Assembly: GCA_965217585.1 (NCBI GenBank)
Contig: OZ244561.1
Coordinates: 6,720,001-6,784,000, forward strand
Reading direction: 5' to 3'
Source: Candidatus Latescibacterota bacterium
Lineage (GTDB): Bacteria > Latescibacterota > UBA2968 > UBA8231
DNA: 64,000 nucleotides
Positions 1-64,000 of this stretch are shown piece by piece. The notes beneath the pieces are model-generated. The model made no database searches and was not told the DNA's origin. It saw only the letters and a list, made by a program, of their open reading frames with translations. Within the stretch, counting starts at the first letter, position 1, and each line of letters starts with the position of its first letter. The position numbers were made by a program, and so were the translations under genes.

Positions 1-941
1 ACGCCGATCACGCCTTTGGCCCCGGCGACCTCGTAGCTGGCCGTCACCATGCTGCACCGCCCCATCGCCCGCGGCCGGTGATCGGAACCAATGGTGATGA
101 CCACGCCACGCCGCTCGCTCATAAGCTGGGCGAGGATGTCCTTTTTCTCTACCAAATCGACCAAACCGGCCACTTGGCTCGGATCGTCAAATTCGGGCTT
201 TAGGCAGAGATTGCGGGTCCCCGAGACGTGGAGATCGACACCGCGAGTGGTGGCCAAGCCTTCGATCTGCCGCACGACGGCCTCCACAACCGGCCGCGGG
301 ATTGGCCCTAATTCGGCCATTCGCTCCTCGACCGCGTTTTGGATTTCAGCCATCGTCAACCCGTGTAAGCGCTCGTTAAAAAGCCGGCTCAGCGCCTCTA
401 ACTCGCGCTGCGACACCGCACAATCTACTTCGACCATCAAGCTCTTTGTCAGGCCTCCACGAATCGTGACGACGAGCAACAGGCGACGCTCCCCCAAGTG
501 CCAAAGCTCCAGCTTGTGAAAGATGCCCTGATTAAAGCGCGGAGCCAAAACCAACCCGAGTTGGTTCGATAGATCGCCGATGGTCCGCGCCAGTTGATGC
601 AGGATCTCCTCGTAATTACCCTCCTGTTGTGCGGCCTCCATCTGCTGCCGCAGGGCCATCCCGACTGAGTCCAAGCCATGGTCTGCCGTCGTCATGCAGC
701 GCTGCACGTAGAATCGGTAGCCCTTTTCAGAGGGAATGCGGCCCGCCGAAACATGGGGCTGGGATACGTAGCCCTTTTCCTCTAGGCAGGCCAAAGTGTT
801 GCGTATGGTAGCCGAACTGACGCCCAGATCCTCGTGCTGGCTCAACGTCTGCGAGCCAACCGGGACGCCGTGGGCAACGTGGACTTTGACCAAAGCAAGG
901 AGAACTTGGATTTCGCGTTTGGATAGTGGGATAGTGGCCAT
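1..941 (-). CDS. hrcA: Heat-inducible transcription repressor HrcA (3' end runs off the window)
   Basis: Manual minus-strand translation from ATG 941: MATIPLSKREIQVLLALVKVHVAHGVPVGSQTL...VSSATIRNTLACLEEKGYVSQPHVSAGRIPSEKGYRFYV, the HrcA wHTH signature. Absent from the ORF track because there is no stop in the window. Confidence 0.93.
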   Translation of the reverse strand, partial: MATIPLSKREIQVLLALVKVHVAHGVPVGSQTLSQHEDLGVSSATIRNTLACLEEKGYVSQPHVSAGRIPSEKGYRFYVQRCMTTADHGLDSVGMALRQQMEAAQQEGNYEEILHQLARTIGDLSNQLGLVLAPRFNQGIFHKLELWHLGERRLLLVVTIRGGLTKSLMVEVDCAVSQRELEALSRLFNERLHGLTMAEIQNAVEERMAELGPIPRPVVEAVVRQIEGLATTRGVDLHVSGTRNLCLKPEFDDPSQVAGLVDLVEKKDILAQLMSERRGVVITIGSDHRPRAMGRCSMVTASYEVAGAKGVIG

Positions 942-995
942 GGCCGAGAAGCATCTCAAGCGGCATAAACGCCAGATAAATACTGACTTTGAGAT

Positions 996-1023
996 ATAAT
1001 AAAAGCCGCCGATTGCTTGTCAA
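996..1023 (-). promoter_or_regulatory. Putative sigma70 promoter of hrcA
   Basis: Minus strand TTGACA-N16-TATTAT about 55 nt upstream of the hrcA ATG. Confidence 0.5.
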
Positions 1024-1042
1024 GGCTCGCTTCCCGGCCTTC

Positions 1043-1071
1043 TTGACAGCCAATTTACAGGATCGTACTAT
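1043..1071 (+). promoter_or_regulatory. Putative sigma70 promoter of glnA
   Basis: TTGACA-N17-TACTAT about 60 nt upstream of the glnA ATG. Confidence 0.65.
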
Positions 1072-1133
1072 TAAACCTTCATTTTTGTCTCAAACCACCC
1101 TAAAGCACTATTCGACGCGAGAAAGGAATTCTC

Positions 1134-2609
1134 ATGGCCAAAGCCAAGGCTAAAGCCAAAACGAAAGCCAAAGCTAAAACGAAGTCATCCGGGCCTAGCG
1201 CGGTAGAGTCTGCGCTGGCCCTAGCACGCGACCAACAAGCACAGATGGTCGATTTCAAGTTCGTCGATCTGCCCGGCACTTGGCAGCATTTTACCATGCC
1301 CATTGCCGACTTGGAACCCGACCTGTTTGACGACGGCCTCGGCTTCGACGGCTCCTCCATTCGCGGATGGAAGGCCATTGACGAATCCGACATGCTCGTC
1401 GTGCCCGATCCGACCACCGCCGTCATGGATCCGTTCACCGAGGTGCCCACCCTGTCGCTGGTTTGCTCGATTGAAGACCCCATCACCCGCCAGCCCTATG
1501 CCCGCGATCCCCGTGGCGTCGCCCAGCGTGCCCAAGCCTACTTGCTGCGCACCCAGCTGGCCGACACGGCCTTCTTCGGGCCGGAAGCGGAGTTTTTCAT
1601 CTTCGACAACATCCAGTTCGACCAGCAAGCCCATCAAGCCTTCTATGCGATTGACTCAGCCGAAGGCCGCTGGAACAGCGGTGCCGACGAAGGGCCCAAC
1701 CTCGGCTACAAGCCCGACTACAAGGGCGGCTACTTCCCCGTCCCTCCCACCGACTCCCTGCAAGACATCCGCACTGAGATGGTGCAGACGATGCTCGACT
1801 GCGGCATCGACGTGGAGATTCACCACCACGAGGTGGGCACCGCCGGCCAAGGCGAGATCGACATCCGCTTTTGTCCGCTGCTTATTTGCGGCGACCGGAT
1901 GATGATGTATAAATACATCGTCAAGAATGTGGCTCATCAGCATGGCAAGACCGCCACGTTCATGCCCAAGCCGCTGTTTGAGGACAACGGCACCGGCATG
2001 CACACTCACCAGAGCCTGTGGCAGGGCGACCAGCCGCTGTTTGCCGGCAGTGGCTACGCCGGCCTCAGCCAGATGGCCTTGCACTACATCGGCGGGCTGT
2101 TGCACCACGCACCGGCGCTGTTGGCATTCACTAATCCAACGACCAACTCCTACAAGCGGCTGGTGCCCGGCTACGAGGCCCCGGTCAACTTGGCTTACTC
2201 CCAGCGCAACCGCAGTGCCTCGGTGCGCATCCCGATGTATTCACCCAGTCCTAAGAGCAAGCGGGTGGAGTTCCGCTGCCCCGACCCGTCGTGCAACATC
2301 TACTTGGCGCTGTCGGCGATGCTGATGGCGGGGTTGGACGGGATCGAGCAGCAGATGGATCCGGGTGAGCCGTTGGACAAGAATCTGTATGATCTGTCGG
2401 CGGAGGAGCGGGCGGGGGTGCCGCAGACAGCCGGCTCGTTGGAGGCGTCGTTGGATCACTTGGAGCAGGATCGGGACTTTCTGTTGCAGGGGGATGTGTT
2501 CTCCGACGACCTGATCGACGCGTGGATCGACTACAAGCACACCGAGGAGGTCGATGCCATCCGCTTGCGGCCCCATCCCTATGAGTTCGCCCTCTACTAC
2601 GACATCTAA
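1134..2609 (+). CDS. glnA: Glutamine synthetase type I with Lys/Ala-rich N-terminal extension
   Basis: [53 protein letters not shown], adenylylation motif NLYDL, C-terminal [20 protein letters not shown]. Confidence 0.98.
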
Positions 2610-2636
2610 ACAACTGCTAACTACGGGTACTCACGG

Positions 2637-2671
2637 CAAGGGAAGATTTCCACTGGGGGAATCTTCCCTTG
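2637..2671 (+). terminator. Stem-loop after glnA (terminator or processing hairpin)
   Basis: caagggaagatt...aatcttcccttg perfect 12-bp inverted repeat; no clear U tract. Confidence 0.55.
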
Positions 2672-2699
2672 CTCTATATACACCCTACGGCCACACCTC

Positions 2700-3605
2700 G
2701 TGAAACTCGTCATCGGCAGCCGCGGCAGCCAACTCGCCCTCGTCCAAGCCCATGAGGTCCGCAACCGCTTGCTAGCGCTGCACGACGGGCTGGACATTGA
2801 GATTTCAATCATCCGCACCACCGGCGACGCGGCGACGGGTTCGCTGCGCAGCTTGGGGGGCGCGGGTGTTTTTACCAAGGCCCTCGAATGCGCCCTGCTA
2901 GCCGAGCACATTGACTTAGCGGTCCACAGCCTGAAAGACCTGCCGACCCAGATGGACTCCGGCCTCGCTCTCGTCGCCACGCCCGAGCGCGAAGATGTGC
3001 GCGACGCTCTCGTCGGCCCCGGCATATCCTCGCTGGCCGATTTGCCGGACGGCGCGCGGGTGGGCACAGGCAGTCTGCGCCGCCGCGCCCAACTCAAGGC
3101 CCTGCGACCCGACTTAAACATTATAGATATCCGCGGCAACCTAGATACCCGCATCGACAAGGCCATGCGCGGCGAGTGCGATGCCGTCGTCCTGGCCGTT
3201 GCCGGACTCAACCGCCTCGGCTGGCAGGAGCGCATTGGCTGCTATCTGCCCCTGCATCAGGTACTGCCCGCGCCCGGCCAAGGCGCTTTAGGGCTGCAAA
3301 TGCGCGCCGATCATCCTGCGCGTGCCGCTGTCGCAGCTCTCAACCACGCCCCGACCTTGGCCTCGGTGCAAGCCGAGCGCCACCTACTACACACCCTGCG
3401 CGCCGGGTGCCACGCACCCGTCGGTACTTGGGGCCGCATCGAGGGCGACCTCCTCGCACTCGACGGCTTGGTGGGCCATCCCGAAGGCACCCAGTTGCTG
3501 CGCGCCGAACAGCGCGCACCCCGTGCCTGTGCCGAATCCCTAGGTGCATCCCTTGCAGACGCCCTGCGCACCCAAGGCGCCGATGCCCTCTTGCAGATGC
3601 CCTGA
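2700..3605 (+). CDS. hemC: Hydroxymethylbilane synthase (porphobilinogen deaminase)
   Basis: IGSRGSQLALVQA, GVFTKALE, DLAVHSLKDLP, GTGSLRRRAQL, RGNLDTRI, PAPGQGALG, cofactor Cys in GCHAPVG. Confidence 0.97.
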   Translation: MKLVIGSRGSQLALVQAHEVRNRLLALHDGLDIEISIIRTTGDAATGSLRSLGGAGVFTKALECALLAEHIDLAVHSLKDLPTQMDSGLALVATPEREDVRDALVGPGISSLADLPDGARVGTGSLRRRAQLKALRPDLNIIDIRGNLDTRIDKAMRGECDAVVLAVAGLNRLGWQERIGCYLPLHQVLPAPGQGALGLQMRADHPARAAVAALNHAPTLASVQAERHLLHTLRAGCHAPVGTWGRIEGDLLALDGLVGHPEGTQLLRAEQRAPRACAESLGASLADALRTQGADALLQMP

Positions 3606-5134
3606 TGTCCGCTGAATACGCCACTCCAGGTACCGTGTACATCGTCGGGGCTGGTCCCGGCGACCCCGGTCTGCTGACCCTCAAGGGCCTGCGTTACCTG
3701 CGCGAGGCCGGCGTCGTCCTCTACGACGACCTCCTCGACAGCCGCTTGCTCGACCTAGTACCCAACACATGCGAGCAAATTGCGGTCGGCAAACGCGGTG
3801 GCCGCAAAAGCCCCTCCCAAGACGCGATCCATGCGCTCCTCGTCGATCGCGCCCGCCAAGGCCATGTCGTCGTCCGCCTCAAAGGCGGCGATCCGTTCAT
3901 CTTCGGCCGCGGCGGCGAAGAGGCCCTGCACCTGCGTCAGGCCGGCATCCCCTTTGAAATCGTCTCTGGCGTCTCTGCGGCCTCTGGCGTCTTGGCCTAC
4001 GCGGGCATCCCCCTGACTCATCGCGGCACGGCCTCGGCCGCGCTGCTAGTCACCGGCAACGAAGATCCGGCTAAGCCCGACGCGACCATCGACTGGGATC
4101 AACTAGCGGCCTTTGACGGCACCCTCGTCATCTTCATGGCCGTCCGCAAGCTCGCCAGTATATGCCAGCATCTCGTCGCTCGAGGTCGGCCGGCCTCGAC
4201 GCCGGCTGCAGCCATTGAATGGGGCACTTGGCCCGACCAGCGCACGGTCGTCGCCGATCTCCAACACCTGCCAGCCCGCGCCGTTGCCCAGCAAATCCGC
4301 TCGCCAGCCCTCATCGCAGTCGGCCCAGTCGTCGCGCTGCGCCAAGAGCTCAACTGGTTTGAGAGCAAGCCGCTCTTTGGCCGCCGCCTGCTCGTCACCC
4401 GCAGCCGCGAACAGGCCGGTCCCCTCCAGCAGCGCCTCGAAGCCGAAGGGGCGGCCGTATCGACGCTGCCCCTCCTGCACATCGGCCCACCCGACGACTG
4501 GACGGCTGTGGATGCGGCCCAAGACCGGCTCGGAAACGCTGCTTGGGTCGTCTTCACCAGCCCCAACAGCGTGTCCTTTTTCTGTGACCGGCTCTACCAG
4601 CGCGGCCTCGACGCCCGGGCCTTTGCCCACACGCGCATCGCGGCCGTCGGCTTGGCTACGGCCGCGGCGCTGCGCCAACAGGGCTTAGTTGCCGACCTCG
4701 TGCCCCCGAGCCAATCACAGGCTGCGCTAGCGAGGGCCTTTGCCGCATTCGATGTGGCCGGCCAAGAGATCCTCTTACCGGCCTCTTCCATTGGGCGCAC
4801 CGAACTCGCCGATACCCTCGAGGCACGCGGTGCCCAAGTTTATCACCTAACGACGTACGTAAATCGCCTGCCGGACCAGGTCGAGCTCCCCACTGCGCTG
4901 GCCGAGAACAAACTCGACCTCATCGTCTTTGCCAGCCCCTCCAGCGTCCACAATTTTCATCAGGTTCTAGGATCAGAACGCGCGGAGGCCGTATTGGCCC
5001 GCACCCACATCGCCTGCATTGGTCCCACCACGGCTGCAGCCGTGCGCCAACTGGGGTTTGCCGTTCACGTGCAGCCCCGCGAAAGCAGTATCCCCTCGCT
5101 CGTCCAAGCTATCATCGCCTTCTACGCCCCGTGA
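3605..5134 (+). CDS. cobA: Uroporphyrinogen-III C-methyltransferase / uroporphyrinogen-III synthase fusion (CobA-HemD)
   Basis: Start ATG 3605 overlaps the hemC stop; VGAGPGDPGLLTLKG, VVRLKGGDPFIFGRGGEE, then HemD part LFGRRLLVTR...FTSPNSV...FASPSSV...ACIGPTTA. Confidence 0.95.
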   Translation: MSAEYATPGTVYIVGAGPGDPGLLTLKGLRYLREAGVVLYDDLLDSRLLDLVPNTCEQIAVGKRGGRKSPSQDAIHALLVDRARQGHVVVRLKGGDPFIFGRGGEEALHLRQAGIPFEIVSGVSAASGVLAYAGIPLTHRGTASAALLVTGNEDPAKPDATIDWDQLAAFDGTLVIFMAVRKLASICQHLVARGRPASTPAAAIEWGTWPDQRTVVADLQHLPARAVAQQIRSPALIAVGPVVALRQELNWFESKPLFGRRLLVTRSREQAGPLQQRLEAEGAAVSTLPLLHIGPPDDWTAVDAAQDRLGNAAWVVFTSPNSVSFFCDRLYQRGLDARAFAHTRIAAVGLATAAALRQQGLVADLVPPSQSQAALARAFAAFDVAGQEILLPASSIGRTELADTLEARGAQVYHLTTYVNRLPDQVELPTALAENKLDLIVFASPSSVHNFHQVLGSERAEAVLARTHIACIGPTTAAAVRQLGFAVHVQPRESSIPSLVQAIIAFYAP

Positions 5135-6144
5135 AAACCTATCCAGCCGGCAAGCTGCCTCCCGCTGAATTAGGCCGTCTGCTCGCTGCCTATACCCACC
5201 GCCACGAACGCCTGCTCGTGCCGCCGACCGTAGGCGAGGACGCGGCGGTCATCGACTGCGGCGACCGCTTGCTAGTGGCCAAGACCGACCCCATCACCTT
5301 TGCCAGCGACGAGATTGGCTGGTACGCAGTCCACGTCAATGCCAACGACATTGCCGTCATGGGAGCGACGCCCCGCTTCTTTCTCAGCACCATCCTCCTC
5401 CCCGAAGAACGCGCCACGCCCGAGTTGGCGGAATCCATTTTCCGCTCCATCCACCAAGCCGCCGACAGCTTGGGCATCGCCGTCTGCGGCGGCCACACGG
5501 AGGTGACCTACGGACTCGACCGTCCCTTAGTCATCGGCCAGATGCTCGGGGAAACCACGCGCGACCGCTTGGTGCGCTCCTCGGGCTTGCGGCCCGGCCA
5601 CGCCCTGCTCCTGACCAAAGGCTTGGGCATTGAAGCCACCGCCATCATCGCCCGCGAAAAACGCGCGCAACTACGAGATCGCGGCTGTACGCCCACCTTT
5701 TTGGACGCCTGCGCCGACTTCCTCCACACGCCCGGCATCAGCGTCGTGCGCGATGCCCAAGTCGCCGTCCAAGCCGGACGAGTTACCGCCATGCACGATC
5801 CGACTGAAGGCGGAGTCGCCACGGGGCTGTGGGAATTGGCCACCGCATCTGCCGTAGGCGCAGAAATTGACTACCACGCATTGCCCATCGATTCAGCCAC
5901 AGCGCGCCTCTGCGCGGCCTTTGAACTCGATCCCCTCGGAGTGATTTCTTCGGGTGCGCTACTGATCGGCTGCACGACTAATTCCGCCGACGCTATACTC
6001 GCGGCCCTACACGACGCCAACATAGCCGCAGCCCACATCGGTACGGTCCGTCCACCTTCCTTTGGGCTTCAGCTACGCCGCGACGGCCACCTGACACCAT
6101 TGCCCACTTTCCCGGTGGACGAAATAGCGCCCCTCTTTGCCTAA
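5131..6144 (+). CDS. AIR synthase / HypE-like (PurM superfamily) protein
   Basis: GKLP, GEDAAV, KTDPITF, NANDIAVMGA, GGHTEV, MHDPTEGG, DPLGVISSGALL. Confidence 0.88.
   Translation: MKTYPAGKLPPAELGRLLAAYTHRHERLLVPPTVGEDAAVIDCGDRLLVAKTDPITFASDEIGWYAVHVNANDIAVMGATPRFFLSTILLPEERATPELAESIFRSIHQAADSLGIAVCGGHTEVTYGLDRPLVIGQMLGETTRDRLVRSSGLRPGHALLLTKGLGIEATAIIAREKRAQLRDRGCTPTFLDACADFLHTPGISVVRDAQVAVQAGRVTAMHDPTEGGVATGLWELATASAVGAEIDYHALPIDSATARLCAAFELDPLGVISSGALLIGCTTNSADAILAALHDANIAAAHIGTVRPPSFGLQLRRDGHLTPLPTFPVDEIAPLFA
6053..6144 (+). repeat. Direct repeat A, copy 1 (last 92 bp of the AIR-synthase-like gene)
   Basis: Aligns without gaps to 11739-11830, 10 mismatches in 92 bp. Confidence 0.9.
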
Positions 6145-6167
6145 AGTCACGGCATGGCTATCATTAT

Positions 6168-6278
6168 GTGCGTATCGTCGTAGACACCAACCTGCCCGAT
6201 GGCACGATCAGGCACCATGCCTTCCATAGCTACACCATGAAGCAGGCGATCCAGGCGAAAATCGCTGGTGGGACTTGA
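6168..6278 (+). pseudogene. Chimeric remnant: PIN-toxin-like start fused to an internal type I restriction HsdR fragment
   Basis: Translates VRIVVDTN-LPDGTIRHHAFHSYTMKQAIQ-AKIAGGT*; xxVVDTN is a PIN N-terminus and FHSYTMKQAI is a conserved HsdR helicase-region motif. Confidence 0.6.
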
Positions 6279-6379
6279 AGATATCAGGCCCATCCCTTAG
6301 TTTGCCACCGCCTTCATTTTTGAATCACCTTTCAACTGCCCGCGACATCACTTCAACGATGTTCCCTCGGAGGGTTCCT

Positions 6380-9300
6380 TTGTCTGAAAAAATGCACGCG
6401 AAGGCATGGATTCAGCAGCAGTTACTCCATGACCTATGCACGACGTTCCCACCGCAGCCTGACCACGAGATCCACCGTGACCATCATCTCGAGACCTTCG
6501 AACGTGTGTTCGTTGGTCCTGTTGATCTGCTCGTACTTGAAGGAGATGAAGGTATCGGTAAGACAACACTCTTGTCGCAGTTCGCGAAGCGCTACCCAAA
6601 CCGAACAATCTCCTCATTTGTCACACCCATGCGGTACTACGGCTACGACACCAAGTCACTTTGGCGAGACTACTCAGCACAGATCCTGGCCATCGTGGAT
6701 CCTCGGGAATCGTTCTCATCTGAAGACGGGGGCGACGGCGTATTACAGAGTCTCATTCAAAAGCTCAAACAGCGGCATAGAAAGGACACCTATTACTTCC
6801 TACTAGATGGATTAACAGACATCGCCGACCCGATCATGAGAAGAGAAGTCGCCAGCCTTCTTCCTATTGGTCATGGTTTCCCAGTAATCGTCTCCGGTGA
6901 AGCGAGCCTACTCCCACCCGAGCTCAGGGATAGTCCACGGACAAAGACGACGCAGGCCGTCAACTTCTCTTTGGCAGAAGTCCAACAGTACTTTTCTGAT
7001 CTCGGGCTAAGTGACGCCAATATCAGGCAAATATACCAAGAATGTGGAAGGGGGGTCCCGGCCAATCTTGCAAGCGTCCGGCGTAGCTTGATTGCTGGCG
7101 TGGACTTCAATCACTTAAGTGGAAGGGGAATTAGAGATCTTTATGAACAGGAGTGGCGGAACGCTGTAACAGATGAACTCGCTGAGCAGATCGTCGCAAT
7201 CGTAGCACATTCGGGTCACCGATTAACCTTGCATTCCCTCTCTGATATCTTGGGAGTCGGGGATGACGTTGTCTCCGAGCGACTAGACCAGATTCCGTTC
7301 CTTCAACTTGATCCTGACGTCTCCTATGTTTCCTTCATCTCCCGATCGTTCGCGGATTTCGCGTCCGAAAAGCTGTCGGGGACTAAGGCCAACGTTATCG
7401 ACGTGCTTGTTGAACATTTAGAGAGGGGCACAGATGAGGGCCCGGAGGCTATTGACAGTCTTCCGGGTTACCTACAGGAGTCAGGACGGCTCGATAAGGT
7501 TATTTCCTTTCTCTCACCGGATTACTTCTCCAGCATGCTGAATAGAAGCGAATCGCTTATTCCGCTTCGAAGGCAACTCCAGATTGGCATCGACGCAGCA
7601 GCAGAACTTCGCCAGGACGGTGAGCTTGTGCGTTTCGGATTAGAGAGTAGCGCGATCAGGGAGATTGAAACTGCACAGGTTTCTCGCTTTGAGATCGAGG
7701 CGTTGGTAACGACTGACCAAGTGTCAGAGGCTCTCTCCTTCGCTGCCAACTGCTCACTACGGGAGGATCGGCTTCATTTGCTAGGGGTGATCGCTCGGTG
7801 TCAGAAAGAGCGAGGGACGCCCCCTAGCGAGGAGATTCTCGATCAGATCCGACAGCTCCACGGTCAGATTGATGCGAAGTCTCTTGGTGATAAAGCCATA
7901 GACATCGCAGCTGATCTCTTTCCGTGCTGTCCAGACCTAGCGGTTAGCTTGATCGAGCAAAGTTCTTGGGCGGACGGCGACGAAAACGAGTTGGACATCG
8001 CGTACGTTCGTCTTTCCATAGCGACGGCTGTACACGGGACAGTGCCGAGAAGTGATCAGGACGACCTTGAGACGATCCAAAAACGGATAAGAAATCCCAG
8101 GTTACGCGGTTTTACCTCTGCTCTGTCCGGGAAAGTCCAATCGGCGGCCGAGGTAATCGCCGAGGCAGAGAAGCTTGGGACAGCTTCTGATAAGTTGTAC
8201 ATCCTGAGGGAATGGGCTATAGAACATTCGACGAGAGAGGATGCGCTGGATGTGGCGGAGTACGGCCTTAGGACAGTTGTGGAGGCTACGGGATACGCTC
8301 CTAACGTGCGGGTTCTTCGAGAACTCTCATCCCCTTTGCTCCATGCCAAGGATCTCGCTAGGACACAGTCATTGGTAAGGGCCTTCGACGGACAGCGCAC
8401 GACCGTTGAGGACCAAGGACCAACGGAAGAAGTAGTCAGGCTCCAGTTGAACCTCGCGGTTGCGGAATCTCTTTTTGATGAGGAAGCGTGTGTGAACCGG
8501 CTGGTGGAAGTCTTTCTGAGCGTGCACGAGTTGGCAGATCTTTCGACCAAGTCAAGCTGTCTCGCAAGGCTATTATCTGCGCTACGAATTATTGACTCGT
8601 CTGGGCGAATCGAGGATAAGGAGCACCTAACGTCCCTCTCCACCGAAGAACTGGACACGGCGATATCCAACTTGTTGGCCCACACGGCCCAACAAGTCGA
8701 TGTCACCCGTAGGATCATCGACGCGCTAGGGGCCTTAGACGTCGGTCGCAGTATTGCCCTCGCAGAGAACCTGAATACAGCAAATCGTCGGGAGCAAGCT
8801 CTACTGTTGGCCGTAGACGCCATCCTGGAGAGCGATTCGGACCATATCGACCTGAAGCGTCTTAGGGAAGCGTGCAAAAACCTTCGAAAGCGCGAGTCTC
8901 TAGATCATGTTGCAGCAGCAGTAGCAGAGTACCTGGCACGGCGGGACTCAATTGACCAAGAAGCAATCGTAGAGTCTGGATTCCAGCTCTTCCAAGATCT
9001 TTTCTTCTCCGTTTCCGATCCGATGGAGCGATGTCGGGTGCTATGTCTGCTCTACGGCTTGGGAGAGCAAGGCCTATCGGCATCAGAGGCCATGCTTCTT
9101 GATCTGTTAAAACGGATCGAGGAAGCCATTACAGAGGTTGAGGCGGGGTGGGGCCGAATTGACGCAGGATTTCGAGTCGCTCGTTCCTTTGCTAACCGGA
9201 ACCCGACACAGGCGAAGAGGTATCTCGATGACGCCGAAGATGAGCGCAAAAGGACTGCGCTTTCCTCATTCTCTTCTGAGTGGACTTATCAAGCATGTTT

Positions 9301-11302
9301 GCGGTTGTCAATCCGCGCGTTCTCAGGTCAGCTCGGTCGTGGATATGATCCCGAGGACGATATGTCGAGACTAGGACGGTTAATAGACCAGCTCCCAAGC
9401 ACGTCTCTGCGAGTGCAGCTATGGGGTGAACTTGCTATGCACCTCTTTCTGCAACAGCATTCCGATGCCGGCAACCGTGTGGTGAGCGAGCGCGTCGTCC
9501 CGCTGATAGATTCCATGCCTAAGGGGCCGGCAAAAGAAAGCACTATCATAGGCGTTTCACCCGCGTTGTACCGAAATCACAAGACTACCGCCCTTCGGCT
9601 CTTCGAGGCCATAGAAGGCAATCAGCGGGATAGAGCACTCATGACCTGTGCTAAGTTTATACTGGAGCAACATATTCCCTCGGATCCATACGAGGAACAC
9701 GAAAACGGGTACGATATCATATACCAAGACGCCGTCGATGTAGTTGAACTGGCGAGCGAGCTTAGTCAGGACAATATGGTATATATACTGATCGTAGCGC
9801 TCGCTGATACTCTCTCATCATCTCAGTTTTCCATTACCAGGCAACAAGAAGCGGAGCTTGTTCGACGTATTGAGAACCTTGTCGCTGACAAGTTCCCCGA
9901 TCAAGACAACATCCAACATGACGGGTACGGAATCGCAAGCGAAGCGCAGTTATTGCGGATCGGGCGACATAAACGCCAATCTTGGCTTAACGTGATAAAA
10001 CGCGCACAGTCAATCCCGAATATGTCTGATCGAGCTTTTGTGTTGGCCATTATCGGCCAAGTCCTACCGGCTCGGGAGGGGACCCATCGGGAGCGCGTGT
10101 TCGAAGAGGCTATACATGTCACGGGAGCCATCCCTTGCACCTATGATCGACTTATGCGGTTAAACGATCTGGCCGGAATGATGGCACAGAAGTGTCCCCG
10201 TCTGGCACGGAAATGCCTCTCTGAGGCCGTCGGGAGATTTCAGTATGCTGAGGATGGCCCAAATGTCCGTGTCTTTAGGGATGTGATTGACACTGCCTTC
10301 AAATTCGACGCAGACTTCGCTGCGTCACTTGTTTCTCTTGGGGATGACGACCCTGCTCGGGCGATGGGCCGACACGAGATGAAACGTCGCCTAGAAATGC
10401 TGCGCGCAAAAAAAGCTATAATCGACGGACCGGAGTCATGGGACGAGTTCGGACCAGAAAACTCAGACTTTCCTCGCTCCACTTGGCTTGCCCTGGGATC
10501 ACTGAACGCTGGACGGGTGCATACGGCATCGGTAGATCAGCTCAGGCTGGCGCTTCGCGCCGCCGGACAGTTTGCGCTTCACGACGGATTTCCCATCCTA
10601 GCCTGGGTTATCGAAAACGCGGTACGCCGATTTTCCGGAACTTCTCAGTCACGGTCGATGATTCGTGTAATCTTCGAGGGTGCGATGCGTGCAACGGAGT
10701 TTGTGGAAATAGCGGGGGCAAGCGCTTCGGCCACAGTCCGGCGCGGAACCTTAGCGGAAAGTACCCCACCGAGCGAAGAAAGCATGGTGGTAAAGGTCGG
10801 TGAAAGAGACCGCGCAGTGGAGTTCTTGCGGCGGTGGTTGCAGCAAACGGAGTTGGAACGCCTCTATATCTGTGATCAGTACTTCGGCCCGGCGGAGCTT
10901 GCTCTTCTGATGTTAATTCAATCAGAGGTTCCAGATATAGAAGTGGTAGTCCTCACCAGTCGACATTGCCAGGAGCAGCGCCAGATAAAATCCCTGTATG
11001 AAGCCTATAGAACGGGCTGGCAGAAGATCTCTGATCAGAATCCGCCGAAAGCAGAAATCGTTGTCGTCGGATTGGAGGAATCAGGGAAATCGCCTATTCA
11101 TGACCGAAGCATTTTGACTGAGCAAAGTGGGATTAGCCTTGGGACCTCGTGGAACTCACTTGGCTTATCGCAGGATTCGGTCATTAGAGTGCTGTCCGAG
11201 AGGGAAGCGTCTGATCTGTTTGAACACGCTAGTCAGTTTCTCCTAGAGAGAAGGCGTGAGTATCGCGGAGAGCGATTACGCTACGAAACGGTAACACTGT
11301 AA
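6380..11302 (+). CDS. Large STAND-like P-loop ATPase with helical-repeat region and C-terminal PLD-like nuclease domain (putative defence protein)
   Basis: Walker A GDEGIGKT, Walker B YYFLLDG, over 1000 aa of Leu/Ala-rich helical sequence, C-terminal ICDQYF...IHDRSILTEQSGISLGTSWN; start placed at TTG 6380 behind GGAGG. Confidence 0.75.
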   Translation: MSEKMHAKAWIQQQLLHDLCTTFPPQPDHEIHRDHHLETFERVFVGPVDLLVLEGDEGIGKTTLLSQFAKRYPNRTISSFVTPMRYYGYDTKSLWRDYSAQILAIVDPRESFSSEDGGDGVLQSLIQKLKQRHRKDTYYFLLDGLTDIADPIMRREVASLLPIGHGFPVIVSGEASLLPPELRDSPRTKTTQAVNFSLAEVQQYFSDLGLSDANIRQIYQECGRGVPANLASVRRSLIAGVDFNHLSGRGIRDLYEQEWRNAVTDELAEQIVAIVAHSGHRLTLHSLSDILGVGDDVVSERLDQIPFLQLDPDVSYVSFISRSFADFASEKLSGTKANVIDVLVEHLERGTDEGPEAIDSLPGYLQESGRLDKVISFLSPDYFSSMLNRSESLIPLRRQLQIGIDAAAELRQDGELVRFGLESSAIREIETAQVSRFEIEALVTTDQVSEALSFAANCSLREDRLHLLGVIARCQKERGTPPSEEILDQIRQLHGQIDAKSLGDKAIDIAADLFPCCPDLAVSLIEQSSWADGDENELDIAYVRLSIATAVHGTVPRSDQDDLETIQKRIRNPRLRGFTSALSGKVQSAAEVIAEAEKLGTASDKLYILREWAIEHSTREDALDVAEYGLRTVVEATGYAPNVRVLRELSSPLLHAKDLARTQSLVRAFDGQRTTVEDQGPTEEVVRLQLNLAVAESLFDEEACVNRLVEVFLSVHELADLSTKSSCLARLLSALRIIDSSGRIEDKEHLTSLSTEELDTAISNLLAHTAQQVDVTRRIIDALGALDVGRSIALAENLNTANRREQALLLAVDAILESDSDHIDLKRLREACKNLRKRESLDHVAAAVAEYLARRDSIDQEAIVESGFQLFQDLFFSVSDPMERCRVLCLLYGLGEQGLSASEAMLLDLLKRIEEAITEVEAGWGRIDAGFRVARSFANRNPTQAKRYLDDAEDERKRTALSSFSSEWTYQACLRLSIRAFSGQLGRGYDPEDDMSRLGRLIDQLPSTSLRVQLWGELAMHLFLQQHSDAGNRVVSERVVPLIDSMPKGPAKESTIIGVSPALYRNHKTTALRLFEAIEGNQRDRALMTCAKFILEQHIPSDPYEEHENGYDIIYQDAVDVVELASELSQDNMVYILIVALADTLSSSQFSITRQQEAELVRRIENLVADKFPDQDNIQHDGYGIASEAQLLRIGRHKRQSWLNVIKRAQSIPNMSDRAFVLAIIGQVLPAREGTHRERVFEEAIHVTGAIPCTYDRLMRLNDLAGMMAQKCPRLARKCLSEAVGRFQYAEDGPNVRVFRDVIDTAFKFDADFAASLVSLGDDDPARAMGRHEMKRRLEMLRAKKAIIDGPESWDEFGPENSDFPRSTWLALGSLNAGRVHTASVDQLRLALRAAGQFALHDGFPILAWVIENAVRRFSGTSQSRSMIRVIFEGAMRATEFVEIAGASASATVRRGTLAESTPPSEESMVVKVGERDRAVEFLRRWLQQTELERLYICDQYFGPAELALLMLIQSEVPDIEVVVLTSRHCQEQRQIKSLYEAYRTGWQKISDQNPPKAEIVVVGLEESGKSPIHDRSILTEQSGISLGTSWNSLGLSQDSVIRVLSEREASDLFEHASQFLLERRREYRGERLRYETVTL

Positions 11303-11337
11303 CTTGAGAGACATCTACCGGGTTTTATAACCGGACG

Positions 11338-11706
11338 ATGCAGAAGATTCTGCTGCCGGACGAGGACGCCGAGGTCGATCCGGTGCCGACCTCCGGCGGG
11401 AGTCGCCGAAGCTAGTAGGAGCTGGACCGGCTGTCGAACATCCTCAAGGCGTTCAACGACCTCTTCGGCGACATTGACTGGGAAGACGCCGACCGAGTGC
11501 GGCAGCTCATCATCGAGACCATTCCTTCCCGAGTGGCAGATACCGCCTTCCGCAACGCGCAGCAGAACTCGGATCGAGAGAACGCCCCCATCGAGCATGA
11601 CAAAGCGCTGCTGCGGGTGATAACCTCCGTGATGAAGGACGACACCGAGCTGTTCAAGCAGCCCGGGCTTCGAGCGCTATATGGCTGATACGATGTTCGA
11701 CCTTGC
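11338..11706 (+). pseudogene. hsdR: Type I restriction endonuclease R subunit, C-terminal remnant
   Basis: LPDEDAEVDPVPTSGG..**ELDRLSNILKAFNDLFGDIDWEDADRV...NSDRENAPIEHDKAL..VMKDDTELFKQ with two in-frame TAG. Confidence 0.75.
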
Positions 11707-11738
11707 CAGCGAGCAGGCGGTCGCGGGCTGAGCCCACT

Positions 11739-11830
11739 CACCTTCCTTCGGACTTCAGCTACGCCGCGAAAGCCATCTGACGCCATTACCCACTTTCCCG
11801 GTGGACGAAATCGCCCGCCTCTTTGCCTAA
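11739..11830 (+). repeat. Direct repeat A, copy 2 (diverged 3' end of the AIR-synthase-like gene, including its stop)
   Basis: caccttccttcggacttcagctacgccgcg...cccactttcccggtggacgaaatcgcccgcctctttgcctaa. Confidence 0.9.
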
Positions 11831-11840
11831 TCGCGGCCCG

Positions 11841-11870
11841 GCCAGTTATCTTGACATCGGCTACGAGAGC
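11841..11870 (+). repeat. Repeat C partial copy (-35 region of the iron-ADH promoter)
   Basis: gccagttatcttgacatcggctacgagagc matches 46501-46530 at 26 of 30 positions. Confidence 0.75.
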
Positions 11871-11903
11871 GGTAACGCAGCGATAGAGTAGGGAGGAAAT
11901 GCA

Positions 11904-14900
11904 ATGTATAGGGAGCCTTGTAGGAGATCGGGACAAGCAGTAGCCATCACGGCGCTGGCGCTTGGAATGGCCATGTGCAGCCTGTCCCACGCCAATCTCT
12001 CCCCCCCGGCCGTGGTCTGGTGGTCGGCACCGATCCTGCCCGGTGAAATCGTCCTCCTGCACGGCGGGGACTGGGGCGGCGATCCCAAGGTGCAGATAGC
12101 GTCGATCCGCGACGCCGAGCCGGGCGAGGCGGCTACGGGGCGTGCACCCATCATCGGTGATGTGCGCGTCCTTGTCCCCATCCACCGCACAGAGACCGGC
12201 CTCAGTTTCGTCCTGCCGGAGACGCCGGAAGGCCTGCATATATGTCGGGTCATTTCGGGCGTGCGCGGGCCCTCAGCGCCTTTCGTCCTGAACGAGCCAG
12301 CCCCGTGGTGGGTCCAAGGTGATCGCGGACGAGCGGCATCGCCCGGCGGATGGCTGCGTGTCTTCGGTCGCTGCCTCTCCTTCGACGCAAAGGCGCAGAT
12401 GGCCCTGAAGCGGGGCAACGACCACATCGAACTGCCCCTTCAGCAACAGGACTCGTGGTCGGTGACGGCCCCCCTGCCGACGAAGCTGACGCCGGGGGCA
12501 TACGAGGTCTTCGTCCACAATGGCTACGGCGGCCCGGCCGGTTGGCGCCGCGCGGGAACCGTGGACATCGCCGTGCACGAGGAGGTCTGGGAGGATCGGG
12601 TCTTCGACGTCGTCGATTTCGGCGCCGTGCCCAATGACCGGGGCGGCGACACCCAGGCCCTGCGCGCAGCCCTAGCGGCGGCTGGCCAGAACGGCGGCGG
12701 CATCGTCCACCTGCCGCGAGGCCGCTACCAGATCCACGGCACCTTGGAGATTCCCCCGTTCACTTTGCTGCGGGGCGAGTCCCTAGAGCTGAGTCAGCTC
12801 TACTGGCCGGACGCGCAGAAGCCACCGGCGGCGTTGATCAAAGGCAGCCATAACTTCGGAGTGGAAGACCTGTTCATCACGTCTGGGAACTATCTGAATG
12901 GCATCGTCTCCGGTCGTCTAGCCGACCCCACGAGCGGGCGGGTCCTCATTCGCCGGGTCCGGATGCGCCTTTTGCGGGATCAGTACGTCAGCGCCGAGGA
13001 ACGCCTTCGTCGCCATAGCCTGCCGGGCCACGCCCTAGACCTCGAAGGCGAGTTCGTCCGCGTCATCGACTGCGACATCGCGACCAGTGGCCGCGGCGGG
13101 AGCTTTGCGCTGCGCGTCCGCTACGGACAGGTCGCTGGCAACCGGTTTATCAACGGCGGCAACTCCATCTCCGGCTCGGAGAACCTGATCTTTGAGAACA
13201 ACACCGTGACCGGCGGCGGCGTCAGCGCGACCCCTGCGCCGCTCTACCAGCGCAACATCTACTTCGCCAACAACCGCCTAGAGCGCAACTTCGCCCACGA
13301 CCGCGAGGCCATGACCCTCGACGGCGGTGCCCACACCTATCTTGGTGCCGTGACTAACGTGGCAGGTACCCGCCTCGTGCTCGCCGATGAGAGCATGACC
13401 TGGCGCAATGGTGCCGATCACTGGATCAACGGCGGCATCATGATCTTCGCCGGCCGAGGCGCGGGCCAGCTACGGCGCATCCGCCGTATCGACAGCAGAA
13501 CCGTCGAAGTGGATCGGCCTTGGATCATCGAGCCCGACGACAGCTCCCTGATTGTGATCTCCTACTTCCGCGAGCGCCACCTGTTCGTCGGCAACCGCAT
13601 CGAGGACGCCACCATTGCCCTGCAGCTCTACGGCTCCCTCATCGAAGGGATCGTGGCGGGCAATACGAGTGCCCGGGCCGGTGGGTTCCACAACTTCGGC
13701 ATGTGGAAGGGCGGCGGGCCCGAGCCCTCCTGGTACGTCCAGTATCTCGACGACGAGATCCTCGAGGGGAATGCCTACCGCGGCCCCATGAACGAGATCC
13801 CGTCGCTCGACTCGCATCTGGCCATCCGGGACCGCGGGTACTCGCAAACGGACTACTCTTTCACTCGCACCTGCCTGGCTCGGCGCTGCATTCTGCGCAA
13901 CAACGCCCGCATCGAGGTGCTCGGCAACGGCATCGCCGACAACGTCCTCATCGAAAACTGCTTGGTCGAAAACGCCGACGTCGGGCTGCACGTGGATTCG
14001 CGCGCCCAGGGCGTGATCCTGCGGGGCAACCGCTTCGACAACGTCCTCCAGCCCATGACCGGCGCTATCGAGCGCGCCGTCACCCATCCGGCCGATTGCG
14101 TACTCGCCGCCCTGTCCGGCACCCAAGCACAGCTCGGCGCAGGGGCACCCGCCGCCTGGGCCCGAATCCAGAGCAAGCTCGCAACACTTGCCGTTGAGGG
14201 GGACCTAGCGTCCAAGGCCACGGCGGCAAAAGCCAGGGCCTTCCTCGCAGAAGCAGTCTCTGCACTAGCGTCCGACGGTTCAGAGGAATACACCGCTGAC
14301 TTGATGCGGACCCTGCTGGGCATCGACGTCGCGATTGAGACGGACGCCCTCGCCTCCGCCGCGACGACGGGCAAGGCGACCTCCGTGCCCGCGCAGGTAG
14401 CCGTCCCCCCATGGTCGCTGCCGGTGTCGGTTGCGCTGCGCGTCGATCCGTTTCCCGGGTGGACGGTGGAATCGGGCCCGGCCCAAGCGGTCGAGCCGGG
14501 CGGAACCGCCCATTTTGCCCTGCAAACCGCCGGCCCCAAGCGACCGGCCGGCCCCTTCGACCGGCCCTTTACCTACGACGTGCACGGCGACGGCTGGCGG
14601 TTGTCATTCACCGACCACGCCGGGCCGGCACGGCTCACTGTCACCGACTGGCTCGTCGTGGGGCCCTTCGAGAACGAGAGCGGCGGGGTCATCGACAAGA
14701 CCGTGCATCCCCCAGAACTGAAGCTGGACGTAACCGCCCGCTACGAGACCCGGGACGGCGTGAAGGGCTGGAAGCCAATCCACACTACCGCCGACGGGAG
14801 GCTCGATCTGGCCGCCCATTTTGCGGACGCGGATCGGGCCGTCGCCTACGCCGCGGCTTGCGTGCGCGCGGCCCGTGACACTCCGGCGATGGTCACCTAT

Positions 14901-15194
14901 GCCGGCATGACCTCCACGGACGGGGTCATGCTCTACGTCAACGGGCAGCGAATCGGCACGCGCTGGCGCTTCAACCAGTGGGGCCCGACGCTGCTGCGAC
15001 AGGGAGACAACGTCGTCTTCGCCGTGCTTTCCAACCTCGACCGCGACTGGCGGGCAGGCATGCAGGTGGAACCGATGGCTCCCCTCGCCCCCGGCGAGCT
15101 CATCGCCGTCCCCGCCGACAAGCTCTCCGACGTGGCGGCCCTGAAGAGTGCAGTCGAAGCGGTACCGGAAGGCCGGGCCCGTGGACTCGACTGA
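11904..15194 (+). CDS. Secreted pectate-lyase-like / right-handed beta-helix glycoside hydrolase
   Basis: Signal-like N-terminus; VFDVVDFGAVPNDRGGDTQALRAAL...GGGIVHLPRGRY motif; Asn-rich beta-helix repeats; RBS GGAGG. Confidence 0.75.
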   Translation: MYREPCRRSGQAVAITALALGMAMCSLSHANLSPPAVVWWSAPILPGEIVLLHGGDWGGDPKVQIASIRDAEPGEAATGRAPIIGDVRVLVPIHRTETGLSFVLPETPEGLHICRVISGVRGPSAPFVLNEPAPWWVQGDRGRAASPGGWLRVFGRCLSFDAKAQMALKRGNDHIELPLQQQDSWSVTAPLPTKLTPGAYEVFVHNGYGGPAGWRRAGTVDIAVHEEVWEDRVFDVVDFGAVPNDRGGDTQALRAALAAAGQNGGGIVHLPRGRYQIHGTLEIPPFTLLRGESLELSQLYWPDAQKPPAALIKGSHNFGVEDLFITSGNYLNGIVSGRLADPTSGRVLIRRVRMRLLRDQYVSAEERLRRHSLPGHALDLEGEFVRVIDCDIATSGRGGSFALRVRYGQVAGNRFINGGNSISGSENLIFENNTVTGGGVSATPAPLYQRNIYFANNRLERNFAHDREAMTLDGGAHTYLGAVTNVAGTRLVLADESMTWRNGADHWINGGIMIFAGRGAGQLRRIRRIDSRTVEVDRPWIIEPDDSSLIVISYFRERHLFVGNRIEDATIALQLYGSLIEGIVAGNTSARAGGFHNFGMWKGGGPEPSWYVQYLDDEILEGNAYRGPMNEIPSLDSHLAIRDRGYSQTDYSFTRTCLARRCILRNNARIEVLGNGIADNVLIENCLVENADVGLHVDSRAQGVILRGNRFDNVLQPMTGAIERAVTHPADCVLAALSGTQAQLGAGAPAAWARIQSKLATLAVEGDLASKATAAKARAFLAEAVSALASDGSEEYTADLMRTLLGIDVAIETDALASAATTGKATSVPAQVAVPPWSLPVSVALRVDPFPGWTVESGPAQAVEPGGTAHFALQTAGPKRPAGPFDRPFTYDVHGDGWRLSFTDHAGPARLTVTDWLVVGPFENESGGVIDKTVHPPELKLDVTARYETRDGVKGWKPIHTTADGRLDLAAHFADADRAVAYAAACVRAARDTPAMVTYAGMTSTDGVMLYVNGQRIGTRWRFNQWGPTLLRQGDNVVFAVLSNLDRDWRAGMQVEPMAPLAPGELIAVPADKLSDVAALKSAVEAVPEGRARGLD

Positions 15195-15295
15195 CAGCGC
15201 GGCGGCACCAAGTTCGGATCGTTGCACAGGTTTGTGGTAATGGATCGGAAGACGTTTTTTGTCTGCATGAATAGACTCTTCTAGGTTAACGAAGT

Positions 15296-15964
15296 ATGAT
15301 GATAAAATTCACTCTTTTACTTTTGACCTTATACTTGGGCACATCACCTGTTTTTGCACAGGAAACGCAAGCGGATTCTACGCGGAGTGAACGGCCGACA
15401 TTTTCGCTGACGCCTACCTGAGTGGGCTGACCTGGCGAAGGCGCACCACTCCGGGGGAGTGGTATTCATACGAAATTTGCACTTTCGGGGCGGTATGTAG
15501 ATACATCAATGGACCGTCCGCAATGGCGGTTTACCGCCAATTACCGCCTGCATCAACGCCTGCAAGTTGGGGTTGAGTTGAATCCAAAAGCAAAAGAGGC
15601 AGGACCTCTTGTGACCCTGTTTTTGCTAACCGAGACAGAGACGCGTCCGGCGCTTTTTTTGGGCACGAGCTCAGATCGAATTGGTTCGCCGGCGGGCGAG
15701 CAGTCTTACTTCGCGACTATAAGTAAATATATACCTCGGTGGCGCACTTCTTTTTACGGCAGTTTGAATTATTCGGAATGGGATGGGAAGTTCAATATTC
15801 CCTTTGGCGTGGGGGTTGAATTGGGCAAAGGCTTTTCATTGCGACCGATGTATGATGGCGATCGGGGGCATGTGATGCTGAATTATTTCGCCACGCAATA
15901 CGGTGTCAGTTTGATGTATGTGTGGCTTGAAACCATGGGTATTTCGTTTTCTCTTGGATTTTAG
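15296..15964 (+). CDS. Putative exported selenoprotein with UxxU motif and outer-membrane beta-barrel-like body
   Basis: ATG 15296 is in frame with ORF 15509-15964; signal peptide MMIKFTLLLLTLYLGTSPVFA-Q; TGA at 15419 and 15428 (T-U-V-G-U-P); SECIS-like hairpin 15445-15463; amphipathic strands and terminal Phe (GISFSLGF). Confidence 0.75.
15445..15463 (+). promoter_or_regulatory. Candidate bacterial SECIS element
   Basis: accactcc-ggg-ggagtggt, perfect 8-bp stem with G-rich loop, 22 nt after the second and 31 nt after the first UGA. Confidence 0.7.
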
Positions 15965-15976
15965 TGTGGAGGATCA

Positions 15977-16660
15977 ATGCGTTATTGTAATTTTTTATTT
16001 CTAATTGTTCTGGCAAGTTCGGCTACGCTTATAGCTGAAGCTCAGATTCCCGCTAAGGCACTTTGTAGTGTCTGTGCATTAAAGGGCGGCGAGACAGAGT
16101 TGGAAAAGGTCAAGGCCCATTCGGAACACGATGGCAAGGCGTACTATTTTTGTTCCGAAAACTGTAAAAAAGAATTCGACTCAGATCCCGTGGCTTATTT
16201 ACCACCGGTATTTCCACGACCTGCACCAGCCTGCGTCATTGAAATGCTGGAGGGCGGGGACAAGGCGTTGGGGGATTTGCAGGACAAAGTTGTGCTCGTA
16301 GATTTTTGGGCGACATGGTGCGAACCTTGTCTTGAGACAATGCCCCGGTTGCAAAAACTCTACAGCGCTTATTCCGCTAAGGGTTTTGACGTTTGGGGGG
16401 TGTCTATAGATGAGGACAAAGATCGGGTCGAGAAGATCAAAAAGATGGTGGACAAAATGGATATTTCTTATCCCATCTTTGTAGATACGAAACAGACGCC
16501 CGCTTGGTATCAGTTTAAGGTGAAAGCGATTCCTGCGATGTATCTTCTCGATGGAGAAAGTCAGATCGTAGCGCAGTGGACGGGAAAGATAGATTACGAG
16601 GAAGTGGAGAAGGAAGTCTTGCGACGGTTAGAAAAAAGGCTCAAAGTTGAAGGGCCATGA
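15977..16660 (+). CDS. Exported YHS-domain / TlpA-ResA-type thioredoxin fusion
   Basis: Signal peptide; CSVC...HDGKAYYFCSENCKKEFDSDP (YHS); VLVDFWATWCEPC...GVSID...AIP (TlpA); RBS GGAGG. Confidence 0.88.
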   Translation: MRYCNFLFLIVLASSATLIAEAQIPAKALCSVCALKGGETELEKVKAHSEHDGKAYYFCSENCKKEFDSDPVAYLPPVFPRPAPACVIEMLEGGDKALGDLQDKVVLVDFWATWCEPCLETMPRLQKLYSAYSAKGFDVWGVSIDEDKDRVEKIKKMVDKMDISYPIFVDTKQTPAWYQFKVKAIPAMYLLDGESQIVAQWTGKIDYEEVEKEVLRRLEKRLKVEGP

Positions 16661-16711
16661 GCGAATTTGTTGCGAAGAATACTCAGGCGACTGGCGCGCC
16701 CACGAGACTCA

Positions 16712-17788
16712 CTACCGCAACCACCAATGCAGCACATTGGTCATGTGTTCCTCATAAGCGTGAGAAGCCTGAATGAGCAATCGTTCAGCCTCGGCTGTAT
16801 GCGGGTTCCTGACGATCAGGTTGTTGGAGTAGGCGCCAGCGCCCGCTTCGCCCATGCGAAGATAACGGCCGGCGTCCCAACTCACTCCATCATGCGAGGT
16901 ATAGAGGACCAAGTGATTCCTCCCCTCGCCTTGGTTGCCACTGCGGCCGTGCAGAACAAAGGCGTCCTTGAACGCGGCCATCTGGGGATTGCGAATTTTC
17001 TTCGCCATGAAGGCCGTTTGCACGGTGCTCCACGTGCAACCACCGTCGTCGCTGGTCGCGTAGTCGAGATGCTTTTCGTCATTGATGTTGTAGACATAGG
17101 CGATAAGCCGGCCGTCGGGCAGAGTGGCCATGGTCCCGTAGCCGCGTCCCTGAACGTCGAAGGGAAGGATGCTGCGTTGGGAGAAGGTAAGACCATTGTC
17201 CTGGCTGACATGGAGAGCATAATGGTGCTCCGGCAGGTTGCCGTACCAATGGACTGTGCTGTCGTTGCATAACTCCAGGACGAGAATGCAGCCTTCGTGA
17301 AGAACTACATCCCAGATGCGTGCGGGCTCATCGCCCATGGGTTTTGCCGGTTCCCAGGTGAAACCGCAATCGGTGCTGCGCAGATAGGTCGGAACCGCCA
17401 GTGGCTGCCAGCCCTTGCCCCGGCACTCCAGGTTGAACAGGAGGATCGCTCCATCGTCGGTTCGCAGCGCCTTTTCGCACATGACCGAGTGCCCGACACC
17501 TTGGTCGTAGGTCTGCTTTGAGTGCGCAAGAGCGGCGGGCTCGCTCCAAGTACGTCCGCCGTCCTCGGAACGCTTGAATTCCATCCAGCCATCCCCGCTG
17601 TGGCCCTGCTGAAAATCGGAGCAGTTGGCGTAGAATGCCAGTATCTTACCCGGCGCGTACTCGACTAGGGCATGACCCAAGTGACCACTGCGACCGGCCT
17701 TGGCATGATCCACAAACACGATCCCCTGATTGGGCGGCTCAGGTGGTTCAACTACAAACCTGTCTATATCAGTGTCTTTGCGATCCAT
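16712..17788 (-). CDS. Sialidase-like / BNR (Asp-box) repeat protein
   Basis: Asp boxes SEDGGRTW, STDCGFTW, SQDNGLTF, SDDGGCTW, SHDGVSW; start ATG 17788 behind AAGGA. Confidence 0.8.
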   Translation of the reverse strand: MDRKDTDIDRFVVEPPEPPNQGIVFVDHAKAGRSGHLGHALVEYAPGKILAFYANCSDFQQGHSGDGWMEFKRSEDGGRTWSEPAALAHSKQTYDQGVGHSVMCEKALRTDDGAILLFNLECRGKGWQPLAVPTYLRSTDCGFTWEPAKPMGDEPARIWDVVLHEGCILVLELCNDSTVHWYGNLPEHHYALHVSQDNGLTFSQRSILPFDVQGRGYGTMATLPDGRLIAYVYNINDEKHLDYATSDDGGCTWSTVQTAFMAKKIRNPQMAAFKDAFVLHGRSGNQGEGRNHLVLYTSHDGVSWDAGRYLRMGEAGAGAYSNNLIVRNPHTAEAERLLIQASHAYEEHMTNVLHWWLR

Positions 17789-17979
17789 TGCAGATTCCTT
17801 TCGCTTAATGAGTCTTAAATTAACTCGCCCAGCCAATATGGCCAGTGGCGCGGTGTGCACCCGGGGTGCCCGACACCGAGGACTGCCCTGACTCTTGCCT
17901 GCGCTCAGCGCCTTGACAGAGAATCCCCCAAAGGGCCTTTATTATACCCGAACTTCGCTCCCGAAACCCAGTAAATCCC

Positions 17980-18978
17980 ATGACACAAATAGTCTCTACT
18001 GTCGACTTTGACCGCGATGGCAAGCAAATCGGCTGGTTGCATGTGCCGCATTCGGTCACTCGCAGCGCCTACGGGGTACTGCCCATCCCCGTCGCCGTCA
18101 TTCGCAATGGCCCCGGGCCGCAGGTCCTGCTGACAGCCGGCAACCACGGCGACGAGTACGAGGGCCAGGTGGTCCTGACGCGCTTGATCCAGGAGGTGCA
18201 GCCCGAGCAAATCCGCGGCGGCCTTATCATCATACCGGCGCTGAATCAGCCAGCCGTGCTAGCGGCAGCGCGGGTCAGCCCGCTGGACGCAGGGAATCTG
18301 AACAGGGTCTTCCCGGGCGACCCCAGGGGCGGACCGACGTGGAAAATTGCGGACTATGTCGAACAGCATCTGCTGCCGCGGGTTGAAGTGGTGGCCGACT
18401 TCCACGGCGGCGGGGCCTCCCTGGACTACCGACCGCACGCCAGCACCCACTTCGGCCCCGACACGTCCTCTGAGCACAAGCGCCTAAGCCTAGATTTGGT
18501 TTCCAAGCTAGGTGTGCCGCACGTAATGGTTTTCGAGAACCGCACTGATAAGGGAGGGCTACCCGATGCCGCCATCCGGCAGGGCGTGATCTCGCTGGGC
18601 GGGGAATACGGCGGCACGGGTAGCGTATCGCGGTCCGGGGTAAAGCTGGTGCAACAGGCGGTTGACCGATTGCTGGCAGCCCTGGGGGTTAAGGGTACGC
18701 TGCCGGACGACCTCGAGACGCCTCAGGTCCTCCACATCTTCGGCCCCAACGCGTACGCTTATGCACCGGAACCAGGCCTGTTCGATCCGGCCACCGATCT
18801 GGGCGACGAGGTGAGTGCCGGCGATCTGTGCGGTCAGGTCCTGTTTCCGGAGAATCCTTCGCGGCCCCCCGTACCCGTCACTTTTCGCGGCGAGGGTACG
18901 GTGGTCTGCAAACGGCACCTGGGCAGGGTGGAAGCCGGAGACTGCGTCGCCCATCTGGCAGCCCCTGTAAGCGACTGA
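17980..18978 (+). CDS. Succinylglutamate desuccinylase / aspartoacylase family (DoeB/EutE-like deacylase)
   Basis: AGNHGDEYEG, NLNRVFPG, DFHGGG, EYGG, C-terminal lipoyl-like domain. Confidence 0.88.
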   Translation: MTQIVSTVDFDRDGKQIGWLHVPHSVTRSAYGVLPIPVAVIRNGPGPQVLLTAGNHGDEYEGQVVLTRLIQEVQPEQIRGGLIIIPALNQPAVLAAARVSPLDAGNLNRVFPGDPRGGPTWKIADYVEQHLLPRVEVVADFHGGGASLDYRPHASTHFGPDTSSEHKRLSLDLVSKLGVPHVMVFENRTDKGGLPDAAIRQGVISLGGEYGGTGSVSRSGVKLVQQAVDRLLAALGVKGTLPDDLETPQVLHIFGPNAYAYAPEPGLFDPATDLGDEVSAGDLCGQVLFPENPSRPPVPVTFRGEGTVVCKRHLGRVEAGDCVAHLAAPVSD

Positions 18979-18987
18979 CCCTAAACC

Positions 18988-19728
18988 TCACTCAATCTCA
19001 TACACCACAGTGACATTCACGGTGACAGTGAGTTCACCTGCGACAATGGGAGTGGCAGTACGCGCGGCATCATCGAAGGCTTCTTCTGCCATCGCAAACG
19101 GGATTGGCGGACCTTCGAAATAGGTACTTTCAGTGATAGTAATAGGTTCTCCTAGCGTTACACCACTTGCTTCCGCTAAGGTTTGTGCTTTCGCTTCAGC
19201 ATCCTTTACCGCCAAACTACGTGCCTGGGTTTGTAATGGTGTGGTATCATCAATCATAAATTGAATAGAGTTAATGACGATGCTATTCCCTCCCGCTGCG
19301 GCAGCAGCATCTATGACATCGCTGAGGGTTGCCAATTCTCGGATCTTCGCCCGAACGGTGTTGTTTACTCTGTAACCACGAAGTATGCGCCCATTGTCTG
19401 TATAGTCGTACTGGGGATGGATACTGAAATTCTCAGTTTTAATGTCTTTTTCAGCAACGTTGTTCGCTTTCAGAGAAGCGATTAACGCTGTCATCGCACT
19501 CGCAGCTTCTTCACGTGCTTCTGCGACGGTCTCTTTCTCAACAGACACACCTAAATCGAGCGTTGCAATATCTGGTTCACCAGTAACTGAACCACTCCCG
19601 GTCACATGGATAGCTCTGTCAGTTGTTGAGGACGATAATACCTCCGAGGCAATATTCACATCACAGGCAGTGAGGGCTAAAATCAGCAATGTGCCGATCG
19701 CTAAAAACCAATAATTATATCTTTTCAT
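18988..19728 (-). CDS. SIMPL (DUF541) domain lipoprotein
   Basis: Lipobox LTAC; IHVTGSGSVTGEPDIATLDLGV; AVKDAEAKAQTLAEASGVTLG. Confidence 0.88.
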   Translation of the reverse strand: MKRYNYWFLAIGTLLILALTACDVNIASEVLSSSTTDRAIHVTGSGSVTGEPDIATLDLGVSVEKETVAEAREEAASAMTALIASLKANNVAEKDIKTENFSIHPQYDYTDNGRILRGYRVNNTVRAKIRELATLSDVIDAAAAAGGNSIVINSIQFMIDDTTPLQTQARSLAVKDAEAKAQTLAEASGVTLGEPITITESTYFEGPPIPFAMAEEAFDDAARTATPIVAGELTVTVNVTVVYEIE

Positions 19729-19874
19729 TTTTCCTCTTATAAATCTCGACGAAAACTACACCGCTTGACCTACCCCCCTAAAAGACCCTTTATAATTCCT
19801 ATAGTGGGGCTCTTTATTGATACCCTCAATCTGTTTATCCCCCAGTGGTTTGTCAACAAGAGAGGAGATCATTC

Positions 19875-20720
19875 GTGGCGTACAAGTTTCAGCCGGGCGT
19901 GATGTACCTCATGCCCACTCACTTCGGACCAATGACGGGACCGCGGCGCGGCCCCGACGGCAAGGGCTATGCCTGCATCGACACCCCCAAGGGCACCAGC
20001 TACTCGGTCAGCTTCCTGACCAACGCCGCACAGCTCGAGGAGCTGCTACCGGAGGGGTTCGCGCTGCACGGCGAGCCGGTGGTGACGGTGTCCCAGACTC
20101 ACATGAAGGAGATCGAGTGGTTGGCCGGACGCGGCTACAACATGATGGGCGTGACCTTTCCGGTGACCTACACCGGCAAACACGACCGCGCAATGGGACC
20201 GTTGCTGACTGTCCTGTGGGAGAACATGACCGAGCCGATCCTCACCGGCCGGGAACAGCTCGGGTTCTCGAAGATCTACTGTGAGCTGCCGGACCCAGCA
20301 GTGTGCCGAGGCGAGACCCACGTCACAGCGCACTGGCAGGGGTTTCGCTTCTTGGACATGAAGCTGACCAACATGCGCGAGGTGGCACCCGCCGACTATC
20401 CGGAGCCGGCAGCGCCGCGCACCGACGGCGTGTTGACCGGGCAACTCCATTACAAGTACATCCCCCGCACCGGCCACTGGGGCGAAGCGGACGCGGCCTA
20501 CGCCTGTCTTACCTCGTCGGAGGGCAGCAACAGCCGCCTGACCGGGTTGTGGAAAGGTGACGGGACGATCGAGTTTCATCCGGCGCGCTGGGAGGACATG
20601 CCGACCCAGTACATGATCGTCAACGCATTCCACAACCTGGAGATCAAGGAATTCCGCGGCGGCACCATTAGCAAGACCGTGGGCAGCAAAGATCTCAGCG
20701 ACCAACGCATGCTGGTGTAG
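19875..20720 (+). CDS. Acetoacetate decarboxylase family protein
   Basis: MPTHFGP, LEELLPEGF, PILTGREQLGFSKIY; GTG start behind GAGGAG. Confidence 0.78.
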   Translation: MAYKFQPGVMYLMPTHFGPMTGPRRGPDGKGYACIDTPKGTSYSVSFLTNAAQLEELLPEGFALHGEPVVTVSQTHMKEIEWLAGRGYNMMGVTFPVTYTGKHDRAMGPLLTVLWENMTEPILTGREQLGFSKIYCELPDPAVCRGETHVTAHWQGFRFLDMKLTNMREVAPADYPEPAAPRTDGVLTGQLHYKYIPRTGHWGEADAAYACLTSSEGSNSRLTGLWKGDGTIEFHPARWEDMPTQYMIVNAFHNLEIKEFRGGTISKTVGSKDLSDQRMLV

Positions 20721-20901
20721 GACCGCAGGCGGAGCCGAGGCCAGCGCATCTCTCCCGGGCGTAGCTGCTGTCCCCCGGTGGGGGTGAAGCTAGCGTCGCA
20801 CCTGCATCGACTGCCCAGTCCACGCCAGAAGCGTACGAACGTAGTCCATAGTGCCACGCTACACAGAGGGAGCACGGAGACCTGGGACGGCGTACCGATT
20901 T

Positions 20902-21198
20902 CTACACTTTGGCCGGAAGAGGTTGGATAGTGATTTTGAAATCATGCCCCAAGATACCGAGGATATTGAAAAGTACATCGAAGCTAATTTTTCCGATCTT
21001 GGTCCTATTTTCAATCTGGGCAATGCGCGGTTGGGAGACGCCGACCATCTCGGCCAATTGGCCTTGCGTCAAGCCAAATCGCTTTCTACTCTTCACGATC
21101 TTTTCGATGAGCTGTTCTTTCTGGCGTAGTTCGTTAATATTGACGCCGAGTTCCTCTGCCCATTGCTCAATGTTTACCTTTTCCCAAGGCATTTTCAA
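20902..21198 (-). CDS. XRE-family HTH antitoxin (HigA-like)
   Basis: RKRFGLTQGQLAEMVGVSQPRIAQIE HTH, downstream of a RelE-like toxin. Confidence 0.85.
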   Translation of the reverse strand: MKMPWEKVNIEQWAEELGVNINELRQKEQLIEKIVKSRKRFGLTQGQLAEMVGVSQPRIAQIENRTKIGKISFDVLFNILGILGHDFKITIQPLPAKV

Positions 21199-21527
21199 AT
21201 CTCCTTCAGTCTTCTGAGAATCAGCCGTCTATCCTTATCGGGAATGGTTTCGGTCTTTTTTTGCAGCACATGAACCAGATAAATTGCATCCCCGCGCTTG
21301 ATGAAATAGAAAACTCGATAGATACTGCGCCGTTCTTTGAAGCGCAGTTCGTGTAAACCGAGAGCAATATTGAACAGCGGCTTGCTCAACGGCATCTCCA
21401 GGCTTTCCCCCTGCTTCAACCGATCAAGTGCCAAGAAGAAATCCTCCTGTAGGCTTTGAGATAATCCCTCGACAAATTTCTTGATCGGCGAATTGCCTGA
21501 AGCAGTGGTATAGTAGAGGATTTCCAT
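21195..21527 (-). CDS. RelE/ParE-superfamily toxin (HigB / Gp49-like)
   Basis: YYTTASGNSP, GLHELR, YRVFYF, LVHVLQKKTETIP. Confidence 0.88.
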   Translation of the reverse strand: MEILYYTTASGNSPIKKFVEGLSQSLQEDFFLALDRLKQGESLEMPLSKPLFNIALGLHELRFKERRSIYRVFYFIKRGDAIYLVHVLQKKTETIPDKDRRLILRRLKEI

Positions 21528-21535
21528 ACTTTAAA

Positions 21536-21553
21536 TATAATCTGTAAATTATA
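21536..21553. promoter_or_regulatory. Inverted repeat upstream of the higBA-like operon (probable operator)
   Basis: TATAAT-N6-ATTATA, 8 nt from the toxin start. Confidence 0.45.
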
Positions 21554-21663
21554 ATCGATCAACAGATTCTGCTATAACTGGAAGGGGGCTTCCCGCGCGA
21601 AAGGACTCCGCGATCCAGCGTTTTAAAAGGTACATATTGGCAAAGTATGAAGAGTTTGCTAAA

Positions 21664-21701
21664 TTCTTACTATAAAGTTGGATTATCCAAAAAAGTAGGA
21701 A
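21664..21701. promoter_or_regulatory. Nested palindrome upstream of the AbrB-VapC operon (probable operator)
   Basis: ttcttact...ttggat-t-atccaa...agtaggaa. Confidence 0.55.
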
Positions 21702-21720
21702 TCAACCAAAGGATCGCGCG

Positions 21721-21963
21721 ATGGTTGTCGCCAAACTAACCTCCAAAGGACAACTGGTCATTCCCCAAGCCATACGCCAGCATCTGCACCTACAGCAGGG
21801 CGACAGCGTGGATTTTATCATCCAAGACGATGGCGAAGTGGTCGTCAGACCGGCCACCCGGGATGTGCGAGAACTAAAAAATATCCTGCCGCAACCCAAG
21901 AAGGCCGTATCGCTAGCGGAAATGGATCGCGCGGTGCGCGAGGGCGCGGCAAAAGCGCTGTGA
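21721..21963 (+). CDS. AbrB/MazE/SpoVT-family antitoxin
   Basis: AKLTSKGQLVIPQAIRQHLHLQQGD. Confidence 0.9.
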   Translation: MVVAKLTSKGQLVIPQAIRQHLHLQQGDSVDFIIQDDGEVVVRPATRDVRELKNILPQPKKAVSLAEMDRAVREGAAKAL

Positions 21964-22355
21964 GGGGGCTGGATACCAATGTGCTGGTGCGCTATCTGGT
22001 GCAGGACGATGCGGTCCAGGCGCGGCGCGCGGCAAAAGAGATCGAAGCGGGATCGGATGCGGGCGAGATCTATTTTATTGCCGACGTCGTCGTCTGCGAA
22101 CTGGTGTGGGTGCTCGATCGGGCCTATGGATACAGCCGGGCGCAGATTGGCGACGCGCTGGAGGGTATTTTGCAGACGCGCTCATTTCATTTTGTCGACA
22201 AAGACCTGCTCTGGCAGGGGCTAGGCGATTACAAAAAGGGCAGGGGCGACTTTGCCGATTATGCGATTGGGCGCGTGGGCGAAAAGTCCGGGTGCGAAAA
22301 AACGCTAAGTTTTGATCGCGCTTTAAAAGGCGATGTACGATTTGAAGTGCTTTAG
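21960..22355 (+). CDS. vapC: PIN-domain toxin VapC
   Basis: GLDTNVLVRYL, ELVWVL, DFADY, SFDR. Confidence 0.9.
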   Translation: MRGLDTNVLVRYLVQDDAVQARRAAKEIEAGSDAGEIYFIADVVVCELVWVLDRAYGYSRAQIGDALEGILQTRSFHFVDKDLLWQGLGDYKKGRGDFADYAIGRVGEKSGCEKTLSFDRALKGDVRFEVL

Positions 22356-22441
22356 GAAAATCCGCATGGAATCAATCTGTATATAGGGTTATAGAAACCG
22401 CTTAGAGGGCAATGCTCTGCGCCCAGCGCCCGAGGTGACCT

Positions 22442-24004
22442 GTGGCACGCAAAGATAGAAAAATCATCAGCAACGACGACGGCTGGATCATGAGCAACAT
22501 GACCGGTCCCGTAACGCCGCAGACCATCAAAGAGCGCATGATCGACACCTATTCCGGTGCGCCCATTGGCGCGGTGTCGTGGTGCGTCGGCAATAGCGAG
22601 ACCTACGAATACGAAACAGAAGTGGGCGAGCGCACGGGGGACGGCTACACCCATTTTGCCGACGAGCGCTACGCCTGGCAGCAGCGGAACCTCCACAGTC
22701 TGATCGCCTCGTGTGGCGGCCCCTTGACCGAGATCGCGCGCCAGTTCCACGAGGCCAAGATCGACGTCCTGCCTTCGGTGCGCATGAATAGCCACTACGA
22801 CATCGCCTACGACTCGCCGTCCCACGGCCAGTTCCGCCGCGACCACCCCGACTGGCTCATCGGCCGCCCCCACGAGTACATTCCCCATCCCACCCTCGAA
22901 TACGCCATTGCCAGGGGCCTCGACTACAAATATCCCGGCGTCCGCGCGCACATGAAAAAAATCATCTTCGAACTCTGCGAAAAATTCGACGTGGACGGGG
23001 TCGAACTCGACTATTTCCGCCACCCGGCATTCTTCCGGATCGAAGAAGCTTATACCAATCGCTATCTCATGACCGACTTTATCCGGCACATTCGCCAGCA
23101 CCTAGACGAAGTCGGCGCGCAGCGCGGCAAACACCTCGACCTGCTGGTCCGCGTTCCGCCGACGCTCTACGACTCGCAGCGCATCGGCCTGGACGTCGAG
23201 GCCTGGATCGGCGAAGGGCTGGTGGACATGGTCGCGGCGGGCGGCGGCTTTATGCCCTTCGAGCAACCCATTGGCGAATTTGTCGCGGCGGCCGCGGGCA
23301 CCGGCTGCCAGATCTACGGCAGCTTTGAGGCGCTGCGCTGGACCCTCGACGAGGAGGTGCTCTACGCCTTAGCAGCGCGGTTCTGGGACGCTGGCGTCGA
23401 CGGCCTCTACCTATTCAACTATTTCAATACGCCCAACGAGTGGAAGAAGCGCGTACTCGGCAATATGGTCGACCAGGACCGGCTGCCGCGTCTGCCCAAG
23501 CGCTACGAACTCGATCATTCAGACCGCATCAACAGCAAGGAACACCATGTCGGCGCGTTCAGATACGCCGTGCCCTGGGCCTCCTTGCCGGTGTTCATGG
23601 AGGAAACGCAGTGCGGCGGTGGCTCCGCGCTTTTTATGGACCTCGCCGACGATGTGGACGGTGCCCGTTCCGCAGGGGCCCTGGGTGGCTGCACCCTGAG
23701 CCTCGGGTTCGACCATATCAATGACGACGACGAACTAGACGTCCACATCAATGGTGAGCTCGTACCCTGGGACCAACGCCAAGTTTCCCAAGACGGCTGG
23801 GGCTATACCGTCTTCGACGGCGTAGTCTACCACACGACCATGGCGACGGAGCGCGTCGAGGGCACTCTGATACAGTTTGATGTGACCGGTCTGCCGATCA
23901 AGAAGGGGAGGAACGAATTGCTCGTGCGGCTCATCAAGGGCGCCGGACCGCACTTTGAACCGGTGACCCTGACCGAGGTGCGGTTGGCGATCGATTATCG
24001 CTGA
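22442..24004 (+). CDS. GH10-like (GHL10) TIM-barrel protein
   Basis: ISNDDG, PSVRMNSHY, HPDW, LDYKYPGVR, DVDGVELDYFR, GVDGLYLFNYF. Confidence 0.65.
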   Translation: MARKDRKIISNDDGWIMSNMTGPVTPQTIKERMIDTYSGAPIGAVSWCVGNSETYEYETEVGERTGDGYTHFADERYAWQQRNLHSLIASCGGPLTEIARQFHEAKIDVLPSVRMNSHYDIAYDSPSHGQFRRDHPDWLIGRPHEYIPHPTLEYAIARGLDYKYPGVRAHMKKIIFELCEKFDVDGVELDYFRHPAFFRIEEAYTNRYLMTDFIRHIRQHLDEVGAQRGKHLDLLVRVPPTLYDSQRIGLDVEAWIGEGLVDMVAAGGGFMPFEQPIGEFVAAAAGTGCQIYGSFEALRWTLDEEVLYALAARFWDAGVDGLYLFNYFNTPNEWKKRVLGNMVDQDRLPRLPKRYELDHSDRINSKEHHVGAFRYAVPWASLPVFMEETQCGGGSALFMDLADDVDGARSAGALGGCTLSLGFDHINDDDELDVHINGELVPWDQRQVSQDGWGYTVFDGVVYHTTMATERVEGTLIQFDVTGLPIKKGRNELLVRLIKGAGPHFEPVTLTEVRLAIDYR

Positions 24005-24062
24005 TACCGCAAGGCGCGATTTAAGAAACTGTCAAAATTCAGTCTATAGGGAGGGATATCCC

Positions 24063-24884
24063 ATGCCACTGCACGAACCCTTTACAGAAGAAGAACTATC
24101 GCCGATTCTCGAAGATTTTTACAAAAACGGTGCGGCCATCATCCGCAACGTCTTATCCCGAGAAGAATGCGAGCAAATATGTAGACGCGTCGACCAGATC
24201 TTCGCCGAACCTTATTTCACCGAAATGCGGAACGTAAAAATAAGGCCAGAGCTCAATGACAAAGCGCCCATCGTTGTACATCGGCTATTTGAATGCGACC
24301 GGATGTTCCGCGATCTGCTCGTGCGCGAGCCTATCATATCTATTGCCGAAACAGTCCTCGGCCCACAGTGCCATTGCATGGCGCAGGGATGCATCTTGAA
24401 CCGCAGGGATCTGGGCATTAACCGCTTTCACGTAGATGACAGCCTAGAGTTTCCAATTGCGGACGACAATATCAGCAGTCATGACCGGCGTCTGCAGATG
24501 CCCGTTTTTCGCATGTCGTTCCAGATCGCCCTGACAGACCAAGACGAAGACCAGTATGGCCCCAGCCAATTCGTGCCGGGCAGCCACTATGCGGGCAGAC
24601 ACCCCAACGATCCAGAAAATCCAACCTTCGATGGTCAAGGCCCCACCTCCCTGCTCATGCAAGCGGGAGACCTCTACCTCCTCAGCAGCCAAACCTGGCA
24701 TCGCGGCGCCCCCAATACATCGGATCGCGTCCGCTACCTCTTTCACCAGGTCTATGGTCAGCGCTTCGTCGCCCAGCGATTCTGGCCCTATCTCAACTAT
24801 CACATGCCCGATTACGTCCTCGAAGACGCCGACGAACGCCTTCTGCGCGTTCTCGGGCAACACCCCGAAATGGCCTATGGATAA
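24063..24884 (+). CDS. PhyH-family Fe(II)/2-oxoglutarate dioxygenase
   Basis: FHVDD, IALTD, FVPGSH, AGDLYL..TWHRG.PN. Confidence 0.88.
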   Translation: MPLHEPFTEEELSPILEDFYKNGAAIIRNVLSREECEQICRRVDQIFAEPYFTEMRNVKIRPELNDKAPIVVHRLFECDRMFRDLLVREPIISIAETVLGPQCHCMAQGCILNRRDLGINRFHVDDSLEFPIADDNISSHDRRLQMPVFRMSFQIALTDQDEDQYGPSQFVPGSHYAGRHPNDPENPTFDGQGPTSLLMQAGDLYLLSSQTWHRGAPNTSDRVRYLFHQVYGQRFVAQRFWPYLNYHMPDYVLEDADERLLRVLGQHPEMAYG

Positions 24885-24931
24885 CCCGCCACGCAACATT
24901 AGGCGTAAAATTCACTTGAAAAGGGATATAG

Positions 24932-25200
24932 ATGCTTACCGAAAAGCAGGTTGAAGCGTATAAACGCGATGGTTATGTCAAAGCCGAAGGGCTTTTTACC
25001 CCGGATGAGGTTGAAAAATAGGGGGCAGGAGCCGAAGGTGACGTACCGTTGAGTTGAACAATGTATTTTTTGCAAAAGAAATCGGCGGCGCATCGTACCT
25101 TTATGATGGCACAGGTAACACGCGAATGAGCCGCCCTATTCGACCGCAACCAGCCGGTTGAGCGCGTCGAGCGGTTGTTTGATATCACTCCACTTCAAGC
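24932..25200 (+). pseudogene. Degraded PhyH-family gene
   Basis: MLTEKQVEAYKRDGYVKAEGLFTPDEVE, a typical PhyH N-terminus, then stops and frameshifts. Confidence 0.6.
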
Positions 25201-25249
25201 TCTGTCCTCCTGCTTCTGCCTCCTGAATACCTAACCGGCCACAGGAGAA

Positions 25250-26713
25250 TCACTGCGGCGTCACGTCTCCCGCAAAGGGTCCGTACATGCCCTTCCCCCA
25301 TTCGATCCACGCCGTTTCCACATTTGCGACAACTTTGGGGTCGGCCGGCGCTGATGCGATCTCTGCACCATCCTGGGCAATCGCGATCCGGTCACCATCC
25401 GCGATGAACTCAAGTGTGGTTTCCCCCTCTCTCCAAGCCACTGGACCCGCGGCGCATCCCGGCTTGCGCATTCGGTGCACAGTCCGATACTCGTTCCAGA
25501 CTTCGTCGTCGTGCAGAAACTCCATTCTCATGTCCCGTTCCGGACAACCCTTCGCGCTTGTCGAGATGAAGAGCGAATCGTCCATCGGGACCAGACCCGT
25601 TGTTCGATTGCCCCAGCCGTTCCAGACAATCTCCGCGCCGTGAATCTCGTTGTAGCCAACGACCCGATCTTCCCAAGGGTGGTTCATCTCGTCCGTGACT
25701 GCGGGATGCTCGAACATCCTGCGGACAAAGTGCCATTCGGCACCGTGGTGATCATAGCGCCATAACTCGGCCCACGGCCAGACCCCCACATATACATCTC
25801 CCCCGAACAGGCAGGTTGTCTGCGCCTCGCGTACGGCGGACGAAACACCGGGCATCACCGGCGGCCAATCCTCCAAGTGACGCAGCGCCGTCCCCTTTTT
25901 CACGTATTCCAAGAGGTTCCCGGTCGGATAGTGGCCGATCAGCATTCGATCGTACCAGTCCAACATCGAATAGAGCTGGTGACTGACGCCCTTCTGCGAC
26001 TGGCGAATGATCCTCCACGCCGAGCCGTCGAAGGCGTAGACTCCTCCGACGTTCGAGGACTGAATGATCTCGTCGCCCAGTTGCCCGGCGGCGAAAGAGG
26101 TTTCGCCCGCATAGCGCAGATCCAGCGTGATCGCCCTATCCAGATCGAGCGGACCGTCGCCCGGCCGCCAGGGAACCGCATGAAGCTTGCTCCATTCGGG
26201 GTCGTTGTTCTGATAGAAGACGAGGTGGCCGTGGGAGTAATAGAAATGATGGTAATGGCCCTCGTCGGGCTTTATCAGGATCTTCACGCCGTCGTACCAT
26301 GCCTCGCCGCCCTTGAACTGGAGCAGTTTTCCGGCCAGGCGCATCATCCCCTCGCCGCTTGTCGTCTCCTTGACACCAAACCTTTCATCGACAACCCAAG
26401 CCTTGGATTCGTCATCGTACCATCGCGCGGTGCGATCAAGATGATTACTGCACTGGTAAACCTTGCCGTCAAGGTCGAACAGATAGTTGCCACCGTCGTC
26501 GGATGGAAACGGCAGCTTCTCGTAAGTCACCTCTCCACCGTCGTGACGAACGAAAAACTGCAGCGTCCATCGGTCCAGGCGGAAGTGCGTGTTGAAAAGC
26601 CCCATGAACCCCGCGCCAAACAGCACCTGACCGTTGCTATCTCGGGCTTCAAACACGGTCCCCATGTTCTGCCCGAGATCTTCCCCGAAGTTCACCTTCG
26701 CAGTGATCTGCAT
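25250..26713 (-). CDS. Hypothetical protein, probable beta-propeller
   Basis: 487-aa ORF with RBS GAGGA; aromatic/Gly-rich strand repeats (GGVYAFDG..W, VYVGVWPWAELWRYD). Confidence 0.65.
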   Translation of the reverse strand: MQITAKVNFGEDLGQNMGTVFEARDSNGQVLFGAGFMGLFNTHFRLDRWTLQFFVRHDGGEVTYEKLPFPSDDGGNYLFDLDGKVYQCSNHLDRTARWYDDESKAWVVDERFGVKETTSGEGMMRLAGKLLQFKGGEAWYDGVKILIKPDEGHYHHFYYSHGHLVFYQNNDPEWSKLHAVPWRPGDGPLDLDRAITLDLRYAGETSFAAGQLGDEIIQSSNVGGVYAFDGSAWRIIRQSQKGVSHQLYSMLDWYDRMLIGHYPTGNLLEYVKKGTALRHLEDWPPVMPGVSSAVREAQTTCLFGGDVYVGVWPWAELWRYDHHGAEWHFVRRMFEHPAVTDEMNHPWEDRVVGYNEIHGAEIVWNGWGNRTTGLVPMDDSLFISTSAKGCPERDMRMEFLHDDEVWNEYRTVHRMRKPGCAAGPVAWREGETTLEFIADGDRIAIAQDGAEIASAPADPKVVANVETAWIEWGKGMYGPFAGDVTPQ

Positions 26714-26972
26714 GCCTATCCTCGTCCTGGTCTAGCTTCTGGTTGTCATGCGGATTGTTAAGATGTATAGATCATAGGGATTATAAAAGGCCTTTTAGAT
26801 GTGTGTCCTCCTATCGACCTGTTGGCTGCTGGGGCTGCTCGCCCTGACCCCTCAACATCTGCACTACGAACGGACGCCTGCTAGGTCGTCTTATGCCCGT
26901 CAATGCCGACAAAAAGCGGTTGCTTGGTGCGGCGACTTTTCGTATCCCTAGATATGTTAGCCTCCCGTGTAG

Positions 26973-29591
26973 ATGGTGCAGGATGTCATGCCTAAACCAT
27001 ACAAAATTCAGTGGATTAGCCTAATTGCGCTGCTAAGCTGGTTCGAAGGGACCGGAGCGCAGCAAGCCGGGCACCGCATCGCCGACTCCCAAATCATAGT
27101 CAACAGCTCGCGTCATTGGAAAAACTGGATATTCGCTCCGGGCACGGTGGGGATCTCCCCGACCGGTGAGGTGCGACCCAATGAGTTGCGCAAAAACACC
27201 AATGCAACGACCCAAATCGTAAAATTCCTCCGCTTCCACCCACCGGACAATCTGACTGACAAAGAACCGGAGGAGTTGAGCCTACTCGATGCCATTGAGG
27301 CTGGCTCGAACCTGGCGGATGTAGTCAATGTGCTCGACGGCGACCCTGCTACCTACTGGGAGCCGGAGGCACTGCAGGGCACAGCGGATGTAAGAGGCCA
27401 GTGGTGGTTCGGCTTGGATCTGGGACGCCTAGTCTTCGCCCATAAAATTGTCTTGCGCTTTGTCGAGGAAGGTCAAGGGGATCCCTTTCTGCTCTTCGAT
27501 GTGCTGGTATCCGAAGGCTTAAAGCCGAGTCGCCTGCAGGGCGGGGACGCCCTGGCTTTCAAGACGGTGCTGCGCATGGTGCAACCCAATAAAAGCCAGC
27601 GCGTTTTCGAAATCGATCTGCGGAACGCCAACCGCGAAGTCCAAGGCGAGCCTTTGCGCTTCGTCCAGGTGGTGGTAACCGGAACCGATTCGACCCAAGG
27701 TCGAGAAGTCTCTCTCGAAGAGTACGGGCAACTGGCCGGGGCGGACCGAGGTGCCGTCCGGTTTTTCAAGCGCCAGCCCGACGGTCGAGAGGCGGCGGTG
27801 ACAGAGGCCGTACACCAGCAACTGGATGAAGAGCGGCGAGGGGCCGTGCGCTATTTTCGCCGCGAGCGTCCTCGCCTGGCCGAGCTGGAGGTGTGGCACG
27901 AGGGGGATGAGATAATAAGCGGCATCGTCGCACGAGGCGGCTCGATGGCCCTCTCGGCGAAAGAAGTGGTTAATCTGGGCGCTTTTATCGATGGCAATGT
28001 GGACTCTAATTCGGGTGTGCTTATCTCTGGAGCCCAAGCCGTCTCAGACCCCGAGCGATTTTTGTTTTTCGATCTGGGCAGCTTTTACTGGATCGATGCC
28101 CACCGCCAAGCTTATGGCCGAGGTTCGTACCGGGGCAGCTTCGCCAATTACCGACTCGATTTTTCAGACGGCTCGCTGGCTCCCGACGGCAGCCTCTGGT
28201 GGACTAGGGCCGTAGAACGAGACCAGCCGCGGGTGTCGGGACGTCCCTATGAAGGCAACCGCTTCGATCCGGTCAAAGCCCGCTTCTTCCGCATCCACTG
28301 GTCGATGCAGGTGCGCGGTCTAATTGTCGCCACACTGGCGGAGGTCCAGCTCTACGGGGAGGGTTTCCAACCGGAGGTGATCCTCGAATCAGATCTGATC
28401 CGGCTGGGCGGGACCCGCAACCTGATCTCGGTCGAGTGGGACGCCGATACCCCCGTCGGCACCCAAGTCCTGGTCCAGACCCGCACCGGTAACCAACTGG
28501 GCGAACGCCTGCACTATTTCAAGAAGGACGGTACCGAGGTAACCGAAATCGAGTACGGCAAATTGCTCTCGCTCTTCAAGGGGGATACCGTCGCTGAGCC
28601 GGTGCCCGGCAGCGACTGGAGCGACTGGAGTTATCCCTACGAGAATAGCGCCGGCAGTCCAATCACCTCGCCGTCGCCACGAGAATTCTTAAAGATTCGC
28701 GCGACGTTGACTTCGAACGACCCGCAAATCAGCGGCGCGCTCAGGTCCATTCGCCTCCACTTCGCCGACCCGGTGGCCCAGGATCTGGTCGGCGAGGTCG
28801 CGCCCGTCGAGGTAGATTCGCTGGGCGTGGAGCGCCCCTTCTCCCTCTATATCCGGCCCCAGTTCGTCGCGACCGATCCCGGATTCGATGGCTTGCTAAT
28901 GGTCGTTCCCGCCGATATGCGACTGGAATTTAAGAGCCTCTACGCCGGGAAGGCTACCGATTTTGCCGAGCCTACCGCCGATCTGTCCGCGCTCGTTCAG
29001 GACCAAGTCGAGATTCTGGCGACGGATGGAGACACCCTGCGTCTGGCCTTCCCCATAATCGGCCCCGCAACGGGTGTCGAAGTTTTGCGTCTCGACTTCG
29101 ACACGGCCCTATTCTCGGCCGGAACGATTCTGCGCGCGGCGCTGAGCAACAGTGCCTCAGACGAACAAGCCTGGCAGTGGCTCAGCCCGGGTAATGCACT
29201 CGATCAGGTGGAGAGCAATACGACCACTATAGTCGGAGCGGTAAAACGCAAAGAATTGATCGGCCAACTGTCGCTACGCCCCAGCGTATTGACCCCCAAT
29301 GGCGACGACATCAACGACCGGATCGAGATCGCCTTTTCGGTAGTCCTAGTCGGCGACGACAGTCCCGTCCGGGTGCAGATTCGCGATTTGCGCGGCCGGC
29401 GGGTGTGGCGCGCCGTCGAGCACAAAGCGGTGGCTAGGGGGCATTACACCATGTCTTGGGATGGCAGAGACCAGGCAGGGAATTTAGTGCCCCCCGGCCT
29501 CTACGTGGTCGAGATCGACGTCGTGGCCGAAACAGAGCAGACCGGTATCGCGCGCGGCAATGTGCTGCGCGCCGTGGCCGTCGCCTATTGA
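26973..29591 (+). CDS. Secreted protein with discoidin-like modules and C-terminal FlgD Ig-like domain
   Basis: Signal peptide; LDGDPATYW, LDLGR; TPNGDDIND...IRDLRGRRV...WDGRDQAGNLVPPGLY. Confidence 0.75.
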   Translation: MVQDVMPKPYKIQWISLIALLSWFEGTGAQQAGHRIADSQIIVNSSRHWKNWIFAPGTVGISPTGEVRPNELRKNTNATTQIVKFLRFHPPDNLTDKEPEELSLLDAIEAGSNLADVVNVLDGDPATYWEPEALQGTADVRGQWWFGLDLGRLVFAHKIVLRFVEEGQGDPFLLFDVLVSEGLKPSRLQGGDALAFKTVLRMVQPNKSQRVFEIDLRNANREVQGEPLRFVQVVVTGTDSTQGREVSLEEYGQLAGADRGAVRFFKRQPDGREAAVTEAVHQQLDEERRGAVRYFRRERPRLAELEVWHEGDEIISGIVARGGSMALSAKEVVNLGAFIDGNVDSNSGVLISGAQAVSDPERFLFFDLGSFYWIDAHRQAYGRGSYRGSFANYRLDFSDGSLAPDGSLWWTRAVERDQPRVSGRPYEGNRFDPVKARFFRIHWSMQVRGLIVATLAEVQLYGEGFQPEVILESDLIRLGGTRNLISVEWDADTPVGTQVLVQTRTGNQLGERLHYFKKDGTEVTEIEYGKLLSLFKGDTVAEPVPGSDWSDWSYPYENSAGSPITSPSPREFLKIRATLTSNDPQISGALRSIRLHFADPVAQDLVGEVAPVEVDSLGVERPFSLYIRPQFVATDPGFDGLLMVVPADMRLEFKSLYAGKATDFAEPTADLSALVQDQVEILATDGDTLRLAFPIIGPATGVEVLRLDFDTALFSAGTILRAALSNSASDEQAWQWLSPGNALDQVESNTTTIVGAVKRKELIGQLSLRPSVLTPNGDDINDRIEIAFSVVLVGDDSPVRVQIRDLRGRRVWRAVEHKAVARGHYTMSWDGRDQAGNLVPPGLYVVEIDVVAETEQTGIARGNVLRAVAVAY

Positions 29592-29602
29592 TTGGATATC
29601 TC

Positions 29603-31519
29603 ATGCGATTGCGGCTTTTCCATTGCGTGTTGGCGATTCTCTTACTCGGTTTTGTCCGCCCTAGTGCTAGTCTGACGATCTTTCGCCTCGGCGGCGAGAA
29701 CCTGCCCCGTCCCGAGTTGGACGGTCCCTATGAATTCGTCCAGCTCAGCTGGAACGAAATCGAGGCGCGGCGCCACGGCAGCGCCGAACGGCTGGACTTT
29801 GACCCCGATTTCATCCGTCCGCAGCAATTGGACCCCAAGGTCAATCTCGTCCCGCTCATCGAGGAGCAGGGTGGGCAGATCTTCAATCTGACATGGCATG
29901 GTTGGGTCTCGCCCCATCAGGAAGATTTTCTCATGTACGACGAGGATCCCGACACCTTCTATCTGGGCGATGGCCGTTTCGCCGTGCACGGACCGCCCAT
30001 CAAGTTCACAATCTTCGATTTCGGCGCTCGTCTGTGGCTCGAACGCATCCGCTTTTTTCCGCGCCAGAAACACCTCACCGATCGCTTTATGCAGCGTTTT
30101 AGAATTGGCATAAACGATGGCGATCCGTTCAAAGACGGCACGCGGGAACTGACCGTGCGGCGCGGGGACGGCTTTTCCGATTTCGACATTGCCTACCAAA
30201 GAACAGAAAATACCGAAGCCGTTGTCGACGTCGAATTGCCCGCCGTACCCGTGCGCCGTCTGCTCTTCGAGGCCTATGAGAATACGCGCGGCGTCTGGGA
30301 AATCGCCGAACTCGAGATCTATGGCAACGGCTATGTCCCCTTCACCAGTTACGTCTCCAACGTGACCGATCTGGGAGGCCCCGCCAGTCTGGGGCAGCTA
30401 AGCTGGAGCGGCCATATCGACGCGGGGGCCCAAGTTGACCTGACCATGCGCAGCGGCGTTGACGACGATCCCAACACCTACTGGCGCACCACCTTCCGCG
30501 GCAGCGAACGCACCCGCTTCGACAGCAAAGGCATACCGCTCAACCGAGCCTCCTACAACAAGCTACAGCGCGGCGAACAAGACGACATCACCCACGACAC
30601 CGAAAACTGGGTCTTCTGGAGCGCACCCTATGACTTTGGCGCTGGGACTGGCGTGATGCTCGGCGATGGTACCCGGCGCTATGTGCAGCTGCGCGCCGAT
30701 TTCACCTCTACCCAGACGGCCGGCAGCCAACTGGACTACGTCCAGTTCGCCGTGTCGATCCCGCCGGTGGCCAGCCGCGCCCTAGCCGAGATCGTCCCGG
30801 TCGCCGTGCTGCCGGGGCAGGTGACGTCCTTCACCTACAAACTTCGTCCGACCATAGAATCCGAGGATTTGGGCTTTGACAGCATAGGCATCGACACGCC
30901 GACCGAGGCGAGAAGCGTCGACCAAGTGCGAATCTCAGGGGCCCCCGTGGCTTTTGCGGTGGTGGAAATGAATGAGGCCGGCTTTGTAGTGCAGATCCCG
31001 CGCATCGACATCCAGCGCACCACGGAGCTGATCGAAGTGGATTTCCAAGCCGAGGTGTTCAAGTTCGGTACGGTGTTTGCGGGGCGGCTCTTCGATAGCC
31101 AGCAGCCGTTGGAAGTACCACAGAGCGTCGCGGCGGGCGATGCCGACGAATTGGAAGACAGCAATAGGCTGAGTGTGGATCTGGTGCGTTTCGGCGAACG
31201 CGCGATCGGCTCGTTGACCCTCGACCCACCGGTGTTCAGTCCCAATGGCGACGGCGTCAACGACGCGGTGCAGATCGGCTACGATTTGCTCAATCTAGTG
31301 GGCGCGGTGCCGGTGCAGGTGGAGGTTTTCGATTTGTCGGGTCGCTCGTTGGGCGTGGTGTTGCAGGAACAGGCGGCGAGCGGTAGCTTTTCGGTCGCCT
31401 GGGACGGGCGCGACGGGGATAATGCGTTATTGTCGCCGGGCCTCTACCTAATACGCCTGCGCGTGGAGTCCGACAAGGCGGAAGACACCCAGCAGGCTCT
31501 ATTGTCCCTCGTTTACTGA
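29603..31519 (+). CDS. Secreted protein with C-terminal FlgD Ig-like domain (paralog of previous gene)
   Basis: Start ATG 29603 with signal peptide; SPNGDGVND...VFDLSGR...WDGRDGDNALLSPGLY. Confidence 0.75.
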   Translation: MRLRLFHCVLAILLLGFVRPSASLTIFRLGGENLPRPELDGPYEFVQLSWNEIEARRHGSAERLDFDPDFIRPQQLDPKVNLVPLIEEQGGQIFNLTWHGWVSPHQEDFLMYDEDPDTFYLGDGRFAVHGPPIKFTIFDFGARLWLERIRFFPRQKHLTDRFMQRFRIGINDGDPFKDGTRELTVRRGDGFSDFDIAYQRTENTEAVVDVELPAVPVRRLLFEAYENTRGVWEIAELEIYGNGYVPFTSYVSNVTDLGGPASLGQLSWSGHIDAGAQVDLTMRSGVDDDPNTYWRTTFRGSERTRFDSKGIPLNRASYNKLQRGEQDDITHDTENWVFWSAPYDFGAGTGVMLGDGTRRYVQLRADFTSTQTAGSQLDYVQFAVSIPPVASRALAEIVPVAVLPGQVTSFTYKLRPTIESEDLGFDSIGIDTPTEARSVDQVRISGAPVAFAVVEMNEAGFVVQIPRIDIQRTTELIEVDFQAEVFKFGTVFAGRLFDSQQPLEVPQSVAAGDADELEDSNRLSVDLVRFGERAIGSLTLDPPVFSPNGDGVNDAVQIGYDLLNLVGAVPVQVEVFDLSGRSLGVVLQEQAASGSFSVAWDGRDGDNALLSPGLYLIRLRVESDKAEDTQQALLSLVY

Positions 31520-31610
31520 TGAATACTTCAACTCAGGATATGACGGCTCTCGGCCGCTAGCCTAGGGCCTCGAATGCCATCTACGCCCTGCCCCTAAAAG
31601 GCCCTTTGGA

Positions 31611-32474
31611 ATGGAAAAACTCGCCAAACTCGGCTCTACCGACCTCGAGGTCAGTCGCCATGGCTTCGGTGCGGCGCGCATCGGTGCCGGCGTTCCCCTC
31701 GACCAGCTAGAGAGCCTGCTCGACAGCCTCATCGATCTAGGCATCACCTTCATCGACACCGCTGACTGCTACGCCCGGAGCGAAGAACTCATCGGCCGCT
31801 ATCTCGGCAACCGCATCGGCGAGTTCGTCATAGCCACCAAGTGCGGCTGCATCACTGACGGCGATGAGGGAGAGGCGTATTCCCGCGCCGTTATCGAGCG
31901 CAGCATCGACCGGTCGCTCAAGCGGATGGGTCTCGAGTGTCTCGATCTCGTTTTCCTACACACCTGTTCGGCCGAGATATTGCGCGCCGGCGAGGCGGCG
32001 GATGCCCTACTGCGGGCGCGTGACGCCGGCAAGGTGCGCTACCTAGGCTATAGCGGCGACGATGAAGATGCCATGCAGGCGATTTCGCTGGGGATTTTCG
32101 ACGCGCTCCAGGTGACCTTCAACATCCTCAATCAGGATGCTCTCGATGAGGTGCTGCCGGCAGCCGCAGGCACCGGCATGGGCGTGGTGGCCAAACGCCC
32201 TATTGCCAACGCTAGGCTGCTGCCCAAGGACTCGCCGCACTACCACGCTGGTCCTTACTGGGATCCCGTGCGCTCCTTGCTGACGGACGAAGGGACATGG
32301 GACGATCCGCTGGCGTGTTCTTTGCGCTTTACCTTGTCACATCCGGTAATCACTTCGGCCATCATCGGTACAACCGACCCAGTGCACGCGCGGGAGAACG
32401 CCAAACGAGCCCAGGCCGAACCGCTCTCGCCGCTGTTGCTAGAGGCGCTCCACAAGCTGCGTCCGGGAGACTAA
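31611..32474 (+). other. Aldo/keto reductase
   Basis: LGSTDLEVS, FIDTADCY..SEELIG, IATKCG, SLKRM..ECLDLVFLH, GKVRYLGYS. Confidence 0.92.
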
Positions 32475-32478
32475 CTCA

Positions 32479-34065
32479 ATGCCGGTTCCCCCCGCCTATC
32501 GAATCATCTACAACTGGGATGGCGCGCCCCATGGATATTCTCCGGTGCCGCAGTCGCTGGAGGATTTTCTCGAAAAGGTGTATGCCCCCCTCGAAGACAC
32601 CCAAGTCGGCGCCCTGTTCTGGAGCGCGGGCGGCCGGGGTTCACGCTGGCCCAGCGAGGTGGTGGAATTTATCGGCGACGCTCGGGAGCGTCCCTACTCC
32701 AGTGCCGCAGCGTACAACGGTACTGAGAACATCCTGCAGATGTACGACCGCGGCGAAGATCCTCAGAAGGCCTTGATCGCGCGGGGGCACGAGCTCGGTC
32801 TCGATGTTTACGCCTCCGTGCGCATGAACGACAACCATTTTGGCGGTGCCCAGGTCGCCGACTTGAACGCGCTGTACAAAGCACACCGCGTCGAAGCCTT
32901 GCGGCATGAGCACCCGGAGTGGGTGCTGGGGGAACGCACCTCGGAGTGGTTTGCCCTGTCCTGGAACATGGCCGTGCCCGAAATCAGACAGCGTCGCTTC
33001 AACCACGTCGAAGAGATCTGCCGGCGTTATGACTGGGATGGCGTCGAGCTCGACTGGCAGCGTCACGCCTTCCACTTCCCCGACGACGAAGGATACCGGC
33101 TGCGCTACCTGCTTACCGATTTGCAGCGAGCCATCCGCCAGATGACCGAGGCTCTAGGACGAGAACGAGGCCGCCCCGTTTTCCTAGCGGCGCGAGTCTC
33201 TGGATCACTCGAGATGTGCCGCCGCATCGGTTACGATATCCCTACCTGGATCGAGGAGGGACTCGTCGATCTCCTCATTCCGGCGGGTAACGCCGTCACG
33301 GACGCCAGCATCGACGTCGCGGGGTTCGCAAAGCTGTGCGAGGGAACGGACGTCGCCGTCTATCCCGGCTTGGACAGCAATCTTCCCGATCCCTTCGTCG
33401 GCCCGGAAGAGCAGGATGAGAAGGATCGCCTGCGCACGCGCGCCATCGCCAGCCGCTATCACCGTGCGGGTGCTTCGGGCATATACGTCTTCAACTGGCA
33501 CGCCAACCGCGACTCGAAGCGGCCGCTGCTGACGACGATAGGATCCCTTGAGACCTTGGCCGCTACGGACAAGATCTACGCGGCCACCCATCGCTACATA
33601 CAGCGAGAGGGGGCCTGGCGCGGTGCCTTCCGCAGCGACCGGATCTACGGTCAGGTGCCGGTCGACCTCGTCAGGACGCTGACCGGGGAGGGGCCCACTG
33701 TCGCGCTCGAGATCGCCGAGGATTTCGCGGCCCACATGCCAGCTTCGCTGCAGCTGCGACTGCGCGTGAACGAGTGGACGAACGGGGACTCAGTGCAGGT
33801 ATGGTGGGACGGAGTGGAGCTCGAGCCGCCGCAGATCGACTATTGCAGGCTCGAGGATCCCTCGCCCCCTGGCGGAGCCTTTCAACCATTGCCGCGCTGG
33901 CGAGACCTAGCTGAAGTGAGCAGTGCGGTTTGGCTTAGCTGGAACTTCAGCGAGAGCGGAGTGTCGGCGGGTGAGCACGCGGTCCGACTCGCGGTTCAGG
34001 AACGCAATCCGCAAGTCGCAGCAGGCCTGACCCTCACTGACGTCGAATTCGTCGTGCGGTACTAG
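32479..34065 (+). CDS. GH10-like (GHL10) TIM-barrel protein (paralog of 22442-24004)
   Basis: IYNWDG, ASVRMNDNH, HPEW, YDWDGVELDWQR, GASGIYVFNW. Confidence 0.65.
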   Translation: MPVPPAYRIIYNWDGAPHGYSPVPQSLEDFLEKVYAPLEDTQVGALFWSAGGRGSRWPSEVVEFIGDARERPYSSAAAYNGTENILQMYDRGEDPQKALIARGHELGLDVYASVRMNDNHFGGAQVADLNALYKAHRVEALRHEHPEWVLGERTSEWFALSWNMAVPEIRQRRFNHVEEICRRYDWDGVELDWQRHAFHFPDDEGYRLRYLLTDLQRAIRQMTEALGRERGRPVFLAARVSGSLEMCRRIGYDIPTWIEEGLVDLLIPAGNAVTDASIDVAGFAKLCEGTDVAVYPGLDSNLPDPFVGPEEQDEKDRLRTRAIASRYHRAGASGIYVFNWHANRDSKRPLLTTIGSLETLAATDKIYAATHRYIQREGAWRGAFRSDRIYGQVPVDLVRTLTGEGPTVALEIAEDFAAHMPASLQLRLRVNEWTNGDSVQVWWDGVELEPPQIDYCRLEDPSPPGGAFQPLPRWRDLAEVSSAVWLSWNFSESGVSAGEHAVRLAVQERNPQVAAGLTLTDVEFVVRY

Positions 34066-34115
34066 AATTTCGCAACCGCAAAGAGCCATTTCAACGGAGA
34101 GGGGGCGATCAGACT

Positions 34116-35393
34116 TTGAAGGTCACCGACATCGACATCCACCGGGTAACGCTGCAGTACGACGAGGCCAGGGCCTATGAGCTCATTCACTACCACGACC
34201 TGACTCAGCGCACCATTTACGTCGCCCACACCGACAGCGGCCTGACTGGCCTGGGGGAGTCGGAGGGGGTCGAAAAACAGGAGGTGCTGGACCAGTACAT
34301 CGGCTCGAATCCATTCGACTGGTTAGGCGACGAGACCTCCCTCGGTTTGGGGACGGCGATGTACGACCTCATGGGTAAAGCCGCCGGCGTTCCCGTGTAC
34401 AAGCTCTTCGGCCAGAAGTATCGCTCCTGGGTTCCTGTCGCGGCGTGGACGGTGAGCACGCATCCCGACCGCATGGCCAGAGCCGTGTTGGCCTACGCTA
34501 GGCAGGGCCACACGTGGATGAAGTTCCATCTGTCCCCTTTCGAAAACGTGATCGATCAGACCGAGGCCATGCAGGAGGTGGCACCCAAGGGGTTCAAGCT
34601 GCACTACGATTTCACCATGCACGGCACCGAAGACTACATGCCGGGTTTGCTCGACAAACTGTCCGAATACGAGATCGCCGGCTGCTTCGAGGATCCTCTG
34701 CCCGGCGAGAACGTTGACGGTTACATAGAGCTGCGCCAGCGCTCGCGCCGGCCCATCGTACTGCACCACTTCCCGACCGGGGCCACCTATGAAGTCTATC
34801 GCCGACCTGCTGACGCCTACATGCTGGGCCATTTGAAAATCGGCGACGCGGTGCGCAAGGCCGGCCTGTTCGCGGCCAGCGACAGCCCTTTCATGCTGCA
34901 GAACACGGGTAGCGACATCATCCGCGCTATGAACGTCCACATGATGGCGGCCTTCCCCACAGCGAACTTCCACTTCGTCAACGCCACCACCGAAGTATCG
35001 AGCGAACGTTTCGTCACCGAACCCCTGAATCCGCTCAACGGCTCCATTCGCGTGCCCGAGCAACCAGGTCTCGGAGTCGAGTTGGACATGAATGAGGTGA
35101 AGCGCCTCGAGCAGATCCGGCCAAGGTCGAAACCGAAGTTCATCATCGTGTGCAAGTACGACAGTGGGGCGACCCTCTACACCCGCCCCGACCCTGAAAA
35201 CCCGCATTTCATGGTCCGGCCGGACTGGAGCCGCACGTTGATGCCGGTGAGCTTCGTGGCACCGTTGCAGACCGAGTACTGGGATGACGACGGCTCAGCG
35301 GACTTCAACGCCATGATGGCGCGTCTCGAGCGAGATGGGGCCGTTTTGGAAGGTTCACGGGCTGTCCAAGCTTTTGCGGACGCACCCCTTTGA
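34116..35393 (+). CDS. Mandelate racemase / muconate lactonizing (enolase superfamily) protein
   Basis: MKVTDI, TDSGLTGLGE, YDLMGKAAGVPVYKLFG, FEDP, VPEQPGLGVELD. Confidence 0.85.
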   Translation: MKVTDIDIHRVTLQYDEARAYELIHYHDLTQRTIYVAHTDSGLTGLGESEGVEKQEVLDQYIGSNPFDWLGDETSLGLGTAMYDLMGKAAGVPVYKLFGQKYRSWVPVAAWTVSTHPDRMARAVLAYARQGHTWMKFHLSPFENVIDQTEAMQEVAPKGFKLHYDFTMHGTEDYMPGLLDKLSEYEIAGCFEDPLPGENVDGYIELRQRSRRPIVLHHFPTGATYEVYRRPADAYMLGHLKIGDAVRKAGLFAASDSPFMLQNTGSDIIRAMNVHMMAAFPTANFHFVNATTEVSSERFVTEPLNPLNGSIRVPEQPGLGVELDMNEVKRLEQIRPRSKPKFIIVCKYDSGATLYTRPDPENPHFMVRPDWSRTLMPVSFVAPLQTEYWDDDGSADFNAMMARLERDGAVLEGSRAVQAFADAPL

Positions 35394-36363
35394 ACATGCG
35401 ATCATCGGTGTCGCTGCCATTGTGCTGGGCAAGCCGCTTGTACGGGTTTGTGCCTGTCGCCATCAGTTCGAGTCCGAACAACTGCCTTCGTTCGGGGGTA
35501 TTCAATTGGCCCGCGGCTTCCAATGCCACCGCTGCCTCGATCGTCACCCCCGGCTGCTTCTGGTAAAAGGGACAGTAGAGCGTGAGCACGCACCAGCGGT
35601 CCCGGTCACCGGTATTGGGCAGGGTGGTGTGCCACAGCCGGGTGTTGAAGAGAAAAGCGCTGCCCGCCTTTGCTTCAGCGGCTACCATATCCGGCATATC
35701 CCTCTGATCCCGAACCTTGGTCGCCTGATCCGCGCCTCCACCCATGCCCTTGAACGCGAGGTGGTCCGGCTCGTGTTCCCACAGGTGTGAGCCTGGCACG
35801 CATGCCGTGCAACCATCATCGGAACCGACGTCCGTCAGATAGACGAGAACCTTGGTGTTGAGTGGCCGCCCCATGAAGCGCCATGCTTCATCGTTTCTGT
35901 GATCCCGATGCCAGTTGACGTAGCCGCCTTCCTCCTGCGCGTCTTGTGAGCTCTGCGGCTCTAGGACGCGGACCTGTATGGTCGCGGTCTGCACGTCTTC
36001 CCCGACGGTGGCGCTGAGGAAGGGGAAGAGGCGTGGATGCGCGATCATTTCCACGCAGGCGTCATCTTGTTCGAGCAGATGAAGCGGATAGATGTCGAAA
36101 TACTTCCTTCCGTGGAAAGTGCCGGAAGCGTAATACTCGCCGTTTTCCGAAACCCCCCGGCCTTTGGCCCGGCCCTCTTCCCAGTCGACCCGGGTGACCG
36201 CCTGCACCCGGTCGAAAGCGGCCTGTACGCGGATCAACTCATCGCCCTGCAACACGTCCTCGATTATGATAAAACCGTCGCGCTTGTAGGCCTCCACCTG
36301 ATTTTCGAGAGCAGTGAGCGAAGCCGATTCATGAGTGCGTCGGGTGTCAGTAAATGCCGTCAT
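35305..36363 (-). CDS. PhyH-family dioxygenase
   Basis: YKRDGFIIIEDVL, WHRDH, YLTD, VPGSH, AGSAFLF..RLWH..LPN. Confidence 0.88.
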   Translation of the reverse strand: MTAFTDTRRTHESASLTALENQVEAYKRDGFIIIEDVLQGDELIRVQAAFDRVQAVTRVDWEEGRAKGRGVSENGEYYASGTFHGRKYFDIYPLHLLEQDDACVEMIAHPRLFPFLSATVGEDVQTATIQVRVLEPQSSQDAQEEGGYVNWHRDHRNDEAWRFMGRPLNTKVLVYLTDVGSDDGCTACVPGSHLWEHEPDHLAFKGMGGGADQATKVRDQRDMPDMVAAEAKAGSAFLFNTRLWHTTLPNTGDRDRWCVLTLYCPFYQKQPGVTIEAAVALEAAGQLNTPERRQLFGLELMATGTNPYKRLAQHNGSDTDDRMFKGVRPQKLGQPVNLPKRPHLARDAPSWR

Positions 36364-36588
36364 GACCGCTGTCCTCTCTCATTCCGGATGTTCCGCATGC
36401 ACAGTGGAGACCTGCTACAAGGGGGTGGGTCCACGGTGGAGCGAAGGCTTGGGGCAAGTCAATCTCGCAGTTATTCGGTGTTTTCCGGACTATTATAACC
36501 AAATAGTGAAGCACGAGGGACCTTCATCCCTTTCCAGTCTCTCGGCCTTCAGCCGCCCGACCCGTGGGCAGACAGGCATGGATCGCCC

Positions 36589-38649
36589 TTACCATTTGCT
36601 TTGCAAATGCAGGACGCTCATGCCGTAGACGATGAGGCGCGGAATGGTGAAGCGGACGTTTGATCCGCTCTTTTCGTGCTCGAGCGCAACCGGCTCTCGC
36701 ATCTCCGGATAGTGCCATTCAACCCGCTCTACCTGCAAGCCGTCGGGCATTTCACACTCTGCCTGGAGCGGCCCGACCGGAAGCGGTATTTCGATTGCGG
36801 CCTCCTCATCCTGCTGGTAGTTGATCCAGTGAATGACCACCGCGTCTACATCCTGTGGGTGCCATGCCCGCACCCGCACGAACCAAGGGGCATCGGTGAC
36901 CAGCCGGGGCCGGCCGACGAACTGTTCCAGCTCCAACAGAAACCGTTGACCGAAGGTATCGTCTTCGAGCTTGGGAAAAATCGGCATCTCTTGCGGGATT
37001 CCCTTGATCGGCATCGTCTCCGGAGTCCAGGGTCCGTCGGGAATGTACATCCCCCCTCCCATGCGGCCGGCGATCGATCCTGCGGCCGGCGATGCTCTCA
37101 GAGCTTGAAGCAGCGGCTCCTCGTGCGGCGACCCATCGACGTCGAGACGGCCACTATTGCCTGTAAACACCAGACGGCCTCCTGCGCGGACGAACGCTGC
37201 TATCCTCTCGCCTTCCGCCGCACCCAGTCTCTGTATTTCCGGTAAAACGAGAACATCGTAGTCACCGGCGCGCTCCATCAACTGCTCATCGAGGATGATG
37301 TCGAAGAACCAGTGGCCGTCCTCCAGATGTTGTCCGAGTCGCTTGAGCGCGTCGAGACAATCCATCTCCGCTTGCATCTCGGCTCTCTTGGGATAGACGA
37401 GGGCGATCTGAGACCACGGGGTCGCCGGGTGAAGCAGCTTTTCGTGGTGGAACATGAATCGCTGGTAGCGAATGACGGGGCCGTAATAATCCTCCGGCGC
37501 AACATTGACGCTTTCTTCCTGATCCAGGCGCGGTGGTCCGGCGTGAAAGGCCAGCGCCGTGCCGTGATGGGCCAGCGCCTCGGCAGCCCAGATGCGCCAG
37601 CGCTTGTAGTCGTACTTGTTTATGACGAAGGGTCTGCCACCCCCGGCGGCGTACATGAAACGGGATGGCAAACCCATGTCAGCGAGATACCCCTGAGCGA
37701 GCGAGCTGATCGCCTTGGATGGCCCCTGGCTGTACCAGATATAGTCCTCCCCCCTCGCCCACAACGCCTGCGGCAGCAGACAGCGCTCGTCGTGCGGTCG
37801 GAAATCGTATTTGTGATTCCACTGCGCTAGGAGCAGGTCCGGTTTGAGCGACCGCCCGTATTCAATGAAAACTTCGTCAAAGGACTCTTTGCGTTTCAGG
37901 TCGGACCCTTGGGCCAAGACGAACTGCAAACGGGCTGCCAGCTCTTCCGAGCAGTCGGAACTCGCCGTGAACACGTCGGGCACTTCCCCTAGGTCGGCGA
38001 TTCCGAAAATCCCCTGAATCTCCTCTGTGGTCAGTCGCGTGCCCAGAAAACGGCGCGCATAGTCGGAGCAGTATTGGCAGTGGCAGAGGGACTCGTAGTG
38101 ATGGGTGGCATTGAAGCCGTCGAGACCAAGCTCGATGCCCTTGTGCACCATCGCCTTAAGGACCGCCAACCACTTTGGATTGCTCATGCAGCCGCGATAG
38201 GTGCGATAGGGTCGGCCCGGTATGGTGCGCCACTTGAGCGATCCATCGGCATTGCGCTGCAGGCCCTCTTCAGCGGCAGCGCACGGCGGCGGGCCCAGCA
38301 GATCGTCGGTCCACATGCGCGCCCACTTCTCGCCGAACAGGCCGAGTCGCTTCTCGTGATCCCCGAAGTGCATGGTTGTCGACAACTGGCCGGTGACGAG
38401 TGCGCCGGCTTCCTGTATTTGAGGAATGACCTCGGCGGCCAAGTCCAGGTTGGCCTTCGCACTCCGCAAGGGCATGCCCGACCACGACGGTTCGATATTC
38501 TCATCGCCGACAAGCGAATAGAAATCGACTCCAAAGTTCCCCACCTGCACCAACTGGATCCTAGCTCGGCGCACGTGATCGACGACCTGAGACGCGGCGG
38601 GCAGGGTCCAATGCTCGATGATGCGGCTTATGCGGCGATGTGCATCCAT
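36589..38649 (-). CDS. Hypothetical glycoside-hydrolase-like protein with trimerisation/GATase-like C-terminal part
   Basis: GCMSNPKW, LDGF...CHCQYC; YDVLVLP...FVRAGGRLVFTG. Confidence 0.6.
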   Translation of the reverse strand: MDAHRRISRIIEHWTLPAASQVVDHVRRARIQLVQVGNFGVDFYSLVGDENIEPSWSGMPLRSAKANLDLAAEVIPQIQEAGALVTGQLSTTMHFGDHEKRLGLFGEKWARMWTDDLLGPPPCAAAEEGLQRNADGSLKWRTIPGRPYRTYRGCMSNPKWLAVLKAMVHKGIELGLDGFNATHHYESLCHCQYCSDYARRFLGTRLTTEEIQGIFGIADLGEVPDVFTASSDCSEELAARLQFVLAQGSDLKRKESFDEVFIEYGRSLKPDLLLAQWNHKYDFRPHDERCLLPQALWARGEDYIWYSQGPSKAISSLAQGYLADMGLPSRFMYAAGGGRPFVINKYDYKRWRIWAAEALAHHGTALAFHAGPPRLDQEESVNVAPEDYYGPVIRYQRFMFHHEKLLHPATPWSQIALVYPKRAEMQAEMDCLDALKRLGQHLEDGHWFFDIILDEQLMERAGDYDVLVLPEIQRLGAAEGERIAAFVRAGGRLVFTGNSGRLDVDGSPHEEPLLQALRASPAAGSIAGRMGGGMYIPDGPWTPETMPIKGIPQEMPIFPKLEDDTFGQRFLLELEQFVGRPRLVTDAPWFVRVRAWHPQDVDAVVIHWINYQQDEEAAIEIPLPVGPLQAECEMPDGLQVERVEWHYPEMREPVALEHEKSGSNVRFTIPRLIVYGMSVLHLQSKW

Positions 38650-38744
38650 TTTCCACCTCGCTTGATTTCACATTGAGATGCCCACAGTTTACGGTGCGCT
38701 CGACGATTCACAAAATGCTGCAATTGCCTTAGGGAGACAGGTAT

Positions 38745-39749
38745 ATGATTAAACTGGGTATGATCGGCTGTGGCGGCATGGGGGGTGCCCACATGCGGCG
38801 GTTTCACACCCTGAGTGATCGGGTCGCATTGGCCGCGGCGGTCGATGTTGTTGCCGAACGCGCAGCAGCCGTCGCGCAGCAATTTCCAGGAGCCTGTGTG
38901 GCGACGGACTATCGCGAGATTTTAGACTCGGTAGATGCCGTATTGCTCGCGCTACCCCACCATCTGCACTCTTCCGTCGGACAGGCGTGTCTCAATGCCG
39001 GCGTGCATGTCTTGCTCGAAAAACCCATGGCCAATGACGAAGTCGCCTGCCAAGAACTGATTGCGGCATCTGCAACCTCGGGTAAAGTGCTGATGATTGC
39101 TTATTGCATGCGCTTTCATCCAATTGTCCAGCGTCTGCAAGCATTGTTAGATGAAGGCGCGTACGGCGATGTATTTCAAGTGTCGATCTGGACCGAGCAA
39201 CTCACTCGCTATCCCTCCGATCACTGGGCTGCGAGCCAAGAGCGCTTGGGCGGGGGGCAGTTGTTTAGTCACGGCTGTCACTACATCGATTTGCTGCTCT
39301 GGTTTTTGGGGCGACCCGTGCGCGGCATACACATGGGCACCAATTTTGGTACGCCGTGGATGGAGCGCGAAGGCACCAGCAATGTGACGATGGAATTTGC
39401 CGATGGACGCCTGGGATATCACTTTGGCACCTGGGGGGCGCGGGGCACTCGGTTGCGTTACTCAATCCACGCGCATTGCACAGAAGGTTTGCTCGATGCC
39501 GATATCTCAGGCGGCAAACTCGTGCATATCCTACGCGGTCAAGAGCAAGTTTTGTGCGAAGCAGAGCCGGGCAAACACACGGAAAACGAGATGGCCCATT
39601 TCCTCGATTGCATTGCAACCGGGCAAACGCCGCTGACCGATGGCAAAAGCAGCTTGCAGGGCTTGCGCGTGATCTGGCAGCTATATGAAGCCGAGCAAGC
39701 AGGGCATATTGCAGATTTGACGGGCTTGGGTTTGGACGAGGCCGAATGA
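38745..39749 (+). CDS. Gfo/Idh/MocA family oxidoreductase
   Basis: IGCGGMG, HVLLEKPMA, GGGQLFSHGCHYIDL. Confidence 0.92.
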   Translation: MIKLGMIGCGGMGGAHMRRFHTLSDRVALAAAVDVVAERAAAVAQQFPGACVATDYREILDSVDAVLLALPHHLHSSVGQACLNAGVHVLLEKPMANDEVACQELIAASATSGKVLMIAYCMRFHPIVQRLQALLDEGAYGDVFQVSIWTEQLTRYPSDHWAASQERLGGGQLFSHGCHYIDLLLWFLGRPVRGIHMGTNFGTPWMEREGTSNVTMEFADGRLGYHFGTWGARGTRLRYSIHAHCTEGLLDADISGGKLVHILRGQEQVLCEAEPGKHTENEMAHFLDCIATGQTPLTDGKSSLQGLRVIWQLYEAEQAGHIADLTGLGLDEAE

Positions 39750-39758
39750 ATTAGACGC

Positions 39759-40826
39759 CTACGAACTGTATTGCTCAATCTTCGCTTCGTCTACTTCAAC
39801 GCCCAGTCCTGGCCCCAACGGCAAGCGGATTTTCCCATTTTCAAACTGCAACGGTTCAGCCAGCACATCATCCGTCAGGCCGTGATAGCAGGTGTCGTTC
39901 GGCCCGGAAAAATTGGGGGTTGCTGCCGCAATGTGCGTGATGGCGGCGGTCTTGAGTCCGAGGTCGTGCGAACAGTGCATCAGGCACGGCACGTCATACG
40001 CCTCGGCGACGGTAGCGACTTTCTTGACGCGTAGCATACCGCCCGCCGCCGGGGTGTCTGGCATCAGCATATCAGCAACCTCGTTGGCGAGCAGGGTCAC
40101 AACGGTGTCCGCCGTGCCAACGCCCATGTTCACCAAGATACCCATGCCGATTTCCGCGCGGAACCGGATCAGCGCGTCGAGGTACTCGGGCGAGCACGGG
40201 TCTTCAAAATAGCGAATCCCGAGGTCTTTCATTTTTCGCAGTGTGGCTTCTGCATCTTCGGGGGAATACCCGCTATTTGCGTCTGGGCGGAGTATGGCTT
40301 TGTCGCCCACAGCGGCCTGTATCGCCTCGGCAATCTGCAGGTCCTGTTCTGGGTCGTCCCCCGCTTTTGTTTTCAAGAAGCGAAACCCCCATCGGTCCAT
40401 GTACTCGCGGGCGGTTGCGGCAGACTCCGATGGTGCCTTGAGTCCCATGCAGGCGCAGAAGTCCACTTCCTCCCGCACCACGCCGCCGAGCAGTTTACAG
40501 ACCGGCAAATCCGCGCCCTTGCCCATGGCGTCCCAAAGTGCCATCTCAATACCAGACATCGGGCCTTTGCTGATGCCCCCTGCTTCCAGCGCTGTAATGG
40601 CCCCTTCGATGTTGGCCACATCTTTGCCAGCCAGAATTGCGTTTGGGTCCGTTTCAAACCTACCCGTTCCTTCGCCCCAACCCACTACATCCGTGTCTGT
40701 CTCAACTTTCACGATAAGTCCCGCTGCGCCCAAAGTGCCACTACTACCACCACGCCCAACGTAAGGTCCAACAGGCGCAGCGTATGGGATTGCGACGTTG
40801 GTTCCTGTGATTCGCTTGATTTTCAT
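39759..40826 (-). CDS. Mandelate racemase / muconate cycloisomerase family protein
   Basis: Start ATG 40826; VGWGE, IEMALWD..GK...PVCKLLGG, KTK, LRPDAN, FEDP, GPGLGVEVD. Confidence 0.88.
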   Translation of the reverse strand: MKIKRITGTNVAIPYAAPVGPYVGRGGSSGTLGAAGLIVKVETDTDVVGWGEGTGRFETDPNAILAGKDVANIEGAITALEAGGISKGPMSGIEMALWDAMGKGADLPVCKLLGGVVREEVDFCACMGLKAPSESAATAREYMDRWGFRFLKTKAGDDPEQDLQIAEAIQAAVGDKAILRPDANSGYSPEDAEATLRKMKDLGIRYFEDPCSPEYLDALIRFRAEIGMGILVNMGVGTADTVVTLLANEVADMLMPDTPAAGGMLRVKKVATVAEAYDVPCLMHCSHDLGLKTAAITHIAAATPNFSGPNDTCYHGLTDDVLAEPLQFENGKIRLPLGPGLGVEVDEAKIEQYSS

Positions 40827-41002
40827 TTTGGTACCTCTGAATGAGATTTGTGATTTCCACTTGGCGTAGCCTAACTCCCTTTGTGCCTTGTTGTCAATAT
40901 AATAGATAACGCGCCTTTGGCAGGCTGTTGACGAGTATGCGGGGGGCGTTACCTTACGGCAGGCTCGCAACCAACCTTCTTACGGAGGTCAATCCGCCGG
41001 TT

Positions 41003-41818
41003 ATGATGATCTCGGAAAAAGACAAAGAGACGTACGCCACGCAGGGGTTTCTCATTCTGCGGCAGGCCTTTGCGAAAACCCGCATCGAGGCGCTGCTCAA
41101 AGGGATCGAACGCCTGATTGACAAGGGGCTTGCGGGAGAGTGCGAGATAGGCTGGATCGACCGCGAGCGCCGTCTGCCGGGACGCACCGGCCACCTGCTC
41201 GACCCCGACAAGTACCACCCCGCCTTTGCCGACTGGATCGACGAGGATCTCGCACCTCATCTCGAGGCCCTGGTCTGCGGCCCGGGGGTGCGCCACAGCC
41301 TGTTCGGCATGCTCGCCAGCGGCGGAGAGAAGCCGTACACCCAGAAGTGGCACCGCGACCTCTGCCGACCGGGAGACGCGGAGGAAACCGCGTACTTGCG
41401 TCGGCACGAGGGCCGCTTCGTGCAGTTCAACACCCCGCTCGTTCCCGGAGACCGCTTCCTCCAAATCGTCCCCGAGAGTCACCGGCGGGCGTCGACGGCA
41501 GCGGAGATCGAAGCGTCCCGTAGCGAATCGGGGGAAATGCCGAACGCCCACATCGTCGACCTCGAACCGGGAGACATCGCCTACTACAACGCCAACCTCT
41601 GGCACCGGGGCTGGAACCCGGAGGGGCGCAAGCGCTGGACCATGCACTGCGCCTTCTGGAACGCTGGGGCGACGGTGATGGCTCACGAGTACGGACAGCG
41701 CAAGCAACTGACTCAGCAAGGGCATCTTGAGCAGATGCCCCCCGTTACGCGGAAGTACATCCAGAGATACCTCGACAACTATCCCGCAGGGAACCCGTCC
41801 TCCCTGTTCGACCTGTAG
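41003..41818 (+). CDS. PhyH-family dioxygenase
   Basis: WHRD, IVPESH, LEPGD..YYNANLWHRG. Confidence 0.85.
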   Translation: MMISEKDKETYATQGFLILRQAFAKTRIEALLKGIERLIDKGLAGECEIGWIDRERRLPGRTGHLLDPDKYHPAFADWIDEDLAPHLEALVCGPGVRHSLFGMLASGGEKPYTQKWHRDLCRPGDAEETAYLRRHEGRFVQFNTPLVPGDRFLQIVPESHRRASTAAEIEASRSESGEMPNAHIVDLEPGDIAYYNANLWHRGWNPEGRKRWTMHCAFWNAGATVMAHEYGQRKQLTQQGHLEQMPPVTRKYIQRYLDNYPAGNPSSLFDL

Positions 41819-41849
41819 CCATGCATAACTCGAAAGTCTTCGGAGATGA

Positions 41850-42797
41850 ATGGTGATGAACGCAAAATACGAATGGTCCTGCGTCACTGAAAAAGCTGCA
41901 TTCGCGGCTCGCGATGGCGCTGGCGCGCTAGTGTTCAAGGATAGAATGTGGCTGCTGGGCGGCTGGAATCCCGGGGATAAAGTCCACTTCCCGCTGATCT
42001 GCAACAGTGAGGTCTGGTCATCGGCCGATGGCATCGCCTGGACGCTTGAGAACCCTCATGCGCCCTGGGAGGGGCGGCATACGGCCGGATATGTGGTGCA
42101 TGACGGCCGGATGTGGATCGTCGGCGGCGATTGCAATCAAGGCCATTATCAGAACGATGTCTGGAGCAGTGCGGACGGCATTCATTGGGAGCTGGCGCAT
42201 GATAGCGTGCCGTGGGCTCCCCGAGCGCTCCATTATACCCTAACCTTCGACGGCCGGATCTGGGTGATGGGCGGGCAGACGCTGCCCGAATTTGCCGGCG
42301 CTGATGAGGTCTTCCACAACGATGTGTGGAGTTCGGAAGATGGGATTAACTGGACTCGGGTTATCGACAGCGCTCCGTGGGTGCCCAGAGGGATGATCGG
42401 GGGAGCCGTTGTGCACGACAACAGGATGTGGATTCTGGGTGGGGGCACATACGATACGCCTACAACTCCTATCCGCAAATTCTACAATGATGTGTGGAGT
42501 TCGGAAGATGGGGTGAATTGGGAACAGCACACGACTCACGCTCCGTGGACACCCAGGCAATACCACGAGGTGGCCGCGTTCGATGACCATATGTGGGTGT
42601 TAGAAGGCTATGCGGCAGAGAGCGGGAATCGCCGCGACGTGTGGTATTCACCCGATGGCGTGGACTGGACCGAATTGCCCGATACCCCCTGGGCACCCCG
42701 ACATGCCGGGAGCGTGTTCGTGTACGACGGGTCGCTGTGGATGGTGGCGGGGAATAATATGGAGCCGGATGCTTGGCGGCTTTCGCGCAAGGAATAG
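41850..42797 (+). CDS. Kelch / galactose-oxidase-like beta-propeller repeat protein
   Basis: Five to six repeats of APW.PR....V.D.RMW.LGG.....NDVWSS.DG..W. Confidence 0.82.
   Translation: MVMNAKYEWSCVTEKAAFAARDGAGALVFKDRMWLLGGWNPGDKVHFPLICNSEVWSSADGIAWTLENPHAPWEGRHTAGYVVHDGRMWIVGGDCNQGHYQNDVWSSADGIHWELAHDSVPWAPRALHYTLTFDGRIWVMGGQTLPEFAGADEVFHNDVWSSEDGINWTRVIDSAPWVPRGMIGGAVVHDNRMWILGGGTYDTPTTPIRKFYNDVWSSEDGVNWEQHTTHAPWTPRQYHEVAAFDDHMWVLEGYAAESGNRRDVWYSPDGVDWTELPDTPWAPRHAGSVFVYDGSLWMVAGNNMEPDAWRLSRKE
42679..42797 (+). repeat. Direct repeat B, copy 1 (3' end of the Kelch gene)
   Basis: Matches 45661-45772. Confidence 0.85.
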
Positions 42798-42804
42798 ATG
42801 TCTT

Positions 42805-43650
42805 ATGGACCGAAGAATGGCAGAATACCGCGCTCAAGGTTATACAGTATTCGAGGGGCTGTACGACGAAACCACCATGCAGACCTGGCGCGATGAGCAG
42901 GATCGGCTGCAAGCCCTCTCCACGAAGGGACCCGATGTACGAGAACCGACCACTTGGTTCGGCAATATGCTCGAACGAGCGCCGGAGCTGATGTGGCCAG
43001 CAGTGGCTCATCCAGTCATTCTCGACTTTGCCGAGCAGGTGGTGGGGCCTCTCGTGCAGCTCGACAACCTAACCTTAGCCGCCTTCCCCTCCATGGATCC
43101 AGAAGAAGCCGCCGGCAAGGCCAGTGCTTGGCACCGAGACCGCTGGGCTCGCATGCCCAGCGGCGCGTACGAACGCCCTCTGGCCTTTAATGCCATCTGC
43201 TATCTACAGGATCTGGACGACGAGTACGGCCCGCTCAGGGTGCTGCCCAGTTCTCACGTCGAACCCATTGCCTTAGCCGAGGAGGAGATCAGCAAGCCGC
43301 ACCAAGACGAGCTGTTGATCTACATGAAAGCCGGCGATGTGGTTTTGACCCACAATGGCCTGCTGCACTCGGGGACGCCCAATACCTCGGGACGCAAGCG
43401 CTACTTCTTCAGTGTGTACTACAATATCTCCTGGCTCAAACACACGGATACATTCACCGGTCCCAACGGCCAACAACTCATCAATTGGGCCCGGAGCCGA
43501 CAGGACCACCGGGCCCTGCGCCTGTTGGGTCAGGACGAGCACTTGCAAGGCCGCGCCAACAGCGGTTTCCTGCAGCCCGACGAAGTGTGCTGGCATCAGT
43601 GGACCCAAGCCGACCAGCGCGCTCTGGAAGAGGCCGCCAGACGGGAATAG
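42805..43650 (+). CDS. PhyH-family dioxygenase
   Basis: YRAQGYTVFEG, WHRD, YLQD, VLPSSH, AGDVVL.H..LLHSG.PN. Confidence 0.88.
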   Translation: MDRRMAEYRAQGYTVFEGLYDETTMQTWRDEQDRLQALSTKGPDVREPTTWFGNMLERAPELMWPAVAHPVILDFAEQVVGPLVQLDNLTLAAFPSMDPEEAAGKASAWHRDRWARMPSGAYERPLAFNAICYLQDLDDEYGPLRVLPSSHVEPIALAEEEISKPHQDELLIYMKAGDVVLTHNGLLHSGTPNTSGRKRYFFSVYYNISWLKHTDTFTGPNGQQLINWARSRQDHRALRLLGQDEHLQGRANSGFLQPDEVCWHQWTQADQRALEEAARRE

Positions 43651-43679
43651 TGCCCACGTGGACAGCGCGGCGGTTGTCG

Positions 43680-43945
43680 ACGAGAGCGGAAACGCGGCGG
43701 TGGAGTAGGAAGGAAATGTAATGTATAAGGAGCTTTGTAGGAGATCGGATCAAGCAGTGGCCATCATGGCGCTGGCACTTGGGATGACCATGTGAAGCCT
43801 TTCCCTCGCCGATCTCTTTCCCCCAGCCGTGGTCTGGTGGTCGGCCCCGGTCCTGCCCGGAGAGATCACCGTCCTGCACGGGGGGACTGAGGCGACGACC
43901 CCAAGGTGGAGGTGGCATTGATCCGCAACTCCGAGCCGGAAGAGG
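43680..43945 (+). pseudogene. Degenerate copy of the leader and 5' end of the beta-helix gene (11863-12129)
   Basis: Same RBS and start (ATG 43721); TGC>TGA at 43793, a 1-bp deletion and TGG>TGA further on. Confidence 0.85.
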
Positions 43946-44006
43946 TAGAGGATATAGTTGAACTGTCAGCGGATTTGGCTCGCCAGCCAATGCCCCTTCA
44001 TCTCCC

Positions 44007-45341
44007 TCATCTTGACGAGTACGTTTTAATCGCATTTCGGAAAGCAGCACCACAAAGCCATATCCAAACCAACCGAAAAATACCTATTACGCTCAATCCC
44101 ACCTCACCGAACAAAAACTCTCTCTTAAGGTTAGCATACGCACAATTGCCAAGAACATCCCTTAAGTTATCTGCATAAAGAAATATCTTGGCAGGTGTAT
44201 ATACACAGAAATCCCAATACTTCCCAGAAGACACCTCCTTTATCTCATCAAATTCGGCCCAAATGAATGGTATAGCATTGAGAAGAAAATATCCCAAAAG
44301 TAACAAACTAATAGGTCGAATCCAAGACGTATAAAAACGAGAAGATATCCAACGCCATCCCAATAAAAGCCAATCTTGCCACCCTCGCCAACTCTTATAC
44401 CACTTACTATTTTTTACTCCTGCATATTCAATTATAGAAATATAACTAGAGATAATATTTTCTTGTCCTATATCACCTCTCACATGTGCTAAATTTTTTA
44501 ATCTAACAAATAAATCCTTCATATCACGAAGTATTTCAATATATCTTTTGACATAACGAGTATTCAACCATCCCCATCCAATCTTTTCACTACGCTCAAA
44601 AGATATACTTAACAAATTATACTCATGAACATCATCATATTTTACAATCTTACCAAGATGACCAAATTTTCTACGGTCAACTAATTGATTCCACTTCAAA
44701 ATATCTATCTCATTACCGCCAACAAAATGGCAATTTATTGAGTACTCAAACGGGAAGGGGAAATCTAAATCTAATTCCCTAAATTTATTTCTCTTAAACT
44801 CCAAATAAATACATTTCATTTTATTACTATCATTACCATCATTTCTTCTAATAATAATATCGGTGAAATTATTTTGATCAAAAACTACACTACTCCCACT
44901 CGGAAAAGAAAACGAACATCCTCCTGTATTCTTATTCCCTACAAAATACAATGATTCTCTATGATAAGAATCATCAGATACAGGAAAAAATTTTATGCCA
45001 TCCTCATCAATATTGCTACTCATAAGAAAATGACAATTCTCGAAATGCAAATTCGCTGGCATACTTGAAAGTCCATATCTTACATCAACCTCACTATTAG
45101 AATGATTTTTATCACTATTATCAGTAATTTCGATTTCAAGATTTTTTAAATAAAATATTATAATATCCCAACCTCCCTTATCATCGAAACTAGTTGCAGA
45201 ATACCATTGAATGCACCCCTCCAATGCATTTCCCTCACTCTGCGTTCTCGCACTCTCTTCTACACCCTCAAAACACAAAATACGCGATAACTCATCACAA
45301 GACACCTTTTTTCTTTTCTTAACAGGTTTTTGTTTCAACAT
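44007..45341 (-). CDS. AT-rich hypothetical protein with C-terminal membrane segments
   Basis: 444-aa ORF, visibly far more AT-rich than its flanks; SRFYTSWIRP followed by hydrophobic helices. Confidence 0.65.
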   Translation of the reverse strand: MLKQKPVKKRKKVSCDELSRILCFEGVEESARTQSEGNALEGCIQWYSATSFDDKGGWDIIIFYLKNLEIEITDNSDKNHSNSEVDVRYGLSSMPANLHFENCHFLMSSNIDEDGIKFFPVSDDSYHRESLYFVGNKNTGGCSFSFPSGSSVVFDQNNFTDIIIRRNDGNDSNKMKCIYLEFKRNKFRELDLDFPFPFEYSINCHFVGGNEIDILKWNQLVDRRKFGHLGKIVKYDDVHEYNLLSISFERSEKIGWGWLNTRYVKRYIEILRDMKDLFVRLKNLAHVRGDIGQENIISSYISIIEYAGVKNSKWYKSWRGWQDWLLLGWRWISSRFYTSWIRPISLLLLGYFLLNAIPFIWAEFDEIKEVSSGKYWDFCVYTPAKIFLYADNLRDVLGNCAYANLKREFLFGEVGLSVIGIFRLVWIWLCGAAFRNAIKTYSSR

Positions 45342-45660
45342 ATCGTAATTCCCCTATGAAAAATACTGATAACACCCATCCTATAATCATGTGCTCAAAA
45401 CCGTGAAAACTGTGCCCCCAAATTTGGTGAACCACCCATTTGTGATGACTCACCGAGCCAAAAGCCTTATCTTCTAAACCAAAATACCGCCTCATGTAAA
45501 TGCACAATCAACTCCTCTCGCGCTCAGTCAATCCACCTCAACTCGCCTCTAGGAGCATCGGCAAAGACCGAAGTTCTTGTCTCAGAGTATCCAGAACATA
45601 ATCCAAGTCTTCAAGAGTTACAACGTCTAGAAGATTGCTATCGCCGGGTTCACCAAAAAC

Positions 45661-45772
45661 CCGATACCCCTACCCCGACATGCGGTGAGCGTGTTCGTGT
45701 ACGACGGGCCGTTGTGGGTGGTAGCGGGAAATAATATGGAGCCGGATGTCTGGGGCTTTCGCTAGGGAGTAG
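45661..45772 (+). repeat. Direct repeat B, copy 2 (degenerate 3' end of the Kelch gene)
   Basis: gagcgtgttcgtgtacgacggg...aataatatggagccggatg shared with copy 1; small deletions. Confidence 0.85.
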
Positions 45773-45826
45773 CGGGAATTTTTATAGCCGTTGCGATCAC
45801 GCATTGCGCATCGAGCTCAACTCAGC

Positions 45827-46195
45827 TTAAGACATCTCCAAGGCGCGCTTGACCGCTTTGGGGTCACGGGCGATTACGCGCAGGAGCGTACGGGCCGCCT
45901 GATCCGGCTGGTAGCGCCCCTGTTCCCAGTCTCGCACCGTCGCCAAAGAGAGCTGAAATGTAGTGGCGAATTCGCGCTGAGTTAAACGCAAGGCTTTGCG
46001 GATCGCCTTAGTGTCAGGAACGCGCTCGAATGCTTCGAGTTCCTCATCCGTCAAAGGCGGATTGTCGGGATCGGACAACGCGGCCTGCTCAATCTCCTCG
46101 TCACGCATGGAATCAAGACGTTGCGCCTGGGACTTGCTCAGACGCGGTAGGTTCTTTTCGTCCAGCCTAAATTTCGTGGTATTTTCTTCGCTCAT
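45827..46195 (-). CDS. Antitoxin with BrnA-like N-terminus and XRE HTH
   Basis: [45 protein letters not shown]. Confidence 0.82.
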
Positions 46196-46436
46196 GACGC
46201 GTTGCTTTCCGGGCAGAGATGATTCGAGTTCGTGGAAAACGTTCTGTGTAGACTACGAGCAATACGCGATCATCGACCATGCCAATGACGCGACGGCGCA
46301 CTTCCTCCTCGTATTCTATCAGCTCCTCTTCTTCTAATCGGTAGGGATCGAGGAACACTCGCGCGGCGTATTCAAACGGAATCCCATGTTTGGCCAGATT
46401 CGTCGCCGCTTTGTTCTCATCCCATTCGAATTCCAT
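46167..46436 (-). CDS. brnT: BrnT family toxin (DUF497)
   Basis: [21 protein letters not shown]...[16 protein letters not shown]. Confidence 0.93.
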
Positions 46437-46446
46437 AAGACGAATA

Positions 46447-46461
46447 TACGGGATTCCCGTA
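46447..46461. promoter_or_regulatory. Palindromic operator of the brnT operon
   Basis: tacggga-t-tcccgta, 10 nt upstream of the brnT ATG. Confidence 0.6.
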
Positions 46462-46500
46462 GTTATATCAATGAAGGCTCGGGCTACCGACCCGGCCCTC

Positions 46501-46579
46501 GCCGGTTACCTTGACATCGGCGACGAGCGCTAGCTACTTTCCCTCCTGCACTCATAAGATTGTCCATGCCCTTCCAAAC
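46501..46579 (+). repeat. Repeat C copy: promoter, leader and first codons of the iron-ADH gene, now upstream of the acyltransferase
   Basis: TTGACA-N18-TACTTT...gattgtccATGCCCTTCCAAAC; 79 bp colinear with 47847-47925. Confidence 0.88.
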
Positions 46580-46589
46580 ATAGGACGCG

Positions 46590-47807
46590 ATGTTAGCTTT
46601 CAAACCACCTAAACCGAGTGTGGCAACGATTCAAATTATACAAGCCCTGATACCGCTTGCGAATCGCTTGTATCTGAAAGGGTTAACGCTGGATGTTGAT
46701 GCAGAGTCCATTGCTCGGTTGGAGGCGATACGTGGGCATTCTACAGTCTTAGCCCCTAACCATCCGGCGCATGAAGATCCTATGGTTATGTTTCTCTTGT
46801 CAAAGCGGTTATCGCAACCGTACTACTATATGGCAGCTCGGGAAGCCTTCGACAGGGGTAGATTCGGGGCTATCCGATGCTATCTGATGCAGCGGGTCGG
46901 TGTGTATTCGGTGGTGCGCGGCACTGTAGATAGAGATGCCTTCCGCATGACGCGGGAGCTTTTGTTTAAGGGCGACTGGCCGATTGTCATCTTTGGCGAA
47001 GGGGAAATTTCGCGCCAAAATGATACCGTCATGCGTTTTGAGAGAGGCATTGTCCAGATGTGCTTCTGGGCGTTGGACGATATGGAAAAAGCGCAAGTTA
47101 GCAAATCGCTCTACGCTGTGCCCGTCGGCATCAAATATCATTATCCGCGCGACATGTGGAATTCTATTGATGCTGCTCTCACGAGGTTAGAACGGTATAT
47201 CCTCCCGCCTGCCGAACAGACGCCAGTAGAACGCTACGATCGGTTGCGCCGCATCGGTGTCGCGATAGTCAGGACACTTGCAGCGGAATATCAGTATGAG
47301 ATGGACGAAACTGTGTCTCTTGATGTACATATCGAAAGGTTGAAAGATGCGATCCTGTCCCATGCCGAAGGGATTATGGGTATCCACCCTGAAGCCGACA
47401 TACTCACAAGGACACGTGCGTTGAAAAACATAGTCGATGCCGAAATCTATAAGGATATTGAGCAGATGACGGAGTACGAACAGAAAATACATGGAGAGCA
47501 GCTCCAGAAGTTCCAACAATTCTATCCCGATCTGGAGCGGTTGATCAATTTTATATCAATTTCTGACGGGTATGTTGCTGAAGAACCATCGCCAGAGCGG
47601 TTTCTCGATGTGATTCTCCGTCTTGAAAGAGAAGTCTTTGGTAGGTCAGAAATGCGAGGGCCGCGGGTGGCATCAGTCCGCGTCGGTGAACCGAAAGATC
47701 TCCGGGAATATTACGACACCTACAGAACTCAAAAAAGAGAAACGGTAGAACAGATAACCCATGAACTTGAAACATCGGTTCAGAGTTTGGTCGGTGGATT
47801 ATCCTAA
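46590..47807 (+). CDS. PlsC-like glycerolipid acyltransferase
   Basis: NHPAHED (HX4D), YYMAARE, VYSVVRG, IFGEGE, VRVGEP. Confidence 0.85.
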   Translation: MLAFKPPKPSVATIQIIQALIPLANRLYLKGLTLDVDAESIARLEAIRGHSTVLAPNHPAHEDPMVMFLLSKRLSQPYYYMAAREAFDRGRFGAIRCYLMQRVGVYSVVRGTVDRDAFRMTRELLFKGDWPIVIFGEGEISRQNDTVMRFERGIVQMCFWALDDMEKAQVSKSLYAVPVGIKYHYPRDMWNSIDAALTRLERYILPPAEQTPVERYDRLRRIGVAIVRTLAAEYQYEMDETVSLDVHIERLKDAILSHAEGIMGIHPEADILTRTRALKNIVDAEIYKDIEQMTEYEQKIHGEQLQKFQQFYPDLERLINFISISDGYVAEEPSPERFLDVILRLEREVFGRSEMRGPRVASVRVGEPKDLREYYDTYRTQKRETVEQITHELETSVQSLVGGLS

Positions 47808-47846
47808 CTCTATGCAGGTAGGTCCTCCGGTTTTCGTAGCGCCCCC

Positions 47847-47925
47847 GCCGGCCATCTTGACATCAACGACGAGCGCTAGCTACTTTCCCTCCTGTACACA
47901 GAGGATTGTCCATGCCCTTCCAAAC
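47847..47925 (+). repeat. Repeat C native copy: iron-ADH promoter and start
   Basis: TTGACA-N18-TACTTT, RBS GAGGA, ATG 47912. Confidence 0.88.
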
Positions 47926-49063
47926 CCACTTCGACTTCCGCCATCCCACCCGCATCGTCCACGGCCCCGGGTCTATCGCCTGCTTGGCGGATTGTTTCTC
48001 GCCGGCTGACAAGGTGCTGATCGTCTCCGACCAGGTCTTAGGGGAAATCGGCACGGTGGAAGCGGTCGTCGCCGCCCTCGGCGACATCCCCCATGCCGTC
48101 TATCTCAAAGACGGTTCGAGTGAGCCGACCGAAGAATCTGTCGAGGCCGGTGCCCAGACTTACCAACGAGAACGCTCCACCGCCATCATCGGCCTCGGCG
48201 GCGGCTCGCCCATGGACGTGGCCAAGATGATCGGCGTCCTCGCGTCCAACGACGGCCGCATCACCGAGTATCTAGGCAGCGGAAAAGTCGCCAACGACCT
48301 GCCCTACCTCGCCTGCGTCCCCACGACCTACGGCACCGCCAGCGAAGTCACGCCCTTCGCCGTGCTGGACAATCCCGCCAGCGGCAACAAAGATCCGGTT
48401 ATTAGCTGGAAGATCGCGCCCCAACTCGGCGTCCTCGATCCCGACCTGTCGGTCGCCCTGCCCGCCCCCATCGGCGCGGCTACCGGCATGGACGCCCTGA
48501 CCCACGCGCTCGAATCCTATATCAACTTAGCGGCCACGCCCATCACCGAAGGCATCGCGCTGCACGCCATCCGCCTCATCGGCGACAACTTGCGCCTAGC
48601 CTGCGCCAACGACCACGCGCTAGCTGCCACCGAAAACATGCTCATCGCCAGTATGCTGGCCGGCGTCGCCTTTTCGCAAACGCGCCTCGGCAATGTCCAC
48701 GCCATGTCCCACCCAGTCGGCGCACATTACCACGTGCATCACGGGCTGCTCAACGCCATCTTGCTGCCCTATGTCATGGAGTTCAACTGGTTCGCCTGTC
48801 CCGGCAAATTTGCCGCCATCGCCGAGGCGCTCGGCGCGCACATTTCCGGGTTAGATCAACGCCAAGCCGCGCAAGCCGCCATCGCCGCGGTGCGACATAT
48901 CAACGCCGACTTAGGCATCCCTGCCAAGCTAGGGGATGTCGGCGTCGATACGGCCCGCATTCGCACTATGGCACACACCGCCATGCAGAGCGGCAACATC
49001 GCCGTCAACCCGCGCAAGACCAGCCAGCGCGATCTCGAAGCTCTATTCCAACAAGCCATTTAG
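47912..49063 (+). CDS. Iron-containing alcohol dehydrogenase
   Basis: GLGGGSPMDVAK, PTTYGTASEVT, GMDALTHALE, HAMSH..G......HG. Confidence 0.94.
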   Translation: MPFQTHFDFRHPTRIVHGPGSIACLADCFSPADKVLIVSDQVLGEIGTVEAVVAALGDIPHAVYLKDGSSEPTEESVEAGAQTYQRERSTAIIGLGGGSPMDVAKMIGVLASNDGRITEYLGSGKVANDLPYLACVPTTYGTASEVTPFAVLDNPASGNKDPVISWKIAPQLGVLDPDLSVALPAPIGAATGMDALTHALESYINLAATPITEGIALHAIRLIGDNLRLACANDHALAATENMLIASMLAGVAFSQTRLGNVHAMSHPVGAHYHVHHGLLNAILLPYVMEFNWFACPGKFAAIAEALGAHISGLDQRQAAQAAIAAVRHINADLGIPAKLGDVGVDTARIRTMAHTAMQSGNIAVNPRKTSQRDLEALFQQAI

Positions 49064-49073
49064 GAGGTCCACC

Positions 49074-50333
49074 ATGTCCCTACCCCGCATGCTCCGCGTC
49101 CGCCAGCATTTCTCCGCACCCACGGTCGATGACATTCCCGCGGCCGTGCGCGCCGAGGTCCAGCGCCTCGACTTAGGCCCCAAAATCAATCCCGGCGAGA
49201 CCATCGCCATCTCCGTCGGCAGCCGCGGCATTGCCAACATCGCGCTGGTGATCAAAAGCCTCGTGGCCGAGTTCAAGGCCCTCGGCCTCCAGCCCTTCCT
49301 CGTCCCCGCCATGGGCAGCCACGGCGGCGGCATTGCCGAGGCACAACAGGAAATCATCGAAGGCTACGGCGTCACCGAGGAGTACGCCGGCGCACCCATT
49401 AAGTCGTCTATGGAAACCGTACAAGTGGGCGCGACCGAGGACGGCGTCCCCGTCTTTTTCGACAAATACGCCTTTGAAGCCGACCACGTAGCCGTCGTCG
49501 GCCGCGTTAAGCCGCACACTAACTTTGTCGGCGAAATCGAAAGTGGCCTGCACAAGATGATGCTCATCGGCTTGGGCAAGCACAAAGGCGCGGCCCTGTA
49601 CCACCAAGCCATTGTCCACTACAGCTTCGACCGCATCATCCGCTCGGTCGGCCAAGCCGTCATCGACCAGTGCGGCGTGCTCATGGGACTGGGCTTAGTC
49701 GAAAACCAGTACGACCGAACCGCGCTCATCAAGGGCGTGGGGGCCGACGAGTTCGTGGAACGCGAAAAAGAACTGCTAGTCCTCGCCAAGCAATGGATGC
49801 CGCGCCTGCCCTTCGACGAAGTCGATTTGCTCATCGTCGATGCGATCGGCAAAAATATCTCCGGCGCTGGCATGGACACCAACGTCGTCGGCCGCAAGTT
49901 CCACGACAACCACGCCGCCGACAAGGAGTACCCCAAGGTCACCCGCATCCTAGTCCGCGGCCTGACCGAGGAGACCCACGGCAACGCCTCGGGCATCGGC
50001 ACGGCCGAATACGCCCACAAGCGCGCCATCGAGCAGATGGACCGCGAGATCACCTACATCAACTGCATGACCGGCAATCACCCCTCGGGCGCACACATTC
50101 CGCTCTACTTCGATACGGACCGCATCTGCATTGAAAAGGCCCTGGAGACCGTCGGCCTAGTCGAGCCTGAAAAAGCCAAGGTCCTGCGCATCCACAACAC
50201 CCTAGAGCTAGGCGAGCTCCTCGTCTCAGAAACCTTTCGGCCCGAAGTCGAACAGCGCGAGGACTTGGAAATCATCGCCGAGCCCGAGGAAATGCCCTTC
50301 GACGAAAACGGCGATTTGCCGCTTGCGTTCTGA
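49074..50333 (+). CDS. Lactate racemase (LarA) N-terminal-like / DUF2088 family protein
   Basis: ISVGSRGIANI, VPAMGSHGGG, GRVKPHT.F...ESGL.KMM.IGLGK, GKNISGAGMDTNV. Confidence 0.8.
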   Translation: MSLPRMLRVRQHFSAPTVDDIPAAVRAEVQRLDLGPKINPGETIAISVGSRGIANIALVIKSLVAEFKALGLQPFLVPAMGSHGGGIAEAQQEIIEGYGVTEEYAGAPIKSSMETVQVGATEDGVPVFFDKYAFEADHVAVVGRVKPHTNFVGEIESGLHKMMLIGLGKHKGAALYHQAIVHYSFDRIIRSVGQAVIDQCGVLMGLGLVENQYDRTALIKGVGADEFVEREKELLVLAKQWMPRLPFDEVDLLIVDAIGKNISGAGMDTNVVGRKFHDNHAADKEYPKVTRILVRGLTEETHGNASGIGTAEYAHKRAIEQMDREITYINCMTGNHPSGAHIPLYFDTDRICIEKALETVGLVEPEKAKVLRIHNTLELGELLVSETFRPEVEQREDLEIIAEPEEMPFDENGDLPLAF

Positions 50334-50385
50334 TTGGGATACTGGCGTACTGGGCTGAAGAAAGCCTTGAAAAGGAGAGAGCATT

Positions 50386-50619
50386 GTGATCCAAGAAAAT
50401 TTCAACCTCGAAAAATCGCAACTGCAATTTCTCGACGAATGCCGCTCGTATGGATTTGAAGATAAAAGTGCCGTTGTGCGGATGGCCCTTGATCTTCTGC
50501 GCCGAGAGATCGCTCAGCAACGGTTGCAAGAGTCGGCAGACCTGTACTCAGAAAGCTACGCAGAAGACGAAGAAACCCAAGAACTGACGGTAACCGCGCT
50601 GTCGGAGTGGCCAAAGTGA
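50386..50619 (+). CDS. Antitoxin (ribbon-helix-helix-like) partner of MazF
   Basis: 77-aa ORF with acidic C-terminus, GTGA overlap with the toxin. Confidence 0.7.
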   Translation: MIQENFNLEKSQLQFLDECRSYGFEDKSAVVRMALDLLRREIAQQRLQESADLYSESYAEDEETQELTVTALSEWPK

Positions 50620-50972
50620 GCCAATTAAAGCGAGGAATGGTCATTGACGTTAATCTTGATCCCACGAAAGGATCGGAAACGGGAAGGATTCGCCCCTGTG
50701 TTGTCGTCACCAACAATACATACAACGAGCGAGTTCCTGTGATCCAAGTTGTTCCGATTACTGCCTGGAGTGCAAAAAAAGCAAGAATCACTACCAATGT
50801 CGTCATTGATCCGTCCCCACAGAATGGTTTGACTAAGAGGTCGGTTGCTGATTGCCTCCAAACACGTCCTATAGACCACCGATCTCGCTTGGTCCGAGTA
50901 CGGGGGAATCTCGGAGAGCCACTTATGACTGCAATTGACCGTGCCTTAAAAATCGTCTTTGCTCTTCTCTAG
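50616..50972 (+). CDS. mazF: PemK/MazF family toxin
   Basis: LKRG..IDVNLDPTKGSE..RIRPCVVV.N, VVPIT, NGL.KRS.A...Q.R.ID. Confidence 0.92.
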   Translation: MSQLKRGMVIDVNLDPTKGSETGRIRPCVVVTNNTYNERVPVIQVVPITAWSAKKARITTNVVIDPSPQNGLTKRSVADCLQTRPIDHRSRLVRVRGNLGEPLMTAIDRALKIVFALL

Positions 50973-50975
50973 CAC

Positions 50976-51884
50976 ATGACCAAAAAATCGCGGGGCGTGT
51001 CCCCCATTTTCTTGGACGAGAAGCCGCAGCGTTCGGCTACCGTAGGCTATACGCGCCGCCGCATTGTGTTCGGCTGGTACGGAGGGAAGTTCTCTCACCT
51101 CGACTGGCTGTTACCCCTGCTGCCGGAGTGTCACCATTACTGCGAGCCGTTTGCTGGTTCCGGGGCCGTACTCATCAACCGAGCACCCGCTCCTGTCGAG
51201 ACCTATAACGATCTCGACGGTGAGATAGTAAACTTCTTTCGAGTACTGCGCGATCAGCACCAAGAGTTGATCCGCGCTATCGCCCTGACGCCGTTCTCAC
51301 GCGAGGAATACTACTATGCCATCTACGGCAACACGGAGGACATCAGTGCCTTAGAACGCGCCCGACGTTTTTACATTAGAGCACGGCAGACCCGCACTGG
51401 GCTAGCGCAAACGGCCTCCCTCGGCCGTTGGGCCAATTGCAAGAATACGAGCCGTGCTGGTATGTCTGGCGTGGTCTCGCGCTGGTTGGGGGGTGTAGAT
51501 GCGCTCGACGAGATTGCACAGCGTCTGATCCGAGTTCAGATCGAAAACCGACCCGCTGTCGATGTGCTTCAACTCTATGACAGCCGCAAAACCTTGTTCT
51601 ACTGCGACCCCCCCTACTTACACGCTACTCGTGGCGATGCCAAAGCATACGGCTTTGAAATGGACGAAGCCGAGCACCGCACGCTGGCGGAAGTCGTCAA
51701 TGCGTGCGAGGGCAAGGTGGCCGTGTCTGGCTACCGTCATCCCTTAATGGACGAGCTGTTCCCACCCGATCGCTGGTTCAAGACAGAGGGACCGGATAAG
51801 ACCATCCATTCTACCAAGGACAGCCGGCGCGAAGTGCTGTGGACTAACTATGAGCCGGAAGTACAAAAAGAGTTATTTGGATGA
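50976..51884 (+). CDS. D12-class (Dam-like) N6-adenine DNA methyltransferase
   Basis: WYGGK, YCEPFAGSGAV, YNDLD, FYCDPPY, EVLWTNY. Confidence 0.92.
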   Translation: MTKKSRGVSPIFLDEKPQRSATVGYTRRRIVFGWYGGKFSHLDWLLPLLPECHHYCEPFAGSGAVLINRAPAPVETYNDLDGEIVNFFRVLRDQHQELIRAIALTPFSREEYYYAIYGNTEDISALERARRFYIRARQTRTGLAQTASLGRWANCKNTSRAGMSGVVSRWLGGVDALDEIAQRLIRVQIENRPAVDVLQLYDSRKTLFYCDPPYLHATRGDAKAYGFEMDEAEHRTLAEVVNACEGKVAVSGYRHPLMDELFPPDRWFKTEGPDKTIHSTKDSRREVLWTNYEPEVQKELFG

Positions 51885-53005
51885 AACTAGAGGACATCCT
51901 GCGTGGCATTTACGAGCGTGCTGAGGCTGCCTTAGTAGATAAGTCCGTTATCCCTGATATATACATCAGGGAACGCGCTGCTTATGTCTGCCACTGCACG
52001 AGCAACCGCGCCGGGGTGCGCCTGCTTATGTCGTGCCTGCTAGGAAAGCTAGACAAGCCCAACGTTGATCCACGCAAACCCTATACTGAAATTGGCGACT
52101 CAGACAGTTTTTCTGGCCGCACCTATGATGAACAACACCTAGCCCCATTCATCAATGAACACCGCTTGCCCGTCAATCAGACGACAGCCTTCCTCACACC
52201 AACACTGAGAAACATCGATCATCCGCTGACCACGGATCGCGAGCTTGTTGGCAGGCCGCGCGACCTGTATAAAAAGACCCTTGAACTACTCGAAGATGTG
52301 GCCGAACAGCGAGTAGCCGCTGATGTACTATTTGTCGAAATCGTTCGTCTTTTTCTTCAGATGCGCGACGAGAAATTGGCTCGTATAAATTCACTGCTCA
52401 AAGGATTGGAACAAACCGAAGGGGCCTTGCCCCTATCGTCAGAGGCCATCGTCACCCTGCTCAAGCAGCACTTGTCGTGCAAACATGCAAGCCGCTTGCC
52501 AGTCCTCGTCGTAGCAGCGGCCTATCAGGCAGCCGGAACGCGGCTTGCCGAACGCATATTGCCGCTAAACCCACACAATGCCGCCGATCTGCAAACCGGC
52601 TCATTGGGAGATGTGGAAATTTGCCTCGTTGGAGAAGATTCTGTTGTAACGGCTTACGAAATGAAGGCGAAGCGAGTCGATTACACCGACATCAACGCAG
52701 CACTAGCCAAGATCATCGGAGCGTCGCATAGGATCGACAATTATCTATTCGTCACCACGGATGTAATCGATCCAAGAGTAGCCGAATACGCAGCCGGATT
52801 TTACGAACAGACCGACGGAGTCGAGATTGCTATTTTGGACTGCATCGGATTTCTGCGACACTTCTTGCATCTGTTCCACCGCATCCGCGCTGACTATTTG
52901 AACGCCTACCAAGAACTGGTTTTAAACGAGCCGGATTCAGCCGTAAGTCAAACACTCAAGGAGGCTTTCCTAGCCCTGCGCCAAGCGGCTGAAAGCGACG
53001 AATAA
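51881..53005 (+). CDS. Putative type II restriction endonuclease (SacI-like)
   Basis: ATGA overlap with the MTase; FSGRTYDE and HNAAD..TGSLGDVE......AYEMK (PD-(D/E)XK-like); family name recalled, not searched. Confidence 0.68.
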   Translation: MKLEDILRGIYERAEAALVDKSVIPDIYIRERAAYVCHCTSNRAGVRLLMSCLLGKLDKPNVDPRKPYTEIGDSDSFSGRTYDEQHLAPFINEHRLPVNQTTAFLTPTLRNIDHPLTTDRELVGRPRDLYKKTLELLEDVAEQRVAADVLFVEIVRLFLQMRDEKLARINSLLKGLEQTEGALPLSSEAIVTLLKQHLSCKHASRLPVLVVAAAYQAAGTRLAERILPLNPHNAADLQTGSLGDVEICLVGEDSVVTAYEMKAKRVDYTDINAALAKIIGASHRIDNYLFVTTDVIDPRVAEYAAGFYEQTDGVEIAILDCIGFLRHFLHLFHRIRADYLNAYQELVLNEPDSAVSQTLKEAFLALRQAAESDE

Positions 53006-53859
53006 TGGACGACCGAGTCCAAGACTACCTATTTGACCTCCAAGGTTATCTAGTCTTAAAAAATGCCATCTCGGCGGCAGACTTGCGCGAGATAAACCAG
53101 TGGATAGACGACCACGAATCGCATGTAGCAGATCCATGGTCAACCGATGGTGATTCAAAGAAAAAAGGCCGCTGGATCGGTCATGTAGAAACGCATACCT
53201 ACAATGAAGAAAATGGCGTCAACTTCCAAAGCATCATCGAGGGTGGCCCTGTTTTTGAGCGCTTGATAGATCATCCCGCTTGGATCGACTTGGTCAAAAA
53301 GTACATTCACTCTTCAGTAAATGGCCTTTCCATTCACGAGAACTTTCTCAACGTCCGCGGTCCGGGTGGTTACATCCACATTCACTGCGGCGGCCACGTT
53401 CCGCTCAGTTATCTGACATTTCGCCAGAACAACACCGGAGAATGGATGGTCGGGCAGATTAACGTACTAATGGCCCTCAACGACATCGGCGAGGGCGATG
53501 GCCCACCTGTCCTTATTCCAGGCAGCCACAAATGCACCGAAATTCACCCTCGGCTAGCAGTGGATGGTCGGGGCTTAGTTTACGACGGCGTGAGCGGCAA
53601 ACCCGCCGGGACCGCCATCGCCGTGCAGGAAATGTACCTGAAGGCAGGGGACGTCTTGTTATTCACGGATGCGATAACACACGGCTCGGCGGAACGCACC
53701 AATCCCGGCTATCGGCGGACGATTGTCTATCGCTATTCCCCAAGATATGTGCGCGAGCGATTCAACTATCAGATTTCGCAAGGACTGTTACAACGTTTGA
53801 CCCCAGAAAGACGGGCAATTATTGAGCCCATTGCGCCGCGGCAACCGTCATCCTCATAG
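53005..53859 (+). CDS. PhyH-family Fe/2OG enzyme with HxG in place of HxD
   Basis: YLFDLQGYLVL, IHCGG, ALND, IPGSHK, AGDVLLF.DA.THGS. Confidence 0.85.
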   Translation: MDDRVQDYLFDLQGYLVLKNAISAADLREINQWIDDHESHVADPWSTDGDSKKKGRWIGHVETHTYNEENGVNFQSIIEGGPVFERLIDHPAWIDLVKKYIHSSVNGLSIHENFLNVRGPGGYIHIHCGGHVPLSYLTFRQNNTGEWMVGQINVLMALNDIGEGDGPPVLIPGSHKCTEIHPRLAVDGRGLVYDGVSGKPAGTAIAVQEMYLKAGDVLLFTDAITHGSAERTNPGYRRTIVYRYSPRYVRERFNYQISQGLLQRLTPERRAIIEPIAPRQPSSS

Positions 53860-53876
53860 CGTTCAAGAGCTGCTCA

Positions 53877-54365
53877 TTAGTAAACCACCGCTACGCACGC
53901 CATCCGCTCCTCGCGCTGCCGATTCGTCTCCACCGCCACCCTGACCAAATACAAACCCGGCCCGACCAACCGGCCCGATTGATCGCGGCCATCCCATAGC
54001 ACGGCGTGGCGACCGGCCTCCCGTCCACTTGGGCCGGAGCGCCATAGGCAACGGCCGCGCAGGTCAAACACCTCCACTACCACCTCGGGTGCGCCCAGCA
54101 CCTTCAGCAGTGTATAGCCGATCCGCACCTCGTCGTTCACCGCGTCTCCCTGCGGCGTAAAAGCATTCGGCTCTACTTCCATTGCGGCCAACACCGACCC
54201 CTGAGCTGTGGCCACGATCCGCAACTGATTGGTGCCCATTTCCTCGCTCACATCCCCGGCCACTACCAACTGGGGAAAACCCGCTTGGCCGCGCTGCTGG
54301 CGCGGGGCGTGGGGCGTCACCGGGCCTATGGCTATGGTATGTTGCTGCTGCGCTCGCCAAACCAA
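53877..54365 (-). pseudogene. C-terminal fragment of an FlgD-Ig family secreted protein
   Basis: PQLVVAGD...FTPQGDAVND...VFDLRGR...WDGRDQSGRLVGPGLY..VAVVY; no signal peptide or N-terminal body. Confidence 0.7.
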
Positions 54366-54480
54366 CCTGCACCCGAGCGTTAAATGCTTCTAGAGGACCG
54401 GACCTGTCAATGGGTGTCCGGACGCGAGTGTGGGATGTGCTGTCAGAGTGGTGGTCAGCATTGGGGAACGGGTCAATCTG

Positions 54481-54509
54481 GTTTCCCCTGCACGGGCGGG
54501 GATAGACCG
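54481..54509 (+). CRISPR. Solitary type I-E-like CRISPR repeat (no array, no cas genes in window)
   Basis: GTTTCCCCTGCACGGGCGGGGATAGACCG, 29 nt, 22 of 29 identical to the E. coli I-E repeat, with hairpin and 3' handle preserved. Confidence 0.6.
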
Positions 54510-54590
54510 ACATAGGTCTGGTCCGTACATTCCATGACCCGGCTTGGGCTTGGCCGGAAATCACCCTCCGAGATGAAGTAGAGACCTACC

Positions 54591-56171
54591 ATGCGTTTCT
54601 TTTGTACCGCCGGCCCCGTCCGCAGCGAAGATCACTATTGTTTGCCGCCTCTTGGACGTCTAGAACTCAATGAGGTGCTGGCACTTATAGACCAACAGAA
54701 GTACTTCGTGCTACACGCGCCGCGGCAGACGGGAAAGACGACTTGCCTGCTGGCGCTGGCGGAACACCTCAATCGCGCCGGAAAGTACCATGCGCTCTAT
54801 TGCAATGTGGAGCTGGCGCAGACGGCTCGCGAGGATGTTCAACGGGGGATGCAAGCGATTTTCGGCGAAATGGCTTCGCGCGCTCGCGATTTTCTCGACG
54901 ATACCTTCTTGTTTGAGCAACAGCGCACCTTGTTTGAACAGTTTGGTGCCGACGGCGTCCTCAACGCCGCCATTACCGAGTGGTCGAAAGCAAGCACCAA
55001 GCCGATTATCCTGTTGATTGATGAGATAGACGCGCTCGTCGGCGATATGCTGATTTCAGTGCTGAGACAGTTGCGCGCCGGATACGACAAGCGTCCGCGA
55101 CACTTTCCCCAAAGTATCATTCTCTGCGGTGTGCGCGATGTCAGGGATTATCGCATCCACTCCACGCAAGAAAAGGCCGTCATCACCGGCGGCAGCGCAT
55201 TCAACATCAAAGCCGAATCCCTGCGCTTAGGTAATTTCCAGCGACGGGAAATTGCCACGCTACTACACCAACATACGGATGCGACAGGCCAAGGCTTTGG
55301 CGACGACGCCTTGGAACGGATTTGGGACCTCACCCGCGGTCAGCCGTGGTTGGTCAACGCACTCTGTTACGAAGTCTGCTTCAAGGCCGCAGAAAGCCGC
55401 GACCACACTCAGCCAATTACCTCTGCAATGATTGAGACGGCCAAGGAACAGATCGTGCTGCGCCGCGAGACCCACATTGACCAATTAGTAGATAAACTTG
55501 CTGAACGCCGAGTGCAAAACGTGATTGAGCCGATCTTGGCGGGCATTGAAAGCACGGCACTAATTCCGACCGATGACATTCTCTACGTCCGCGACCTAGG
55601 ACTGATTCAAACGGACGAAGGTCAATTGAATATCGCCAATCGCATCTACCAAGAAGTGATTCCACGCGAACTGACCTTCAGCACCCAGTTGACCTTTGCC
55701 CATCAACCCGCGTGGTATATCCAAGCCGATGGTCGGCTCGACATGGATGGACTCATCGCCGCCTTTCAACAATTCTTCCGCGAACACTCGGCCGGTTGGC
55801 TAGAGCGCTTCGATTACAAAGAAGCGGGGCCTCACCTGTTGATGCAGGCATTCTTGCAGCGGATTATCAACAGCGGCGGCCGGGTCGAGCGAGAATACGG
55901 GCTGGGGCGCAAACGAACGGATTTGCTGGTCATTTGGCCTTACAAAGGTCGCCTCCAAAAGGTGGTAATTGAACTGAAAATTCTGTATGGTTCCCTGCAA
56001 AAAACGGTCGCTGAAGGTCTGGGGCAAACCCTTAACTACATGGATCTGTGCGCGACTAACGAAGGGCATTTGCTCATTTTTGACCGCGATGTGAACAAAG
56101 CGTGGTCGGAGAAAGTGTTCCGGCGTCCCGAACTCTGTCGCGGCGAAACCATAACCGTTTGGGGGATGTGA
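54591..56171 (+). CDS. AAA-like ATPase with C-terminal PD-(D/E)XK nuclease domain
   Basis: HAPRQTGKTT, ILLIDEID, GGSAFNI; C-terminal REYGLGRKRTDLLV......IELK. Confidence 0.85.
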   Translation: MRFFCTAGPVRSEDHYCLPPLGRLELNEVLALIDQQKYFVLHAPRQTGKTTCLLALAEHLNRAGKYHALYCNVELAQTAREDVQRGMQAIFGEMASRARDFLDDTFLFEQQRTLFEQFGADGVLNAAITEWSKASTKPIILLIDEIDALVGDMLISVLRQLRAGYDKRPRHFPQSIILCGVRDVRDYRIHSTQEKAVITGGSAFNIKAESLRLGNFQRREIATLLHQHTDATGQGFGDDALERIWDLTRGQPWLVNALCYEVCFKAAESRDHTQPITSAMIETAKEQIVLRRETHIDQLVDKLAERRVQNVIEPILAGIESTALIPTDDILYVRDLGLIQTDEGQLNIANRIYQEVIPRELTFSTQLTFAHQPAWYIQADGRLDMDGLIAAFQQFFREHSAGWLERFDYKEAGPHLLMQAFLQRIINSGGRVEREYGLGRKRTDLLVIWPYKGRLQKVVIELKILYGSLQKTVAEGLGQTLNYMDLCATNEGHLLIFDRDVNKAWSEKVFRRPELCRGETITVWGM

Positions 56172-56179
56172 AACCTGCT

Positions 56180-57280
56180 ATGACCAACGCTACCGAATAC
56201 ATCGGCATGACCCGCGACGCCATCGACACCCCCGTCCTCTTGGTCGATCTCGACGCGCTCGAATACAATATCGCCCAGCTCGCCGAGCACTTCCGCACGG
56301 TGGGCAAAAACCTCCGGCCGCACACCAAGTCGCACAAAACCCCGGCCATCGCCCACCTCCAGCTCACAGCCGGCGCGCAGGGGATCACCTGCGCCAAGGT
56401 CGGGGAGGCCGAGGTCATGGCCGACGCCGGCATCCAAGACATCCTCATCGCCAACGAAGTCGTCGGCCGCCGCAAGATCGAGCGCCTCATGGCATTGGCC
56501 GCTCGTTGCGACATCATGGTCGCGGTCGACGACCCACAAAACCTCGCCGACCTCAACGAGGCCGCCCACGCCTACAAGGTCTGTCCCCGCGTACTCGTGG
56601 AGGTCAACATCGGCCACAACCGCTGCGGCGTCGCGCCCACCGCGGTCGTCGATCTCGCCCGCGCGGCCTCCCAAGCACCGCGCCTGCGCTTCTGCGGCCT
56701 GATGGGCTACGAAGGCCACGTCATCGACCTCGAAGACAAAACCGCCCGCGACGACGGTGCCCACACCTGCCTCCAGCGCCTAGTCGATGCCCGCGACGCC
56801 GTGGAACGCGCCGGTCTCGACTGCTCGATTTGCAGTGCCTCGGGCACGGGCGATTACTACATCAGTACCTCCTTCGACGGCATCACGGAGGTTCAAGCCG
56901 GCTCGTACGCGCTGATGGACGCGGCGTACGCCAAGCTGGACTTGGGCTTCAAAAACGCCCTCAGCGTGCTGACCACCGTTACCAGCCGCCCCGCGCCCGA
57001 GCAGGTCATCACCGATGCCGGCCTAAAAAGCCTGACGCCCGAGCACGGCTTCCCCCTCGTCAAAGGCCGCTCCGACTTGGAATGCCATGCTCTCTCCGAA
57101 GAGCACGGCCGCCTCAAGACCCTAGCCGGCCCTTGCACCGACCTCCACCCCGGCGACCTGCTCGAATTTATCCCCGGCCACGGCTGCACCACCGTCAATC
57201 TCCACGACCACCTCTACGCGCTACGCGCAGGTCGCTTAGAGGCGATTTGGGAAATTGCTGGCCGCGGCAAAGTCCGCTAA
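56180..57280 (+). CDS. DSD1 / D-threonine aldolase family PLP enzyme
   Basis: DTPVLLVD, RPHTKSHK, GLMGYEGH, EVQAGSY..MD, DAGLK, SEEHG, PGHGCTTVN. Confidence 0.92.
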   Translation: MTNATEYIGMTRDAIDTPVLLVDLDALEYNIAQLAEHFRTVGKNLRPHTKSHKTPAIAHLQLTAGAQGITCAKVGEAEVMADAGIQDILIANEVVGRRKIERLMALAARCDIMVAVDDPQNLADLNEAAHAYKVCPRVLVEVNIGHNRCGVAPTAVVDLARAASQAPRLRFCGLMGYEGHVIDLEDKTARDDGAHTCLQRLVDARDAVERAGLDCSICSASGTGDYYISTSFDGITEVQAGSYALMDAAYAKLDLGFKNALSVLTTVTSRPAPEQVITDAGLKSLTPEHGFPLVKGRSDLECHALSEEHGRLKTLAGPCTDLHPGDLLEFIPGHGCTTVNLHDHLYALRAGRLEAIWEIAGRGKVR

Positions 57281-57302
57281 CCACCCAAGAAGCTGCTGTT
57301 GT

Positions 57303-58832
57303 TCATCGTCTCTTCCTAGCCACCGCAGATTCCCAGCTAAGGTTGCGGGACCGATACTGCATCAGCACGCTGCGCCGGTCCTGCTCGCCCATCCACGGAT
57401 AGGCACCATGAGTCTGAGCACCGGCGAGAAAAATAAGCAGGTCCCCCGCTTCCATGCCGATGTGTCGAATCATGTCCATATCGCGATCGGCGGACAGCAC
57501 CCCTTTGGGTATGGGATAGACCCCCTTGTGGCTGCCCGGAATACAACAGAAACCGCCGTCGGCCGCCGTCACATCCCGCAACTGCCAGGCGACGTTGATA
57601 TACTCGCTATAACAGCGGCCATTGCAAAAAGTGTAGTGATTGGTCTCGGACGGGGTGACGCCGCTGGCATGCAGGTGGACCCCCGCCCCGCCGCGCTTAC
57701 TGCAGAGGACTTCGCACTTCGTCACCTCGTAGCCGCTGCCCATCATCCAGTTGAGGCGTTTGATAATCTCCGGATGGGCAATCATCCGCCGAAACGGTTC
57801 GCCGTGAGGCTGGGGCAGACTCCACGCATCCTCGAGCTTCGACCGATGCGTCCCCCGCAGACGAACGCAATCCGGCTCCCCCTCCGTCGATACCGTATCG
57901 ATCCAATCCGCGTTGGCGTCGATCGCCTCGTTGGCCGCGGCCAGCCACGCGGCGTCCATCGCTCCCTTGACCACCAGATGGCCACACAGATCCCAGTAGT
58001 AAAACTCCTTATCGTCAATCGACGGATCGGGATTGCGAATATAGATTGAGGGGTGATGGATAGCCGGCTCCGGTTCCAGACGGCTGGTCTCATCGTCCGC
58101 CCGCACGACTACCGGAGCGCCGCTGCGTTGGGGATCGTGCAGTACTGCTCGTTCCGCCGCCGGCAGATCCCCCGCCCACTCGTAGCAGTCGTCCGCGTCC
58201 AAATTGGACCAGTCGTGGGGCCTAACGTGCTTGTTGACGAATCCGTACGCCAGCGTCCGCTGCGGTTCGGTTCCGCGCCACGTCCGCACCCCGCGCACCA
58301 AGGCATCGGCGCAGAGCAAGAGGTCGCCAGCCTGTAGCCTCGGCTGCTCCGGCAGGTCCATATCGTCGGCACCGGTCAGCACCTCCTGCGGTGTTTCCAC
58401 CTCACTGTTATGGCTGGCCGGAATCAGCACTAGGCCGCCATCGCCCGGGCCGCCATCGTGCAGCACCCACAACGCGGCCAGCCCCTGACAGTGGCGGACG
58501 CCGTTGCGGTGAAAATAGGCCCGCGACCAGTCCATCCACTCGCTGCCACCGCTCAGCCGCTCATCGGTCTTCCCGCCCGCCCCCAGCAACGTCGGTCCCG
58601 CGTCCGGTCGATAGCCCTCCCCGCACAAGGCCTCCGCATAGCCGGCCAGGACCGGGTGGTCGCGCAGTTGCAGCAACGGGTCGCAGGATCCGGCCATAGG
58701 CAACTGGTCGCCGTCGCCGTCGAGCATCTGGTCAATCGCTTTGTTGTAGGTGGCCAATTCACCCGGCGACAGGACGCCGCGCACGACGATGAAGCCGGAA
58801 ATATCGAATCGGTAGCTTTCTTCGTCGTTCAT
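57303..58832 (-). CDS. Tandem two-domain PhyH-family protein
   Basis: Two repeats: YRFDISGFIVV...IPASH...AGDLLL and YYWDLCGHLVV...LHASG...IPGSH...AGDLLIF...THG. Confidence 0.82.
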   Translation of the reverse strand: MNDEESYRFDISGFIVVRGVLSPGELATYNKAIDQMLDGDGDQLPMAGSCDPLLQLRDHPVLAGYAEALCGEGYRPDAGPTLLGAGGKTDERLSGGSEWMDWSRAYFHRNGVRHCQGLAALWVLHDGGPGDGGLVLIPASHNSEVETPQEVLTGADDMDLPEQPRLQAGDLLLCADALVRGVRTWRGTEPQRTLAYGFVNKHVRPHDWSNLDADDCYEWAGDLPAAERAVLHDPQRSGAPVVVRADDETSRLEPEPAIHHPSIYIRNPDPSIDDKEFYYWDLCGHLVVKGAMDAAWLAAANEAIDANADWIDTVSTEGEPDCVRLRGTHRSKLEDAWSLPQPHGEPFRRMIAHPEIIKRLNWMMGSGYEVTKCEVLCSKRGGAGVHLHASGVTPSETNHYTFCNGRCYSEYINVAWQLRDVTAADGGFCCIPGSHKGVYPIPKGVLSADRDMDMIRHIGMEAGDLLIFLAGAQTHGAYPWMGEQDRRSVLMQYRSRNLSWESAVARKRR

Positions 58833-58919
58833 AAGGCATGTCTCCGGGTCCTGGGTCGGTGGTGATCTTACTGCCGCTTGCTCTTCGGTATGTGAAGCTA
58901 CGGTTGGCCGCCCTCAACC

Positions 58920-59675
58920 TCAAGGAACGGACAATACTGGCGGCACTGGGGCGATCTCATGCGTCACCGAAAGCGCAAACGAGGCGCTCGTCACCTCCTT
59001 GGGGCGGTCAAAAGCATCTACCCGCAAGACCATATCCTCGATTTCGACGGTGATCGCTCGCACCTTGGCATGCAGCGGCGCAAATACCACCTTGCCGCTA
59101 TAGGCGTCCCCCTTAAACACAAAGGTGTGCCGCCTGAACAACGCCTCCCGCACCAAGCCCATGCGTTCCTGATAGTAGTAGTCTTCATTGCCGCCCTTGC
59201 CGCGCCGCTCCATGTAGTAGCGCTCAAAACTGTTGTCCGCGTCGCGCTTGAGCACGCCCCAGTATCTGTACTCGCCGCCTCGGTCGGTATGTAGCACCAT
59301 CTTCGCCGGATCGACCATCACCTTGGGATAGCTCTGATTGACCACCGTCATCTCAAAGACGGTAAAGCGCAGCGGCGCATAGCCCCGATCCAAGTCGCGG
59401 TCCTCTCCGTAGGTAAAGGGATTCAGATTCGGCTCGCGGAAGGTAAAACGGGCGTACTCCCGATTCAGGGCCTGATCGCTCAGGTGCCGCAGCTTGAGGC
59501 GGAATCCTTCCTGCTCGAAGACTGTGGTACTATCCTCCGGGTCGAAGTAATAGCGACCATCCTCCAGCAGGCTCTCCTGCGGCACAACCCACAGCGCGTA
59601 GCGCAAATCCGGCGGGAACCGAATGCAGCCGGCCGCCACAAGCAGCGCCAGCATACTCCATCCCCACCTCTTCAT
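58920..59675 (-). CDS. Hypothetical lipoprotein
   Basis: MKRWGWSMLALLVAAG-C lipobox; ATGA overlap with the upstream TPR gene. Confidence 0.7.
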   Translation of the reverse strand: MKRWGWSMLALLVAAGCIRFPPDLRYALWVVPQESLLEDGRYYFDPEDSTTVFEQEGFRLKLRHLSDQALNREYARFTFREPNLNPFTYGEDRDLDRGYAPLRFTVFEMTVVNQSYPKVMVDPAKMVLHTDRGGEYRYWGVLKRDADNSFERYYMERRGKGGNEDYYYQERMGLVREALFRRHTFVFKGDAYSGKVVFAPLHAKVRAITVEIEDMVLRVDAFDRPKEVTSASFALSVTHEIAPVPPVLSVP

Positions 59676-62600
59676 TCCGCCGCCACCTCGCCTAAGTACG
59701 TGCGGCCGATCACCTCCCGATTGCTGCGGGCAAACTCCAAGGCGCGCCATTCTTCCTCTCTTCCCTCTAACGCCGCGACAGCCTCCTCATAGGCTAGAGC
59801 GGCCAAGCGCCAGTTGTCCATCTGGTAATAGGAAACCCCGATATTGCACCGCGCCGCGGCCTCGCTGGGCGTGTTGGGGTAGCGCACGATCACCTCCTCC
59901 AACACCGCGATGGCCCGCACAAACTCGCCCTCGTCGTAGAGCGCCATGCCCTCGCTGTAGAGCGAGTCGGCCTCCGCGTCTGCCAGATAGGCCAACAACT
60001 GGCGCGCTTGTAACGCCTCCGCCGTCTCGGGGAAGCGCTCCACCACTTGCGCGTAGAGCCGCGACGCCTTGAGGAATTGGTGGCCGTTGTAGTAGTAATC
60101 GCCGATGTGCATAAGCCCCTGATGGGCGCGTTCGTGCTGGGGATAATCGCGCGCCAAGCGCAAAAAGAGGTCGCGCATCGGCTCGATCTGTTCAAGCTCC
60201 AACTGACACCAAGCCGCCCCGTACAGGGCCTCGGGCGCGTCCTTGCTGTCCGGGTAGGTGCCCAAGACTCGCTCGTAGGACGACAACGCCCGCTCGTACT
60301 CGGCCTCCCCGTAGTGCAGTTCCCCGATCAGCAACTCGGCCTCAGACGCCTGCGGCTGATCGGGATAGGCCGCGACCAACTCCTCAAAGGCGATCTGCGC
60401 TGCCGCCTTCTCACCCCGCGCCTGGAGACTGTGCCCCAAGTAGAACAGGGCAGCAGCCCGCATCGCACGGCGCGGTGCCACCTCCAAGACCGCGCCAAAC
60501 GCCCTCTCCGCAGCCTCGTAATCACGCTCGCCTAAGGCCACGCTGCCTAGCTCAAAATGGAATTCGGCGGCCTGAGCCGGCACTGATATCCGCGCCAGCC
60601 CCTCTTCCAAGACCGCCCGCGCTGCGGCCAAGCTATCCTGAGCCACCAACGCCCGGCCCAGCAAAAGCCACGCGCGGTCTTCGTGCGCCAGCAAGGGCCG
60701 AACTTGGGCCGCGGCCTGCGCCGCCTCACCTTGATCCAAATACCACTGCCCCAGCCCCAACAAGCCCTCGACGCGGGTGGCTTCACTCGCGGCCATGGCG
60801 CGATAGACTGCTTCCATGCGCTGGCTATCCTCCAAGGTCTGGGCACACGCGCTCATGGCCTGCAACAGGGCGCGCCGCTGGTCGCCAGCCAACACACCCA
60901 CCTGCCAAGCCGCCTCCCACTCCTTCCACGCAGCCTCGTAATGCCCAGTCTTGTACAAGCTCCAGCCCAACCCTACCTGCGCCGCAGCCGCCGTAGCTCC
61001 CTCCAACTGTGGCAGGGCCTCGCGCAACAACGGCAGGGCCTGCTCGTGCTCGCCGCGCCGCTGGTGCAACAACCCCAACTGCGCGGTAAGCTCGGCATTC
61101 GGGGTCTGCGCGACCTGCCGCGCAATCAGATCTATGGCCTCATCGGTCTTTCCCTCCTCGACGTGCAGTTGCGCCAGTTCCAACTGGGCGTACGCGTACT
61201 GGGGCTGGGTCGGGGCGATGGACTCCAGTACCCGACGCGCTTCCTCGCCGCGCCCGGCCTGGCGGTAGCGGCGACCCAACACCAGCGCGGCCAATCCACG
61301 TACATCTTCGTCCGCACATTGGACCAAAATCTGTTCGTAGAGTGCGTCGCTCTGCTCGTGGCGCAGGCGGGCGACCTGCAACAGGGCGCGGCAAGCCAGC
61401 TCCGGGGCGGCCTCCCCGGCCACGACCTGCTCAAACTGCGCTACGGCCGCGGCCGAGTCGCTGAGGGCCTGATGGATCGTCCCCTGCCAAAACAGGGCCT
61501 CCGGTGCCAAGTACGTTCCCACTTCGCCGTACAGGGCCAGCGCCTCGGCAAACCACACTTCGGCACTGTCGGCGACCGCACTCTCCTCCCCCATCAACCG
61601 CAGACACTCCGCCTGGCGGAACACGGCCTCGTCAACGGACACCCCGGCTACATTCGCAAACGCCCTGTAAGCCGTCAGGTAAAGTCGATGCGCCGCCAGC
61701 GCCTCCTCGTAGCGACCCTCGTCAAACAGCAGGCTCATCAACCCGGCCTGCATCCGCGCCCTAAAAGCCGGTCGCTCGGCCTGCTCGGCCGCATAGCGAT
61801 ACACATCCAAGCTGGCATCCACCCCGTGCGTCGTCTGGGCTAAAAGGGCCTGCCGTACCCAAGCCTGCTCGGCAAGGTGCGGCTCCTGCGGAAAGTCCCG
61901 GCTGACCTTCTTGTACGCCGCCAGTGCCTCCGCATAGCGGCCCAGCGCCTTTAGCACATCCCCGCGCTTAATCCACGCTTTGGCCGCCAGCGAACGCCGC
62001 GACTGTCCTTCGCGCAATCCGGCCAAAGCCACCGCCCGCTTTTCCGCATCGGCCATATTCGCCGGATCATACGCATCGGCCAACGCCCCAAACGCCGCTA
62101 GGGCCTCCTCATAGCGCCCCAACGCCTCCAGCGCCAACCCCATCTGCAACCGCGCCCGATCCGCCCGCATCCCCGCTGGTGGGTCCTGCAAATATGCCCG
62201 AAAGGACTCCACCGCCTGCGCGTATTCCTCCTGATAAAACCACGCCCATCCCAAGGTATAGCGCGTCCGCTCGGCATAGCGCCCCTTGGGAAACAAGCGC
62301 AACAACACCTGACCGGCCGCGGCTGCCTGCGCGTACTCCTCGGCCTCAAAAAAGCACTCCACCACGAGGTACGCCGCGGTCTCGCGCAATTCAAAGCCAT
62401 CCTCATCGCGCAGCACAGCAAACCGATCCGCGGCCGCCTGCAAGGACGCCGTGGCCAGTCCCCTCAGCGAATCCGCCTCCACGGAATCGGCTAACGACGC
62501 CTCCTGCCGCCACAACTGCGCCTGCTTGCGGCCCATGTTGGCCAACTGATAGCGCGCGGCCGCTTGGACGCCCACTGCGTGCTCATCCACGACCACGCGC

Positions 62601-62794
62601 ACCGCCGAGGCGCGCATCAGCGCCCCATCCTGCACGGCCAACACGCCCTCGTACACCTGTCGCGCCCCGGCAAAATCGCCGGTGGCCAGCAGCTTTTGCG
62701 CCCGCACAAAGCGCTTGCCCAAGTCCTCTGGATTGGTCACGAACTGGCTGCCGGCCACCAAGCCGGCCAGCACCAAGGGAAGCCAAATAGCCAT
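59672..62794 (-). CDS. Exported tetratricopeptide-repeat protein (BamD/CpoB-like repeats)
   Basis: Signal peptide; many A.Y.LG..Y...Y..A...F..L...YP repeats. Confidence 0.88.
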   Translation of the reverse strand: MAIWLPLVLAGLVAGSQFVTNPEDLGKRFVRAQKLLATGDFAGARQVYEGVLAVQDGALMRASAVRVVVDEHAVGVQAAARYQLANMGRKQAQLWRQEASLADSVEADSLRGLATASLQAAADRFAVLRDEDGFELRETAAYLVVECFFEAEEYAQAAAAGQVLLRLFPKGRYAERTRYTLGWAWFYQEEYAQAVESFRAYLQDPPAGMRADRARLQMGLALEALGRYEEALAAFGALADAYDPANMADAEKRAVALAGLREGQSRRSLAAKAWIKRGDVLKALGRYAEALAAYKKVSRDFPQEPHLAEQAWVRQALLAQTTHGVDASLDVYRYAAEQAERPAFRARMQAGLMSLLFDEGRYEEALAAHRLYLTAYRAFANVAGVSVDEAVFRQAECLRLMGEESAVADSAEVWFAEALALYGEVGTYLAPEALFWQGTIHQALSDSAAAVAQFEQVVAGEAAPELACRALLQVARLRHEQSDALYEQILVQCADEDVRGLAALVLGRRYRQAGRGEEARRVLESIAPTQPQYAYAQLELAQLHVEEGKTDEAIDLIARQVAQTPNAELTAQLGLLHQRRGEHEQALPLLREALPQLEGATAAAAQVGLGWSLYKTGHYEAAWKEWEAAWQVGVLAGDQRRALLQAMSACAQTLEDSQRMEAVYRAMAASEATRVEGLLGLGQWYLDQGEAAQAAAQVRPLLAHEDRAWLLLGRALVAQDSLAAARAVLEEGLARISVPAQAAEFHFELGSVALGERDYEAAERAFGAVLEVAPRRAMRAAALFYLGHSLQARGEKAAAQIAFEELVAAYPDQPQASEAELLIGELHYGEAEYERALSSYERVLGTYPDSKDAPEALYGAAWCQLELEQIEPMRDLFLRLARDYPQHERAHQGLMHIGDYYYNGHQFLKASRLYAQVVERFPETAEALQARQLLAYLADAEADSLYSEGMALYDEGEFVRAIAVLEEVIVRYPNTPSEAAARCNIGVSYYQMDNWRLAALAYEEAVAALEGREEEWRALEFARSNREVIGRTYLGEVAAE

Positions 62795-64000
62795 TAGCGA
62801 TCGTATCCGGCGATGACCGAGATGAAAAACCGCGACACCCCGCCGTCGCGCGTCCGCGACACCGCCGGGTCGGCAAATTCCTCGTGGCGCAACTCAATCC
62901 CGGTGTTGGAAACAATGGTGTAGCCGATGTACGTGCCCCGCACCGTGAACATCAGCACCGAACTCGCCGAGCGCAGTTCGCGCTCCCGATCCACCCGGTC
63001 AATAAAGCGGAAGGCCAGCACGGGCAACAACGTGCGCGTAAACGGCACCCCCATCCCCTGCTGGCCAAATTGCACCAACGTATTCTCCGTCAGCGTCCAA
63101 TCCACGCGCAAGATGGGCGCGATCTGGTTCCACGACTCCACCGCCCGCCGTCGGTCGCTGGCAGTGACGTGCTTGTACAGATGCTTAATCATGGCTTGGA
63201 CGCGCAGACGGGCCAACTCATAGGTGTAGTCGGCCTTGTTGACCATCGTGAGGGTCTGCACGCGGGCATCCGCCGCCAACTGCCGGTTCAAGATCCACTG
63301 GGCGTTGTTTTCAAGGTGGAGCTGGTCCAGCCGCGCCAAGCGGGTGCCGACAAACGAGGTGTGCACCCACGAGTCGGCCATCAGCAAGGCATCGGGCGTG
63401 GGGGGCTGGTTCGGGTTATTGTTCTCACCGGCGCGGAACACATACACCGAATCCGGCACCGTGTCCTCGACCCGCTTGCTGTCGTGGTCGAGCTGGACTT
63501 GCCCCCAACGCGGCACGTCAAAGCCATAGGACACTCGCCCGTAGCGCGACACGGCCCGCCCCGGCCCGGCGATCTCGTCCTGGCGATAGTAGCCCAGCCC
63601 AGCCGATAGGCCGCGCCAACCCGGCAGGGCGACAAACCCGTGCAGGCCGCGCCGGTCGCGGTCGTAGGGGTAGTCGGGCTTGTTGTCGTTTTCGCGCTCG
63701 TCAATGACGCCGTTGTTGTTCAGGTCAATGCCATAGACAAACTCCTGCGGGTCGGAGTAGTAGAGCAAAAACGGCTCCTCAAAATCGGGCACCCCATTGG
63801 CGTTTTTGTCGTCGTCGGGGATGTTGTCGTTGTCCTCGTCTAGCCCGGGAAATACGCCAGACTCGGTCTCCGAGCCGTTGGGATAATCGCGCAAGTTGTC
63901 GTCGGCGTAGCGGTCGTTGTCGTCGTTGTCATCGACCAAGGGAAACTCGGACAACATCTGCTGGTCTTGGCTTTCCCCGCCCAAGTCCGTGTAGAGCCGC
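62794..64000 (-). CDS. Large hypothetical outer-membrane-type protein with Asp-rich repeats (5' end outside window)
   Basis: DDNDDND, GLDEDNDNIPDDDKNANGVPD, DLNNNGVID followed by amphipathic beta strands. Confidence 0.65.
   Translation of the reverse strand, partial: RLYTDLGGESQDQQMLSEFPLVDDNDDNDRYADDNLRDYPNGSETESGVFPGLDEDNDNIPDDDKNANGVPDFEEPFLLYYSDPQEFVYGIDLNNNGVIDERENDNKPDYPYDRDRRGLHGFVALPGWRGLSAGLGYYRQDEIAGPGRAVSRYGRVSYGFDVPRWGQVQLDHDSKRVEDTVPDSVYVFRAGENNNPNQPPTPDALLMADSWVHTSFVGTRLARLDQLHLENNAQWILNRQLAADARVQTLTMVNKADYTYELARLRVQAMIKHLYKHVTASDRRRAVESWNQIAPILRVDWTLTENTLVQFGQQGMGVPFTRTLLPVLAFRFIDRVDRERELRSASSVLMFTVRGTYIGYTIVSNTGIELRHEEFADPAVSRTRDGGVSRFFISVIAGYDR

Follow-up and report, generated by a model that had tools for sequence, protein, structure and literature searches.

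A candidate selenoprotein family carrying two selenocysteines on a predicted outer-membrane beta-barrel, with a single SECIS-type hairpin for both UGA codons

The window analysed here (the whole stretch of DNA, 64,000 nucleotides in length) contains a gene that very likely encodes a selenoprotein of new architecture, in which two UGA codons are read as selenocysteine (Sec) and both residues are carried by a predicted outer-membrane beta-barrel. The two UGAs, the upstream reading frame, a downstream hairpin and the pairing with an adjacent gene are shown by conservation among homologous sequences to be under selection. The databases hold the homologs as headless hypothetical proteins or as tryptophan mis-calls. 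The features of the module are collected in Table 1.

Table 1. Positions of the barrel gene, its partner gene and their features in the window
Feature	Position	Strand	Remarks
Full gene, 222 aa, two in-frame UGA	15296..15964	+	Signal peptide, linker, UxxU arm, predicted 12-stranded beta-barrel, C-terminal Phe
Likely Sec-pathway signal peptide, residues 1-21, ending V-F-A	15296..15358	+	By eye and hydropathy; homolog leaders
U-V-G-U motif (TGA 15419, TGA 15428)	15419..15430	+	Aligns with C-A-G-C and C-P-x-C in homologs
SECIS-type hairpin, bacterial	15445..15463	+	Conserved 7-bp stem 15446-15462; loop GGG 15453-15455
Predicted 12-stranded outer-membrane beta-barrel, residues 61-222	15476..15961	+	Structure prediction, fold matches
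Partner gene, likely exported YHS (TRASH-like) + TlpA-like thioredoxin fold, 227 aa	15977..16660	+	12 nt downstream
YHS domain of partner, C-S-V-C + C-S-E-N-C	16064..16207	+	PF04945 above cut-off; Cys motifs recur in relatives
TlpA-type active site C-E-P-C of partner	16319..16330	+	Cys in 66/66 distinct relatives with motif

A reading made from the sequence alone (hereafter the sequence-only reading) had claimed that the open reading frame 15509-15964 extends in frame to ATG 15296. This can be read directly from the sequence: between ATG 15296 and TAG 15964 the frame is interrupted solely by TGA 15419 and TGA 15428, and residues 41-46 of the 222-residue product are T-U-V-G-U-P, with Sec at U42 and U45. 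Open reading frame calling with table 11 recovers 15509-15964 alone and misses the N-terminal part. The TGA pair is flanked by long open frames, 43 codons upstream and 177 codons downstream. TGA is otherwise an ordinary stop codon, as had been stated, and is the commonest one genome-wide (1247 of 2655 long open frames end with it). The added likely signal peptide is apparent as a hydrophobic leader, both by eye and by hydropathy, and an open hydrophobic leader is found in frame in 86 of 91 distinct homologs, compared with 6/91 and 12/91 in the other two frames.

The homologous loci were drawn from the species genomes, from 168 genomes of the host phylum and from the best 80 of 572 metagenome matches. 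A total of 131 loci were matched by tblastn and the motif is covered in 127 of these; three loci end at contig edges and one is a frameshifted copy. The 127 loci correspond to 84 distinct segments of 72 nt, some genomes occurring in more than one sample. The first site is TGA in 126 loci and TAA in one (L107), the second reads TGA in each of the 127, and neither TGG nor TGY was found at either site among them; this conservation of both UGAs speaks for the sequence-only reading. The two residues between the UGAs do vary (V, S, T or M at the first, G or A at the second), and the identity of the barrel among UGA-bearing loci ranges from 95% down to about 53-54%. Three further distinct loci, from a second phylum, display TGA at both sites. 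One of the best-conserved regions of the protein lies between the UGAs and ATG 15509. The nearest named relatives are Candidatus Latescibacterota, and others are labelled Calditrichia and Poribacteria.

Cysteine homologs, which the sequence-only reading had proposed to look for, were retrieved from protein databases. A phmmer comparison with representatives at 50% identity produced 175 matches. In full-length homologs (29% over 186 aa, E 2e-28) the site of UxxU is occupied by P-T-C-A-G-C, and C-P-x-C forms were found there as well. A motif scan of the stored proteins, near-copies included, returned 48 natural CxxC, 8 WxxW and 2 CxxW records. The named Cys members belong to Armatimonadota, and the tree separates them as a clade from the UxxU proteins. 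At 90% clustering the homologs number 610 and are spread over several phyla; among the best 120 of these close matches, 118 lack the motif and two display Trp calls. Tryptophan at these positions would speak against Sec, and a few records do carry it. These WxxW records originate from contigs shorter than 1.7 kb, members of the same 90% cluster on long contigs being annotated as truncated, and they most likely stem from gene calling that took TGA for Trp, because DNA of the same clade that shares their N-terminal sequence (loci L105 and L106) reads TGA at both sites. A deeper clade of headless family proteins is also present in the tree (P0153, P0145, P0172, P0330 and P0336), and their starts suggest that they too were cut after a recoded motif.

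The hairpin located downstream of the UGAs had been described as a perfect 8-bp hairpin with a G-rich loop, 22 and 31 nt from the codons. The eight Watson-Crick pairs, the GGG loop and both spacings stand (-11.7 kcal/mol; 31 and 22 nt past the UGAs), but only 7 bp are conserved, the outer eighth pair being formed in 35 of 84 segments. As a single sequence the fold is within chance (z -1.3 to -1.6, four shuffled folds). A comparable hairpin occurs at 15 of the 3618 genomic TGA-N6-TGA sites, and of those 15 sites the one in the barrel gene alone has long open frames on both sides. Conservation of the hairpin was evaluated on the 84-segment alignment (80 distinct rows), where pairing holds in 97.7% of the cells of the 7-bp stem and 26 two-sided changes are counted. 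None of 500 shuffles reaches either value and slid controls are 31-68% paired. The Leu codons CTC/CTT covary with the Gly codons GGG/GGA at a normalised mutual information of 0.89, the highest of 77 column pairs, the next being 0.36. More weight is given to a codon control than to such covariation counts, because the latter are inflated by relatedness: in 91 genes with the exact peptide P-L-R-G-S-G, Leu is encoded only by CTC or CTT, Arg only by CGG or CGT and Gly only by GGG or GGA, whereas invariant Leu, Arg and Gly residues of the barrel use all synonymous codons. With Arg limited to CGG/CGT, the loop therefore stays G-G-G or G-U-G, that is, the G[G/U] of the SECIS model.

The bacterial SECIS model, as displayed in Fig 2 of PMC13188914, calls for a loop of 3-9 nt with G[G/U], a stem of 4-16 bp, a distance of 16-37 nt from the UGA and a minimum free energy of -7.5 kcal/mol or lower. 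The hairpin fits these parameters with its 7-8 bp stem, its loop, its energy and both its spacings, and no second helix with covariation was found. The claim of one SECIS for two UGAs is in agreement with these results; for UxxU hydrogenases, whose UGAs lie 9 nt apart, such sharing was earlier considered possible (PMC13582414). The hairpin constitutes a ready reporter for double UGA decoding, because it is short, strongly covarying and has both UGAs within the SelB window, and it offers a clean natural test of whether a single SECIS suffices in bacteria to decode two UGAs at this distance. The contigs of another relative match the motif and hairpin alone (window 15427-15468), with a compensatory pair change at 15451 and 15457.

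The machinery required for Sec insertion (selA, selB, selC and selD) is present in the genome. The selA, selB and selD genes were found above model cut-offs, together with one gene of the tRNA-Sec type having a UCA anticodon and a G discriminator. The selD gene (G000:C1:1742938) holds an in-frame TGA of its own within C-G-G-U-A-S-K; the hairpin downstream of it is unlike that of the barrel gene. SelA was detected in 31 of 32 carrier genomes of the host's class, the exception being 81% complete, and likewise in 124 of 131 non-carrier genomes. This distribution is compatible with Sec decoding and not discriminating, because most non-carriers have SelA as well.

The C-terminal part of the protein is almost certainly an outer-membrane beta-barrel according to structure prediction, in line with the alternating strands and terminal Phe already noted from the sequence. 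The model displays 12 antiparallel strands with pLDDT above 90 and ends with Phe, the arm being predicted at a pLDDT of about 70. Traits of diderm export are the hydrophobic leader and the presence of BamA in the genome. The strongest fold matches are the channels FapF, COG4313 and KdgM, for peptides or organic solutes. Arg78, Glu94, Asp127, Arg128, Asp187 and His192 are conserved. Assignment to a SelenoL or Prx-like UxxU oxidoreductase was considered and rejected, as the model is an all-beta barrel and no thioredoxin-fold profile matches.

The partner gene coding for the YHS-TlpA protein, which the sequence-only reading had missed, adjoins the barrel gene in 102 of the 117 loci that leave room of 400 nt or more for it, and no other neighbour is conserved outside close relatives. 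The active site of the YHS-TlpA protein reads W-C-x-P-C in all 66 distinct cases, with Sec in none. In the Cys clade, YHS is fused to the N-terminus of the barrel in 24 of 57 matches. Two distant homologs with C-G-P-S-C-P-x-C align through their CxxC (hhalign 96%, E 2.5e-9). These loci (L164:3911-4561 and L165:5711-6388) represent a distant three-Cys barrel subfamily with no Pfam/NCBIfam match. One of the two lies 2 nt behind a CusA/CzcA efflux operon (CzcCBA-like, with a His-rich adaptor), and the other surroundings include YHS, rhodanese, porin and cysteine desulfurase-like genes.

Judged by distribution and composition, the module is an accessory cassette, because it is patchy (the profile matches 8 of 30 same-genus genomes, some of these matches being broken copies), lower in G+C (47-49%, compared with 58-67% in the flanks and 59.5% in the genome) and broken in some relatives. 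A frameshifted copy in which U-V-G-U is still visible (L067, genome G136) is located directly between the genes found at 5131-6144 and 17980-18978 of the window; additional genes have therefore been acquired or retained in the window to either side of the module. Another broken copy (L162, genome G142) contains a stop within the match and has a transposase-like open reading frame nearby. A probable decaying allele (L010 and L057) has an in-frame TAG shortly behind its signal peptide, and its hairpin contains two mismatches. Elsewhere in the window, a 1675-aa open reading frame at 6275-11302, with an N-terminal P-loop-like motif, a C-terminal nuclease-like tail and a G+C below that of its flanks, looks by eye like an inserted defence-type gene. 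Adjacent pairs at 20902-21527 and 21721-22355 resemble, also by eye, toxin-antitoxin systems (RelE-like with HTH; AbrB-like with PIN).

The proposed mechanism can be summarized as follows. SelB bound to the single hairpin would decode both UGAs, each of which falls within the distance range of the bacterial model (PMC13188914, Fig 2); this step, together with selection on the UGAs, frame and hairpin, is given high confidence. After export, BAM is predicted to insert the C-terminal 162 residues as the 12-stranded barrel, and the arm to fold into or over the lumen, likely plugging the pore. By analogy, the periplasmic TlpA domain, recharged via a DsbD-type protein, would reduce the arm. A soft ion, Cu(I) or another, may then move between the four-Cys YHS domain and the selenolate pair, and this pair would gate passage through the pore, export or detoxification being slightly favoured as the direction. 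Three reports offer precedents: TlpA keeps a Cys pair reduced ahead of copper loading (PMC6669012), YHS is elsewhere a probable copper sensor (PMC4626032) and in PcoB a flexible N-terminal region takes part in copper efflux (PMC12509749). The whole mechanism, a UxxU barrel handling soft metals such as copper alongside YHS-TlpA, is given an even chance, and the part concerning metal handling is about evenly balanced on its own. A selenium-gated soft-metal channel, whose diselenide/selenolate plug would be opened and loaded by YHS-TlpA and which would be the founding member of a widespread, mis-annotated family with one 7-bp SECIS, is put forward tentatively, at somewhat below even. Against metal handling count the facts that no transporter or regulator accompanies the UxxU form and that the link to efflux is one distant locus. 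A UxxU diselenide may moreover resist TlpA.

Other fates of the two codons were weighed against Sec. Gene callers read the UGAs as true stops, with a leader peptide of 41 residues and, starting at ATG 15509, a headless barrel as a second product; the lack of the motif in 118 of the 120 top matches and the TAA of L107 agree with this. It is scarcely credible nevertheless: the headless barrel would be devoid of signal peptide and first strand, a second stop 9 nt on would not remain TGA in every one of the 127 loci, the stretch leading to ATG 15509 is well conserved and the Cys homologs are continuous. Decoding of one or both UGAs as Cys, by a SECIS-dependent tRNA-ReC, or as Trp is very improbable too. 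A tRNA-ReC is reported as enriched in the genomes of UxxU hydrogenases (PMC13582414, in the portion available), and the WxxW and CxxW records could be read as Trp. Recoding by tRNA-ReC is made less likely here by the detection of one ordinary tRNA-Cys and one cysS in a genome that is 94.6% complete, beside the single tRNA-Sec-type gene; TGA as the commonest stop, the lack of TGG or TGY in the homologous loci and the TGA of the WxxW clade DNA also argue against another residue.

With Sec at both positions, the function could be purely redox, a less likely though plausible alternative to metal handling. A UxxU diselenide/selenol switch would pass TlpA electrons to acceptors at the outer membrane or outside (disulfides, peroxides, sulfur or selenium species) or gate a pore for organic solutes, YHS being merely a structural or sensing module. 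The constant partner does bear a TlpA-like WCxPC reductase, the majority of the selenoproteins catalogued so far act in redox chemistry (PMC13188914), the top fold matches are peptide or organic-solute channels, the conserved charged and His residues of the barrel could bind an anion, and one distant homolog has a rhodanese gene nearby while the other is adjoined by a gene resembling cysteine desulfurases. Against a purely redox role stand the fusion of YHS, not TlpA, to the barrel in the Cys clade and the distant homolog within a heavy-metal efflux operon. A structural role, in which a stable UxxU diselenide would lock the plug or aid folding, with TlpA acting in biogenesis and expression depending on selenium, is unlikely. 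UxxU diselenides can be very stable, two UGAs on one hairpin should cut the yield at low selenium, and the broken copies (L010, L067, L162) and patchy occurrence within the genus point to a dispensable module. Cys would nevertheless serve a structural bond equally well, the persistence of both Sec codons in several phyla and at identities of 53-95% suggests a chemical role, and YHS would be left unexplained. The family would extend selenium chemistry to outer-membrane gating, and its gene pair would hint at a new envelope system of two genes that handles metals or redox reactions.

Each ingredient of the system has precedent, and the family and its combination of features appear undescribed. 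No Pfam or NCBIfam family (June 2026), including NF041115, NF049945, NF041027 and NF041384, matches the protein above cut-off. The aligned members (n=60) have no relevant Pfam/NCBIfam match, the best E of a 50-member profile being 0.03, and no PDB chain matches in sequence better than E 0.6. Table 1 of a 2026 catalogue of 119 families contains three UxxU families, two outer-membrane entries and no entry with two Sec on an outer-membrane barrel (PMC13188914). No description of the family was found in the literature, including the available portions of PMC9312934, PMC12013277 and PMC13326102.

The known UxxU selenoprotein families resemble the present one in having two Sec spaced as in CxxC, homologs with Cys, and UGAs in frame with a hairpin downstream, but none is a membrane beta-barrel and their models give no match here. 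True homologs occur in Armatimonadota as CxxC-barrel and YHS-CxxC-barrel proteins (MCA0361030.1, 'YHS domain-containing protein', is one example), for which no described function was found; they carry P-T-C-A-G-C at the UxxU site and differ by Cys in place of Sec, by a clade of their own and by a YHS that is fused instead of adjacent. The 12-stranded plugged channels FapF (5O65) and COG4313 (4RL8), both strong fold matches, and the KdgM/NanC porins stand at 8-16% identity, without a profile or PDB sequence match. These proteins are not known to carry a CxxC arm. The barrels of the NF049945 and NF041027 proteins are larger. Sec in a predicted outer-membrane barrel is a feature of these proteins (TonB-dependent receptor of the FCYXU type, NF049945; GSU2204/MtrB-PioB-like, NF041027), with one Sec each and neither model matching here (PMC13188914 and PMC12013277, in the portions available). 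The UxxU large subunits of Group 4 [NiFeSe] hydrogenases likewise combine UGAs 9 nt apart, a proposed shared SECIS and a metal-ligand motif, and differ by an unrelated fold, often occurring with tRNA-ReC (none found in the host genome), according to the accessible text of PMC13582414. The best working analogy is PcoB (7PGE), a small outer-membrane barrel with the likely metal ligands on a flexible N-terminal region that plays a part in copper resistance (PMC12509749). Membership in PcoB itself was rejected, as there is no Pfam match, the arm is UxxU and only YHS-TlpA is conserved beside the barrel gene. For the partner, the nearest parallel is the TlpA that acts with ScoI and CoxB in Bradyrhizobium, a WCxPC thioredoxin of the periplasm by which a Cys pair is kept reduced and ready to take up copper (PMC6669012), whereas in the present system TlpA is fused to YHS and its target would be the Sec pair on the barrel.
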